This document shows, one piece after another, positions 1 to 64,000 of a stretch of 64,000 nt of DNA; position 1 is the stretch's first letter, and the number at the start of each line of letters is the position of its first letter. Origin of the DNA: an uncultured Trueperaceae bacterium (GTDB lineage Bacteria; Deinococcota; Deinococci; Deinococcales; Trueperaceae); NCBI GenBank assembly GCA_963727505.1, contig CAVSGP010000009.1:608001-672000 (forward strand), read 5' to 3'. Below the pieces are notes generated by a model. It had not been told where the DNA came from, did no database searches, and saw only the letters and a program-made list of their open reading frames with translations. The translations under genes and the position numbers were made by a program.

Positions 1-897
<897 letters not shown>

Positions 898-924
898 GGT
901 GCCTCCTCGTGGATACGAAGGAAT

Positions 925-1026
925 CTAGGGGGTGGTGGAGCGGGATGCGGGCGAAGGCGGACGCCACCAGTGCTGATGGTGCCACTTGAAAGTGCGAGGG
1001 GTGCGTACCCGCGCGCGCGTCCTCAT
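925..1026 (-). CDS. trpL: putative trp leader peptide, 33 aa (MRTRARVRTPRTFKWHHQHWWRPPSPASRSTTP)
   Basis: Three Trp codons including tandem WW, stop 27 nt before trpB; TACACT -10 box 6 nt before its ATG. Confidence 0.8.
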   Translation of the reverse strand: MRTRARVRTPRTFKWHHQHWWRPPSPASRSTTP

Positions 1027-1076
1027 GGCGCCAGTGTATGCCCGCGATTCTGTGCTGGCAAGCGTGCCGGCGCGTG

Positions 1077-2060
1077 CTAGGCGTGCTGCAACAGCCAGGT
1101 CTGTTCCTCCGTGCTGAGCCGGCTCGGCGTGCGCGGGATCCGCGCCAGGTCGAAGTCCGCCACCAGCTCGGCTGCCGCGATCTCCTCGAGTCCGTCCGTC
1201 AATCCCAGCCCCCGCGCCAGCACGCCGACGACCCGTTCGGGCCGCACGCCCGCTTCGCGCAGGGCGCGCAGCGTCAGGGAGCCGCGGCGCTTGGCCAGGC
1301 GCTCACCGTGTTCGTCGAGCAGCAGGGGCACGTGCGCGAAGGCGGGCGCTGCGTGACCGAGGGCCCGGTAGAGCAGGAGCTGTGCAGCGGTGGAGGGGAG
1401 GAGATCGTCGCCGCGCACCACCTCGCTCACCGCCATGGCGGCGTCATCGACGACGGTCGCGAGCTGGTACGCCCAGAGGCCGTCGGCGCGCCGTACCACG
1501 ATGTCCCCCACGTCGTGCTCGGCGGCCGCACGCTGCGGGCCGGCCACGACGTCGTCGAAGCCGATCGTTCCGGGGGCGATCCGGAAGCGCAGGCTAGGCA
1601 CCTTGCCTTCGGCGCGTTTTCGCTCGGCCAGGCGAGCGTTGGCCTTGCGCTCGAGCTCGCCGTAGACGGGCGAGCGGCCGTGGGGCGCGCTCGCGACCTG
1701 GTGGAGCTCCCGGCGGGAGAGGTAGCACGGGAAGATGCGTCCCTGACGTTGCAGGACCGCGAGGGCCGCGGCGTAGCGTTCGCCGCGCTCGCTCTGACGG
1801 TAGGGACCGAGGGGCCCACCGATGTCGGGCCCCTCGTCCCAGTCGAGCCCCAGCCAGGTGAGCTCGCGCAGATTGCCGTCCACCGCTTCCGGCACTGTGC
1901 GGTGGGCGTCCAGGTCGTCGACCCGGAGCACGAGCTCGCCGCCCCGCGAGCGCGCCCGCAACCAGGCCAGCAGCGCCGTCCGGGCGTTGCCGAGGTGGAG
2001 CCAGCCGCTGGGCGAGGGCGCGTACCGTCCCCGGTAGGCGCCCTCCGCAGCCGGCGTCAT
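1077..2060 (-). CDS. gluQ: glutamyl-Q tRNA(Asp) synthetase
   Basis: RYAPSPSG-x-LHLGN, YQLATVVDD, VRGDDL, RLAKR motifs; no anticodon-binding domain. Confidence 0.9.
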   Translation of the reverse strand: MTPAAEGAYRGRYAPSPSGWLHLGNARTALLAWLRARSRGGELVLRVDDLDAHRTVPEAVDGNLRELTWLGLDWDEGPDIGGPLGPYRQSERGERYAAALAVLQRQGRIFPCYLSRRELHQVASAPHGRSPVYGELERKANARLAERKRAEGKVPSLRFRIAPGTIGFDDVVAGPQRAAAEHDVGDIVVRRADGLWAYQLATVVDDAAMAVSEVVRGDDLLPSTAAQLLLYRALGHAAPAFAHVPLLLDEHGERLAKRRGSLTLRALREAGVRPERVVGVLARGLGLTDGLEEIAAAELVADFDLARIPRTPSRLSTEEQTWLLQHA

Positions 2061-2089
2061 CGGAACGTGCGTCGCGGAGACCGGCGGTC

Positions 2090-3024
2090 TCAGGCCTTTC
2101 CGGCCTTGGTCATCGCCTCCAGCATGGCCGCGCCCATATCGCTGGGCGTCTGCGCGACCACCACGCCGGCGGCTTCGAGGGCGGCGATCTTGTCCTTGGC
2201 CGTGCCCTTGCCCCCGGAGATGATGGCACCAGCGTGACCCATGCGCTTGCCCGCGGGCGCGGTGGTCCCAGCGATGAAGGCGGCCACCGGCTTGGTCATG
2301 TTCGCCCGGATCCAGGCCGCGGCCTCCTCCTCGGCCGAGCCCCCGATCTCACCGATCATGATGACCCCCTCGGTGGAGGGATCGTCGTTGTACAGCCGCA
2401 GCACGTCGACGAAGTTGGTCCCGTTCACGGGGTCGCCGCCGATGCCCACGGCGCTGGTCTGGCCCAGACCGTTGTCGGTGAGATGCTTGACCGCCTCGTA
2501 CGTGAGGGTGCCGGAGCGGCTGACCACGCCGATGCGCCCGCCCTGGTGGATGTAGCCGGGCATGATGCCGATCTTGCACTCGTGCGGGGTGATGACACCC
2601 GGGCAGTTCGGTCCCACCAGGCGTGTCGCCGACCCCTCCAGCACGCGGTTCACCCGCACCATGTCCATGATGGGGATGCCCTCGGTGATGGCCACCACCA
2701 GCTCCAGACCGGCGTCAGCGGCTTCCAGGATGGCGTCGGCCGCGAAGGGAGGCGGTACGAACACCACGCTGGCGTTGGCGCCGGTGGCTTCGACCGCCTC
2801 GCGCACGGTGTCGAAGATCGGCACCTCGACGCCGTAACGATCGTCGCGTCCGGGCACGCCGCTGTGGTCGGTCTCGCCCTCGAAGCGCTCGACCTGGCCG
2901 CCACGTCCCGGGTGCACCGCCCCGACCATCTGGGTGCCGTAGGCGATCGCCTTGTCGGTGTGGAAGCGACCGGCGCTGCCGATCCCCTGCACCAGGACCT
3001 TGGTGTTCTTGTCGACGAGGATGC

Positions 3025-3028
<4 letters not shown>
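2090..3028 (-). CDS. sucD: succinyl-CoA ligase alpha subunit
   Basis: [40 protein letters not shown] overlap with sucC stop. Confidence 0.95.
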
Positions 3029-4248
<1,220 letters not shown>

Positions 4249-4510
4249 AGGGGACCTCCCACGGTCGGCCTACGACCGTCTGCGTCAAACCGCCCCAGGG
4301 TAACGCTCGGACCTCTCCCGCTCCAAGCTCCGGCCGACCGTCGCCGACAACGACGGTGCCCGGACGAGGGGTGTCGCCGGTCGAGCGCGGAAGCGATGGC
4401 ATCGGCCGGCGGCGGGTTGCGGGGAGCTGCCGCCCTGATCTGCCGTAGCGTCCGGTGCAGTGTGGAACCCTTCAACGCGCGGGCGGTGCTGCAGGCGCTA
4501 GCATGCTCCC

Positions 4511-5011
4511 ATGGTGCGCACCGCCATTCTCACCGTGAGCGACCGTGGCGCGGCCGGCCAGCGGGAGGACACCTCGGTCCAGGAGATCCGCCGCCTGCTG
4601 CAGGGGGGCCCGTTCGTCGAGGTCGACTACCAGGTCTTGCCCGACGAGCAAGCGATGATCCGTGCCAAGCTCAGGCTGTGGTGCGATCAGGACACCGTTG
4701 ATCTGATTCTGACCACCGGGGGTACCGGCCTGGCGCTCCGCGACCGCACTCCCGAAGCCACCCGTGAGGTTATCGAGCGGGAGGTGCCGGGGCTGGCCGA
4801 ACTGATGCGTGCGCATGGCGCGCTGTCGAACGCGCGTGCAGCGCTCTCCCGCGGCCTCGTTGGGATCCGGCGGGGGACGCTGGTGGTGAACCTTCCCGGC
4901 AGCCCGCGTGGCGCGCGAGAGTCCCTCGAAGCCGTGATCGGTGTCCTTCCACACGCCATCGACACCATCCTCGGCGAGCGCCGGAGCGCTCCGGAGTCCT
5001 GGCACAACTGA
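4511..5011 (+). CDS. moaB: molybdopterin adenylyltransferase, MogA/MoaB family
   Basis: TVSD, TTGGTG, RDRTPEAT, NLPGSP motifs. Confidence 0.9.
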   Translation: MVRTAILTVSDRGAAGQREDTSVQEIRRLLQGGPFVEVDYQVLPDEQAMIRAKLRLWCDQDTVDLILTTGGTGLALRDRTPEATREVIEREVPGLAELMRAHGALSNARAALSRGLVGIRRGTLVVNLPGSPRGARESLEAVIGVLPHAIDTILGERRSAPESWHN

Positions 5012-5057
5012 GCGACGGTCGCGCCCACGCTGGTCGAACGCCATGTAGCATGGCCTG

Positions 5058-5537
5058 GTGACGATCCTGGCGTTGGTGGTCCTGGTGCTCGGGTTGCTGG
5101 TCGGGCTGGTCGGCGTGGTGGCCCCGGTGCTGCCGGGCGTGCCCGTGGCGGCGGCGGGAGCCGTGCTGGCCGCTTGGATCGTGGGCTTCGACCGCTTTGG
5201 GCTCCTGCCACTGGGGTTCATCGTGGGCCTGGCGGTGCTGGCGCAGCTCATCGACCTGGCCGGAAACTGGGTAGGCGCCCGCGTCTACGGTGCTCGCCGC
5301 GCCGGCTTGTGGGGTGGCGTGATCGGTTCCCTGGTGGGGCTGATCTTCTTCCCGCCCTTCGGCTTCCTGCTGGGTGCGTTGGTCGGCGCCGTGCTGTTCG
5401 AGCTGGCTGGCGGCCGCGCGCTGAACGAAGCCCTTCGCGCCGGGGTGGGCGCCTTCGTTGGTGCGCTCGGGGGTACGGTCGCCAAGGTCCTGATCGTGAT
5501 CGCGATGGCGGTCATCGGGATCCCGAGAGTCTTTTGA
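5058..5537 (+). CDS. DUF456 family membrane protein
   Basis: PVLPG motif, Gly-rich hydrophobic helices. Confidence 0.75.
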   Translation: MTILALVVLVLGLLVGLVGVVAPVLPGVPVAAAGAVLAAWIVGFDRFGLLPLGFIVGLAVLAQLIDLAGNWVGARVYGARRAGLWGGVIGSLVGLIFFPPFGFLLGALVGAVLFELAGGRALNEALRAGVGAFVGALGGTVAKVLIVIAMAVIGIPRVF

Positions 5538-5630
5538 GTTCGGCCCCGCGGGGGGCAGCGGCGCGGGTTGGTAAGCTCGCGTCCTGAAGCTTAGGCGGGC
5601 GCTGTTCGCGCTCTTGAGAGGACGACTGTA

Positions 5631-6536
5631 ATGGATCCGATTCTCGTTCACATCGGGCCGCTGGCGATCCGCTGGTACGGCTTCCTGATCGCGCTCGCCG
5701 TCCTGGTCGGGGCGCTGTGGGCGCTCCGCCTGGCCGAGCGTCGCGGGCTCGACCCCGACAAGCTACTCGACGCCGCGGTGTGGCTGGTCCTCGCCGGCAT
5801 CATCGGCGCACGCCTGGTGTACGTGGTGACCAGCCCCTCGGCGTTCTTCGGTCCTGGAGGGCACCCGCTCGACGCCGTCAAGGTATGGCAGGGGGGTATC
5901 AGCATCCACGGCGGCATTCTCGGGGTGCTGGTGGCGATGTGGGTCTACAGCCGCGTGCAGCGCATCAACATGTGGGCCTACATGGACGTGCTGACGCCGC
6001 TGGGCGCGCTCGGCATCATGGGCGGACGCATCGGCAACATCATGAACGGCACCGACACCGGCGGCCGCCTGACGAACCTCGCCATCGGCATCGATTGGCC
6101 CAAGCCAGGAACGCCTTTCCTGGGCGGGTTCGGCCGCTTCCTGTTCGGCAAGGACCTGTGGCAGTACGCGCCGCCCGCCTGCCGCACCGTGCCCGCAGGC
6201 CAGCCCTGCCACATCCATTTCGCGCAGTTCTACGGCTTCGTGGTCGGGTTCATCCTGCTGTTCATCGTCCTCTGGGCGTTGCGGCGGAGCCGCGCGCCGG
6301 GCTACGCCTTCTGGCAGTTCGCCCTGTGGTACTCGGTGCTGCGCAGCGTGCTCGAAGAGCCCTTCCGCGACAACCCCCTGTACTGGAAGGTCTACGACAA
6401 CATGCAGGCGGGGATCGGCTTCTTCACGCTCACGCAGCTCGTCAGCGTCGTCATCGTGGTCGTGGCCATCGCCATGCTCGTACGCATCCGTCAGCGGGAA
6501 CGTCGGGGCCGGCTTGCCGGCGCCGCGGAGCGCTGA
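5631..6536 (+). CDS. lgt: prolipoprotein diacylglyceryl transferase
   Basis: IRWYG, GARLVYV, WQGGISIHGG, GRIGN motifs. Confidence 0.93.
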   Translation: MDPILVHIGPLAIRWYGFLIALAVLVGALWALRLAERRGLDPDKLLDAAVWLVLAGIIGARLVYVVTSPSAFFGPGGHPLDAVKVWQGGISIHGGILGVLVAMWVYSRVQRINMWAYMDVLTPLGALGIMGGRIGNIMNGTDTGGRLTNLAIGIDWPKPGTPFLGGFGRFLFGKDLWQYAPPACRTVPAGQPCHIHFAQFYGFVVGFILLFIVLWALRRSRAPGYAFWQFALWYSVLRSVLEEPFRDNPLYWKVYDNMQAGIGFFTLTQLVSVVIVVVAIAMLVRIRQRERRGRLAGAAER

Positions 6537-6538
6537 GG

Positions 6539-7519
6539 GTGGGGGAAGCCGGCCTGAGCGTGGTGGTGCTCGCCGCCGGGCAGGGCACACGCATGCGCTC
6601 GTCGCTGCCCAAGGTGCTCCACGAGGCGGCCGGCAAGCCGCTGCTGGAACACGTGCTGAACGCTGCCGGGGCGCTCCGGCCCGCTCGGAAGGTGGTCGTG
6701 GTCGGGCACGGGTCCGAGGCCGTGCGGGCGCGGTTCGCCGACGCCGGCGTCACCTTCGTCGAGCAGGCCGAGCAGCGCGGCACCGGGCACGCGTTGCTGT
6801 GCACGCGCGAGGCGCTCGCCGAAGCGTCGGGACCGCTGCTGGTGCTCTACGGCGACCAGCCCCTGGTCCACCCCGCCACCCTCGAGGGGCTGGTCGAGGA
6901 GCACCGCAGGCACGGTGGGGCAGTCCTGCTGACCTACGAGGTCGCCGACCCGTTCGGACTCGGACGGGTGGTGCGCGCGCCGGACGGCAGCGTGCTGCGA
7001 GTGGTGGAGGAGAAGGACGCCTCGGCGGAGGAGCGGGCGATCCACGAGGTCTACCCGGGCGCCATCGTCTTCGATGAGGCGGCCTTCGATGTCGCCTCCG
7101 GACTGAGCGCCGACAACGCCGCCGGCGAGTACTACCTCACCGACATGGTGGCCCTCTACCGCCGCGGCGGCCGTGGCCTGCACGCGTTCCGAGGCCACGA
7201 CGAGATGCGCGAGCTGATCGGTGTCAACACGCGGGGCGAGCTGGCGCGGGCCGAGGCCCTGCTTCGGCGCCGCGCGCGCGAGCACTGGCTGACGGCGGGC
7301 GTCACCATGCATGCGCCGGAATCGACCTTCGTCGACGACGCGGTGACGCTGGCCCCCGACGTGGTGCTCGAGCCCGGCGTGCTGCTGCGCGGCGCCACCA
7401 GGGTGGGCCGCGGCGCCCGCGTCGGGGCCTACGCCGTGCTGGACGGCTGCACGGTGGCTCCCGGGGCGACCGTGCCGCCGCACACGGTGGCGCGGGGACG
7501 GGCGTTCGAGGCGCCCTGA
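6539..7519 (+). CDS. glmU: GlmU-like sugar-1-phosphate nucleotidyltransferase, short (326 aa; acetyltransferase domain largely absent)
   Basis: LAAGQGTRMRSSLPKVLH, GTGHA, VEEKDA, EYYLTD, GVN, then only a few hexapeptide turns. Confidence 0.8.
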   Translation: MGEAGLSVVVLAAGQGTRMRSSLPKVLHEAAGKPLLEHVLNAAGALRPARKVVVVGHGSEAVRARFADAGVTFVEQAEQRGTGHALLCTREALAEASGPLLVLYGDQPLVHPATLEGLVEEHRRHGGAVLLTYEVADPFGLGRVVRAPDGSVLRVVEEKDASAEERAIHEVYPGAIVFDEAAFDVASGLSADNAAGEYYLTDMVALYRRGGRGLHAFRGHDEMRELIGVNTRGELARAEALLRRRAREHWLTAGVTMHAPESTFVDDAVTLAPDVVLEPGVLLRGATRVGRGARVGAYAVLDGCTVAPGATVPPHTVARGRAFEAP

Positions 7520-7532
7520 GGCGTCGGCGCGC

Positions 7533-9038
7533 TCAGTCTTCGGCGCCGGGGGCCCCGCCGCCGTCGGGCAGGTGGCTGGTGTAGGCCTCGTCATGCGGGC
7601 GCTCGAGGGTCTCGAGCGTGAGGTCGTGCAATCGCAGGCGAGCGCTCTCGGTGTAGAAGCCGACCCGTCCCTCGCCGAAGCGCTCGTCGGCCAGCGTCAG
7701 GAGCACCGCGCCGTCGAGCGAGAACTCCAGGTAGGAGCCGTAGGCGAGCAAGACGAACGGGTGCGGGTCGCCGTGCGCGACGTAGAAGTTCGACTGCAGG
7801 GGGATGTAGTCGAAGGCCTCCTCGACGTCGCCTCCCGGATGCGCCGCCCAGGCACGGAGCTGGGCGATGCCCTTGTGCAGGTCGAGACTGAGATAGTAGC
7901 CGTCCCCGTCGTCGCTCAGACGCAGCACCAGGCCGATCTTGCCGCTGCCGTCCATGTGCATCTCGCCGCGCAACCGGAAGTCGCGGTGCACGCCCGGCAC
8001 CAGGAACGTCTCGAAGCCGCTGTCGCAGCCGAAGCGCGCCACGCCGGACGTCGCCTCGCTGACGGCCGACGCGCGGCCGAACAGCGGTTCCAGCGGGATC
8101 AGCTCGGCCGCCGGGAGCGTGGCGCGCACGCGCGCGTCGAAGCCCGAGAAGCTCGCCAGATAGAGCTCCCCGTCGGGCGCTGCGCGCAGCTCCTTGGGCG
8201 GTGGCAATAGATGCTGACCGTCGGTCACGCGCCCCTTGAAGAAGAAGTTCCACACGAGCCAACGGCCGTCGTCCCGGCATAGGCGCGCGGCGTAGTTGCC
8301 CTGGGGGAGCAGCACGTTGTCCGAGAAGTTGAGGTAGGGCCCCTCGAAGGCATCGGCGTACCAGTAGTGGACCTTCACGTCCTCCCGGATCGAGCCGAGC
8401 AGGTACCAGCGGCCGCCGAGTTGCACCGGCACAGGCACCTCGATGTCGTCGTAGCGGCTGGGATGGAACAGTGGTTGCCGCGGTTCGAAGTGGTCCGGCG
8501 CGGTCTCTTCGAACAGGGCCACCGCCCCCCGCCGGATGACCGGGCCGTGGTCCACCCGCGCGGCCGCCAGCAGGTAGCCGGTGCCGTCGATGCGCGCGTA
8601 GTAGGGGTCGCGGAAGCTGACCCAGTGCCGTCCCTGTTCGAGGGTGTGTTCGTACGGCGCGTCCTCGAGCTCCAGCGGGAAGCTTCCGGACGCGTCCTTC
8701 TCCCAGGTGAAGAGGTCGTCGGAGCGCGCTAGGCCGATGCGTTGCACCCGCCCGCGGTTGCGCATGCTGAGACCGGTGTAGAACATGCGCCAGCCGGCCT
8801 CCCTGCCGGGGTCGGGCGAGATGCTCATGGTCCACAGCATGTCGTCGTCCCAGCCGCCGGGGTGGCTGATGAACAGCGCGTTCTCGACCCGTTCCCAGGA
8901 CAGGCCGTCCTCGGACACCGCGTGCGCGATGTAGTCGTGGTTGGGCAGCACCAGATGGAACAGGTGGTAGAGCCCACCGGTGCGAACGACCTCGACGTCG
9001 CCGATCTCGCTGACGCGGAAGCCGAAGCCGGCGTACAC
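7533..9038 (-). CDS. GH32-like glycoside hydrolase (beta-propeller plus beta-sandwich)
   Basis: YHLFH, AHAVSEDGLSW, FRDP, IEVP; directly downstream of sps. Confidence 0.75.
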   Translation of the reverse strand: MYAGFGFRVSEIGDVEVVRTGGLYHLFHLVLPNHDYIAHAVSEDGLSWERVENALFISHPGGWDDDMLWTMSISPDPGREAGWRMFYTGLSMRNRGRVQRIGLARSDDLFTWEKDASGSFPLELEDAPYEHTLEQGRHWVSFRDPYYARIDGTGYLLAAARVDHGPVIRRGAVALFEETAPDHFEPRQPLFHPSRYDDIEVPVPVQLGGRWYLLGSIREDVKVHYWYADAFEGPYLNFSDNVLLPQGNYAARLCRDDGRWLVWNFFFKGRVTDGQHLLPPPKELRAAPDGELYLASFSGFDARVRATLPAAELIPLEPLFGRASAVSEATSGVARFGCDSGFETFLVPGVHRDFRLRGEMHMDGSGKIGLVLRLSDDGDGYYLSLDLHKGIAQLRAWAAHPGGDVEEAFDYIPLQSNFYVAHGDPHPFVLLAYGSYLEFSLDGAVLLTLADERFGEGRVGFYTESARLRLHDLTLETLERPHDEAYTSHLPDGGGAPGAED

Positions 9039-9061
9039 CCTTCAGCCCCCCTGGCGCAGGC

Positions 9062-11296
9062 TCACGAGCGCTCCCGCCCGTCGCCGCCGACGTCGACGAA
9101 TCCCTGGTGCTCGAGCCCCTCCAGCACACCGGTGGCGAGCTCGGACTCGGCGAAATAGATGCCGCGCCGGCCCTTGAGCCGTTCCAGCTCGGGCGCGTAG
9201 TTCCCGACCACGATGCCGGGATGCCGGCTGGTCAGCATCTCGGTGTCGTTGCCCGAATCGCCGGCCACCACGATGTCGCGGCTCTTCACCCCCCACTTGC
9301 GCGCCAGGTAGTGGATGGCCTTGCCCTTGGACGCGCGCGAGGGAAGGACGTCGAGGTAGGCGCCGCTGGAGTGAACGACGGTCGCCTGCACGCCCGCCTC
9401 CGTGAGGGCTTCGCGTACCTGCTCGACGCGCCTCTCGCCCTCGTTGCCCTCCGCAGTGAGGTAGTAGCTCACCTTGAAGGCGCGCTGGGCATGCTCGGGT
9501 TGGCGCTCCAGGAACGGCAGCGCGTCGAGCGCACGTCGGACGGCGTCCGGCTTCCAGCCGTGCGACAGATAGTGGGCATAGCCGCGGTCGCGCACGGCTT
9601 CGGGACCGTAGTAGATCTCGGAGCCGACGGCACAGATGAGGACGTCGGGGGTCGGGATGGCGTGTGCCTCCAGCGCCTCGCGGACCTGTTCGAGGTTGCG
9701 GCCGGAGGCGACCGCGAACGCCATGTCGGCCTGCGCCAGCGCCCGTTGCAGACGCTCGAGGCCTTCGTCGTCGTCACCGCGGTCCTCGTCGATGAGGGTG
9801 TGGTCGATGTCGCTCACCAGCAGGCGCCGACCGGCGCGCAGGTGCTCGCCTGCACCGGTCCGCCAGGGCGCCCGCCGCAGCTCGTCGAGCCGCTCGCGCA
9901 GCGCCGTCACCTCTTCCAGGTAGGTGTCGGCGTGAGCTTCCCAGGCGTAGTGCTTGCGCACACCGGCGATGCCGTTCTCCGAGAAGCGGTCCCACTCCTC
10001 GCGGTCGACGAGGATGCGCTTCAGCGCGTCCTGGATGGCATGCGTGTCGCGCGCGTCGACCAGGATCCCACTGCCGCAGTTCTCGATGATGTCCTGCGGT
10101 CCACCATGATCGGTCGAGACCACGGGGAGCCCCGACGAGCTCGCCTCGATCAGGGTGATCCCGAAGTTCTCGACCAGGGCCGGGTTGACGAACACCCCGC
10201 GCTTGGCTGCCGCGATCCGGTACAGCACCGGGATGTCGGTGTCGGGGTCGTGCTTCTTGGGCAGAGCCATGCGGCCGTAGAGGTCGTAGCGGTCCATCAG
10301 CAGGAGCATCCGGGTCAGGACCTCCTGCTCGTTGTCGTCCATCTGCTCGATGTCGCGACGGACGCCCGCGAACACCGCCAGGTTGGCGATCTGCTGCAGC
10401 TCCTTGTCCTCGCCGTAGGCGGTGAGCAGGCCGTCGATGTTCTTGCGCCGATCGGGACGGCTGATGGCCAGGATGAGCGGCTTGTTGGGGTCGTAGAGGA
10501 AGCGCGCGATCTCCTGGCGCATACGGACCCGGGCGCGCACCACGTCCTCACCCGGATCGAAGCCCTCGTCGAGGTCGTAGTAGAAGGGATAGAAGGTGCT
10601 CACCTCGATGCCGGGAGGGATGACGTGGTACTTGGCCTCGGAGCTGGCATCGTAGAGCTCGTAGCCCCGCTGCACCTCGTGGTTGGTGCTGGCAATGACC
10701 AGATCGGCCTTGGCCACCACCTCTTCCTCGACGTCGATGCGGTGCCGGATGTGGTACTGCCGGTCGATCTCCTCGGCGGTCATGCCCGCGGCTTCCAGGA
10801 CCCGCAGCTTGTTGCGACCCAGCGAGTGCCCTGTGAACACCAGCGGCACGCCGAGCACGCTGGCGAGCTGCAGCGCCGCGTACCCCGCGTCGGCGTAGTG
10901 CCCGTGCACGATGTCGGGCCCGATGTGGTGTTGGCGGTTGAAACGCAGGACGCCCTCGACGAACTCGTCGAGCACCGGCCACAGCAGCTCCTTGCGGCGG
11001 TAGCGCGTACCCCCCGCCTTGATCCGAACCAGGCGGGCGTTCTCGCTCAGCTCCTCGATCTCGCGAGCGTAATCGTCGGACACGCGCGGATCATCGATGA
11101 GGCGGGTGAAGAGGTCGACCTGCCTCACCCCTTCGTGGCGGCCGAGCGCGCGCGCCAGCTCCACGACATACTTGGTCTGGCCGCCGGTGTCGGCGTCCCG
11201 CCCCAGCTCCAGGTCGCGCCCCCGGATCAAGCCGTGAACGCTGAACATCTGGATGACCAGTCCCTCGCCGTCGTGGCTGTCGGTGCCATCGGCCAT
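9062..11296 (-). CDS. sps: sucrose-phosphate synthase fused to HAD phosphatase (SPS-SPP)
   Basis: HGLIRG..LELGRDADTGGQTKYVVELA, HGHYADAG, FTGHSLG, RPDRRKN, FVNPALVENFG; C-terminal DIDHT and GDSGND. Confidence 0.93.
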   Translation of the reverse strand: MADGTDSHDGEGLVIQMFSVHGLIRGRDLELGRDADTGGQTKYVVELARALGRHEGVRQVDLFTRLIDDPRVSDDYAREIEELSENARLVRIKAGGTRYRRKELLWPVLDEFVEGVLRFNRQHHIGPDIVHGHYADAGYAALQLASVLGVPLVFTGHSLGRNKLRVLEAAGMTAEEIDRQYHIRHRIDVEEEVVAKADLVIASTNHEVQRGYELYDASSEAKYHVIPPGIEVSTFYPFYYDLDEGFDPGEDVVRARVRMRQEIARFLYDPNKPLILAISRPDRRKNIDGLLTAYGEDKELQQIANLAVFAGVRRDIEQMDDNEQEVLTRMLLLMDRYDLYGRMALPKKHDPDTDIPVLYRIAAAKRGVFVNPALVENFGITLIEASSSGLPVVSTDHGGPQDIIENCGSGILVDARDTHAIQDALKRILVDREEWDRFSENGIAGVRKHYAWEAHADTYLEEVTALRERLDELRRAPWRTGAGEHLRAGRRLLVSDIDHTLIDEDRGDDDEGLERLQRALAQADMAFAVASGRNLEQVREALEAHAIPTPDVLICAVGSEIYYGPEAVRDRGYAHYLSHGWKPDAVRRALDALPFLERQPEHAQRAFKVSYYLTAEGNEGERRVEQVREALTEAGVQATVVHSSGAYLDVLPSRASKGKAIHYLARKWGVKSRDIVVAGDSGNDTEMLTSRHPGIVVGNYAPELERLKGRRGIYFAESELATGVLEGLEHQGFVDVGGDGRERS

Positions 11297-11414
11297 GCTC
11301 GATACCAACCTCCGTGCACAGCGTAGCAGCCGGCGTTCGGAACGCCCGTAGGGGAGGGTAGGCCTGGGCGGCGCCGGCCCAGGTCACGGGTGCTATCCTG
11401 CGCCCGGAGGAGCG

Positions 11415-12575
11415 ATGCCGCTGTTCACCAAGCCCCCCGCTGTCCTGGCCCTGGAAGACGGAACCGTCTACTACGGCTACGCCTTCGGTTCCCCCGGCCG
11501 CACGGTCGGCGAAGTGGTCTTCAACACCTCGATGACGGGGTACCAGGAGATCCTGACCGACCCGAGCTACAAGGGGCAGATCGTGACCATGACGTACCCG
11601 CACATCGGCAACTACGGTGTGAGCGTCTACGACATGGAGTCGAACCGTCCCTACGCGCAGGGGTTCATCGTGCGGGAGTTCAGCCGTACCGCGTCCAACC
11701 ACCGTGCCAACCAGGACCTGCAGAGCTTCATGGAGCAGCACAGGATCGTCGGGATCGAGGGGATCGACACCCGCGCCCTGACCCGGCGCTTGCGCACGGG
11801 TGGGGTCGTGAAGGGGGTCATCCACCACGGCACCGTCGACGCCGCCCTCGAAGCCGAGCTGATCGAGATCGCACGGCAGCACCCGGATATCGATGGGCGC
11901 GACATGACGCCCGAGGTGACCACCCCGCTGCCCTACGCGCGGCCGTCGTTCAACGACCATCCTCGGGTGGTGGTGATGGACTTCGGCATCAAGCACTCGA
12001 TCGTCTACAAGCTGGAGCAGGCGGGTGCCGAAGTGATCGTCGTTCCGGCCCAGACCACGCCGGCGCAGATCATGGCGCTGGACCCGTACGGCCTGGTGCT
12101 CTCCAACGGCCCCGGCGATCCCGATGGACCCAAGTACGCGCACGACACGGTCTGGCAGTTGCTGGGCCTGCTGCCGACCTACGGCATCTGCCTGGGGCAC
12201 CAGCTGCTCGGTCTGGCCGTGGGCGGTCGCACCTTCAAGCTGCGCTACGGCCACCACGGTGCCAACACCCCGGTCAAGAACGTGGTCACCGGTGCGGTCG
12301 AGATCACCAGCCAGAACCACAACTACGCCGTGGACATCGATTCGATCCCCGGGCGCCAGTTCGTGGCCACCCACATCAATCTCAACGACGGCACCCTGGA
12401 GGGGATGGCGCACCAGCGCTACCCGGTCTTCAGCGTGCAGTACCACCCCGAGGCGAGCCCCGGACCCCACGACGCCAACTACCTGTTCCAGCGCTTCATC
12501 CAGGAAGTGAACGCCTTCGAGGGGGCCACGGCCCTGCCGGCGGCCGGCGAGCAGACGCTCACCGGCATGCTCTGA
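11415..12575 (+). CDS. carA: carbamoyl-phosphate synthase small subunit
   Basis: [38 protein letters not shown]. Confidence 0.97.
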
Positions 12576-12587
12576 CCCGCCGGACCC

Positions 12588-13010
12588 TCAGTTGACGACC
12601 CGGGTGGGCGCCTGCCGGTTCTTGCGCCAGCGCACCAGCAGGTAGGCGGCGAGGCCAACCGGCCCCAGCAACCACGTGAGAATCACGAACGGCGCCGCGG
12701 CGATCGACCAGTAGCGGGCGTCCCGGAAGATCCACACCCCCGTGAACAGCGACAGCGTGCTGAGGTCGGCCACTGCCAGCACCACCCCCCAGTCGCTGGC
12801 CAGCAGTGCCCTGGCATCGTGGAGCGTGAGGCTCGGCACGCCGGTGGAGAGCAGGGCGCCGACCAAGGGCGCCAGAGCGACGGCGCCGAGCGCGACGAAG
12901 GGCCACGGCGACTGCACCGCCGCGATGGTGAAGCGTCGACGTGGGAAGAGCAGCATCGCGCCCCACAGCAGCAGCGGCGCGAGCACGAACAGGTTGAACA
13001 GGCCATCCAT
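12588..13010 (-). CDS. ABA4-like (DUF4281) membrane protein
   Basis: Four TM helices; LFTGVWIFRDA and LTWLLGPVGLAAYL pattern. Confidence 0.6.
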   Translation of the reverse strand: MDGLFNLFVLAPLLLWGAMLLFPRRRFTIAAVQSPWPFVALGAVALAPLVGALLSTGVPSLTLHDARALLASDWGVVLAVADLSTLSLFTGVWIFRDARYWSIAAAPFVILTWLLGPVGLAAYLLVRWRKNRQAPTRVVN

Positions 13011-13054
13011 GCGGCGAGTGTACCGTTGGCGGCCGGGCACGGTCAGGCGGGCCC

Positions 13055-13069
13055 GTTATGCAACCGTGA
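13055..13069 (+). promoter_or_regulatory. putative OmpR-family direct-repeat box GTTA-N7-GTGA
   Basis: 11-bp-spaced half sites upstream of the regulator gene, resembling the box at 15267-15291. Confidence 0.4.
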
Positions 13070-13095
13070 CAGACGCATGGCACACTGGACGCAGC

Positions 13096-13800
13096 ATGGG
13101 CGGCGAACGCATCCTGCTCGTCGAGGACGACCGCGACATCGCTCGGGTGGTCGAGCTCCACGCGGCCGATCTGGGCAACGAGGTGGTCTGGACCCCGTCG
13201 GGCGAGGAGGGGCTCGAGCTGGCGCTGTCGGGCCGCTTCGCGTTGGTGGTGCTGGACCTGATGCTCCCCGATCTCGACGGCCTGGAGGTGTGCCGGGCGT
13301 TGCGTGCGAAGCGCCCGGAGGTGCTCATCCTGATGCTCACGGCGCGCTCCTCGGAGCTCGACCGGGTGGTCGGGCTCGAGCTCGGGGCCGACGACTACCT
13401 CGGAAAGCCCTTCGGCGTGCGCGAACTGCAGGCCCGCATCAAGGCGCTGCTGCGGCGCAAGCGCGACGCCTTGCAGGCAGAGCAGGCGCCGCGGAACGTC
13501 CGCGTCGGCGAGCTCGAGATCGACGCCCGCGCCCGCGAGGTTCGGCTGGCGGGTGAGCCGGTCCACCTCACGGGTCGAGAATTCGACTTGCTGGTGCAGT
13601 TCGCTCGCAACCCGGGGCGGGTCTACAGCCGGGCGCAGCTGCTCGACCTGGTGTGGGGCCAGGGGTTCGACGGCTTCGAGCACACCGTGAACTCGCACAT
13701 CAACCGTCTGCGGGGCAAGATCGAACCCGACCCCACCCAGCCGCGCTACATCCACACCGTGTGGGGCGTGGGCTACAAGTTCGTGGCGCCCGAGGCGTGA
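13096..13800 (+). CDS. OmpR/PhoB-family response regulator
   Basis: ILLVEDD, LDLMLP, GADDYLGKPF, winged helix HTVWGVGYKF. Confidence 0.95.
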   Translation: MGGERILLVEDDRDIARVVELHAADLGNEVVWTPSGEEGLELALSGRFALVVLDLMLPDLDGLEVCRALRAKRPEVLILMLTARSSELDRVVGLELGADDYLGKPFGVRELQARIKALLRRKRDALQAEQAPRNVRVGELEIDARAREVRLAGEPVHLTGREFDLLVQFARNPGRVYSRAQLLDLVWGQGFDGFEHTVNSHINRLRGKIEPDPTQPRYIHTVWGVGYKFVAPEA

Positions 13801-13807
13801 CGCGCGC

Positions 13808-15316
13808 GTGAGGACCCTCCACGCACGGTTGATGCTGGTGCTGGCGCTCACGCTGGTCCCGGCGGGTGCGGCGCTGCTGGCTCTGACGGTCCGGAGCGCC
13901 CGCGCCTACTACCAGGAGGTCACCCAGCGGCAGAACGCCGGTGTGGCCGCCAACCTGGTCTCGCAACACGACCTGATGATCGGCCACGACGTCGACCGTC
14001 AGAAGCTGGCGGACGTGGCCAAGAACCTGGCCATGACCAACCCGGGGGTCGAGGTGTACGTGCTCGACCCCGCAGGGCGCGTGCTTGCCGGCAGCATCGC
14101 GGCGGGCCAGCGCAGCCGGGAGTCGGTGGCGCTGGGGCCGGTCGAGGCGTTCCTGCGCGGCGACCCGCGCTTCCCGCTGCTGGGCACCGACCCGAGGAGG
14201 GGGGACCGGACGGTGTTCTCCGCCGCGCCCCTCGCCGGCGGCGGTGGGTACCTGTACGTGGTGCTCACCGACGAGCTGCGGACCGGGATCATGCGGGAGG
14301 TCCAGGGCAGTACCGCGTTGCGCGTCGCGATCTACGGCAGCCTCACCGTCCTCGCCCTGGTGTTGCTGGGGGGCGCCCTGTCGTTCTTCCTCCTGACGCG
14401 GCGACTCAGGCGCCTGCAGCAGGCCATGACCGCCTTCCGGAGTGCGGGCGGGACGCCGGACGCCGCCCTGCTGGCGCCGGTCGCGCAGCCGCGCGACGAG
14501 ATCGACGCCCTGCGCAACGACTTCGTCGCGCTCACCGTCCGTATCGGCGAGCAGGTGGACGCGCTCAGGCGGGCGGACCGGGTGCGCCGCGAGCTGGTCA
14601 CCAACGTGTCGCATGATCTTCGAACGCCGCTCGCCGCGTTGCGGGGCTCGCTCGAGACGCTGCTGCTCAAGGGGGAGAGCCTTCGCGATGACGAGCGCGC
14701 CGACTTCCTGATCACAGCCCAGGCGCAGTCGGAGCGACTGGGGCGCCTGATCGACCAGCTCTTCGAGCTGTCGCTCCTCGACGGCGAGGCGTCGCCGTTA
14801 CAGGCGGAGGACTTCCCGCTGGCCGAGCTGCTCTCCGACGCGGTGCTGAAGGAGCGCCCGCGCGCCGAGGCGGCGGGCGTGGCGCTGAGCGTCGAGGCGC
14901 CCGACAACCTGCCGTTCGTTCGCGGCAACCTCGGTCTGATCGAACGCACGCTGCTCAACTTGCTCGACAATGCGCTCCGGCACACACCGCCGGGAGGGGC
15001 GGTGCGTGTGAGCCTCCGAGCTGGCGAGCGCGGTCACGTGGTGGTCGAGGTCAGCGACACGGGTGAGGGGATCGCGCCCGAACACCAGCGACGCATCTTC
15101 GAGCGCTTCTACCGGGTCGGGGGCGGGTCCCGTACCGACGGCGGCGCCGGACTCGGTCTCGCGATCGCCGCGCGGGTCGTGGAGCTGCACGGCGGCACCC
15201 TGGCGGTCGACAGCCGGCCCGGGGAGGGGAGCCGCTTCCACTTCGATCTCCCGGCGGCGCCGTCCCGTGACCGTTCGGTGAACGATCGTGATGGGGGCGC
15301 CAGACCCGTTCCCTAG
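13808..15316 (+). CDS. sensor histidine kinase (2 TM, HAMP, HisKA, HATPase)
   Basis: SHDLRTPL, NLLDNALRH, DTGEGI, GLGLAI. Confidence 0.95.
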   Translation: MRTLHARLMLVLALTLVPAGAALLALTVRSARAYYQEVTQRQNAGVAANLVSQHDLMIGHDVDRQKLADVAKNLAMTNPGVEVYVLDPAGRVLAGSIAAGQRSRESVALGPVEAFLRGDPRFPLLGTDPRRGDRTVFSAAPLAGGGGYLYVVLTDELRTGIMREVQGSTALRVAIYGSLTVLALVLLGGALSFFLLTRRLRRLQQAMTAFRSAGGTPDAALLAPVAQPRDEIDALRNDFVALTVRIGEQVDALRRADRVRRELVTNVSHDLRTPLAALRGSLETLLLKGESLRDDERADFLITAQAQSERLGRLIDQLFELSLLDGEASPLQAEDFPLAELLSDAVLKERPRAEAAGVALSVEAPDNLPFVRGNLGLIERTLLNLLDNALRHTPPGGAVRVSLRAGERGHVVVEVSDTGEGIAPEHQRRIFERFYRVGGGSRTDGGAGLGLAIAARVVELHGGTLAVDSRPGEGSRFHFDLPAAPSRDRSVNDRDGGARPVP

Positions 15317-15319
15317 GCT
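15267..15319 (+). promoter_or_regulatory. three GTGA direct repeats plus TAGGCT -10 box upstream of the spondin-like gene
   Basis: GTGA at 15267, 15278, 15288; TAGGCT at 15314-15319. Confidence 0.5.
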
Positions 15320-15333
15320 CGAGCTCGAAAGGG

Positions 15334-16290
15334 GTGAGAGCCTTGAGGAGAGTTCTGTTCAGTCTGTCGATGGGCATGGTCATCGCCGCGCTCACGGCGG
15401 CGTCGGCCCAGGATTCGATGGCGATGGGGGCGCACACCGTATCGGTCACCATCACCAACACCACCTCGCATCAGACGTTCAGTGCCCCGGTCCTGCTGGC
15501 GCACGACGCCAGCTACCAGCCGTTCGCGCTCGGGCAGCCCGCATTGCCGGAGCTGATCCCGCTGGCGGAGGACGGCATGACGCACGACTTCGAGACCGTC
15601 GCCAAGGTCGAGCCGTCGATCCTGGACTACGCCGTCGCCAAGGCGCCGCTGGCGCCCGGCCAGAGCGTCACGCTGCAAGTGCGCGTGGACGACGGGCACC
15701 AGTTGCTGTCGGCGTTCGGCATGCTGGTGACGACCAACGACGCCGTCTTCTACTACGGCAACGACCTGTCGATGTCCGACCTGTCGATGTCCGGGGACGC
15801 GGGCGGCTCCGCCATGGCCTCGGGCTCCGACTCGATGGGTTCGTCCGACAGCATGGGGTCGTCCGACAGCATGGGGTCTTCGGATGCCATGGGTTCGTCG
15901 GACAGCATGGGTTCGTCGGACAGCATGGGGTCTTCGGATGCCATGGGTTCGTCCGACAGCATGACCTCCTCCGATAGCATGGCTTCGTCCGACAGCATGG
16001 GGTCCTCGGACGGCGGCATGGGAGCGAGCGACATGGCGGGCGACGCCATGAACGCGCACGTGGACCTCTACGACGGCACCGTGCGCGTCCTGGACGCCGG
16101 TAGCGAAGCGAACACCGAGTCCTGCAGCGACGTGCCCGGCCCACCGTGCAACAGCGTGGGCGTGCGCCACCCCAACATGGCGGAGGGCGCCGTGGCCCTC
16201 CACAAGGGTCTCACCGGATCCGGCGATCTCGACCCCGCGGTCTACGGCTGGCACGATCCCGTCGCAACGGTGGAGGTGTCGACGCCCTGA
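15334..16290 (+). CDS. secreted spondin_N-like protein with inserted Met/Ser/Asp repeat
   Basis: Signal peptide; VTITNTT..Q.FSAP, LAEDG, MLVTTNDA, DAGSEAN motifs. Confidence 0.8.
   Translation: MRALRRVLFSLSMGMVIAALTAASAQDSMAMGAHTVSVTITNTTSHQTFSAPVLLAHDASYQPFALGQPALPELIPLAEDGMTHDFETVAKVEPSILDYAVAKAPLAPGQSVTLQVRVDDGHQLLSAFGMLVTTNDAVFYYGNDLSMSDLSMSGDAGGSAMASGSDSMGSSDSMGSSDSMGSSDAMGSSDSMGSSDSMGSSDAMGSSDSMTSSDSMASSDSMGSSDGGMGASDMAGDAMNAHVDLYDGTVRVLDAGSEANTESCSDVPGPPCNSVGVRHPNMAEGAVALHKGLTGSGDLDPAVYGWHDPVATVEVSTP
15823..16020 (+). repeat. 18-bp tandem repeat, about 10 copies, encoding SSD(S/A)MG
   Basis: tcgtccgacagcatgggg-type units visible directly. Confidence 0.95.
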
Positions 16291-16539
16291 CCGGGAGGTC
16301 GGCTTGATTCCAGTCCCGTGACGTCGGTTCCGCGGTCGGATCCCCGGACGCCGTCCCTCGCACCTCGCACCGAACGCTCCGGCCGGAGCGGCCCCTGTGC
16401 CGCACCGGCCGGAGCCAACTCCGGTCGGGAGCGCATCCGACCGGTTGGGGGCCGGCGTCGGATCGGGGTCTTCGGCACAAGCGGAGGCAGCGTGGGGGAG
16501 CGCAGCACGCGTCCCCCGGGGGCCCGCACGGCATCTCTC

Positions 16540-16998
16540 TCAGCCCCGCCCGAACAGCTCCTCGCTGTCGAGCCAGAGGGTCACGGGGCCGCGGTTCACG
16601 AGCTCCACCTGCATCTCCTCGCCGAAACGCCCGGTCGCCACGGGAACGCCGGCGCCGTCGAGGGCCGCGACGAAGTGCCGGTAGAGGCGATCGGCCATCT
16701 CCGGCGGAGCCGCGTTCGTGAAGCCAGGCCGGTTGCCGCTTCGGGTGTCACCGTAGAGCGTGAACTGGCTGACGACCAGGCAACCGCCCCCCACGTCCTG
16801 CAGCGAGCGGTTCATCCGCCCGTCGTCGTCCTCGAAGACGCGGAGCTTACGCACCTTGTCGGCAAGCTTGTCGGCCACGCCTTCGTCGTCACCCGGACCG
16901 ACTCCCAGAAGCACGAGCAGCCCGTTGGCGGTTTCGCCCACCACGTCGCCGTCGATGCGGACGGACGCGCGGCTCACCCGTTGGACCAGCGCCCTCAC
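16540..16998 (-). CDS. dtd: D-aminoacyl-tRNA deacylase
   Basis: RALVQRV, SQFTL, GNRPGF, NRGPVT. Confidence 0.95.
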   Translation of the reverse strand: MRALVQRVSRASVRIDGDVVGETANGLLVLLGVGPGDDEGVADKLADKVRKLRVFEDDDGRMNRSLQDVGGGCLVVSQFTLYGDTRSGNRPGFTNAAPPEMADRLYRHFVAALDGAGVPVATGRFGEEMQVELVNRGPVTLWLDSEELFGRG

Positions 16999-17366
16999 GC
17001 CGCGCCGCCACCGGGCTCGCCGTCGCCGGGCTCGACGTCGCCGGCAGGGGCCATGGGCAGGAAGGTGTCGTGCTCGCCGGCGTCGGTGCCATCGGCTTCG
17101 AGGCGCTGGCGCGCCGTCTCGATCCTGGAGCGCAGCGTGCGAAGCGCGGTCCACAGCGTGTCGCGTTCGGTCTCACCGAGGTTCCCTGCGGTCTTGGCCT
17201 GCAGCATCTCGAGCAGGCCCAGGCTGCGCTCTGCGGCCTTGAGGCCGCGTACGCCGTCGCGGGCCGCATGCGCGCGTAGCGGCGTGTCGTCGTCTCCCAG
17301 CGCGACTTCCGCGGACGAACGCAATGCGTGGATCAGTCCCATGAACCGGGGATCAGCAGCACTCAA
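16995..17366 (-). CDS. DUF1844-like protein
   Basis: LLEMLQAKTAGNL motif; overlaps both neighbours by 4 nt. Confidence 0.65.
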   Translation of the reverse strand: MSAADPRFMGLIHALRSSAEVALGDDDTPLRAHAARDGVRGLKAAERSLGLLEMLQAKTAGNLGETERDTLWTALRTLRSRIETARQRLEADGTDAGEHDTFLPMAPAGDVEPGDGEPGGGAA

Positions 17367-17977
17367 AAGAGGCCCCCCTGGTGAGCAGTGTCGATGACGG
17401 TCGCCGGCCCCTTCGGTGGCAGCGTGTCCATGACCCTCACCAGCTCCTGCATGTCCTGCCAGGTCTGCCACTTCGGGCTCCCGCGATCGCGGCTCGGGTT
17501 CCTCAGCAGGTAGGCGGGGTGGTAGAGCGGGAACGCCCGGATGCCGTGCCAGTCGAACCACTGTCCGTGGGTGCGGGTGATGCCGTCCTTGGTTCCCAGG
17601 AAGTACTGCGTCGGCACGTTGCCCAGCGTGCCGATGATCTGCGGTCCGATCAGCTTGATCTGCGCGAGCAGCACCGGCTCGCTCGCGGCGATCTCCTCGG
17701 GCCGTGGGTTGCGGTTGCCGGGCGGCCGGAACTTCACCATGTTGGTGATGTAGATCTCGTCCCGGTCGAGGCCTACGGAGGCGAGCACGCGATCGAGCAA
17801 CTGCCCCGCGCGCCCCACGAAGGGCCGCCCCGAGAGGTCCTCCTCCTCGCCCGGCGCCTCGCCGATCAACATCAGGCGGGAGTCGGGATGCCCCTCTCCG
17901 AAGACGAGGTTGTTCGAGAGTTCGCGTAGTGCCTCGGGCCGCTCCGCTGCTTGCTGCTCCAGCTCGTCCAGCGTCAC
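17363..17977 (-). CDS. udg: uracil-DNA glycosylase, family 4-like
   Basis: GEAPG, PFVGRAG, RPPGNRNP, HPAYLLR. Confidence 0.9.
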   Translation of the reverse strand: MTLDELEQQAAERPEALRELSNNLVFGEGHPDSRLMLIGEAPGEEEDLSGRPFVGRAGQLLDRVLASVGLDRDEIYITNMVKFRPPGNRNPRPEEIAASEPVLLAQIKLIGPQIIGTLGNVPTQYFLGTKDGITRTHGQWFDWHGIRAFPLYHPAYLLRNPSRDRGSPKWQTWQDMQELVRVMDTLPPKGPATVIDTAHQGGLF

Positions 17978-18045
17978 GGACTAGTCATAACACGGGCGAG
18001 GCACGCATCCCGGACCGGCCCCGGGGGCCACCGGCGATCGGTGGC

Positions 18046-18426
18046 TCAGATCGGCGCGCTGCTCAATGGCGGCCGCTGGCTACGGACTTCGCGCCGCACC
18101 TTGGGCTCCAGTCCGATCATCAGGAAGAAGTTCTCCAGCGCGTTCTCTTCGCCCTTGATCTCCGTGAAGGTGCCGTCGTCGGTTCCCGTGACGAAGGGGA
18201 GTTCCTGATAACGGCGCAGCGCTTCCCGCACGACCTCCGACGGGCTCTGCGTCTGGGCGATCTCGGTGAGGCGGGCGTACACGGTCCTTCGCGCTTCGGC
18301 GTGGCGGCGGAAGGTCTCGGGGTTTTCGGTCTCGGCCGAGCGCAGCAGGTCCTGTTTGGCGATGCGCCGATAGTGCTTCAGTCCCCGGATGATCTCGTCC
18401 GAGCTGAGAACCACCTTGACGTCCAT
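18046..18426 (-). CDS. hypothetical protein
   Basis: SD AAGGAGAGG, host-like codon usage, MDVKVVLSSDEIIRGLKHY... Confidence 0.75.
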   Translation of the reverse strand: MDVKVVLSSDEIIRGLKHYRRIAKQDLLRSAETENPETFRRHAEARRTVYARLTEIAQTQSPSEVVREALRRYQELPFVTGTDDGTFTEIKGEENALENFFLMIGLEPKVRREVRSQRPPLSSAPI

Positions 18427-18580
18427 AGCCTCTCCTTTCGGGCGCCTCAGCGCCACAGAGCGACGCGCCGCGGCCGCGGGGGCCGTGGTTGCCGGTCGAT
18501 CGTCGTGTCGGAGTACAACAGGCTTCGCGCCCGCACGCGCGGCCTCGCGGCGGCTGCGGGCGAGCGTCGTTCCTCGTTCA

Positions 18581-18811
18581 TCAGGCCTCGATCGGGGACA
18601 TCGGCACCGGCGGCAGCTGGCCCTCGCTGCTAGCGGACTCGAGGAGGTCGCCGGTGAAGCGTTGCAGCGCGCTGAGCTCGTCGGCGTCCGAACGATAGCC
18701 GCACGCCCGACATTCCAGCTCGCTGAAGCCTTCCACGTAATGATAGGTGATGGTGTCCCGACTCCCGCATTGCGGGCAGGGAGACTGTTCGCGTCGTCCT
18801 TCTGCGTCCAC
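18581..18811 (-). CDS. small zinc-ribbon protein
   Basis: CPQC...CRAC; AAGGAG SD before GTG. Confidence 0.65.
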   Translation of the reverse strand: MDAEGRREQSPCPQCGSRDTITYHYVEGFSELECRACGYRSDADELSALQRFTGDLLESASSEGQLPPVPMSPIEA

Positions 18812-18874
18812 CAGGCCAGCTCCTTGCACCAGTCTAGCGCACTCCCTCCGGTGCCGTGCGGTAGCCGGCCAACG

Positions 18875-20530
18875 TCAGGAGGACGCTTGTCCTGGACGGG
18901 CCTGGCCGGCGTCCTCGAGGACGCCGTCGACCTGCTCGAGGAGCTCCTCGGCGTGCCGCAGCGACGTCTGGGTCACGCGGCCCGAGAGCATCCGCGCCAA
19001 CTCCTCCAGCCGCGCCCGCCGGTCCAGGCGCGCCACTCGCGTGACGGTGCGTCCCTGGACCTCCTCCTTGGCGACCGAGTACTGCGCGTCGGCGAAGGCC
19101 GCCACTTGCGGGAGGTGAGTGACGACCAGGACCTGGTGGCGTTCCGAGAGGCGCTTGAGCAGGGCCCCCACCGCGCGGGCTGTGCGCCCGCCGATCCCCG
19201 CATCGATCTCGTCGAACGCCAGCACCGGGAGCTCGCTCCCTGTGACGAGGTGGAGCGCCAGCATCACACGCGACAGCTCGCCGCCCGACGCGACGTCCGA
19301 CAGCGGCGCCAGCGGCTCACCCGGGTTGGCCACGAACAGGAAACGCACGAAGTCGCGCCCGTGAGGTCCGAGCTCTTCGGCCCGCTCCAGCTCCACCTCG
19401 AAACGCGCCTTCTCCATGCCCAGCTCTGCGAGCAGCGGCAGGACCCCGCGCGCCAGCTCGTCGCCGGCACGGCGGCGGGAGGACGTGAGCTTCTCCGCCG
19501 ACGCTGCGAGTTGCTCGCTCAGCCGCCCCGCCTCACCCTCCAGCGCCTGCGTGTCGGCGTCGGCATGCTCGAGCCGCTCGCGCTCGTGCGCAGCCTGCTC
19601 GCGGAAGGCCAGCACCTCGGCGACGCTAGCGCCGTACTTGCGGCGGAGGGCCTCGATGCGCGCCAGCCGGGCCTGCGCCGCGTCGAGGCGCGCGGGATCG
19701 GCCTGGAAGTCCGACAGGAAGCTCTCCACCTCGCCGGCGACTGCCTCCAGCGCCGTCGTCGCCTGCTCGAGGTCGCCGACGAGCGCCGCCAGCCCGGCAT
19801 CGTGCCGGGCGGCGGTGCGCAGCTCCCGCAGCGCCCCGGCCGCCCGCTCGATCGCGTTCCCTTCGGAATCTGCAAGCGCAGCGAAGGCGTGGCCGGCTGC
19901 CAGGGCGATGCGCTCGGCGTGACGCAGGCGCTCGACCTCGGCCTCGAGCCGGGCCTCCTCGGCGGGCTGAAGACTGGCGGCATCGATCTCGTCGATCTGG
20001 AACGCGAGCATGTCGAGGCGGCGAGCGCGATCGCGCGAGGCCTGCTGCAGCTCCGCAAGGGACGTGACGACCTCCCGATAGCGCCGGAACTCCGCGCGAT
20101 AGCGTTGCAGCTCTTCAACAGCGTCGGCGCCGAGCATCCGGTCGAGCTGGCGGCCCTGCGCCCGGGGACGCATGAGCTCGGTGGCGCCGTGCTGGCCGAA
20201 GATGGCGACCAGCTCCCCGCTGCGTTCCACCAGCTCTGCGACGGTCACAACCTCGCCGTCGATGCGGGCGCTGTGCCGGCCGTTGCGGCTGAGGCGCCGC
20301 GAGGCGCTCTCGAAGGGGCCGCCCTCGAACAACCCCTGCACCAGCGCGGCGTCGCGCTCCGCCCGGATGAGCGTGCTGTCGGCACGCCCTCCCGTGAGCA
20401 GCGACAGGGCGTCGACCAGGATCGACTTGCCGGCACCCGTCTCGCCGGTCAGGGCGTTGAAGCCCGGCTCGAGTTCGAGGGCGAGTGCGTCGACGATCGC
20501 GAAGTCGCGCAGCTCCAGGGTTCGCAGCAC
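18875..20530 (-). CDS. recN: DNA repair protein RecN
   Basis: GETGAGKS, coiled coil, ASGGELSR, FDEIDAGIGG, VTHLPQVA. Confidence 0.95.
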   Translation of the reverse strand: MLRTLELRDFAIVDALALELEPGFNALTGETGAGKSILVDALSLLTGGRADSTLIRAERDAALVQGLFEGGPFESASRRLSRNGRHSARIDGEVVTVAELVERSGELVAIFGQHGATELMRPRAQGRQLDRMLGADAVEELQRYRAEFRRYREVVTSLAELQQASRDRARRLDMLAFQIDEIDAASLQPAEEARLEAEVERLRHAERIALAAGHAFAALADSEGNAIERAAGALRELRTAARHDAGLAALVGDLEQATTALEAVAGEVESFLSDFQADPARLDAAQARLARIEALRRKYGASVAEVLAFREQAAHERERLEHADADTQALEGEAGRLSEQLAASAEKLTSSRRRAGDELARGVLPLLAELGMEKARFEVELERAEELGPHGRDFVRFLFVANPGEPLAPLSDVASGGELSRVMLALHLVTGSELPVLAFDEIDAGIGGRTARAVGALLKRLSERHQVLVVTHLPQVAAFADAQYSVAKEEVQGRTVTRVARLDRRARLEELARMLSGRVTQTSLRHAEELLEQVDGVLEDAGQARPGQASS

Positions 20531-20676
20531 GGCGTCCAGTATAGGGCGGGCGGGGGCGCGCTGCCGCAGCCGGACGGCAGCCGCCGAGGTTCCTGTCGAC
20601 GAAGCCGCACGCGGAAGTGCGCCGCGCGATGGGGCCGCGCGCTGGCCCGTCGCCGGGACCGCGCTAGACTCCGGAC

Positions 20677-21555
20677 ATGCCCGAGAACCGCCGTCTCGGA
20701 ACCGTGACCTGGGTGGAGTGCCCGCGGGACGCCTGGCAGGGATTGGAGCGCCTCATCCCGCCCGAACGCAAGCGCGCGCACCTCGCTGCGCTCTTCCGGG
20801 CCGGCTTCCGACACCTCGACCTGGGATCGTTCGTGTCGCCGCGCGCAGTGCCCCAGCTCGCCGATACCGAAGCGGTGCTGGAGGAGCTCGATCGCCCCGC
20901 CGACGCCGACGTGCTGTGCATCATCGGCAACGAGCGCGGGCTCGATCGGGCCGCGGCCGCGCGTGGCGTGACCAGCGTGGGGTTCCCGCTCTCGGTCAAC
21001 GAGACCTTCCAGCAGCGCAACGTCGGGCGCTCTCTGGCGGCGTCGTGGGAGCTGGTCGAACGGCTGGCTCGGCGGAGCTCCGAGCGCGGCATGGACCTGG
21101 TCGTCTACCTCTCGATGGGCTTCGGGAATCCCTACGGCGAAGCGTGGCGACCCGCCGACACGGCCGATGCGGTCGCGCGCGTGCGCGACCTCGGCGTTCG
21201 CCGGATCGCGCTGGCCGACACCGTGGGACGCGCCGACGCGGCAGCCGTGAAGGCCGTGCTCGCCGGGTTGGAACGACCCGCCGAGGTCGGCCTCCACCTT
21301 CACGCGCGTCCCGACGCCTGGCAACCGTTGGTGGCGGAGGGCCTGGCCGCGGGCGTGCGCTGGTTCGAAGGTGCCCTGTCCGGGGTAGGCGGCTGCCCGT
21401 TCGCCGGCGACGCCCTGGTCGGCAACCTGCCGAGCGAGCGAGTGCTGCCCTGGCTGGCCGCCCGGGGCGGCGATGCCGGCGTGATGCTCGGTGCGCTACC
21501 GGAGCTGGCGGAGGACGCCGCCGCCATCGCTTCACGCCACGCGGCCTCCGGCTGA
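20677..21555 (+). CDS. hydroxymethylglutaryl-CoA lyase-like
   Basis: ECPRDAWQG, SFVSPRAVPQ, HLH, GGCPFA. Confidence 0.85.
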   Translation: MPENRRLGTVTWVECPRDAWQGLERLIPPERKRAHLAALFRAGFRHLDLGSFVSPRAVPQLADTEAVLEELDRPADADVLCIIGNERGLDRAAAARGVTSVGFPLSVNETFQQRNVGRSLAASWELVERLARRSSERGMDLVVYLSMGFGNPYGEAWRPADTADAVARVRDLGVRRIALADTVGRADAAAVKAVLAGLERPAEVGLHLHARPDAWQPLVAEGLAAGVRWFEGALSGVGGCPFAGDALVGNLPSERVLPWLAARGGDAGVMLGALPELAEDAAAIASRHAASG

Positions 21556-21627
21556 CGACGTACGGCACGCCGGGCCGTCGCCCTGGGGCGTCACGCCGGG
21601 GCGTCACGCCAGACCGTCGCGAAGCTG

Positions 21628-22653
21628 TCAGTTGTTCGCCGTGGCTCCCTGCCGTTCCAGCTCGTGGCGCGTGGCGATCTCGAGCTGCCGCAACGCCTCG
21701 TCCATGTCGCCCTTCACGGTCGCCCCCGCAGCGGCCACGTGCCCGCCCCCACCGAGCTCGCGACAGATGGCCTGTGCCGATATGCCGCCGCGGCTGCGAA
21801 CGCTGAGCTTGACCCCTTCGTCGCGCTCCTTGAGCAGCACTGCGACCAGCGCGCCTTCGGCGTAGCGGATCAGGCCCACGAAGTCATCGGAGTCGTCGTC
21901 GCTCTCGCCGATGCGTTCGCGCATCGCGCGCGTGAGACGGGCGGTGACCAGACGGCCGTCCAGGTGGAAATCGACGGTAGCCATCACCTCGCCCAGCATC
22001 TTGAAGTAGTCCGGGTGACGCCACTGCAGCCGGTCGGTCAACTCGGCGTAGGGGACCCCTGCGTCGATGAGGGCGCCGGCTGCCTCGAGCACCGAGCGGT
22101 CGGTATTGCCGTGCCGGAAGTTGCCCGTGTCGGTCAGGATGCCGGTCAGGCAGGGCGTGGCGACGTCGACCGTCAAGGCGAAGCCCATGACGTCGAGCAG
22201 GTCCTTCACCATCAACGCCGTCGCCGCCTTGTTCGGCGCCACCAGCGCGATGTCCCCGAATCGGTCGTTGGTGCCGTGGTGATCCATGTTGATCACACGG
22301 TCGGCGCCCGTGAACGGCGCCCCGATGGCACGGTCGCGGTCGGCGACGTCGAGCACCGCCAGCAGCGTGTCGTCGGGAAGCGCCTCGAGGGGCGGGCTGA
22401 GCTCCCCGTCGCGCGCCAGGAACGCCAGGAACCGCGGCGGCTCGAGGGGCAGCACGACACGCTTGCCGAGTTGCTCCAGCGCGCGCTTGAGCGCCAGGCT
22501 GCTGCCGAAGGCGTCGCCGTCGGGGTCGACGTGGCTGACGATGACGATGGGACCCTGCCAGGCGCGTAGCGCGCGCCCGATGTCGGCGAGGACGGCGTAG
22601 TAGTCGTGCTCGCCGGTCGGTTCGGCGGCGGCACGAAGGGGTGCGTGATCCAT
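21628..22653 (-). CDS. nrnA: DHH/DHHA1 phosphoesterase (nanoRNase/pAp phosphatase)
   Basis: HVDPDGDA, DHH, TDTGNF, GGGGHVAAAG. Confidence 0.88.
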   Translation of the reverse strand: MDHAPLRAAAEPTGEHDYYAVLADIGRALRAWQGPIVIVSHVDPDGDAFGSSLALKRALEQLGKRVVLPLEPPRFLAFLARDGELSPPLEALPDDTLLAVLDVADRDRAIGAPFTGADRVINMDHHGTNDRFGDIALVAPNKAATALMVKDLLDVMGFALTVDVATPCLTGILTDTGNFRHGNTDRSVLEAAGALIDAGVPYAELTDRLQWRHPDYFKMLGEVMATVDFHLDGRLVTARLTRAMRERIGESDDDSDDFVGLIRYAEGALVAVLLKERDEGVKLSVRSRGGISAQAICRELGGGGHVAAAGATVKGDMDEALRQLEIATRHELERQGATANN

Positions 22654-22785
22654 GCGGGTCATGATACCGCCGGCGCGCCGGCGGCCCGCCTCGCACCCGC
22701 CGGTCTTTCGCCCGCCTGACGGTCGCGGCCTGCTGCTGTTGCGCGTTCGGCGTCCGGTCGCGCGGCGTCTGCGCATAATGGCGTC

Positions 22786-23049
22786 ATGGACGAGGACGAG
22801 GTCGGCGGCGTCGGGGGAGGACCCCGCGACGCGTCCGCATCGGGCCCGGAATCGTCGGGCCCGGAAGGTTCGGGCGCGGAATCGTCGGGCCCAGAAGGGC
22901 CGGGCCCAGATGGGTCGGGCGCGGAAGGTTCGGGCGCGGAAGGTTCGGGCGCGACGCCGGCGAGGATCGGCGACGAGGGGCACGGCGAGGGGCACGGCGA
23001 GGGGCACGTCGCTGGGCCGCCGCCTCGCTCGCGGCGGCGCGGAGGATGA
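22786..23049 (+). CDS. acidic Gly/Ser low-complexity ORF; possibly the frameshifted N-terminus of the downstream protease
   Basis: CATAAT 6 nt before ATG; SGPEG-type repeats. Confidence 0.45.
   Translation: MDEDEVGGVGGGPRDASASGPESSGPEGSGAESSGPEGPGPDGSGAEGSGAEGSGATPARIGDEGHGEGHGEGHVAGPPPRSRRRGG
22840..23008 (+). repeat. 15-bp tandem repeat (about 8 copies, TCGGGCSCGGAAGGT-like) plus 12-bp GAGGGGCACGGC repeat (about 3 copies)
   Basis: Visible directly. Confidence 0.85.
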
Positions 23050-23083
23050 CGCCCTCGCGAGCGATCCGTACGATCTGAAGGCG

Positions 23084-24301
23084 ATGGACGCGTCCGGCGA
23101 ACCGCCTGCACGGGGCCCCACCGTGCGCATCCTCACCGTGCTGCTCGCGGCGGTGTTGGTGGTGGTCGCGGCCTTCGGTGGAACGCTGGGACGCCCTGCG
23201 CACGTCCGCAGGGTGGCGCAGACGCTGCCGCCGGTGGTGGAGCCCACCGGTCAGCTGGCGACGGCCTTCCGGAGTGCCCGCACGGCCAGCCTGCGGATCG
23301 AGGCGCGCTGCGGCCCCCGCTACGGCAACGAGCCCATCGGCATCGGCACCGGCTTCTTCATCCGCTCCGACGGTCTTGTCCTCACGGCCTACCACGTCGT
23401 CGACGCCACCGAACAGGGTGCGCCCTGCCCGGTGAGTTACGTCGCCGTCGACTCCGGACGTCTCGAGTATCCGCTGACGATGGTGGGCTTCGACGCCTAC
23501 CATGACCTCGCGGTGTTGCAGGCGACCGTGCGCCGAGCGGTCCCCACCGTGCCGCTGTCGGCCCAGCTTCCCCGGCCGGGAACCCGGGTTGTGGCGGTCG
23601 GGAACAGCCGTAACGAGTTCCTTCAGGCGCGCGCCGGCGAGGTCACACGGCTCGGTGTCCACGCGGGACGCCCCGACTTCGCGGACAACACCATCGAGCT
23701 GACGACCTCGCTGGCCCCGGGCGACTCGGGCGGGCCGGTCGTGGACGCTGCCGGCCGCGTCGTGGGGGTGGTGAGCTACATCAGCTTCGACCCCGGTGCC
23801 ATGACGTCGAGCCAGTACGTCCCGCCGTTCCTGCGCGGCGTGCAGCTTCCGCAGGGATACGCCTCCTACGCGGTCCCGGTAGGGGGCAGCGACCTGGTCG
23901 CGAAGCTCGAAGCGGGTGAGCGCCGGGACGTCCCGGTGGTCGGCTTCACCTGGCGACCGGGGTTCGACTACGATCCCCGGTCGAGCGATGCCTACCTGGG
24001 ACGGCGCGCGGGAGTCATCGTATGGCAGGTGCAGCCGGGCGGGCCGGCCGACGAGGCCGGCCTTCGGAGCTACACCGAGGAGCGGAGCGTGGCTCGCGAC
24101 GGGCGGGTGAGCTCCAGGCCGCGCGCCGACGTCATCACCGCACTGGACGGCGTGCCCACCCCGACCTTCTACGACCTGCTGGCGCTGGTCCGCCAGAAGA
24201 GCATCGGCCAGACGGTGACGCTCACGGTCGAGCGCGGCAACGCCACGTTGCGGATCCCCCTCCGACTGGGTGCGGAGCGCTCCGTGTTCAGCCAGCGGTA
24301 G
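23084..24301 (+). CDS. HtrA-like S1C serine protease with PDZ domain (start uncertain)
   Basis: TM segment, GTGFF, LTAYHVV, DLAVL, PGDSGGP, C-terminal PDZ-like region. Confidence 0.88.
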   Translation: MDASGEPPARGPTVRILTVLLAAVLVVVAAFGGTLGRPAHVRRVAQTLPPVVEPTGQLATAFRSARTASLRIEARCGPRYGNEPIGIGTGFFIRSDGLVLTAYHVVDATEQGAPCPVSYVAVDSGRLEYPLTMVGFDAYHDLAVLQATVRRAVPTVPLSAQLPRPGTRVVAVGNSRNEFLQARAGEVTRLGVHAGRPDFADNTIELTTSLAPGDSGGPVVDAAGRVVGVVSYISFDPGAMTSSQYVPPFLRGVQLPQGYASYAVPVGGSDLVAKLEAGERRDVPVVGFTWRPGFDYDPRSSDAYLGRRAGVIVWQVQPGGPADEAGLRSYTEERSVARDGRVSSRPRADVITALDGVPTPTFYDLLALVRQKSIGQTVTLTVERGNATLRIPLRLGAERSVFSQR

Positions 24302-24372
24302 TCAACGCAGGCCCGTACGTGAGGTGGCCGGGCGCTGCCCGCGGGCAGCGCCCGGCGGCCGACCCAACGAGT

Positions 24373-24398
24373 CAGGCGCACCCCAAGGAGTGCGCCTG
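24373..24398. terminator. hairpin between convergent protease gene and tRNA-Ile
   Basis: caggcgcac-cccaagga-gtgcgcctg inverted repeat. Confidence 0.55.
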
Positions 24399-24401
24399 TT
24401 C

Positions 24402-24478
24402 TGGTGGGCGATGGTGGACTCGAACCACCGACCTCGTCGTTATCAGCGACGCGCTCTAACCGACTGAGCTAATCGCCC
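24402..24478 (-). tRNA. tRNA-Ile (GAT)
   Basis: GGGCGAT acceptor stem, CGTCG-CTGATAA-CGACG anticodon arm, GGTTCGAG T-loop, encoded CCA. Confidence 0.97.
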
Positions 24479-24513
24479 GCAAGGACCCGGCCGCCGTTCG
24501 GCGAGCGAAGCCG

Positions 24514-24543
24514 ATGCTATCACGCCCCTCGACAGGGGGTCAA
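24514..24543 (-). promoter_or_regulatory. sigma70 promoter for tRNA-Ile
   Basis: TTGACC-18-TAGCAT with extended TG. Confidence 0.65.
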
Positions 24544-24636
24544 GCAGCACCTACAGGGCATTTCCGCCGTGGGAAACGGGACAATCGCGCCCGGCCTACG
24601 GTCGCGGCGCGGGGGGGCCGGTACAATTGCTGCGTC

Positions 24637-25644
24637 ATGGTCGAGACCCTCTACATCGCCAAACCACGCGGCTTCTGCGCCGGCGTCGTCATGGCCATCG
24701 AGGCCGTACGGAGCGCCGCCCGCGAGAACGCGGAGCGGGGCGAGCCTCCTGTGACCGTCTATCACTCCATCGTCCACAACCGGACGGTGGTCGAACGGTT
24801 GCAGCGCGAGGAGGGCGTGGGCTTCGTCGAGGACCTCGACGCCATGGCCGCTGGACGCAGCGCGGCGGCGAGCGACACCGTCATCTTCAGCGCTCACGGC
24901 GTGTCGCCGGAGGTGCGCCGCCAGGCGGCCGAGGCCGGTTTCACCACCATCGATGCCACCTGCCCGCTCGTGACCAAGGTGCACAGCGAAGCCAAGAAGT
25001 ACGCCCGGCGCGGCTACCACATCCTCTTGATCGGTGACTCCACGCAGCACCAGGAGGTCCTCGGGACGCGCGGCGAGGCGCCGGAGCAGACCACCGTGGT
25101 CGGCGTGATCGGCAACCGCAAACACGATCCGGCGCTCGTCGACGCCGACACGGTGGAGGTCCCCGACCCCGGCAAGGTGGTGGTCCTCACGCAGACGACC
25201 CTTTCGGTCGACGACACCCAGCGCACGATTCTGAGGCTCAAGCAGCGCTTCCCGGATCTCGTCGTGCCGCCGGCGGACGACCTGTGCTACGCCACCAAGA
25301 ACCGACAGGACGCGGTGCGCCGCATCGCGCAGGAAGTCGAGCTGTTCCTGGTGGTCAGCAGCGCGACCAGTTCCAACGGCATGCGTCTCTACGAGCTCGC
25401 GCAAGACCTGTGCGGCAATGCCCGGCGCATCGAGACGGCCGACGACATCGATCCCGCCTGGCTCGAGCGCGTGCGGCGGGTCGGAGTGACCTCGGCCGCG
25501 TCCACCCCCGAGGACCTGGTGCAGGCGATCGTCGAGCGTTTCCGTCGCGCCAACCCCGCTCTCGAGGTGGTGGAGGAAGGGGAGTGGGAGGAAGTGGCGT
25601 TCCGCGCTCCGAAGCGCAGTGTGCCGGGAGAGGGGCGGCGGTGA
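24637..25644 (+). CDS. ispH: 4-hydroxy-3-methylbut-2-enyl diphosphate reductase
   Basis: [27 protein letters not shown]. Confidence 0.96.
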
Positions 25645-26672
25645 GCCGCCGCGTCGTGTCCCACCCCCTGTCGGTCGCTCCCATGATGGATCGCACCGAT
25701 CGGCACTTCCGCTACCTGCTCCGCGGCATCTCCCGTCACACTTTGCTGTACAGCGAGATGCTGACGGCCAAGGCGGTGCTCCATGGCGACCGGGAGCGCC
25801 TCCTCGGCCACCACGTCGACGAGCGCCCGCTGGCGTTGCAGCTCGGCGGCGACGACAGCGCCGAGCTGGCGGAGGCTTCGCGGATCGCGCAGGCCTGGGG
25901 CTACGACGAGGTGAACCTCAATGTCGGTTGCCCCAGCCCACGCGTCGCGTCGGCGAACTTCGGCGCCTGCCTGATGGCGACGCCCGACGTGGTGGCGCGG
26001 GCGGTGACGGCGATGCGCTCGGCGACCGACCTGCCCGTCACCGTCAAGCACCGGATCGGCGTCGATGCTCGTGACCGCTACGAGGATCTGGAGGCGTTCG
26101 TGCGCATCGTCGGGCTCGCAGGGGCCGACGTCTTCACGGTGCACGCGCGCAAGGCCTGGCTGTCGGGCCTGAGCCCCAAGGAGAACCGCGAGGTCCCCCC
26201 ACTGCGCTACGAGGACGTCTATCGTCTCAAACGTGCCCTGCCACAGGCCATCGTCGAGCTCAACGGGGGGGTGCGCGACCTGGAAGCGGTCGCCTCACAC
26301 CTCCGGCACGTGGACGGGGTGATGCTGGGCCGGGCCGTGTACGACGACCCGTTCGTGCTTGCCGAGGCGGACAGGTCGTTCTATGCAGCGTTCCCGGACG
26401 CCGTCGACCGGTCTCCGACGCGGCGCCAGGTCGTGATGCGCATGCTGCCCTACGTCGAGGAGCGCCTGTCCGACGGTGCGCCGCTCCACGCGCTCACCCG
26501 TCACCTGCTGGCGCTGTTCCGAGGCTTGCCCGGGGGGCGCCGTTGGCGCCGTCACCTCACCGAGGGCGCGCACCGACCGGGCGCGGGGCCCGATCTCGTG
26601 CTGGAGGCGCTGGCGTGGCTACCGGACGAGGTGCTCGATGCAAGGCCGAGCGGACTCGGCGTAGCGGCCTGA
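25641..26672 (+). CDS. dusA: tRNA dihydrouridine synthase A
   Basis: [35 protein letters not shown]. Confidence 0.93.
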
Positions 26673-26687
26673 GGTCGCTCGGGCGTC

Positions 26688-27881
26688 TCAGCGCGCCAGA
26701 GACTGCAGGACGTGGCGCGCGATGACGAGGTGCTGCACCTCGTCCGTGCCCTCACCGATACGCGTGAGGCGGGCGTCTCGCCACAGGCGCTCCACTTCGT
26801 AGTCCCGCACGTAGCCGTAGCCGCCGAGGATCTGGATGGCCGCGTCGCAGGCGGCGACGCCCGCCACGCTGCCCTTGAGCTTGGCCATCGACGCGGCCAG
26901 GGTGTGATCGCGCCCGGCGTCGCGCAACGCGGCCGCCTTCATCACCAGCAGGCGGGCCGCCTCCAGCTCGGTCGCCATCTCCGCGAGCTTGAAGGCGATC
27001 GCCTGATGGCGTGCGATGGGGCGGCCGAACTGCTCGCGCTCCAGCGCGTAGCGGCCGGCGATCTCCAGGGCGGCGCGCCCGAGGCCGATCCCCATGGCAC
27101 CGATGCCGATCCGCCCGCCGTCGAGCACCACCTTGACGTCGTCGAAGCCCCGACCCCGCGTGCCGAGCAGGTTCTCAGCCGACACGCGCAAGCCCTCGAA
27201 CGTGAGGGGGGTGGTGTCGGAACTGTGCAGCCCCAGCTTCTCCTCCGGGATGCCGCGGACCAGGCCGGCGGCGTCCCCATCCACCACGAACGCGCTGATG
27301 CCGTCCGCCTTGGATTGCCCCTCGGCAGGGGGGTCGGTCCGGGCGATCACGACGTACGTGCCGGCCACGCTGCCCTGCGTGATGAACACCTTGGATCCGT
27401 CGATCACGAAAGCGTCCTCGTCCTGCACGGCGCGCGTACGCAGGGCAGCGGCGTCCGATCCGGAGCTCGGCTCGGTCAGGCACCACGCACCGAGGTTCTC
27501 GGCACGTGCCAGGGCCGGTAGGTAGCGCTCCTTCTGGGCGTCGTCGGCCGCCTGCAGGATGTGCCCGGTGCACAGCGAGTTGTGCGAGGCGACGGTCAGG
27601 CACAGCGAGCCGTCGACGGCGCCGATCTCCTCGATGATGAGCGCAGCGGTGGCGGTGTCGAGCCCCGCCCCCCCGAAGCGCTCGGGGACCTGGAGTCCGA
27701 ACACCCCCATGCCGCCCAGGGTCCGGACGACGTCGTGCGGGAAGATCCCGCTGCGGTCGCGCTCGATGGCTCCGGGCGCCACCTCGGAGCGGAGATAGTC
27801 GCGCAAGGGGCCCAACAGGGCGCGCTGGTCGGAGGTCAACTCGAACCACAGGGGTTCGGCGGGATGCCCGTGTGCGCTCAT
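26688..27881 (-). CDS. acyl-CoA dehydrogenase
   Basis: LTEPSSGSDA, GSKVFIT, QILGGYGY, IGEGTDE. Confidence 0.92.
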   Translation of the reverse strand: MSAHGHPAEPLWFELTSDQRALLGPLRDYLRSEVAPGAIERDRSGIFPHDVVRTLGGMGVFGLQVPERFGGAGLDTATAALIIEEIGAVDGSLCLTVASHNSLCTGHILQAADDAQKERYLPALARAENLGAWCLTEPSSGSDAAALRTRAVQDEDAFVIDGSKVFITQGSVAGTYVVIARTDPPAEGQSKADGISAFVVDGDAAGLVRGIPEEKLGLHSSDTTPLTFEGLRVSAENLLGTRGRGFDDVKVVLDGGRIGIGAMGIGLGRAALEIAGRYALEREQFGRPIARHQAIAFKLAEMATELEAARLLVMKAAALRDAGRDHTLAASMAKLKGSVAGVAACDAAIQILGGYGYVRDYEVERLWRDARLTRIGEGTDEVQHLVIARHVLQSLAR

Positions 27882-27965
27882 GGCGCCAAGGTAGCAGCCC
27901 CGTCGCCGCCTCCGCGCGTTGTACGGGCACGGGGCGCGCCGGGCCCGTCTGGTAGACTTCGCGCC

Positions 27966-28349
27966 ATGGAGCGACCGTACTGGGTGAGAGGGATCCGCGG
28001 CGCCTCGACCGTGACCGCCGACGATCCCGACCTCATCCTCGAGGCCACCCGCGAGCTCCTCCAGGTGATGCTGGAGGAGAACGACATCGAGGCATTCGAC
28101 GCCATCGCCGCGATCTTCTTCACGACGACGCCGGACCTGCGCTCGACCTTTCCTGCCGAGGCGGCACGCGAGCTGGGCATGACGATGGTGCCGCTGCTGT
28201 GCAATCAGGAGATCCCGGTGCCGAACCGGCTCCCTCGCTGCGTCCGTGTGATGCTGCAGCTCAACACGCGGAAGGCGCAGGACGAGATGAAGCACATCTA
28301 CCTGCGTGAGGCGCGGCGGTTGCGCCCGGACCTCCTCAGCGCCCAGTAG
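27966..28349 (+). CDS. aroH: chorismate mutase, AroH class
   Basis: VRGIRGA, FPAEAAR, LPRCVR, LRPDL. Confidence 0.93.
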   Translation: MERPYWVRGIRGASTVTADDPDLILEATRELLQVMLEENDIEAFDAIAAIFFTTTPDLRSTFPAEAARELGMTMVPLLCNQEIPVPNRLPRCVRVMLQLNTRKAQDEMKHIYLREARRLRPDLLSAQ

Positions 28350-28362
28350 GGTCGAGCGGGCC

Positions 28363-28647
28363 TCAGGCCTCCCACTGGCGGGCGGGCACCAGCTCGCCGC
28401 CGTCGACGACGGCCAGCGTCACCTTGTGCGCGCGATTGGTGGTGACCTCGAGCACCGCCTGGTCGAGCGACTCCGGGCCGACCAACACTTTGCGCACGAA
28501 GTAACTGCCACCTTGCGCGCTCATCTCGCTGGTCTTGGAGAGCCGCACATGGATGATCTCTCCATGTCTGGCGGTGCGCACCCGCGTGAGCAGGAAGTTG
28601 CCATCGTCCCGGAAGCGCGGATCCTGACGGCGGAACATTCCGAACAT
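28363..28647 (-). CDS. hypothetical protein
   Basis: TAGAAT 6 nt before ATG; plausible protein composition. Confidence 0.65.
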   Translation of the reverse strand: MFGMFRRQDPRFRDDGNFLLTRVRTARHGEIIHVRLSKTSEMSAQGGSYFVRKVLVGPESLDQAVLEVTTNRAHKVTLAVVDGGELVPARQWEA

Positions 28648-28765
28648 GCCTGTATTCTAGCCTCACCATGATCGCTCTCTGGCTCCACGGCAAGGGTTGC
28701 GAACGCCCCGCTCGGGTCCCGACCGCTTCGGCGCCGCGGGGTGGGGCGCCGTGGGGTGGGACCCT

Positions 28766-30031
28766 GTGAGCGTACCTAGCGATGACCTGAGGGTCGCTTT
28801 CGAGGCGGGCATCCGCGCCGCCGACCCCGAGGTCGGCGTGCGGGCGCACCTTCCCGACCCGCCGCGCGGACGGCTGCTGGTGGTCGGTGCGGGGAAGGCG
28901 GCGGCCGCGATGGCCCGCGCCGTCGAAGACCGCTACCCCGAGACCGTGGCCCTGGAAGGCCTCGTGATCACGCGTTACGGGCACGGTCTACCGACCCGCC
29001 GGATCGACGTGGTCGAGGCAGCGCATCCCGTGCCCGACGATGCCGGCGCGGCCGCGACCGAGCGTATCTTGCGGCTGCTCGCCGGCGCCGGGGAGGACGA
29101 TCTGGTGCTGTGCCTGATCTCGGGCGGCGGCTCGGCCCTGCTCACTGCGCCCGACGGGCTGGGATTGCCCGAGCTGGCGCAGTTGACCGAGGCGCTGCTG
29201 CGCTCGGGCGCCGACATCACCGAGATGAACGCCGTACGCAAACATCTGTCGCGTGTCAAGGGAGGCCGCCTGGCGCTGGCCGCGGCCCCTGCGCCGGTGC
29301 TGGCGCTGCTCGTTTCTGACGTGGTGGGCGACGACCCGTCGGTCATCGCCAGCGGGCCGACCGCGGCGGACGGCAGCCGCTACGCCGACGCGCTGGCGGT
29401 GCTCGAGCGCTACGGCATCGATCATGCCGCGGCCCGGGCCGTACTGGAGGCCGGGGTACGCGGCGAGCGCGAGGAGACTCCGAGCCCCGGCGACCCCCGG
29501 CTCGAGCACGTCGTCAACGTGGTGATCGCTTCCGCCCAGACCGCGCTCGAAGCGGCGGCGGACGCACTCGCAGGGCGCGGATGGAGTGCGCACGTGCTCT
29601 CCGGTTCGATGACGGGGGAGGCGCGCGCCGTCGCGGGCGTGCACGCCGCCCTGGTGCGCCAGGTCCTGGCTCACGGCCAGCCGTTCGAGCGCCCGTGTGC
29701 GCTGCTGTCGGGCGGAGAGACCACGGTGACGGTGGTGGGGCGCGGGCGAGGGGGGCGCAACGGCGAGTTCGCCCTGGCCCTGGCCCTCGAGCTGCCCGAC
29801 GGCGCTCCGGTGTGGTGGCTCGCCGCGGATACCGATGGCATCGACGGCAGCGAGGACAACGCCGGCGCCCTGCTGGGGCCCGAACAGCGTGCACGCATGA
29901 ATCGCCCGGCGGCGCGCGACGCGCTCCGCCGGAACGATAGCTACGGGGTGCTGCGCGAGCTCGGCGCGCTCTTCGTCACCGGTCCGACGCGCACCAACGT
30001 CAACGACCTGCGCGTGATCCTGATCGAGTGA
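28766..30031 (+). CDS. glycerate 2-kinase (MOFRL/TtuD family)
   Basis: GAGKAA, LISGGGSAL, SGGETTV, DTDGIDG, TNVNDL; start approximate. Confidence 0.9.
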   Translation: MSVPSDDLRVAFEAGIRAADPEVGVRAHLPDPPRGRLLVVGAGKAAAAMARAVEDRYPETVALEGLVITRYGHGLPTRRIDVVEAAHPVPDDAGAAATERILRLLAGAGEDDLVLCLISGGGSALLTAPDGLGLPELAQLTEALLRSGADITEMNAVRKHLSRVKGGRLALAAAPAPVLALLVSDVVGDDPSVIASGPTAADGSRYADALAVLERYGIDHAAARAVLEAGVRGEREETPSPGDPRLEHVVNVVIASAQTALEAAADALAGRGWSAHVLSGSMTGEARAVAGVHAALVRQVLAHGQPFERPCALLSGGETTVTVVGRGRGGRNGEFALALALELPDGAPVWWLAADTDGIDGSEDNAGALLGPEQRARMNRPAARDALRRNDSYGVLRELGALFVTGPTRTNVNDLRVILIE

Positions 30032-30062
30032 GCGGCGCACGCTCGGGTATGCTTTGGCCGGC

Positions 30063-31121
30063 ATGAGCCGCTTGCTCTCCAGCTCCGAACACGACGTCGC
30101 CCGGGCCGCGGAGGCACTCCGTCGCGGACAGCTGGTGGCGTTCCCCACCGAGACGGTCTACGGCCTGGGGGCGGCCGCCCGCGACCGCCGCGCGCTGGGC
30201 CGGCTCTACGCGGCCAAGGGCAGGCCGCTCGATCATCCGGTCATCGTCCACCTGCCGGCGGCGGACGCACTTGCGACCTGGGCGCGCGAGGTGCCGGACC
30301 AGGCGCTGCGCCTCGCCGCCGCGTTCTGGCCGGGACCGTTGACGCTGGTGTTGCCGAGGGCGGTCGGCGTGCCCGACGAGGTCACCGGCGGACAGGACAC
30401 GGTCGGGCTGCGGGTGCCCGACCACCCGCTCGCGCTCCGTCTGCTGCTGGCGTACGGCGATGGGGTCGCGGCGCCGTCGGCCAATCGCTTCGGCCGGATC
30501 AGTCCGACCACGGCACAGCACGTGGCCGAGGAGTTCGGCGAACTCGATGTGCTCGTGCTGGACGGGGGCTCCTGCCGCGTGGGTCTGGAGTCGACCATCG
30601 TGGACCTGAGTGGAGGCGTGGCCCGGCTGTTGCGGCCGGGCGGGGTGCACCGCCACGCGCTGGAAGAAGCGTTGGGCGAGCGGGTGGCGCTGGCGGACCA
30701 CCTGCTCGAGCGGGAGGCGCGACCGCCCCGGCGGGCGGTCGCGCCGGCGCCTGTCCCGGAACCGCGTGCGCCCGGCGGGCTGCCCCGGCACTACGCCCCC
30801 GCCACGCCGACCGAGCTGGTCGGAGCCGACGCTCTGGTGTCGCGCCGGGCGGAGCTCGGGTCGCGCGTCGCGGTGCTGGCCCGCCGGCCCCGGCCGAGCG
30901 GTCCGAGCGCGTGGTGGCTGGAGTTGCCGGCCGATCCGACGGGATACGCGCGCGGCCTGTACGCCGCGCTTCGGCAGCTCGATGCCAGCGGCTGCCGACG
31001 CATCCTCATCGAAGCCGTCCCCGAGGGGGACGACTGGCTCGCCGTGCGCGACCGCCTGCGGCGTGCCACGAGCACCGTCGACGCGCCCGGCAAGAGCCGG
31101 GAAGTGGAGGAGGGAGCATGA
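30063..31121 (+). CDS. tsaC: L-threonylcarbamoyladenylate synthase (Sua5 type)
   Basis: [26 protein letters not shown]-terminal SUA5 domain. Confidence 0.92.
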
Positions 31122-31651
31122 GCGATTCCTACCAGGCCCCGGGGGCGCTGCAGCCGCTGGTCGCCGTCGTCATGGGGAGCGCTAGCGATTGGGACACGAT
31201 GCGGCACGCCGACGCGGTGCTGACCGAGCTGGAGGTGCCGCACGCCTGCCTCGTGGTGTCGGCGCATCGCACGCCGGAACGCATGCGCACCTTCGCGCAC
31301 GGCGCGGCAGAGCGTGGCTTCGAGGTGATCATCGCGGGCGCCGGAGGTGCCGCCCACCTGCCCGGCATGGTGGCTGCGCAGACCCGGCTGCCGGTGCTGG
31401 GCGTGCCGGTGGAGAGCCGGGCGCTTCACGGGCTCGATTCGCTGCTGTCCATCGTGCAGATGCCGCGCGGAGTGCCGGTCGGCACCCTGGCGATCGGCGC
31501 CTCGGGCGCGGTCAACGCCGCGCTCATGGCGGTGTCGATTCTCGCGCTCACCCGACCGGAGCTGGCCCACCGCCTCGAGGCCTACCGGGACGCGCAAGCG
31601 GCCGGGGCCGAGGCGAGCCGCCTCCCGACCGACCACTACCTCCCCGAGTGA
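31118..31651 (+). CDS. purE: N5-CAIR mutase
   Basis: MGSASD, SAHRTP, AHLPGM, SIVQMP. Confidence 0.97.
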
Positions 31652-32811
31652 TGGCGGGTGCTCCGCTCCTGCCGGGAGCCACGATCGGCATGCTCGGCAG
31701 CGGCCAGCTCGGCCGCATGTTCACCGTCGCGGCACGCCGGATGGGCTATCACGTGCACGTGCTGTCGCCGGCGGCGGGTTCGCCTACCGGTCAGCTCGCC
31801 GACCGCGAGGTGGTCGCCCCCTACGACGATGCCGACGCGGTGGGGCGCTTCGCGTCCGGGGTGGACGTCGTCACGCTGGAGTTCGAGAACATCCCCAGCG
31901 CCTCGCTCGATGCCGCTGCAGCGCGGGCGCCGGTGCGGCCCGGTGTGTTCGCGCTCCACACCACCCAGCACCGTGCACGCGAGAAGCGCTTCCTGGCCAG
32001 GCTCGGCGTGCCGCACGTCCCCTTCGCCGAAGTCGCTGCAGGAGGGGACCTGGACGCTGCGATCGCCGAGGTGGGGAGCCCTTGCGTGGTGAAGACGGCG
32101 GGTTTCGGCTACGACGGCAAGGGGCAGGTGCGCGTGGACGGAGAGCGGGGGCGCACGGAGGCGCGGGCGCTGGCGGTCGAGCAGGCCGTGGTGGTCGAGC
32201 GCTTCCTGGAACTGCAGGCGGAGCTGTCGGTGGTCGCCGCTCGCGGGCTCGACGGCGAAGTGGCCACCTTCGCGCCGGCCTTGAACCGGCACGAGCGCCA
32301 CATCCTGGACCTCTCGAGCGCGCCCGCGCCGGTGCCGCGCGCGGTCGCCGAGCGAGCGAGCGAGATCACCCTCGCCGTCCTTGAAGGGCTCGAGCTCGTC
32401 GGTGTCGCCTGCGTCGAGTTCTTCCTGGAGCGAGGGGGCCGCCTGTCGGTCAACGAGGTCGCCCCCCGACCCCACAACTCCGGTCATCTCACCATCGAGG
32501 GCGCGGAGACCAGCCAGTTCGAGCAGCAGCTCCGGGCCGTGACCGGGCTGCCGCTGGGCTCGTGCGCGCCGCTCCGTCCCGCGGCGATGGCGAACCTGCT
32601 GGGCGATCTGTGGCCGGGCGTCGAGCCGGACTGGGCGTCCGCGCTGAGCGTCCCGGGGGTTGAGCTCCACCTCTACGGCAAGGACGCCGCGCGCCCGGGC
32701 CGCAAGATGGGCCATCTGACCGCCACCGGCGAGCGCCTGGAGGAGGCGGAGGCGCGCGTGCTGCGGGCCCGCGAGCGAGCGGCGCGCGGGCCTGGGAGCT
32801 CACCGGCCTGA
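31651..32811 (+). CDS. purK: N5-CAIR synthetase
   Basis: [30 protein letters not shown]. Confidence 0.96.
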
Positions 32812-32897
32812 GGAACCCGGGGGCGCCGCCCGGTCGGCGTCCCTGGCGCGGCGTCGCGGCGCTCGGTGACTGTCGGGGACGCTGGTATAACGGGGGG

Positions 32898-34853
32898 GTG
32901 CACAACGCCGCCCTCCTCGCCCCGGACGTGCGGCGCCGCCTCGAGCTCTCGCTCGCGGCCGCCGCCTCCGAACTCGAAGCCCTGCCCACGCGCGACCGGC
33001 AGCTCTTCCAGCTGCGTTGCGAACGCTTCTTCCAGAACCTCCATGACGGGCTGTCGCCCGTCTACGGCCGCCGCCCCGACTTCGATGCCTTCCTGCAGCG
33101 GCTGGTCGCGGGCATGGCGCGCCACTTCCGCGACCGTCCGGAGCCGCTCAAGGTGCTCGACATCGAGCGCGACCTCACGCCCGACTGGTTCCAGCACGAG
33201 TCGATGCTGGGTTACGTGTTCTACGTCGAGCGCTTCGCCGGCGATCTGCGGGGGGTGCTCGAGCACCTCGACTACCTCGAGGAGCTGGGGGTCAATTACG
33301 TCCACCTGATGTACACCCTGCGGCCTCGCGAGGGGGAGAACGACGGCGGTTACGCCATCCGGGACTACCGGGACGTCGATCCCCGGCTGGGAACGATCGA
33401 CGACCTCGAGTACCTGTGCGGGGAGCTCCGTGAACGACGCATCAGTGCCTGCGTCGATCTGGTCCTCAACCACTGCGCCGACGATCACGCCTGGGCGCGC
33501 AAGGCGAGCGAAGGGGACGAGCACTACCAGGACTACTTCTTCATGTACGACGATCGCGCCGTCCCCGACGCGTACGAGAAGACCCTGCCGGAGGTGTTCC
33601 CGGACTTCGCGCCGGGGAACTTCACCTACGATTCCGCCATCGGCAAGTGGATCTGGACGACCTTCAACGACTACCAGTGGGACCTCAACTGGACGAACCC
33701 GGAGGTCTTCCTGGAGATCGTCGACATCATGTTCTTCCTGGCCAACAAGGGGGTCGAGGTCTTCCGGCTGGATGCCGTCGCGTTCCTGTGGAAGCGCCTG
33801 GGCACGGACTGCCAGAACCAGCCGGAGGTGCACGACGTGTTGCAGGCGCTGCGCGCGTGCTCACGCATCGCCTCGCCCGCTGTCGCCCACAAGGCCGAGG
33901 CCATCGTGTCGCCCGACGATCTCATCCACTACTTCGGCACCGGCCGGCACTACGGCAAGGTCAGCAACATCGCGTACCACAACTCGCTGATGGTGCAGTT
34001 CTGGTCCTCGCTGGCGAGCCGCGACACGCGGCTGATGGTCCACACGCTGCGGGAGTTCCCACGCACGCCGGCCTCGATCGCGTGGGGAACGTACGTCCGC
34101 TGTCACGACGATATCGGCTGGGCGGTCACCGAGGACGACGCGGCCGCCGTCGGCCTGTCGGGCCCGGGCCACCGGGACTTCCTGTCGGACTACTACTCGG
34201 GCCAGTTCCCGGGCTCGCACGCACGCGGCGCGGTGTTCCAGCACAATCGCCGCACGGGGGACCGCAGGATCTCGGGCAGCTTCGCGAGCCTGGCCGGGCT
34301 GGAGTTCGCCGTCGAACGGGCCGACGACCGGCTGGTGGCGCTCAGCATCGAGCGCATCCTGCTGGGGCACGCGCTCATCTGCGGTTTCGGCGGCATCCCG
34401 CTGATCTACATGGGCGACGAGATCGGCATGACGAACGACTACCGCTACACCAGCCTGCCCGAGCACGCCGGCGACAACCGCTGGATGCACCGCCCGTTCA
34501 TGGACTGGGAGAAGGCGGAGCGGCGCCGTGACGAGGCCAGCATCGAGGGGCGCATCTTCCACGGGCTGCGCCGGATCGTGCGCGCGCGCAGCCACACGCC
34601 GCAACTCAACTCTGCGTACGCCACCGAGGTGCTCGACGTCGATCACCCCCACCTGCTGGTGCTGTCGCGCCCTCACCCCCTGGGCGAGCTGGTCGAGATC
34701 TACAACTTCAGCGAGTCGTCGCAGTGGCTCGATGCCGCCGTGCTGGTCGGCCGGAACCTCTACCAGCCGTTCGACCAGCTCAGCCAGGCGTTCGTCGACG
34801 TCTCGCGGGGCGCCCTGTCGGTGCCGCCCTACGGCCGCTACTGGCTGATCTGA
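32898..34853 (+). CDS. amylosucrase / sucrose hydrolase (GH13_4)
   Basis: DGGYA, FRLDAVAF, KAEAIV, RCHDDIGW, DNRWMHRP. Confidence 0.88.
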   Translation: MHNAALLAPDVRRRLELSLAAAASELEALPTRDRQLFQLRCERFFQNLHDGLSPVYGRRPDFDAFLQRLVAGMARHFRDRPEPLKVLDIERDLTPDWFQHESMLGYVFYVERFAGDLRGVLEHLDYLEELGVNYVHLMYTLRPREGENDGGYAIRDYRDVDPRLGTIDDLEYLCGELRERRISACVDLVLNHCADDHAWARKASEGDEHYQDYFFMYDDRAVPDAYEKTLPEVFPDFAPGNFTYDSAIGKWIWTTFNDYQWDLNWTNPEVFLEIVDIMFFLANKGVEVFRLDAVAFLWKRLGTDCQNQPEVHDVLQALRACSRIASPAVAHKAEAIVSPDDLIHYFGTGRHYGKVSNIAYHNSLMVQFWSSLASRDTRLMVHTLREFPRTPASIAWGTYVRCHDDIGWAVTEDDAAAVGLSGPGHRDFLSDYYSGQFPGSHARGAVFQHNRRTGDRRISGSFASLAGLEFAVERADDRLVALSIERILLGHALICGFGGIPLIYMGDEIGMTNDYRYTSLPEHAGDNRWMHRPFMDWEKAERRRDEASIEGRIFHGLRRIVRARSHTPQLNSAYATEVLDVDHPHLLVLSRPHPLGELVEIYNFSESSQWLDAAVLVGRNLYQPFDQLSQAFVDVSRGALSVPPYGRYWLI

Positions 34854-34873
34854 GCGACGCGTGCTCGCAAGGC

Positions 34874-34912
34874 AAGAAGAACGCCCCCGGCCGTTGCGGG
34901 CCGGGGGCGTTC
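34874..34912 (-). terminator. intrinsic terminator, possibly bidirectional
   Basis: 14-bp stem gaacgcccccggcc/ggccgggggcgttc with U-rich tail on the minus strand. Confidence 0.8.
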
Positions 34913-34934
34913 CAGGTTGCAGGTGGCGCGAACG

Positions 34935-36413
34935 TTACTGGATGGTGATGCGCCCGTCGGTCTTCGGGGCGATGGTGCCGTCCGCGGCCACGGCGTTCGC
35001 CACCACCTCGGCCAAGAGCGGCCCCTCGGCCGGCGACACGGTGGTCGGCAGCCCCTTGAACGCGGTGTAGCCGTCGCCGCCACTGTACATGTAGTCGTTG
35101 ATCGCCACGACGTAGGTGGCGTTGGGGTCGAGCGGCTTGCCGCCGACCATGATGTCGCTGACGCGCTGGCCGGCGGGCTGGCCCGGGCGCACGGTGAACG
35201 AGACACCCGATACCTGCGGGAACCGCCCCGCCAGGTCCTGCATCTGGGATACGCCGTTCTCCAGTGCCGCCGCCAGGGCGCTGCCCTTGGCCTTCACCGC
35301 GACGATGCTGTTGCCGAACGGCAGGATGGCGTAGACGTCCTTCTTGGTGACCGGGCCCGCCGGGTACATGCGGTCGGTGCGGATGCCGCCACCGTTCATG
35401 ATCGCGACATCGGCGCGCGTGGCCTGGCGGGTGGCGTCGGCGATGTAGTCCCCGAGGTTGGTCTCCTTGGCGCGGACGTCCTTCTCGACGGCGTCCAGGG
35501 CCACCACGGACTTGCCGAGCACCTTGGCGAAGCTGGCGTCGAGTTGGGTGGCGTAGCCCTGCACGAACGCCTGCATGCCCGGGTCCTTGGGCGTGAGGTT
35601 GCTCACGGGGATGTTGCGGTAGCTGGTCACGGGGTTCTTGCCGGAGAAGTCGACGTTGACGTCCCACACGTTGCGCCAGTCGCTCGTCGCCTTGACGAAC
35701 GGGGCGTGGCCGCACTGGGTGTCCATCATGGCGGCGTGGTCGTGCCCGCCGACGATGAGGTCGATGCCCGACACCTTCGAGGAGAGCTCGCAGTCCTGCG
35801 CCTTGGCCTCGTGGGTGAGTGCGACGATGTACTGGGCGCCCTCGCCCTGGAGCTTCTTGACCTCGGCCTGGGCCGTGGCGATGGGATCCTTGAAGGTGAC
35901 CGCCGAGGCGTTGGCGAGGATCGACGAGAAGTCGTAGGCGATCCCGAAGAGGCCGATCTTGACGCCACCCACGTCTACGACGGCGTCGGCCTGGGTGCCG
36001 GCGATCGGCTCACCGGTCGAGCTGTCCAGGATGTTGGCCGTGAGCCAGGTGAAGTTGGACTCCTGGATGCGCTGCTTCAACACGTCGAGCCCGAAGTCGA
36101 ACTCGTGATTGCCGAGGGTGGCGTAGTCGACGCCCAGGCGGTTGAGGGCCTCCACCATCTGCTTGCCCTGGAAGGCGTTGGACATCACCGAGGGGGAGAG
36201 CAGGTCGCCGGCGAAGAGCACCAGCGTGTTGGGGTCGAAGGCCTTGACCTGGTGGACGACCGTGGCGACCGCGGCCGCCCCGCCCCGCGTACCGCTGTCG
36301 ACGCCCTGCAGCTCGTAGACGTCGTTGAAGGTCAGGAAGCCGACGCGCTGCGCCTGGGCGAATGCTCCCAGCATGATCAGAGCGACGAAGAGCCAACGGA
36401 ATCTGCGCATCAT
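34935..36413 (-). CDS. secreted 5'-nucleotidase / UDP-sugar hydrolase family
   Basis: Signal peptide, NDVY, AGD, GNHEFD, GGHDH, NGGGIR. Confidence 0.9.
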
Positions 36414-36655
36414 ACGGGTACCACCTTTCGGAATCGCGAGCCGGGGCCGCCGAACCGGCCCCGCCGGGCGGGAACGTGCCGGCCGCGCCAGGGGCCGGCA
36501 CGGGCCGTTCGTCCCCCATCTACGGTCGTCACCTTCCGGCGGTTACCAGTACACCACACCGCAGCGAAGGCATGGCGGCCCGGACGGGGCGATGCGGAGC
36601 GCTCCGGTTCCGTCGGGGCGGTGGGCGCGCCGGCGTCGGGAAGGTGGCCGAGCAC

Positions 36656-36685
36656 TTGAAAAGAGGTCCGTGTGCGGAGTATACT
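36656..36685 (+). promoter_or_regulatory. str operon promoter
   Basis: TTGAAA-18-TATACT. Confidence 0.7.
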
Positions 36686-36840
36686 CACGAGGTTTGACTC
36701 CCCCTGGCCCGCAGCGATGGGTCCGGGGGAAGGTTTGTCGTGTGCTGCACGGCACCTGGCATCTCGCCGATCCCGCCTCTGCGATCAGGGTCGAGTCCGC
36801 TCGCCGAAAAGCGAGCGCCACGCTTAAGGGAGTGATTGCT

Positions 36841-37230
36841 CTGCCGACCGTTAACCAGCTCCTCAGGAAGGGCCGCAAGAAGCTGCCCAAGAAGAACAAG
36901 ACCCCGGCGCTCAAGGGGTCTCCGCAGCGTCGCGGCGTGTGCACGGCGGTGAAGACCCAGACCCCGAAGAAGCCGAACTCCGCGCTGCGGAAGATCGCGC
37001 GCGTGCGGCTGTCGAGCGGGTACGAGGTGACCGCCTACATCCCGGGTGAGAAGCACAATCTCCAGGAGCACTCGGTCGTGTTGATCCGTGGTGGCCGCGT
37101 GAAGGACCTGCCGGGGGTCCGTTATCACATCGTCAGAGGTGCGCTCGACGCCCAGGGCGTCGGCGTGGGCCGCTACGTGCAGCGCAACCAAGGGCGCAGC
37201 AAGTACGGCACGAAGAAGCCGAAGGGCTAG
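36841..37230 (+). CDS. rpsL: 30S ribosomal protein S12 (CTG start at 36841 or GTG at 36832)
   Basis: [24 protein letters not shown]. Confidence 0.97.
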
Positions 37231-37243
37231 GTCGAGGTAGAGG

Positions 37244-37714
37244 ATGGGACGCAGGAGACGAGCACAGGTCCGCAAACTCGAGCCTGATCTGGTGTACAGC
37301 GACACCACGGTCACGGCGTTCGTGAACAAGCTGATGCGTGATGGCAAGAAGAACCTCGCCAGCCGTATCTTCTATGGTTCGTGCCGGCTGATCCAGGAGC
37401 GCAGCGGCCAGGAGCCCCTGAAGGTGTTCCGGCAGGCGCTCGATAACGTCAAGCCGCGCATCGAGGTCAAGAGCCGCCGTGTCGGTGGTGCCACGTACCA
37501 GGTTCCCGTGGAGGTCAACCCGCGCCGGTCGCAATCGCTCAGCTTGCGGTGGCTGGTGGCGGCGTCCGACTCGCGCCCCGAAAGGACCGCCGTGGAGCGT
37601 GTCGCGGGCGAGTTGCTGGATGCCGCGGCGGGTCGTGGCGGGGCCGTCAAGAAGAAGGATGATGTCGAGCGCATGGCGGAGGCGAACCGCGCCTACGCCC
37701 ACTACCGCTGGTAG
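37244..37714 (+). CDS. rpsG: 30S ribosomal protein S7
   Basis: RRVGGATYQVP, MAEANRAYAHYRW. Confidence 0.98.
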   Translation: MGRRRRAQVRKLEPDLVYSDTTVTAFVNKLMRDGKKNLASRIFYGSCRLIQERSGQEPLKVFRQALDNVKPRIEVKSRRVGGATYQVPVEVNPRRSQSLSLRWLVAASDSRPERTAVERVAGELLDAAAGRGGAVKKKDDVERMAEANRAYAHYRW

Positions 37715-37744
37715 CCGGCGCGCTTCCGACCCGACAGGTGGAGT

Positions 37745-39817
37745 ATGACTACCCAGACGAAGATTGACCTGCACAAGACCCGCAATATCGGCATCGCCGC
37801 CCACATCGACGCGGGCAAGACGACGCTGACGGAGCGGATCCTGTTCTATGCGGGGCGCATCCACAAGATGGGGGAGACCCACGAGGGCGCCTCCCAGATG
37901 GACTGGATGGAGCAGGAGCGCGAGCGTGGCATCACGATCACTTCGGCCGTGACGCAGTGCTTCTGGCTCGACACCCGCATCAATATCATCGACACTCCAG
38001 GGCACGTCGACTTCACCATGGAGGTCGAGCGCAGCATGCGCGTGCTCGACGGCGCCGTGGCGGTGTTCGACGCCAGCCAGGGCGTGGAGCCGCAGAGCGA
38101 GACGGTGTGGCGTCAGGCCGACAAGTACCGCGTGCCGCGCCTCGCCTTCGCCAACAAGATGGACAAGACCGGGGCGGACTTCCAGCTCGTGCTCGACAGC
38201 ATGGAGGAGCGCCTCGCGGCGAACGCCGTGGCGATCCAGTGGCCGATGGGGGCCGAGGACAAGTTCGCCGGCATCCTCGACCTGGTGGACATGAAGGCGG
38301 TCATCTACGGTGACGATCTGGGCAAGGACATCCAGTTCGTGGACATCCCCGCCGAGTGGCAGGACACCGCCGAGGAGAAGCGCAACCTCATGATCGAGCG
38401 CCTGGCGGACGTCGACGACGATGTAGCGCTGCTGTTCCTGGAGGGCGAGGAGATCCCGACCGAGACGATCAAGTCCGCCATCCGGCAGGCGACCATCGCC
38501 CAGAAGATCTTCCCGGTCCTGTGCGGCTCGGCCCTCAAGAACAAGGGCGTGCAGCGTGTCCTCGACGCCGTTGCCTGGTATCTGCCCAGCCCGCTCGACG
38601 TGCCGCCCGTGCGCGGCGTGATCCCCGACACCGGTGAGGAGCAGACGCGCCCGGCCGAGGAGGACGCGCCTACCGCGGCGCTGGCGTACAAGGTCATGAC
38701 CGACCCCTACGTGGGCCGGCTGGTGTTCGTGCGGGTCTACTCGGGTGCGTTCGTCTCCGGCTCCTACATCTACAACGTGTCCAAGGGCAAGCGCGAGCGC
38801 ATCGGACGCCTGCTGAAGATGCACGCCAACTCCCGCGAGGAGGTGGAGCGCATCGGCGCCGGCGACGTGGGCGCCGTGATCGGGCTCAAGGACACCAGCA
38901 CCGGCGACACGCTCGCCGACCCGGATCACCCCATCGAGCTCGAGTCGATCGAGATCCCCGAGCCGGTCATCACGGTAGCCATCGAGCCGGCGTCGAAGGC
39001 CGACCAGGACAAGCTGTCCAACGGTCTTGTGAAGCTGGCCGAGGAGGACCCGACCTTCCGCGTGGAGACCGATGCCGAGACCGGGCAGACCAAGATCTCG
39101 GGCATGGGTGAGCTCCACCTGGAGATCATCGTGGACCGGCTCAAGCGCGAGTTCAACGTCAATGCCCACGTCGGCGCGCCGCAGGTGGCGTACCGCGAGA
39201 CCATCACGCGGAAGGTCGACGTCGAGGGCAAGTTCGTGCGCCAGACGGGCGGTCGCGGTCAGTACGGCCATGTCAAGCTGCAGGCCGAGCCGCGCGCCCG
39301 GGGCGAGGGCTTCGAGTTCGAGAACGGCATCGTCGGCGGCGTCATCCCCCGTGAGTACATCCCGGCCGTGCAGAAGGGCGTCGAGGAGGCCATGCAGAAC
39401 GGGCCGCTACTCGGTTTCCCCATCGTCGACATGAAGGTGAAGCTCTACGACGGGTCGTACCACGAGGTGGACTCGTCGGAGATGGCCTTCAAGATCGCCG
39501 CCTCGATGGGGTTGCGCGAGATCATGAAGCAGGGTGGGGCCGCAGTGCTCGAGCCGGTCATGCGGGTCGAGGTGGTCACTCCTGACCAGTACATGGGTGA
39601 CGTCATCGGGAACCTGAACTCGCGTCGCGGCCAGATCCAGGGCATGGAGCCCCGCGGCAACGCCCAGGTCGTCACCGCCCACGTGCCGCTTGCCGAGATG
39701 TTCGGCTACGCGACCGACCTCCGTAGCCTGTCGCAGGGCCGGGCCGTCTTCACGATGATGCTCGATCACTACGACCAGGTCCCGCGCAGCATTCAAGAAG
39801 AGCTCGTCAAGAGCTGA
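37745..39817 (+). CDS. fusA: elongation factor G
   Basis: [29 protein letters not shown]. Confidence 0.98.
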
Positions 39818-39857
39818 GAATCGTCCGACCTCGTTTCGGAGTCGAAGGAGAACAACG

Positions 39858-41077
39858 ATGGCTAAGGGTGTGTTTGAGCGTACGAAGCCGCATGTGAATG
39901 TGGGGACGATTGGGCATGTGGATCATGGGAAGACGACGTTGACGGCTGCGATTACGTTTGCGGCTGCGGCGGCGGATCCGAGTGTGGAGATTCAGGATTA
40001 CGATCAGATTGATAAGGCGCCGGAGGAGAAGGCGCGGGGGATTACGATTAATACGGCGCATGTGGAGTATCAGACGGTTGCGCGGCATTATTCGCATGTG
40101 GATTGTCCGGGGCATGCGGATTATGTGAAGAACATGATTACGGGTGCTGCGCAGATGGATGGTGCGGTGTTGGTGGTGTCGGCTGCGGATGGGCCGATGC
40201 CGCAGACGCGTGAGCATATTTTGTTGGCGCGTCAGGTGGGGGTGCCGTCGATTGTGGTGTTTTTGAACAAGGTGGATATGGTGGATGATGAGGAGTTGTT
40301 GGAGTTGGTGGAGATGGAGGTGCGGGAGCTTTTGTCTTCGTATGAGTTTCCGGGGGATGAGATTCCGGTGGTGTCGGGGTCTGCGTTGAGGGCGTTGGAG
40401 GCGTTGCATGGGAATCCGAATATGCAGCGTGGTGAGGATGGGTGGGTGGATAAGATTTGGGAGTTGTTGGATGCGGTGGATTCGTATGTTCCGACGCCGG
40501 TTCGGGATACGGAGAAGCCGTTTTTGATGCCGGTGGAGGATGTGTTTACGATTACGGGTCGTGGGACGGTGGCTACGGGTCGTATTGAGCGTGGTGGGGT
40601 GAAGACGGGGGATGAGGTTGAGATTGTTGGGTCTGGGGGATACGCGGAAGACGGTGGTGACTGGGTGTGGAGATGCATCGGAAGACGTTGTCGTCGGGGA
40701 TGGCTGGGGATAATGTGGGGGTTTTGTTGCGGGGTGTGGGGCGTGAGGAGATTGAGCGGGGTCAGGTGTTGGCGAAGCCTGGTTCGATTACGCCGCATAC
40801 GGTGTTTCGGGGGTCGGTGTATGTGTTGAAGAAGGAGGAGGGGGGGCGGCATTCGGCGTTTTTTTCTGGGTATCGGCCGCAGTTTTACTTTCGGACGACG
40901 GATGTGACGGGGGTGGTGTCGTTGCCGGAGGGTGTGGAGATGGTGATGCCTGGGGATAATGTGGAGCTTGCGGTGGAGTTGATTAAGCCGATTGCGATGG
41001 AGGAGGGGTTGCGGTTTGCGATTCGTGAGGGGGGTCGGACGGTCGGTGCGGGTGTCGTGACGGCCGTGACGAAGTAA
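39858..41077 (+). CDS. tuf: elongation factor Tu, with two apparent +1 G insertions (40629-40631, 40663-40665)
   Basis: [31 protein letters not shown]; 1220 nt = 405 codons + stop + 2 extra bases. Confidence 0.96.
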
Positions 41078-41079
41078 CC

Positions 41080-41400
41080 ATGGCAGCCCCCAAGATCCGA
41101 ATCAAGCTCAAGGCGTTCGATCACCGAAGCCTGGACAGTTCCGCCACCAAGATCGTAGAGACGGTCCGGCGCACGGGCGCCAAGGTCGCCGGCCCGGTGC
41201 CGCTCCCGACCCGCATCCGGCGGTTCTGCGTGCTGCGTTCGCCGTTCGTCGACAAGGACAGCCGGGAACACTTCGAGATCCGTACCCACAACCGGCTGAT
41301 CGACATCAAGTCGCCGACGAAGAGCACCATCGATTCCCTCATGCACCTCGATCTGCCGACCGGGGTGGACATCGAGATCAAGACCGTCGGAGGACGATGA
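41080..41400 (+). CDS. rpsJ: 30S ribosomal protein S10
   Basis: [16 protein letters not shown]. Confidence 0.98.
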
Positions 41401-42023
41401 GCGTGAAAGGCATTCTCGGCACCAAGGTGGGCATGACCCAGGTGTGGTTCGGCGACCGGCTCGTGCCGGTGACCGTCGTCCTCGCCGGGCCCTGCCCCGT
41501 GGTGCAGCGCAAGACGCCGGAGCGTGACGGCTATTCCGCCGTGCAGCTCGGCTGGGTGGAGAAGCGCGAGAAGCTCGCGAACAAACCCCAGCTCGGGCAC
41601 TTCCGCAAGGCGGGGGTCGCGCCGCAGCGTCACCTGGTGGAGTTCAGGGACTACACGCCCGACGACGACAACGTCACGGTCGAGATCTTCGAGCCGGGCG
41701 AGACGGTCGACGTCACCGGCACCAGCAAGGGACGAGGGACCGCCGGCGTGATCAAGCGCTGGGGGTTCAGCGGCATGCCTGCCAGCCACGGCACCAAGAA
41801 GAAGCACCGCCACGGCGGGTCCATCGGCAACCGCAAGTCCCCGGGCCGCGTCTACAAGGGCAAGCGCATGGCGGGCCGCCACGGTGCGGCTCCCGTGACG
41901 ACGGTCGGCCTCGAGGTCGTGGACGTTCGCAAGGACGACAACCTGATCCTCATCAAGGGTGCATTGCCCGGCGCGAACGGCTCGATGCTGGTAGTCAAGC
42001 AATCGAACAGGAGGGCGCGCTGA
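41397..42023 (+). CDS. rplC: 50S ribosomal protein L3
   Basis: KVGMTQ, SKGRG; synteny. Confidence 0.98.
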
Positions 42024-42619
42024 TGCCGGTCACGCTCGACGTCGTCGGTAGCGAACGGAAGCTCACGCTCGACCTGCCCGAGCCGAAGGAGTCGGTGCTG
42101 CACGAGGTCGTTGCCTGGCAGCTCTCGAAGCGCAGGCGCGGCACGGCGGCGACCAAGACCCGCGGCATGATGACGGGCTCCACCGCCAAGATCTACGCGC
42201 AGAAGGGTACCGGCCGTGCACGGCACGGTGACCGGAAGGCCCCGATCTTCGTGGGCGGCGGGACGGTCTTCGGTCCGCAACCACGCAACTACGGCTACAC
42301 GTTGCCCAAGCGCGTACGCCGGCTCGGCCTGGCCATGGCCGTCGCAGCCAGGGCGCAGGCCGGGAAGCTGACGCTGGTGGAGTCGTTCGACATCGACGGC
42401 AAGACCAAGGCGTTCGTGAGCTGGGCCCGCGACCACGGGTTCGACGGTAGCGAGCGGGTACTGCTCGTCACCGACGACGAGATGGCCCGCCGTGCAGCAC
42501 GCAACCTTCCCTGGGTCGACGTGCTGCCCGCGCGCGGCCTGAACGCCTACGACATCTTGCGCAGCGACCACGTGATCGCCGACGCCAAGATCTTCGACAC
42601 CGCGGAGGTGGGATCGTGA
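42023..42619 (+). CDS. rplD: 50S ribosomal protein L4
   Basis: [10 protein letters not shown]. Confidence 0.98.
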
Positions 42620-42903
42620 ACCCGCACGACGTGATCCTCTCCCCGGTCCTCAGCGAGAAGGCCATCGGCACCATCGAAGCGGGCAAGTATGCCTTCTACG
42701 TGCACCCGGACGCGAACCGCAGCCAGGTCAAGGACGCCGTCGAGATCGTGTTCAAGGTCGATGTCGTCAAGATCAACATGCTGAAGGTCCGCGGCAAGAT
42801 CAAGACGCAAGGACGCTACCCGGGCCGGTCCTCGCTCCGCAAGAAGGCGATCGTCACCCTGCAGGCCGGGCAGCGCATCCAGCAGCTCGAAGGCCTGACG
42901 TAA
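42616..42903 (+). CDS. rplW: 50S ribosomal protein L23
   Basis: SEKA, KKAIVTL; synteny. Confidence 0.97.
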
Positions 42904-42919
42904 GGAAGGGAGGGAACGC

Positions 42920-43753
42920 ATGCCAACCAAGAAATACAGACCGTACACGCCCTCCCGCCGGACGATGACGACTTCCGAGTTCGCCGACATCACGGTGCGC
43001 AAGCCGGAGAGGTCGCTGCTCGGGGGGAAGCCCAGGAAGGGCGGGCGCAACGCCCACGGGCGCGTCACGTCACGCTTCCGCGGCGGCGGCCACAAGCGGC
43101 GCTACCGCCAGATCGACTTCCGTCGACGCGACAAGGAGGGCGTGCCCGCCAAGGTTGCGACCGTCGAGTACGATCCCAACCGTAGCGCGCGCATCGCGCT
43201 GCTGCACTACCTCGACGGGGAGAAGCGCTACATCCTGGCCCCGGACCGCCTGGCGGTCGGCACGCGCATCGTGTGCGGGCCGGAGGCCGAGCCGGTGGTC
43301 GGTAACGCGCTGCCGCTCCGCTTCATCCCGGTCGGCGCGGTCGTGCACAACGTCGAGATGGTCCCCGGCAAGGGCGCGCAGCTCGCTCGCGCGGCCGGCA
43401 CCAGCGTGCAGATCCAGGGTCGTGACGGCAACTACGTCACCATCCGCCTGCCGTCTGGGGAGCTGCGCCGCATCCATGGCGAGTGCTACGCCACCGTCGG
43501 CTCCGTCGGCAACAGCGAACACAAGAACATCGTCATGGGCAAGGCGGGCCGCAAGCGCTGGCTTGGCCGCAAGCCGCACCAGCGCGGACGCGCCATGAAC
43601 CCGGTCGACCACCCTCATGGTGGCGGCGAGGGCCGTTCGACGGGCGGCCGGCCGCCCGTCAGCCCCTGGGGCCAACAGGCCAAGGGCCTGAAGACGCGCA
43701 ACAAGCGCAAGGTGTCGAGCCGGTTCATCGTGCGCCGTCGGAAGGGGAAGTAG
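42920..43753 (+). CDS. rplB: 50S ribosomal protein L2
   Basis: [21 protein letters not shown]. Confidence 0.98.
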
Positions 43754-43756
43754 ATC

Positions 43757-44026
43757 ATGGCTCGCAGTCTGAAGAAGGGCCCGTTCGTCGACGGACACCT
43801 GCTCAAGAAGATCGACACTGCCAACGCCTCGGGCGAACGCCGCGTCATCAAGACCTGGAGCCGGCGCAGCACCATCGTCCCCGAGATGGTCGGGCACACC
43901 ATCGGCGTCTACAACGGGCGCCAGCACGTGCCCGTGTTCGTCCAGGAGAACATGGTCGGGCACAAGCTCGGCGAGTTCTCTCCGACGCGCACGTTCCGCG
44001 GCCATAGCGGGAACAGGAAGGACTGA
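43757..44026 (+). CDS. rpsS: 30S ribosomal protein S19
   Basis: [15 protein letters not shown]. Confidence 0.98.
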
Positions 44027-44028
44027 CG

Positions 44029-44370
44029 ATGCAGGCCAAGGCTTCCTTGCGCATGCTGCGCGTCACCCCTCAGAAGACGCGGCTCGTCGCGGACCTGATC
44101 CGCGGCCAGAACGTGACGCGCGCGGAGGACATCCTGCGCTACACCAACAAGCGTTCCGCGAAGCCGATCCTCAAGTTGCTGCAGAGCGCGCGGGCGAACG
44201 CCGTCAACAACCACGACATGTTCGAAGACAGCCTCTTCGTCAAAGAGATCCAGGTCGGGGACGGCCCCACGTTCAAGCGCTACCTGCCGCGGGCGCGTGG
44301 TCGGGCTGATCTCTTGCGGAAACGCACCTGCAACATCACGATCACGCTGGAGGAACGCAGTGGGCAATAA
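44029..44370 (+). CDS. rplV: 50S ribosomal protein L22
   Basis: PRARGRA; synteny. Confidence 0.98.
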   Translation: MQAKASLRMLRVTPQKTRLVADLIRGQNVTRAEDILRYTNKRSAKPILKLLQSARANAVNNHDMFEDSLFVKEIQVGDGPTFKRYLPRARGRADLLRKRTCNITITLEERSGQ

Positions 44371-45124
44371 GATCAATCCGATCGGCTTCCGGCTGGGCGT
44401 CAACAAGGAACCTTCCGCCCGCTGGTATGCCGATACCAAGAACTATCCGCGCCTCCTGACGGAGGACGAGAAGATCCGCAAGGCCATCTTCCAGGATGTC
44501 GGGCATGCCGGCATCTCTCGCATCGACATCGAGCGCGCCGCGCACAACATCAACATCACGATCCACACGGCCAAGCCGGGCGTTGTGATCGGGCGCGGCG
44601 GGGAGTCGATCAAGGCGCTCCGGGCGCGGCTCGACCGCACCATCCCGGGCACCATCGCCGTGAACGTGCAGGAAGTGCCCAATCCCAACACCAACGGTGC
44701 ACTGGTGGCCAAGCGCATCTCGGAGCAGCTGGAGCGTCGTTTCGCGTTCCGGCGGGCCATGAAGCAGGCGGTCCAGCGCACCATGGAATCGGGAGCGCAG
44801 GGCGTCAAGATCCGTTGCTCGGGGCGTCTGGGTGGCTCGGAGCAGTCCCGCGCGGAGTGGTACTCCGATGGACGTGTCCCGCTGCAGACGCTGCGGGCCG
44901 ACATCGACTACGGCACCGCCGAGGCGCGCACCACCTACGGCATCATCGGCGTGAAGGCCTGGGTGTTCCACGGCGAGATCGTCGGGCATAAGACCCGCCG
45001 CGCCGCGGTGCTCCCGCGTCCGCGCGAGGAGGACGACAAGCGCCGCCGTCGCCGTCCGCAGGCACGGCGTCGGGACGGCCCCAAGCGCGAGGGACGCGCC
45101 CGGGTCAAGAAGGAAAGGTCCTAG
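44360..45124 (+). CDS. rpsC: 30S ribosomal protein S3
   Basis: GNKINPIGFRLG, GRVPLQTLRADIDY. Confidence 0.98.
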   Translation: MGNKINPIGFRLGVNKEPSARWYADTKNYPRLLTEDEKIRKAIFQDVGHAGISRIDIERAAHNINITIHTAKPGVVIGRGGESIKALRARLDRTIPGTIAVNVQEVPNPNTNGALVAKRISEQLERRFAFRRAMKQAVQRTMESGAQGVKIRCSGRLGGSEQSRAEWYSDGRVPLQTLRADIDYGTAEARTTYGIIGVKAWVFHGEIVGHKTRRAAVLPRPREEDDKRRRRRPQARRRDGPKREGRARVKKERS

Positions 45125-45127
45125 ACC

Positions 45128-45553
45128 ATGCTGCTTCCCAAGCGCGTCAAGTACCGCAAGCAGATGCGTGGCCGCATGAGAGGCGCCACCAAGGGCGGCG
45201 ACTACGTCGCGTTTGGCGACTTCGCCCTGGTGGCGCTGGAGCCGGCCTGGATCAAGTCGAACCAGATCGAGGCCTGCCGCGTCACCATGAGCCGCTATTT
45301 CAAGCGCGGCGGCAAGATCTACATCCGCATCTTCCCGGACAAGCCCGTGACCAAGAAGCCACAGGAAGTCCGCATGGGGAAGGGAAAAGGCGCCGTGGAG
45401 TACTGGGTCTCGGTCGTCAAGCCGGGGCGCGTGCTCTTCGAGGTCGCCAACGTCACGGAGGAGCAGGCGAAGGAGGCTTTCCGCCTCGCCAGCCACAAGC
45501 TCCCCATCAAGGTCAAGATGGTCCACCGGGAGATCTACGATGAAGCCCAATGA
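45128..45553 (+). CDS. rplP: 50S ribosomal protein L16
   Basis: RMGKGKG. Confidence 0.98.
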
Positions 45554-45740
45554 GGTCCGCAACCTGACGTCGGACGAGGTCCACCTCGAGGTGGACAAGC
45601 TCCGCCAGGAGCTTCTCGACTTGCGGATCCAGGCGGCCGTGGGCCACGCCTCCAACCCGAGGCGCATCCGCACGGCGAAGCGGGAGATCGCCCGGCTGCT
45701 GACCATCGCCGGCGAGAAGGTCGAGGAGACGACGCGATGA
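45540..45740 (+). CDS. rpmC: 50S ribosomal protein L29
   Basis: REIARLLT; synteny. Confidence 0.95.
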
Positions 45741-45982
45741 AGAGAGCCATGCATGGGCGCGTCGTGAGCGACGGTGCCGACAAGACGGTGACGGTGGACG
45801 TGGAGCGGCGGCTCAAGCACCCGCTCTACGGCAAGGTCGTCACGCTGTCGAAGCGCTACCTCGCCCACGATGAGCGCAACGAGTACAAAGTGGGCGACGT
45901 GGTGGAGATCACCTCAAGTCGCCCGATCAGCAAGCGCAAGCGCTTCGTCGTGACGCGCCTGCTCGAGAAGGCCCGGGGCTAA
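45737..45982 (+). CDS. rpsQ: 30S ribosomal protein S17
   Basis: [15 protein letters not shown]. Confidence 0.97.
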
Positions 45983-46005
45983 GGGCAGGGCAGGAGCATT
46001 CCGTC

Positions 46006-46374
46006 ATGATCCAGCAGGAGACCTACCTCGATGTGGCCGACAATTCCGGCGCCCGGCGGATCCAGTGCATCCGGGTCCTGGGCACCGGTCAACAGTTCGT
46101 CGGCTCGGTCGGCGATGTGGTCGTGGCGGCCGTCAAGGACGCCATCCCCCACGCGCAGATCAAGAAGGGCGATGTGGTGAAGGCGGTCATCGTCAGGACC
46201 AAGAAGGAGATCAACCGCAAGGACGGCTCCTCCATCAGGTTCGACAGCAACGCCGCCGTCATCATCAACAACCTGAACGAGCCGCGCGGTACCCGCGTGT
46301 TCGGCCCCGTCGCCCGGGAGTTGCGCGAGAAGCGCTTCATGCGCATCGTCTCGCTCGCACCGGAGGTGCTGTAG
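46006..46374 (+). CDS. rplN: 50S ribosomal protein L14
   Basis: [15 protein letters not shown]. Confidence 0.98.
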
Positions 46375-46375
46375 T

Positions 46376-46705
46376 ATGTCGAGGCCGAAGATCCGCATCC
46401 GCCGGGGCGACCAGGTCCGGGTGATCGCGGGCAAGCACAAGGGCGCTGAAGGCGAAGTCCTCACCGTCTTCCGTGACACCAATCGTGTGCTCGTGAAGAA
46501 CGTCAACGTCATCAAGAAGGCGCAGCGGCCGACGCAAGACAACCCGCGCGGCGGTTTCCTCGAGCAAGAAGCGCCCATCCACCTGAGCAACGTGCAGCTC
46601 CTCGACCCCCAGTCCGGCGAGCTCACGCGCGTGGGCTACGACGTCGACGAGAGCGGTCACAAGCACCGTGTCGCCCGCAAGTCCGGCGCCCGATTGGACG
46701 AATAG
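46376..46705 (+). CDS. rplX: 50S ribosomal protein L24
   Basis: [19 protein letters not shown]. Confidence 0.97.
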
Positions 46706-46712
46706 GAAGAGC

Positions 46713-47261
46713 ATGGAGAAGGTAACGTTACCCATCAAGGAACGCTACGAGCAGGTCAAGAGCCAGCTCGTCGAGCGCCACGGCTACAGCAATCCCATGG
46801 CCGTCCCGCGGGTCGAGAAGATCGTCATCAACATGGGGTTGGGTGAGGCCCGGGAGGACTCGAAGGTCCTCGAGCGTGCCTCCAGGGATCTGGCGCAGAT
46901 CGCGTTGCAGCGCCCGGTCGTGACCAAGGCCAAGAAGTCGGTGTCGAACTTCAAGGTGCGCGCCGGCATGGCGATCGGTCTCAAGGTGACGCTGCGCGGG
47001 ACGCGCATGTGGGCGTTCCTCGATAAGCTGATCAATGTCGCTCTGCCCAGGGTGCGGGATTTCCGCGGCATCAGCGCCAACAGCTTCGACGGTCGGGGCA
47101 ACTACAGCCTCGGGGTCCGGGAGCAGCTGGTGTTCCCTGAGATCAACTACGACCAGGTCGATGCCACCCGAGGCATGGATATCACCATCGTGACGACGGC
47201 GGAGAGCGACGAGGAAGCGCGCAGCTTGCTCGAGTTCCTCGGCATGCCGTTCAGGAAGTAG
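46713..47261 (+). CDS. rplE: 50S ribosomal protein L5
   Basis: [16 protein letters not shown]. Confidence 0.98.
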
Positions 47262-47270
47262 GGAGGACAC

Positions 47271-47456
47271 GTGGCAACGAAAGCCCAGATCGCCAAGTCC
47301 AATCGCAAGCCCAAGTACGAGGCCCGGCACGTCAACCGCTGCAGCCGCTGCGGGCGCTCGCGTGCGTACCTGCGCGACTTCGGCCTGTGCCGCATCTGCG
47401 TCCGGGAGATGGCGCACAAGGGCTACCTGCCCGGAGTCGTCAAGGCCAGCTGGTGA
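47271..47456 (+). CDS. rpsZ: 30S ribosomal protein S14, short Zn-binding type
   Basis: CSRC...CRIC, 61 aa. Confidence 0.96.
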
Positions 47457-47545
47457 TTCGCGGCGCAACAAGCGAGAAGCGTTACTAGCGGGGCAAAGGT
47501 CAACGCGCTTTGCGTTGAAACCGGCCCCAGGAGGACCCACAAACG

Positions 47546-47941
47546 ATGCAAACGGATCCCATTGCTGACATGCTCACCCGCATTCGGAACGCCCAGGCCG
47601 TTCACATGGCCAGCGTCGACGTTCCGGCGAGCAAGTTCAAGAAGTCCCTGGCGGACGTACTGGTCCGCGAAGGTTACCTGAAGTCGGTCGAGGAGACCGA
47701 GGTCGGCGGCCACCCCGTGCTGAAGATCGCGTTGAAGTACGGTCCCAGGCGCGCGCCCGTCATCCACCAGATCACCCGCGTTTCCACGCCCGGGCGTCGT
47801 GCCTACGCCAAAGGGAAGCACGTCCCGGTGGTGCGCGGTGGTCTCGGCGTGGCGGTCGTGTCGACCTCCCACGGCCTCATGATCGACTCGGAGGCACGCC
47901 GCAAGAACGTCGGCGGCGAGATCGTCTGCGAGGTGTGGTGA
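47546..47941 (+). CDS. rpsH: 30S ribosomal protein S8
   Basis: DPIADMLTRIRN. Confidence 0.98.
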   Translation: MQTDPIADMLTRIRNAQAVHMASVDVPASKFKKSLADVLVREGYLKSVEETEVGGHPVLKIALKYGPRRAPVIHQITRVSTPGRRAYAKGKHVPVVRGGLGVAVVSTSHGLMIDSEARRKNVGGEIVCEVW

Positions 47942-47942
47942 G

Positions 47943-48482
47943 ATGTCCCGCGTAGGTCGCGCGCCGATCACGCTCCCGAAGGGCGTCGAGCTGCAGGTGG
48001 CGGAGAACACGGTGAATGTGAAGGGCCCCATGGGTGCCCTTTCCGTCGATATCAGCCCACGCATCTCCGTGAAGATCGAGGATGGCGTCGTCACCATGGA
48101 ACGGCCCACGGACCATCGCAACGACCGCGCGCAGCACGGGCTGGCGCGCAGCCTGGTGGCCAATGCCGTCGCCGGCGTGTCGGGTGGCTTCCAGAAGAAC
48201 CTGGAGATCCAGGGCGTCGGCTTCCGTTGCCAGATGAAGGGCAGCGCGCTCGAGCTCACCGTGGGGTACTCCCACGCCGTGGTCATCACGCCGCCGGAGG
48301 GGGTCACCATCCAGGCGCCCGAAGCGACGAAGATCTCGGTGAGCGGCATCGACAAGCAGTTGGTGGGCCAGGTGGCTGCCAACATCCGCGCGGTCCGGCC
48401 GCCCGACCATTACCACGGCAAGGGCGTCCGGTACGCAGGCGAACAGGTACGGCTCAAGGCCGGCAAGGCGGCAGCCCGCTAG
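47943..48482 (+). CDS. rplF: 50S ribosomal protein L6
   Basis: SRVGR, YHGKGVRY. Confidence 0.98.
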   Translation: MSRVGRAPITLPKGVELQVAENTVNVKGPMGALSVDISPRISVKIEDGVVTMERPTDHRNDRAQHGLARSLVANAVAGVSGGFQKNLEIQGVGFRCQMKGSALELTVGYSHAVVITPPEGVTIQAPEATKISVSGIDKQLVGQVAANIRAVRPPDHYHGKGVRYAGEQVRLKAGKAAAR

Positions 48483-48509
48483 CCGGCGGCTGCAACGAGG
48501 TAGCGCATC

Positions 48510-48857
48510 ATGAATGGACTGACACGTACGCAGCGCCGCACCTTCCGGACCCGTCGAAGCATCCGGCGTCCGGTCGACACGGGGAGGCTCCGCCTCTCGG
48601 TGTTCCGCAGTGCGCGCCATATCTACGCTCAGGTGATCGACGATCGCCGCGGCGTTACGGTGGCCGAGGCCAACAGCAAGGCCCTCGCGCCGAAGGGAAA
48701 CAAGACCGATCACGCCAAGGCCGTTGGGCAGGAACTCGCCAAGCGAGCCCAGGCCGCCGGCGTCAAGCGGGTCGTTTTCGACCGAGGTCCCTACCGGTAC
48801 CACGGTCGCGTCAAGGCGCTCGCCGACGGCGCGCGCGAGGGGGGCCTGGAGTTCTGA
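48510..48857 (+). CDS. rplR: 50S ribosomal protein L18
   Basis: VFDRG.YRYHGRV. Confidence 0.98.
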
Positions 48858-48901
48858 TGGCCGTCCTGAAGCTTCGCTACCAGAAAGGCCACGTGTCCTG
48901 A
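48857..48901 (+). other. 14-codon ORF ([14 protein letters not shown]) overlapping the rplR stop and the rpsE start
   Basis: TGATG overlaps at both ends. Confidence 0.45.
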
Positions 48902-49374
48902 TGGCAGATTCCGACTTCGAAGACAAGGTCATCTTCATCCGCCGTACGGCGAAGACGTACAAGGGCGGCCGGCGCTTCCGCTTCGGCGCCATGGTGGTCA
49001 TAGGCGACCGCCATGGACGCGTGGGCGTGGGCCTGGGCAAGGCCAAGGAGGTGCCGCTGGCGGTCCAGAAGGGCCAGTATGTTGCGCGGCGCAACCTGGT
49101 GGACGTGCCCATCGAGGAACCCGGCACCATCCCGCACGAGGTGCTCGGCGAGCACGGCACCAGCCGCGTCATGCTCAAGCCTGCTGGAGCGGGCACGGGC
49201 GTTATCGCCGGCAGCGTGCCGCGCGCCATCGTGGAGTTGGCGGGCTACAGCAACCTGCTCACCAAGGAGCTCGGCTCGCGCAACCAGACCAACGTCGCGT
49301 ATGCGGTGATGCAAGGACTCAAGCAGCTCAAGACCTTCAGCGAGTCGAAGGCCGAGCGGGAGGCCGCGGAATGA
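48901..49374 (+). CDS. rpsE: 30S ribosomal protein S5
   Basis: [22 protein letters not shown]. Confidence 0.97.
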
Positions 49375-49550
49375 AACTCCGGCTGAGACGCAGCCTCATC
49401 GGCGTGCCGAAAGACCAGCGCGCGACGGTGCGTGCGCTCGGCCTGCGCAAGGTCGGTGACAGCCGTGACGTCGTCGACAACCTGAGCGTGCGCGGCATGG
49501 TCGACAAGGTCGCCTACTTGCTCGATATCGAAGGGCGGGAGCACAAGTGA
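49371..49550 (+). CDS. rpmD: 50S ribosomal protein L30 (missing from ORF track)
   Basis: Hand translation [11 protein letters not shown]...ALGLRK...RGMVDKV, 59 aa. Confidence 0.95.
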
Positions 49551-50026
49551 AGCTCAACGAACTCAAGCCTGCGCGTGGCTCCAAGAAGCAACGCCGCCGC
49601 GTGGGACGGGGCCTGGGGAGCGGCCGAGGCAAGACTGCGGGCCGCGGACAGAAGGGGCAGAAGAGCCGCAGCGGGTTCAGTGGCGGCGCCGGCTGGGAAG
49701 GCGGACGCTCCAGGCTCATCATGCGGCTTCCGAAGCGCGGCTTCACGCGCCAGCGGGACCTCTACCAGATCGTCAACCTGTCGGCCCTCAACGCCTTCTC
49801 CGAAGGAGATCGGGTCGACGGCGAGAGCCTCAAGGCGCGGGGGCTGGTGCGCAAGGCCGATCGTCCCATCAAGCTGCTCGGAGACGGCGAGCTGGAAGTC
49901 AAGAAGTTGACCGTGGAAGTGGAAGCCGTTTCGCGTGCGGCCGCTGAGGCCGTGACCGCCGCCGGCGGAAGCGTCACAGCCCGTGATGTGCCTGGCCCCG
50001 CCGCAGACGCGGCCGAGGAGAGCTAG
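49547..50026 (+). CDS. rplO: 50S ribosomal protein L15
   Basis: GRGQKGQKSRSG, RLPKRGF. Confidence 0.98.
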   Translation: MKLNELKPARGSKKQRRRVGRGLGSGRGKTAGRGQKGQKSRSGFSGGAGWEGGRSRLIMRLPKRGFTRQRDLYQIVNLSALNAFSEGDRVDGESLKARGLVRKADRPIKLLGDGELEVKKLTVEVEAVSRAAAEAVTAAGGSVTARDVPGPAADAAEES

Positions 50027-50028
50027 GG

Positions 50029-51348
50029 ATGCTCCAGGCTTTTCGCAATGCGATGGTCATTGCGGACCTGCGCGCCAAGCTGCTCGTCACCATCGGGCTG
50101 CTCACGGTGTACCGGCTGCTCGTGTTCATCCCGACCCCCGGGATCGACATCGCCAGGCTCAAGGCCGGCGGTTTCGGCCAGGGGTCGATCTTCGGCCTGC
50201 TCAACTTCATCTCGGGCGGTAACTTCAAGGTCTTCTCGATCGCTGCGCTCGGGGTCATCCCCTACATCACGGCGAGCATCATCATCCAGCTGTTGCAGTC
50301 GACCTACCCGCCGCTCGAGAAGCTGAGCAAGGAGGGTGAGGAAGGCCGGCGCAAGATCACGCAGTACACCCGCTACGGCGCGACCGCGCTGGGTGCGGTC
50401 CAGGCTCTGTTCCTGGCCATCGCCCTGCTCGGGCCGAGCGGCTCGCTGCGCATCGGCTGGGCCAACGGGCCGTTCTTCTGGTTCGTCGTGCTGGTCACGC
50501 AGGTCGCCGGCATCTCGGTGGTGATGTGGCTCGGTGAGAAGATCACCGAGTATGGCGTTGGGAACGGGATCTCACTGATCATCTACGCGGGCATCGTGGC
50601 CGCCTTCCCGAACGCCCTGGCGCAAGAGTTCGCGCTCATCGGCAAGGGGCAGGCGAACGTGTTCGGGTTGATCTTCTACCTCGCGCTGCTCATCGTGGCG
50701 ATCGCGGGGATGGTGCTCGTCCAGCAGGCCGAGAGGCGCATCCCCGTGCAGTATGCGCGCAAGGTGGTGGGCCGGAAGGTGATGGGCGGCCAGACCACCT
50801 ACATCCCGCTCCGGCTCAACGCCGCGGGCGTGATCCCCATCATCTTCGCTGTCGCCATCCTGATCCTGCCGCAGACGATCATCGGGGCCTTCCCCAACAC
50901 CGTCTGGCTGCAGGCCATCGGTTCCTGGTTCAACCCGTCGCACTGGCAGGGGCTCACCCTGAGCACGCTGCTGATCGTCGGGTTCACCTACTTCTACACG
51001 CAGATCACCTTCGACCCGCGGCGTATCAGTGACAACCTGCGCGAGTACGGGGGCTTCGTGCCGGGAGTCCGGCCCGGGCAACCGACCACCGACCACCTCA
51101 CCCGCATCACCAATCGCATCACGCTCTGGGGAGCGCTCTTCCTCGGTGCGGTCAATGCGCTTCCCCAGATGTTCGCCTGGCTCACGGGCACGGGCCAGCT
51201 CTCGTTCGTGTTCTCCGGCACCGGCCTGTTGATCATGGTCGGCGTCGCGCTCGACACGCTGCGGCAGCTCGAGTCGCAGTTGATGATGCGGCACTACGAG
51301 GGCTTCGTGAGCAAGGGCCGCATCCGCGGGCGCGGGAGGCGCTTCTAG
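50029..51348 (+). CDS. secY: preprotein translocase SecY
   Basis: LGVIPYITASII, GVIPIIFA, PGVRPG. Confidence 0.98.
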   Translation: MLQAFRNAMVIADLRAKLLVTIGLLTVYRLLVFIPTPGIDIARLKAGGFGQGSIFGLLNFISGGNFKVFSIAALGVIPYITASIIIQLLQSTYPPLEKLSKEGEEGRRKITQYTRYGATALGAVQALFLAIALLGPSGSLRIGWANGPFFWFVVLVTQVAGISVVMWLGEKITEYGVGNGISLIIYAGIVAAFPNALAQEFALIGKGQANVFGLIFYLALLIVAIAGMVLVQQAERRIPVQYARKVVGRKVMGGQTTYIPLRLNAAGVIPIIFAVAILILPQTIIGAFPNTVWLQAIGSWFNPSHWQGLTLSTLLIVGFTYFYTQITFDPRRISDNLREYGGFVPGVRPGQPTTDHLTRITNRITLWGALFLGAVNALPQMFAWLTGTGQLSFVFSGTGLLIMVGVALDTLRQLESQLMMRHYEGFVSKGRIRGRGRRF

Positions 51349-51930
51349 GTGCCTGCCGAAGCGTCCAAGGCCGAGGTCGTGCTGTTGATGGGCCCCCCGG
51401 GTGCGGGGAAGGGCACGCAGGCGGCGAAGCTGGCCGAGGCGCGGGACCTTCGTAAGCTCTCCACCGGGGACATGCTCCGCTCCCACGTGGCGCGGGCCAC
51501 CGAGCTCGGCCAGCAGGCGAAGCACATCATGGAAGCCGGGGAACTCGTTCCCGACGACCTGATCATCGCCATGGTGGAGTCCGAAGTCGACGCCATGCGC
51601 CCCGTGCGCGCGCTGTTCGACGGCTTCCCTCGCACGCCGGGGCAGGCGCAGGCGCTCGACGAGCTGTTGGCCAAGGAGGGCGCCTCGCTCACCGCAGCGG
51701 TCGCACTGCTGGTCGATGAGGACGAGCTGGTCAAGCGCCTGAGCGGCCGCGCCATCGAGGAGGGTCGCCCGGACGACAACGAAACGACCGTCCGCAACCG
51801 CATGGAGGTCTATCGGCGCCAGACGCAGCCGTTGCTCGACTACTACTCGGAGCGCGGCAAGCTGCACCGGGTCGACGGCATGGGTTCGATGGACGAAGTC
51901 TTCGAGCGCATCGACGAGGTCCTTCCGTGA
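51349..51930 (+). CDS. adk: adenylate kinase (short LID)
   Basis: GPPGAGKGTQA, DGFPR. Confidence 0.97.
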   Translation: MPAEASKAEVVLLMGPPGAGKGTQAAKLAEARDLRKLSTGDMLRSHVARATELGQQAKHIMEAGELVPDDLIIAMVESEVDAMRPVRALFDGFPRTPGQAQALDELLAKEGASLTAAVALLVDEDELVKRLSGRAIEEGRPDDNETTVRNRMEVYRRQTQPLLDYYSERGKLHRVDGMGSMDEVFERIDEVLP

Positions 51931-52700
51931 TCCTCAAGCGGGCCAGCGAGGTCGATATCATGGCCGAAGCCGGCGTCATCAACCGTGAGGCGCTCGCGGC
52001 GGTGGCGGCTGCGGTGCGGCCGGGTATGTCGACCCTCGAGTTGAACGCCATCGCCGAAGATGCTATCCTCTCGCGTGGTGGGAAGCCCGCCTTCAAGGGC
52101 TATCGCGGCTTCCCTGCGACACTGTGTACCTCCGTCAACGAAGTGGTCGTCCACGGGATTCCGGACGGCGTTCGTGTGGTGGAGGGTGACATCGTGTCGA
52201 TCGACATCGGGACCTTCTACCGGGGGTATGCCGCCGACATGGCCAGCACGTTCGCTGTCGGCACGATCTCCGCTGAGGCCCGGCGCCTTCTCGAGACCAC
52301 CGAGCGGTCGTTGACCGCCGGGATCGAGGCTGCGCTGGCAGGCAACCGGCTGGGCGACGTTTCCGCGGCCATTCAGGGCGTCGTCGAGGCCGAAGGGTTC
52401 TGGGTGATCCGGGAGTTCGTGGGGCACGGCATCGGCCGTGAGTTCCACGAGGGCCCCGAGGTCCCCAACTATGGGCGTGCCGGCACGGGACCCGTGCTCC
52501 GTCCGGGCCTTGTTCTCGCGATCGAGCCGATGGTCTCGCTGAAGCGGACCACGGTGAGCATCGCGGACGACGGCTGGACGGCTTCCACCGCAGACGGGAG
52601 CCTGGCGGCACACTTCGAACACACGGTGGCCATCACCGAAGAGGGGCCGCGCGTGTTGACAGGAACGACAGGCACCGGAGGAGGTGTGCATGGCGCGTAG
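51927..52700 (+). CDS. map: methionine aminopeptidase
   Basis: VVHGIP, GHGIG, AIEPM, AHFEHT. Confidence 0.97.
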
Positions 52701-52980
52701 GCGATCAGGAGGCCGGCCAGGAAGGCGCGGCGGCAGAGGAAAGCCGCGTACTCCGCGCGAAGAGGAAACGACGCAGGACAGCATCCGCACCGAGGGGGTG
52801 GTGCTTGAGGCTCGTCCGAACACGACGTTCCTCGTCCAGCTGGATGCCGGACCCGAGATCCTTGCCCACGTTGGGGGCAAGATGCGCCGTCACTACATCC
52901 GCATCCTCCCAGGCGACCGTGTCGTGGTGGAGATCAGCACGTACGACCCCGAAAAGGGTCGCATCGTCTATCGGAAATAA
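52690..52980 (+). CDS. infA: translation initiation factor IF-1 with basic N-terminal extension
   Basis: [16 protein letters not shown]. Confidence 0.96.
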
Positions 52981-52992
52981 CAGGAGTTGAGC

Positions 52993-53109
52993 ATGAAAGT
53001 CCGGGCTTCCGTGAAACCCATGTGTGACAAGTGCAAGGTGATCCGCCGGCACGGCAAGGTCTACGTCATCTGCTCTTCGAACCCGAAGCACAAGCAAAGG
53101 CAGGGGTGA
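52993..53109 (+). CDS. rpmJ: 50S ribosomal protein L36 (missing from ORF track)
   Basis: [38 protein letters not shown]. Confidence 0.97.
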
Positions 53110-53112
53110 GGC

Positions 53113-53493
53113 ATGGCACGTATCGCTGGCATCGACTTGCCGCGTGAGAAGCGCATCGAGGCGGCGCTGCCGTACATCTACGGCATCGGCGCCAGCCGCT
53201 CGCGCGACATCCTACAGGCCGTCGGCGTCGAGCCCGACACGCGCGTCAAGGACCTCACCGAGGCCGAAGTCGGCCGTCTGCGTGAGGTCGTCGACCGCAC
53301 CTACAAGGTCGAGGGCGACCTGCGCCGCGAGGTGCAGCTCAACATCAAGCGGTTGATGGATATCGGTTGCTACCGGGGCCTGCGGCACCGCCGCGGTCTG
53401 CCGGTCCGAGGCCAGTCGACCAAGACCAACGCCCGCACCCGCAAGGGCCCGCGGCGCACGGTGGCCGGCAAGAAGCGGGCGCCGAGGAAGTAA
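53113..53493 (+). CDS. rpsM: 30S ribosomal protein S13
   Basis: [15 protein letters not shown]. Confidence 0.98.
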
Positions 53494-53503
53494 GGGGTAG
53501 AAC

Positions 53504-53896
53504 GTGGCCAAAGCGACCAAGTCCAGGACCAAGCGTCGCGTCAGGCGCAGCCTGACCGAAGGCAAGGCGTTCATCCACGCCAGCTACAACAACACCATCG
53601 TCACCATCACCGACATGGACGGCAACACCGTCACGTGGTCGTCGTCGGGATCGATCGGCTACAAGGGCTCGAAGAAGGGCACCCCGTACGCCGCGCAGCT
53701 CGCCGCTGCGGACGCCACCCGCAAGGCGCAGAACATGGGCGTCTCGCAGCTCGACATCATCATCCGGGGCACCGGCTCCGGGCGCGAGCAGGCGATCCGC
53801 TCCATCCAGTCCACCGGGGTGAACGTGCGCACCATCATCGACGACACCCCGTCCCCCCACAACGGCTGCCGTCCGCGCAAGCGGAAGCGCATGTGA
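53504..53896 (+). CDS. rpsK: 30S ribosomal protein S11
   Basis: NNTIVTITD, PHNGCRP. Confidence 0.98.
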   Translation: MAKATKSRTKRRVRRSLTEGKAFIHASYNNTIVTITDMDGNTVTWSSSGSIGYKGSKKGTPYAAQLAAADATRKAQNMGVSQLDIIIRGTGSGREQAIRSIQSTGVNVRTIIDDTPSPHNGCRPRKRKRM

Positions 53897-53920
53897 GCGC
53901 AGTGGAGAGCTAGGAGAGCC

Positions 53921-54538
53921 ATGGGCCGATACAGAGGACCGATCGTCAAAATCTGCCGCCGCGAAGGCGTGAACCTGGTGGAGTCCCCGAAGGTGCAGCG
54001 CTTCATGGAGCGCCATCCCTATCCCCCGGGACAGCACGGCCAGCGTCGGCGCCGCAAGATCAGCGACTACGGCGTGCGTCTGCGTGAGAAGCAGAAGCTG
54101 CGCTTCTACTACAACATGAGTGAGAAGCAGTTCGCGAACCTGTTCGACGAGGCGTCGAAGAGGGTGGGCGCCACGGGCGAGGTGTTCCTGCAACTGCTCG
54201 AGTCGAGGCTCGACAACGTCGTGTACCGTCTGGGCATCGCTGCCACCCGCCGGCAGGCGCGCCAGTTCGTCGCGCACGGGCACATCCACGTCAACGGCCG
54301 GCGTATCGACGTCCCGTCCTACCGGCTGTCGCCCGGTGACGAGATCGAGGTCGCGCCCAACGCCAAGAAGAACGCGCACATCAAGGGCAACGTGGAGGAG
54401 CGCCGCCGTGGAAAGCTCAACCCGTGGCTCGAGTTCGACGCAGAAGCGCTCAAGGGCCGGTTCCTGCATCGCCCCGCCCGCGAGGACCTGACGGTGCCGG
54501 TCAACGAGCTGCAGGTCATCGAGTACTACTCGCGCTGA
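53921..54538 (+). CDS. rpsD: 30S ribosomal protein S4 (non-Zn form)
   Basis: PGQHG, LESRLDN, EYYSR. Confidence 0.98.
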   Translation: MGRYRGPIVKICRREGVNLVESPKVQRFMERHPYPPGQHGQRRRRKISDYGVRLREKQKLRFYYNMSEKQFANLFDEASKRVGATGEVFLQLLESRLDNVVYRLGIAATRRQARQFVAHGHIHVNGRRIDVPSYRLSPGDEIEVAPNAKKNAHIKGNVEERRRGKLNPWLEFDAEALKGRFLHRPAREDLTVPVNELQVIEYYSR

Positions 54539-54576
54539 GGCCGTCGGGACAGCGGCCACGGCCGGAGGAGAGCACG

Positions 54577-55518
54577 GTGCAGATTATTCCAGAGTTCAAG
54601 TCGAAAACGACCGACCGCTACGGCGAGTTCGTGGTGGAACCGCTGCCGCGCGGGTACGGGGTCACGCTGGGGAACCCGCTACGGCGGATCCTGCTGTCGT
54701 CGATCCCCGGCACCGCGGTGACCAGCGTCTACATCGAGGACGTGCTCCACGAGTTCTCGACCATCGAAGGGGTCAAAGAGGATGTCATGCAGATCATCCT
54801 CAACCTCAAGGAGCTCGTCGTGAAGCTCTACGACGACGACCCCGTGACCCTGACGTTGCGCGCGGAGAGCGCGGGTGAGGTGACGGCGGCGCAGTTCGAC
54901 GTGCCCGCCAACGCCGAGCTGATGAACCCCGAGCTCCACATCGCAACGCTCACCAAGGGTGGGCGGCTCGTGATGGAGGTGCGCGTCGAACGCGGCGTGG
55001 GTTACGTGCCCGCCGAGATCCACGGCACCAAGGACCGCATCAACTCGATCCCTGTCGACGCGGTGTTCACGCCGGTGCGCCGGGTGGCGTACCGCGTGGA
55101 GGACACCCGCGTCGGGCAGAAGACCGACCTCGACCGGCTGGTGATCCGCGTGTGGACCGACGGCAGCGCCGATCCGCGCGATGCGCTCGACCAGGCCGTC
55201 GACATCATGCGCAACCAGCTCAACGTCTTCAGCGGTGAAGGTGCCGACGGGGACGAGGAGAAGGTGCCGGTCATGACGATCCCCACCAAGCCGGTGGAGG
55301 AAGTCGTGGCCCCGCCCGAGCAGGTCGTCATGAGCCTCGAGAGCCTGGAGCTGTCGAGCCGGGTCCTGCACTCGCTGCAGGAGGAAGGCATCGACTCGGT
55401 CAACGCCTTGCTGGCGCTGTCCGAGCGCGACCTCAAGAAGGTCGGCGGCGTGGGCGAGAAATCGCTCGAAGAGATCAAGGAGCGCCTCGCGGCGCGCGGA
55501 CTGAAGCTGAAGGAGTAA
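54577..55518 (+). CDS. rpoA: RNA polymerase alpha subunit
   Basis: GYGVTLGNPLRRILLSSIPG, LHEFS. Confidence 0.97.
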   Translation: MQIIPEFKSKTTDRYGEFVVEPLPRGYGVTLGNPLRRILLSSIPGTAVTSVYIEDVLHEFSTIEGVKEDVMQIILNLKELVVKLYDDDPVTLTLRAESAGEVTAAQFDVPANAELMNPELHIATLTKGGRLVMEVRVERGVGYVPAEIHGTKDRINSIPVDAVFTPVRRVAYRVEDTRVGQKTDLDRLVIRVWTDGSADPRDALDQAVDIMRNQLNVFSGEGADGDEEKVPVMTIPTKPVEEVVAPPEQVVMSLESLELSSRVLHSLQEEGIDSVNALLALSERDLKKVGGVGEKSLEEIKERLAARGLKLKE

Positions 55519-55521
55519 GGC

Positions 55522-55878
55522 ATGCGTCATCTGCAGCGCGGTTACAAGCTGGGTCGCTCCAGCAGCCATCGCAGCGCCCTCGCCCGTTCCCAGGCGACGG
55601 CCCTGCTCCGGCACGGCCGCATCAAGACCACCCTCACCAAGGCCAAGAGCCTGCAGCCGTTCGTGGAGAAGCTCATCACCACGGCGCGCGGCGGGGACCT
55701 TCACGCGCGGCGATTGATCGCGCGCGATGTCCACGACCGCGAGGTGCAGCGCAAGCTCATGGACGAGATCGCCCCGCGCTACGCCGACCGGCAAGGCGGC
55801 TACACACGCATCTACCGCTTGCTCAACCGGCGCGGCGACAACGCGCAGGAAGCCTACATCGAGCTGGTTCAGGAGTAG
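55522..55878 (+). CDS. rplQ: 50S ribosomal protein L17
   Basis: MRH, GGYTRI. Confidence 0.98.
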
Positions 55879-55914
55879 CGCGGAGCAGCCTCGCAGGCAA
55901 TTGCGTGAGCACCA

Positions 55915-55939
55915 ACGGCCGCCCCATCGGGGCGGCCGT
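55915..55939. terminator. GC hairpin after rplQ
   Basis: acggccgcccc-atc-ggggcggccgt; weak U tail. Confidence 0.5.
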
Positions 55940-55977
55940 CGTCGTGTCGGGGTGCGGGCCGCGAATGCGGCCGAGGC

Positions 55978-57144
55978 TCAACCTGAGGTCCGCAGGGCGG
56001 CGGCGAAGCTCGTGCCGCGTCCGCCCCAAGGCACGCCCAGCAGCTCGGCCACCGTGGCGCCCACGTCGGCGAAGCTGTCGCGGGTGCCCAGGTCGCTGCC
56101 GCCGCGGCCGGGAGTGTAGGCGAGCAGCAGCCCGTGCTCCCGGGTGTGATCGGTGCCCTGCCAGGTGGGGTCGTTGCCGTGGTCGCTGACGAACAGCAAC
56201 GCGTCCCCGGGGTGGGTCGCGGCCAGCAGGTCGGGTAGGCGGTCGTCGACGTCACGAAGGGCGGCTGCGTATCCGAGCGGGTCGCGCCGGTGGCCGTAGA
56301 GCGAGTCGAACTCGACCAGGTTGGTGAACACCAGTCCGTCCGGACGGTCGCGCATGGCGGCGAGGGTGCGTTCCACCCCGTCCAGGTTCGAGCTCGAACG
56401 CACCTCGGTCGTGAAACCGCGGTGACCGTAGATGTCGGGGATCTTGCCGATGCCAACGACCTCCCGTCCGTGCGCCACCAGGGCGTCGAGGACGGTGCGC
56501 TCGGGGGGTAGGAGCGAGTAGTCGTGGCGCGCCTCGCCGAGGCGCCGGAAGGCCCCGGGCGAACCCTCGAACGGGCGGGCGATGACCCGTGCAACCGCAT
56601 GATCGCCGGTCAGGATGGCGCGCGCCGCCTCGCACCAGGCGTAGAGCGTCTCGAGGGGAACGACGTCGACGTGGGTCGCGATCTGGAAGACGCTGTCGGC
56701 GCTGGTGTAGACGATCGGCTCCCCCGTCTCGAGATGTTGCGGGCCGAGCTCGTCGAGGATGACGGTGCCGGAGGCCGGCCGATTGCCGAGGTGGCCCCGA
56801 CCCGTGGCCGCATCGAAGGCGTCCATGACGGCGTCGGGGAAGTGCTCGAAGGTACGGAAGGGGTGCTCCAACACGATGCCCATGAACTCCCAGTGGCCGG
56901 TCGTGGTGTCCTTGCCGAGGGATCGTTCGGACAGTCGCCCGAAACTCGCCTGCGGGCGGGGAACCGCATCCAGGGACGCCACACCCTGGATGCTTCCGAG
57001 GCCCAGGCGAGTGAGATTGGGCAGGGAGGTGGGGGCGGCGGCGAGGGTGTGATCGAGCGTGTGCGCGCCCTCGTCTGCGAAGCGGCGCGCGTCAGGGAGT
57101 GCGCCCACGCCGACGGAGTCGAGAACGATGAGGGTGACGGTCAT
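55978..57144 (-). CDS. deoB: phosphopentomutase
   Basis: [35 protein letters not shown]. Confidence 0.95.
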
Positions 57145-57222
57145 GCGGCAGTATAAGGTCGCGTTCGCAGCAAGCCGGGGCGGCGCGCGTGCCGATCCCA
57201 CCCCCGGGGCATAATGCAGAGC

Positions 57223-58770
57223 GTGAGGGACGGCGGCGAGGCGCGAGATGGGGCTGGGCTGGCGGCGGAGGTGGCCGAGCGGCTGCGTGAGCTCGCCCCC
57301 GGGGCGTCCCGGGTGGCGCTCGGCGTATCCGGTGGGCCGGACAGCGTGGCAGCGCTGCACTTGTTGGTCGAGGCCGGCGTCGACGTCGTGGTCGCGCACT
57401 TCGACCACCAGTTGCGGGCCGCGTCCGCGGGCGATCGCGCGTTCGTCGAGGGTCTGTGCCAACGACTGGGGGTGCCGTTGCAGGCCGGCGGAGCGGACGT
57501 CGCGGCGGTGGTCCGCGAGCGGGGATGGAACCTCGAGGACGGGGCGCGACGCTTGCGCTACGCCTTCCTGCACAGCGCAGCGGCAGATGCCGGAGCGGCC
57601 GTGGTCACCGTCGCCCACACCCTCGACGACCAGGCCGAGACGGTGCTGCTGCAGCTCCTGAGGGGTGCCGCCTTCGTAAGCGGTATGCCGGCGCGGCGCG
57701 GCCGTCTCGTACGGCCGTTGCTCGGGGTGGAGCGTGCGCGCCTGCGGCGCTATCTCGAGGCGCGCGACCTGGCGTATCGTCATGACGCCAGCAACGACGA
57801 CGTCGCCCGCGCGCGAGCCTGGATCCGGGCCGACGTACTCCCCGTCCTCGAGGCCCGCATGCCCGGCGCGGCCGAGCGGCTGGCGCGCATCGCCGCCGTC
57901 CAAGGTGACGCCCGTGATGCCCTGGAGGCGATCTCCAGGGTGCGCTTCGGTGACGGGCCCCTGCGGCGCGCGGCGCTCGCCAGGGCGCCGGTGGGCCTCC
58001 AGCGCGTCGCGATCGCGCGTTTGCTCCGTGCGGCGGGCGCGGGCGTCTCGCTGGAGCGTATCGAGTCGATCCGCGCAGCGCTCACGAGGGAGGACCCCTG
58101 GCGCCTGGACGTCGGGAACGAAAGACTGGCGCGGGTCGCGTACGACCGCGTCGACGTGGCGCGGCGTGCGAGGGCCGTGGTCGAGCGGACCGTGAGGGAA
58201 GAGGCCGAGCTGCCACCCGGCGTCGATCCGGGCGTGCTGCGCGCCCACGGCGCCTTGGAGCTCCGGGGCAGGCGGCCGGGCGACCGCATCCGTCTGCCGG
58301 GTGGGACGCGGCTGGTCTCGGATCTCTTGACCGACCGCAAGGTCCCCCGCGAGGAACGGGACGGGCTGCGCCTGCTCGCCAGCGGCCAGGAGGTGCTCTG
58401 GGTGGAAGGCCTGGCGGCGGCGCCCGGCGTGCTGGCGGGGGAGAGGCGGACGAGGCAGCGCGGACGAGGACGTGGAGGCGATGCGGCGGGCCCTGGAGCT
58501 TGCCGCCGGGGCTTCGGCGGCGGGGGAGCTGCCGGTGGGGGCCGTGGTGGTGCTGGACGGTGCGGTGGTGGGGGAGGGGGCCAACCGCACGGAGCGCGAC
58601 CGCGATCCCACGGCCCACGCGGAGGTGCTGGCCCTGCGTGCGGCCGCGGCCGCACGGGGCGACTGGCGTCTTGCCGGCGCCACCCTCTACGTCACGCTAG
58701 AGCCCTGCCCGATGTGCCTCGGGGCCGTGCTGCAGACCCGCGTCGCGAGGGTGGTGTTCGGTGCCGATAA
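57223..58770 (+). CDS. tilS: tRNA(Ile)-lysidine synthase; homology ends near 58440, probably fused to TadA
   Basis: [26 protein letters not shown]-terminal DRKVPREER. Confidence 0.88.
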
Positions 58771-58909
58771 CGTGCGGGAAGGGGCGCTGGGAGGCACGGT
58801 GGACCTTCTGGCCGGTGACCTCAAGCGCCGGCCGGAGGTGCGGGGAGGGGTGCTGGCGCGCGAGGGGGCTGAGCTGTTGACGGCCTTCTTCCGGGCGCGG
58901 CGGCCCTAG
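58472..58909 (+). CDS. tadA: tRNA adenosine deaminase domain
   Basis: [20 protein letters not shown]. Confidence 0.9.
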
Positions 58910-59099
58910 CGGTCCGGGAACGACCCGGGTCGCAGCGGCGTGCCAGGAGGGGGTGCCGGGCTCGCGGGCACGGTCGTGTCGGCGCGGCCGTGACAGCGAG
59001 CGTGGCGCTGGCCGTGGCACCGGCCGTGGCACCCGCCGGGATGAAGGAAGCCCGCACTGGTGCAGCTTTTTCGCCACCTCGCTCCGGTATGATGCGGGC

Positions 59100-60883
<1,784 letters not shown>

Positions 60884-60887
<4 letters not shown>

Positions 60888-61939
60888 GCGCGGAGGACGG
60901 CCGGCGGGCGCGAGCCCACCGCAGCCTGCGCAGCCAGGTCGGGTGGGTGATCGCCGTGCTCTCGGGCCTGCCCAACCTCGTCCTGGTGGGGACCGTATTA
61001 CTGCCTGCCTACAACCGTACCGGCTCGCTGACGGCCGAGGTGTGGCTGTTCATCGGTGCCTGGCTGGTGGCGGTCGTGGGGATCTCGGTGTTCGTGGGGT
61101 ACGTGCTCTCCGGTCAGCTCCTGGCACCGCTCAGCGACGTGGCCGAAGACATCGAGGCGCTGCCGCGGGCGGTTCCCGGAGCGCGACTGGAGACCAACGG
61201 TCGCGAGCCGCGCGAGGTCCTGGCGGTCAAGCGCGCGTTCAACGCCATGCTGCAGGAGGTGCATCAGGAGCAGGCCCGTCGGAGCGCGTTCACCGCGGCG
61301 CTGATGCACGATCTCAAGACGCCGCTCATCGCGGCGAACCACCTTCTCAACGTGGTGCGCGACAACGAGGAGCTCACGCGCGAGCAGCGCATCGAGGTCG
61401 TGAGCCGGCTCTCGACCGAGAACCAGGCGCTCATCGAGCTGGTGCAGAAGATGGTGGACGCCCACCGGCTCGAGCTCGAGGACGTGCCGCTCAAGCGTGA
61501 GGCCACCGACCTGCGTGCGCTGGTTGCCGCCGTGCTGGAGCGTCTGCGCCCGCTGTCGCGGGAGCGTGGGGTGGCCGTCAGTGTGCAGGGCGAAGCGCAG
61601 GCGCGGGTCGACCCCAAGGAACTCGAGCGCGCGCTCTACAATCTGTTGAGCAACGCGGTGCGCTACGCCCGCTCGCGCATCGAGGTCGAGGTGTTCCCGG
61701 GGATGGTGCGCATCAGCGACGACGGACCGGGCCTGCCCGAGCCGCTCGAGCGCCTGGCGCAGCCCTTCAACGGACAGCCGGTGGAGATCGCCGGACGGCG
61801 CTATACGGCGGGAACCGGCGGGCTCGGCCTGTTCATCGCGCGCCGCGTGCTGGAGGCGCACGGAGGCAAGCTGGTGACCGAGGCGTCGGGGGAGCGGGGC
61901 ACCGTGCTGCTGGCGTACCTGGGCGGAGGCACGGTATGA
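60884..61939 (+). CDS. sensor histidine kinase (2 TM, short loop)
   Basis: [27 protein letters not shown]. Confidence 0.92.
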
Positions 61940-61952
61940 GGAAGGCGCGCGC

Positions 61953-62534
61953 GTGCGGGTCCTGATCGCCGACGACCACCCGCTGTTCCGGATGGGTCTG
62001 GCGCTGGCGCTGGAAGCCGAGGGCTTCGACGTGGCCGGCGAGGTGGAGAACGGGCGGCAGGCGGTAGAGCGCTGCGCGCAGGGCGGCGTCGACGTGGTGC
62101 TCATGGACGTCAAGATGCCGGACATGGACGGGATCGAGGCGTGCCGGCAAACGGCCGGGGGGCCGCGGGCGCCCGTCATCGTGATGCTCACCACCTTCGA
62201 GGAGCCGGCCATCGTGCGGGCCGCCCGCGATGCCGGAGCGACCGCCTTCCTGTCCAAGGAGACCGAGCCGCGCGAGCTGGCGCGGCTGTTACGGGCCATC
62301 GTGGCCGATCCCGAGCGCGACTGGATGCCGCGCGTGGAGCTGCCCGACCTCACGCCGCGCGAGGAGCAGGTGCTGCGGCTGATGGCGCGCGGGCTCTCCA
62401 CCAAGGCCATCGCCAGGGAGCTGGGGCTGAGCCCCGAGACGGTGAAGGACTACCTGCTGGGGGCGTTCCGGAAGCTCGAGGTGCGCGACCGGGTGAGCGC
62501 GGTCCGGCGGGCGAGCGAGCTCGGACTTCTGTAG
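61953..62534 (+). CDS. NarL/LuxR-family response regulator
   Basis: IADDHP, MDVKMP, LTPREEQVL HTH. Confidence 0.94.
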   Translation: MRVLIADDHPLFRMGLALALEAEGFDVAGEVENGRQAVERCAQGGVDVVLMDVKMPDMDGIEACRQTAGGPRAPVIVMLTTFEEPAIVRAARDAGATAFLSKETEPRELARLLRAIVADPERDWMPRVELPDLTPREEQVLRLMARGLSTKAIARELGLSPETVKDYLLGAFRKLEVRDRVSAVRRASELGLL

Positions 62535-62611
62535 GACCGAGGCCTAGAACGGACCGGCATGCACCCCGCGCGGTCGGAGCATGCGAGGCGGCGCGCCGCT
62601 ACCTTGGCGGC

Positions 62612-63109
62612 ATGCACGGCACGACCGGTCGATGGCTCGCGCGGCGGCGCGGACGCATGGGCTTCACGCTCCTCGAGATCGTGACCGTCCTCACCGTCGT
62701 CGGCGTGCTCGCCGGCGGCGCAGCGTTGCTGGCGCGGCCCGGCGGCGCGGTGCGCGCGGCGCAGGGCGCACGCGCCTTCCTGCTGTGGGCGCGCCTGGAG
62801 GCGCTGTGGACGGGTGAGGCGGTAGCGGTCGTGCCGGCGGGCGCTCCGGTGCTGTCCGCCCGGGCGGGCGCGGACGTCGCGTCGGCGTGCGCGGGCACCG
62901 AGCGGAAGCGCTTCGAGCTCGCCCGTTACGGGCGCGCCCGGGTCGTGCAGCCGATGCGGGCCGGCATCGTATGGCTTCCCTACGGCGGCGCGCGCTCCTG
63001 CGAGGGTGGGGGTGTGATCAGCGGGCGCATGATCCTGGCGGATGGGGGAGGACGGGCCAGCGTCATCGTGTCGAGCCTGGGACGCGTACGCGTGGAGGTG
63101 GCGCGGTGA
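62612..63109 (+). CDS. type IV minor pilin / pseudopilin (FimT/GspH-like)
   Basis: Basic leader, G|FTLLE, C-terminal SSLGRVRV. Confidence 0.8.
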   Translation: MHGTTGRWLARRRGRMGFTLLEIVTVLTVVGVLAGGAALLARPGGAVRAAQGARAFLLWARLEALWTGEAVAVVPAGAPVLSARAGADVASACAGTERKRFELARYGRARVVQPMRAGIVWLPYGGARSCEGGGVISGRMILADGGGRASVIVSSLGRVRVEVAR

Positions 63110-63503
63110 GACGGCGGCACCCGCGCGCCGCTGGAGCGGCGGCCTGACGCTGCTGGAGGTGGTGGTGGCGCTCGCCATCGTCGCAGTGGCATTGCTGGCC
63201 TGGACGCGGCTGGAAGGTCACGTGGCGCGCGTCGAGCGCTCGAGCCGCGTCCGCCGGGAGCTGGCGGCCTGGATGCGAAGCGAGCTCCGCTTCCAGCGCA
63301 ACGTGCGGGCGTTCGACTGCCGTTCGCAGCCCGCGCCGGCGGGATGGTCGTGTGGCGTCGAGCGGACGTGCCTGGACGGCTCGAGCCCGTGCGAGACGGA
63401 GAGCATCCGCGTGACCATCACACCCCCGGAAGGGCCCGCACTGACGGGGACGACCGCGGTGTGGTGGCCGCTGCAGCGGGCGCCGGTGGGAGCGGCGCCA
63501 TGA
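63106..63503 (+). CDS. type IV minor pilin (PilV/GspI-like); apparent frameshift in leader
   Basis: G|LTLLEVVVALAI; SD and GTG at 63106 are out of frame by one base; alternative in-frame ATG at 63042. Confidence 0.7.
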
Positions 63504-64000
63504 GTGAGGTGGCGCGTGAGGCTGTGCGCGCAGGCTGCGCAGCGAGGCTGTGCACGAGTCCATGCGCGGGTCCTGGCGCGCTCCCGTCGCGTCCCGGCCC
63601 TACCGCAGCGGGAGGCGTCCCGAGCGGTGGCGCGCCGGTCGCGACCGCCGGACAGGCGGGCTTCACGTTGCTCGAGGTGCTGCTCGCGCTGGCCCTCGCG
63701 GCCCTCGTGGGGCTGGCCGCGGCGCGCCTGCTCACGGGGTCGCACGCGTCGGAGACGGCGATCTCGCAGGGGTCCGACCGCGCGCGTGCGCTGGACCTCG
63801 CCGCCGATCTGCTGGCCGCCGAGCTTCGCCGGGCCGGCTCCGTGCCCTACCCGCCGCCGGCCGGCGGCGGTCTGGACGCGAGCCGACCCACCCTGGAGCT
63901 CACGCTCGGCGCGGGGCGACATGGCGACGCCCTCGTTGTGCGCTATCTCGACGACCGGGTACAGGGCGCGCCGGTGCTCCGGGATCTGCGCTTCGACGCT
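63500..64000 (+). CDS. type IV minor pilin (PilW/GspJ-like), runs off window
   Basis: ATGA overlap; G|FTLLEVLLALAL at 63659; ELRRAG. Confidence 0.75.
   Translation, partial: MSEVAREAVRAGCAARLCTSPCAGPGALPSRPGPTAAGGVPSGGAPVATAGQAGFTLLEVLLALALAALVGLAAARLLTGSHASETAISQGSDRARALDLAADLLAAELRRAGSVPYPPPAGGGLDASRPTLELTLGAGRHGDALVVRYLDDRVQGAPVLRDLRFDA

Follow-up and report, generated by a model that had tools for sequence, protein, structure and literature searches.

The tuf gene of the GC-rich soil bacterium studied here (genome G000) is almost devoid of cytosine and adenine at its silent sites, while the genes on either side of it in the same operon use C-ending codons freely, a pattern that looks like the outcome of selection and not of DNA damage. 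The window analysed, positions 608001–672000 of contig C9 (64,000 nt), contains the str operon genes fusA, tuf and rpsJ, whose features are as follows (window coordinates; C3 is the C content of third codon positions, with A3, G3 and T3 likewise):

37745–39817, forward strand: fusA, unskewed upstream neighbour in the same operon, C3 50.7%
39818–39857, forward strand: fusA–tuf intergenic region and 5' UTR, unpurged, 10 C in 40 nt
39858–41077, forward strand: tufA (EF-Tu), true length 1218 nt (405 amino acids), deposited with two extra bases
39858–41041, forward strand: C- and A-purged tract of tufA, codons 1–394, with four C-ending and no A-ending codons
40633, forward strand: spurious extra base, first frameshift of tufA, a consensus error absent in relatives
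40662, forward strand: spurious extra base, second frameshift of tufA, a consensus error absent in tufB and in relatives
41042–41077, forward strand: last 11 codons and stop codon of tufA, normal C usage (GTC, GTC, GCC)
41080–41400, forward strand: rpsJ, unskewed downstream neighbour, C3 49.5%

Composition of tuf and its neighbours

Residues 1–257 of the tufA product match positions 1–246 of the EF-Tu profile (TIGR00485/NF009372, 457 bits) and the 136-amino acid C-terminal piece matches positions 259–393 (240 bits); with the two extra bases removed these lie in one frame of 405 amino acids, identifying the protein as EF-Tu. The Thermus/Deinococcus-type insert quoted in the preliminary description of this DNA is present in the translation. 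That description ended tuf at 41045, which we correct to 41077.

The skew is bounded by the gene, as had been proposed: in 200-nt windows GC skew is 0.34–0.59 across 39800–41099 and approximately zero in fusA and rpsJ. Third positions are nearly all G or T (codons 1–257: A 0, C 1.2%, G 64.6%, T 34.2%), fusA and rpsJ are rich in C-ending codons at the C3 values listed above, and the stretch 40261–40320 contains exactly one C. Genome-wide, only 30 of 3,260,300 windows of 60 nt have one C or none, and 30/30 lie inside the two copies of tuf. The onset of the change is the ATG. Just seven C-ending codons are found in the gene (codons 48, 92, 137, 343, 395, 399 and 402), three of them among the last 11, so that the return of normal C usage in the last few codons also holds. 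On either side, the last 100 codons of fusA and the first 100 of rpsJ have a C3 of 50–51%, and the 5' UTRs of tufA and of the second copy, tufB, contain 25% (10/40) and 28% (22/78) C, respectively.

Codons ending in T make up 95% of two-fold pyrimidine codons in tuf compared to 10% in the genome, four-fold degenerate sites are 78% G, 21% T, 1.4% C and 0% A compared to a genome average of 40%, 7%, 48% and 5%, and TTG accounts for 92% of leucine codons compared to 7%. Third-position GC skew is +0.92 in tuf, compared to an average of -0.11 (sd 0.12) for 1991 ORFs; these form a crudely called set that covers 74% of the genome and misses the N-terminal piece of tuf and the gene sqdB discussed below. 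Lists of outliers drawn from this ORF set include several spurious frames. On a score of codon-usage likeness, the distance from the genome mean is approximately 10 sd for tuf and approximately 6 sd for recA, and the gap contains no real genes.

Integrity of the locus

The deposited tufA reading frame is split by the extra bases at 40633 and 40662. Both bases are missing in one contig from each of three DNA sequencing runs belonging to three studies (X1, X3, X9), relatives carry intact tuf genes of 1218 nt, and removal of the two bases restores an intact 405-amino acid EF-Tu; the frameshifts thus have no biological basis and are errors of the consensus in G-rich sequence.

An abrupt change of composition relative to its flanks is also what would be expected if tuf were foreign, either joined to another organism's DNA in assembly or acquired by horizontal transfer. 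However, contigs from other studies cross both junctions. The tuf–rpsJ junction is bridged by contigs of runs X1, X3, X9 and X15, and under a 31-letter rule the fusA–tuf junction is bridged by one contig, from the RNA library X15 and with 11 differences; three DNA contigs reach 26–30 letters into tuf and then end, as contigs should where a two-copy repeat begins. The relative G003 also has fusA, tuf, rpsJ and rplC in a single locus with the same composition, and EF-Tu protein identity tracks kinship. The chimeric join to a foreign tuf that the preliminary description had named as a refuting outcome was not seen. A foreign or chimeric tuf is thus refuted as far as contigs can show, and we consider this origin so improbable as to deserve practically no weight. 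Contigs of the X15 metatranscriptome contain parts of tuf at 90–95% likeness and are uninformative on expression here. Comparison of EF-Tu and RecA with viral contigs gave no close copy, the best matches being 81% over 174 amino acids for tuf and 64% for RecA.

Inheritance of the pattern

EF-Tu is 98, 96 and 95% identical to its counterparts in genomes of the same genus and 91–82% identical beyond it, following kinship as expected of vertical inheritance and in agreement with the earlier view that an AT-rich donor is unlikely. In all four genomes of the genus from which 233 or more tuf codons were recovered, tuf has a C3 of 1.2–3.9% and an A3 of 0; five further genomes of the genus, in which tuf lies at contig breaks, are outside this count. 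The three terminal C-ending codons are common to G003 and G004. In other genera the purge is graded, with a C3 of 2% in G015 (94 codons only), 13% in G014 and 17–23% in G024, G025 and G021, where G3 is about 63–65%, and in two genera (g12 and g11) usage is the opposite, with a C3 of 61–70%. A milder preference for G-ending codons, which had been mentioned for Thermus tuf, was not borne out in g12, a genus that we take to be Thermus-like and in which C3 is 70% and G3 26%.

As a wider background we scanned genome contigs with EF-Tu and took an arbitrary set of 80 bacteria among the matches listed. Among those of their tuf genes whose GC3 is above 0.6, the one from a Trueperaceae MAG has the largest third-position skew (0.66), followed by a value of 0.34; the lowest C3 in the set is 5.2%, in an AT-rich gene, and in 4 of the 80 genes G3 is about double C3 or more. 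The EF-Tu of this MAG is 89% identical to that studied here, which makes Trueperaceae the probable family of the bacterium.

Two recA genes and a mirror image

Across the whole genome, absolute GC skew exceeds 0.45 (300-nt windows) at only a handful of loci, which include both copies of tuf, two copies of recA and one gene resembling SQD1. The last three lie outside the window and are given in contig coordinates:

C2:79570–80658, reverse strand: recA copy with C-purged core
C9:351351–352388, reverse strand: recA copy with C-purged core
C9:387231–388442, reverse strand: SQD1-like gene (sqdB), single-copy, G- and T-purged, the mirror image of tuf and recA

Both recA copies match the RecA profile (TIGR02012) well above its cut-off (534.6 and 536.1 bits against 325.3) and have in common a core of 943 bp that is 100% identical. 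Codons ~21–300 are purged of C: four-fold sites are 89% G, 4% C and 6.8% T, TTG makes up 92% of leucine codons, and the large majority of the C-ending codons retained are TTC and ATC. Normal usage is found in the N-terminal ~20 codons, which have diverged between the copies, and in the last 50–60 codons.

The third gene matches positions 1–369 of the 384 in the UDP-sulfoquinovose synthase profile (NF041015) with 340.6 bits, below the equivalog cut-off of 575, and is for this reason named only as SQD1-like. Its four-fold sites are 94% C, 3.2% A and 2.6% G, it has no T-ending two-fold codons, and it uses GAA over GAG (18:6) and CAA over CAG (14:8), compared to 1:58 and 1:30 in fusA. The purge runs from about codon 13 to a few codons before the stop, and a glycosyltransferase gene 60 nt downstream in the same operon is unskewed. 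The patterns in recA and in the mirror gene are both conserved, and graded, within the genus.

A search for a common motif or complementarity between the tracts gave chance matches of 9–16 nt, plus a 15-nt match between tuf and recA at the P-loop. The enrichment of k-mers such as GGTGG is a consequence of composition.

Gene conversion and the edges of the tract

The anticipated second copy of tuf was found at C9:397945–399163, after a cluster of tRNA genes (Thr-Tyr-Gly-Thr) and before rpmG. The two copies are identical at 1215 of 1219 positions, from the ATG to the TA of the stop codon, and their flanks cannot be aligned; all four differences fall within a patch of ~30 nt that holds consensus errors, and tufB is frameshifted too. 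With different operon contexts and near-identity limited to the coding sequence, the pair has the marks of gene conversion. Concerted evolution of tufA and tufB by this means is the model established in Salmonella and E. coli, and the setting here is the same canonical one, with two copies identical from ATG to stop and unrelated flanks. Conversion makes the two copies alike and places the edge of tufA exactly at the ATG, and between tufA and tufB it would continue to keep the copies identical from ATG to stop and so sharpen the edges of the tract. It accounts for the identity, however, and not for the composition, and we know of no report of silent-site C loss in enterobacterial tuf genes.

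It had also been suggested that the skew belongs to the conversion tract as such, and a biased repair of heteroduplex within the tract might produce it as a by-product in both tuf and recA. Each of these genes is present in two copies with tracts of 99.7–100% identity (1219 bp in tuf, 943 bp in recA); for tuf, skew and identity do coincide, both running from ATG to stop. Against this, six other repeat pairs in the genome (554–4819 bp, 91–100% identical) have absolute GC skews of at most 0.12. The mirror gene sqdB has its skew as a single copy, the identity tract of recA is ~30 codons longer than its skew, and among relatives the tuf copies of G024 and G025 are 100% identical yet only partially skewed. 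In G017 the copies differ at one base over the ORF and the purge covers only the last ~170 codons, a mismatch between tract and skew. A skew generated by conversion is therefore very unlikely in our view.

Mutation or selection at silent sites

The preliminary description offered two further origins for the skew, deamination of one exposed strand (C>T and A>G on the coding strand) and selection against C; it is the second that fits the data best, and the first is not supported. Compared to G003, tuf differs at 14 of 206 four-fold sites, against 61/177 in fusA, 17/59 in rpsJ and 19/117 in rplC. The recA core differs at 11/151 (flanking genes 71/204 and 74/200) and, compared to G007, sqdB at 12/172 (flanking gene 87/223), giving a four-fold divergence in the skewed genes about five times below that of their flanks. 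In the larger flanking genes, silent differences are most often between C and G (35, 46, 38 and 62 cases), and only 1, 1 and 6 such differences are found in tuf, the recA core and sqdB; in the smaller flanks C–G changes are 6 of 17 in rpsJ, and 5 in rplC compared to 6 between C and T. Between G000 and G007 the sqdB product has 50 amino-acid differences and the gene only 24 silent codon differences. From these comparisons we conclude that the silent sites of tuf, the recA core and sqdB are probably under purifying selection, while low silent-site divergence can also come from a mutational equilibrium that has become saturated.

Directional change is also seen where it alters the protein. At replacement sites tuf has 22 A>G against 6 G>A compared to G020 (with similar ratios compared to G027 and G012), recA has 32 against 8 in the A>G direction compared to G011, sqdB has 37 G>A against 6 in the reverse direction compared to G014, and the fusA control is even (14 against 15); all of these comparisons share the G000 lineage and are unpolarised and non-independent.

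Strand skews of several mutational kinds are known, among them the GC skew of leading strands, transcription-induced C>T change on the non-transcribed strand and the heavy/light strand bias of vertebrate mitochondria, whose third-position skew is comparable in magnitude to that described here. A strand-specific process of this kind would require that one strand be exposed as ssDNA (by transcription, R-loops, replication stalling or recombination), that its amino bases be deaminated and that conversion spread the result. Several features are as expected: the bases purged are the two amino bases of one strand, with A3 at 0 and C3 at 1.2% in tuf and the mirror image in sqdB; the replacement changes are directional, A>G in tuf and recA and G>A in sqdB; and the purged segment of tuf in G017 is rich in T (ACT 10, GGT 20, GTT 13), like fresh C>T change. 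Contig GC skew, which is positive throughout C9 and negative throughout C2, makes the G/T-rich strand the leading strand for tuf, sqdB and the recA copy on C2, a match that involves only two informative loci, and the recA copy on C9 lacks it.

The products of deamination should however accumulate at unconstrained sites across the transcribed region, and this is not what is found. At four-fold sites of tuf, C has been replaced by G and not by T, and the T content of four-fold sites in the recA core is 6.8% compared to 6.7% in the genome; in the mirror gene, four-fold A is 3.2% compared to 5.4%. By our estimate, a rough model built from the fluxes in flanking genes predicts approximately equal T and G at the four-fold sites of tuf. 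Nor are the G-to-C events seen that would be expected at the flanking rate; had they occurred at this rate and then been deaminated, we estimate that there would be many more G/T differences and far more T. The replacement sites of tuf have no excess of C>T (3 against 4). The co-transcribed 5' UTRs, with the C content given above, fusA, rpsJ and the glycosyltransferase gene after sqdB are all unskewed, and for routes through cDNA no match to a reverse transcriptase (PF00078) was found in the genome, which is 97% complete. Strand-asymmetric deamination as described in the portions of two reports considered here (PMC2031905, PMC10030826) shares with our case the loss of one strand's amino bases, but differs in that the tract here is bounded within single genes, UTRs and neighbours are spared and the four-fold sites are filled with G (or C). 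Overall, a mutational origin of this kind appears unlikely.

Codon adaptation and mRNA folding

Selection may act on silent sites through translation, in which case the codons of tuf would be those best matched to the tRNAs of the lineage. The bias is limited to coding sequence, and the choice for a given amino acid is all-or-none, in a pattern that varies from genus to genus (TTC 13:0, ATC 17:0 and GAT 22:3 in G014, the reverse in G024), as this would predict. A translational bias should, however, be present in weaker form in other highly expressed genes, and we did not find it there: T/(T+C) is 0.12 in 15 ribosomal-protein ORFs of the S10-spc-alpha region and 0.08 in fusA compared to 0.10 in the genome, four-fold G is 0.37 and 0.39, respectively, compared to 0.40, and on the tuf-likeness score the gap that separates recA from the bulk is empty of real genes. 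The tRNA complement also speaks against it, with 47 tRNA genes for 43 anticodons (four present twice, the rest once, and including anticodons that start with G, C and U) and the same tRNA reading the T- and C-ending codons of a two-fold box. The favoured codons include GGG and CGG, and the amino-acid sequence itself shifts. The similarity to codon bias of the type described by Sharp and Li is that it is strongest in tuf, confined to coding sequence and conserved; the differences are that it is absent from ribosomal-protein genes and fusA, that it favours GGG, CGG, TTG and T-ending two-fold codons and that a second gene has the opposite preference. We regard translational adaptation as highly improbable.

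A second possibility is selection for mRNA that folds weakly, which would explain the opposite skews of tuf and sqdB since purging either the minority G or the minority C removes G–C pairs. The folding energies predicted per nt are -0.353 (tuf), -0.364 (recA) and -0.258 (sqdB), compared to -0.491 ± 0.045 for 40 random genes, the weakest of which is at -0.376, and versions of tuf, recA and sqdB recoded to genome-average usage give -0.449, -0.483 and -0.375. Weak folding is nevertheless automatic from a GC skew of either sign. A-ending codons would cut structure further but are absent (A3 of 0), potential for G–U pairing is gained through the A>G replacements in tuf, and there is no skew at the 5' ends of recA and sqdB, the part in which structure most affects initiation. 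This explanation is in our opinion distinctly unlikely.

Two further candidates were rejected. Neither tuf, recA nor the antisense strand of sqdB contains a canonical G3+ G-quadruplex motif, and avoidance of a single nuclease site is not indicated, as the only 3- and 4-mers to stand out are C-rich words, and tuf has two occurrences of ACA.

Transcript C/G balance and a possible role of Rho

The variable that moves consistently, at silent and replacement sites alike, is the G/C balance of the sense strand, with G rising and C falling in tuf and recA and the reverse in sqdB. Known readouts of this balance are Rho loading, which requires C-rich, G-poor naked RNA, and the propensity to form R-loops or to fold. 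The mechanism we put forward is that purifying selection at synonymous sites excludes C (and A) from the sense strand of tuf and the recA core and G (and T) from that of the SQD1-like gene. C would then give way to G where the code allows, so that GC content stays high, and to T only where a pyrimidine is forced. The quantity selected would be the C/G balance of the transcript, most likely read out by Rho loading: tuf and recA transcripts would be Rho-proof also while the polymerase runs ahead of the ribosomes, for instance if EF-Tu is scarce or DNA is damaged, whereas antisense transcripts of these genes, and the sense transcript of the SQD1-like gene, would be ideal Rho substrates. We infer both the agent, Rho, and the physiological rationale from sequence, and hold selection on C/G balance with Rho as its likely readout to be a serious possibility that falls somewhat short of probable.

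The tuf stretch that satisfies the published definition of a C>G-free region is:

39770–41124, forward strand: C>G-free stretch (definition of Nadiras et al. 2018), 1355 nt, %C no higher than %G in every 78-nt window

Stretches of this kind measure 1363 nt at tufB and 1157 and 1019 nt at the two recA genes, and sqdB lies inside a C>G bubble of 1413 nt. Ranked by area among the 97 stretches of at least 600 nt in the genome, those of tufA, tufB, both recA copies and sqdB occupy places 2–6, with tufA third. In the portion of the study of E. coli and Salmonella considered here (PMC6144790), Rho failed to terminate transcription in vitro on 28 of 32 C>G-free templates and motifs rich in G weighed against termination, and tuf and recA are rich in G-motifs of the kind that counted in this way. 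Over 1.0–1.4 kb the two genes fit the sequence definition used in that portion of the work, but the regions it describes (PMC6144790) are ordinary fluctuations of composition in E. coli and Salmonella, whereas here a whole ORF is made extreme through its silent sites. A rho gene is present here and in 31/31 genomes searched; across relatives, the length of the stop-to-stop frame of rho has no pattern with respect to tuf skew.

Several observations sit less well with Rho as the agent. The ribosomal-protein genes and fusA are unskewed although the same risk from Rho is expected for them. The excess of T over A at four-fold sites of tuf (43 against 0) and the loss of A at its replacement sites both resemble an amino-to-keto bias of the deamination type, and C at tuf replacement sites is balanced, with 16 lost and 16 gained compared to G020. 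The recA purge skips the first ~20 codons and ends ~30 codons before the identity tract does, which an ORF-wide target does not explain. As to the mirror gene, we can offer no convincing reason for a sulfolipid gene to be Rho-sensitive, a weak point of this explanation.

The stronger proposition, that silent sites serve bacteria to tune each gene's sensitivity to Rho, with tuf and recA Rho-proofed and the SQD1-like gene Rho-baited, is doubtful at present. If it is true, Rho-proofing of tuf would break a circle in which scarce EF-Tu leads to uncoupling, uncoupling to premature termination and premature termination to less EF-Tu, and if Rho is the readout the skew would provide a sequence-level handle on the coupling of transcription and translation.

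Implications

Full-text literature searches found no published description of a C-purged tuf. The present work adds the purged recA cores, the mirror gene, a test of deamination at four-fold sites, the directional shift in amino acids and the recognition of the frameshifts as errors. In an essential gene, conservation is here greater at silent sites than in the amino-acid sequence, and the bias is strong enough to alter the protein sequence, implying a strong and gene-specific constraint on nucleic-acid composition that would lie outside standard codon-usage theory. Both tuf and recA are standard phylogenetic markers, and composition of this kind can mislead nucleotide trees, detectors of horizontal transfer and binning, and the G-runs of such genes yield consensus frameshifts in assemblies, as seen in tuf here.

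Frameshifts and divergent copies of tuf

As deposited, both tuf copies of the Trueperaceae genome (G000) contain a frameshift, caused in each by extra bases within G-rich sequence:

window 40633 and 40662, extra bases in tufA
G000:C9 about 398720, extra base or bases in tufB

The additional bases are missing from contigs of three other studies, and the frameshifts are therefore consensus errors.

Among related genomes, the two tuf copies of G017 (loci L012 and L278), which differ from each other by one base, are mosaic: codons 233–405 are purged of C and rich in T (ACT, GGT, GTT, CGT), while in codons 1–232 the purge is only partial. Three distinct tuf sequences lie in the single MAG G014 (contigs C89, C109 and C169). 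Compared with the query they are 91, 88 and 74% identical, and two of them are 85% identical to each other as DNA. Strain mixture or contamination could account for the presence of three sequences.

The recA pair and the SQD1-like gene

The two recA genes of G000 have a core of 943 bp that is 100% identical between them, and differ at their N- and C-termini:

G000:C2:79570-80658, minus strand, first recA copy with the common core
G000:C9:351351-352388, minus strand, second recA copy with the common core

To judge from the flanking sequence, one copy appears to adjoin an RNase Y-like gene and the other a PDH E1-beta-like gene. G003, G012 and G015 also have two recA matches each.

The UDP-sulfoquinovose-synthase-like (SQD1-like) gene of G000 has silent sites purged of G and T:

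G000:C9:387231-388442, minus strand, SQD1-like gene, about 10 kb upstream of tufB

The gap of ~10 kb between this gene and the start of a tuf gene recurs in G001, G003, G007 and G015, with both genes on one contig. In short-read MAGs the gene is often found at contig ends or alone on a contig, and in G006 it occupies its own contig of 1252 nt. The G003 gene is split, as the deposited tuf copies are, and gives two overlapping matches.

Other features of the genome

G000:C9:13721-16121, minus strand, largest C>G bubble of the genome (2401 nt, %C above %G by the 78-nt window rule)
G000:C4:1073779-1078597 and G000:C14:130680-135498, inverted match of 4819 bp, 100% identical, at two contig ends
G000:C4:261611-261826, minus strand, rho, inside an open frame of 674 codons

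The first of these spans a KaiC-like gene, extends into the beginning of a PAS/GGDEF/EAL gene, and lies in a cluster of genes rich in third-position C close to the contig start; the region may be an acquired island. The inverted match is probably an unresolved repeat or contig overlap. The length of the rho frame, measured from stop to stop and not from a start codon, may point to a long N-terminal extension.
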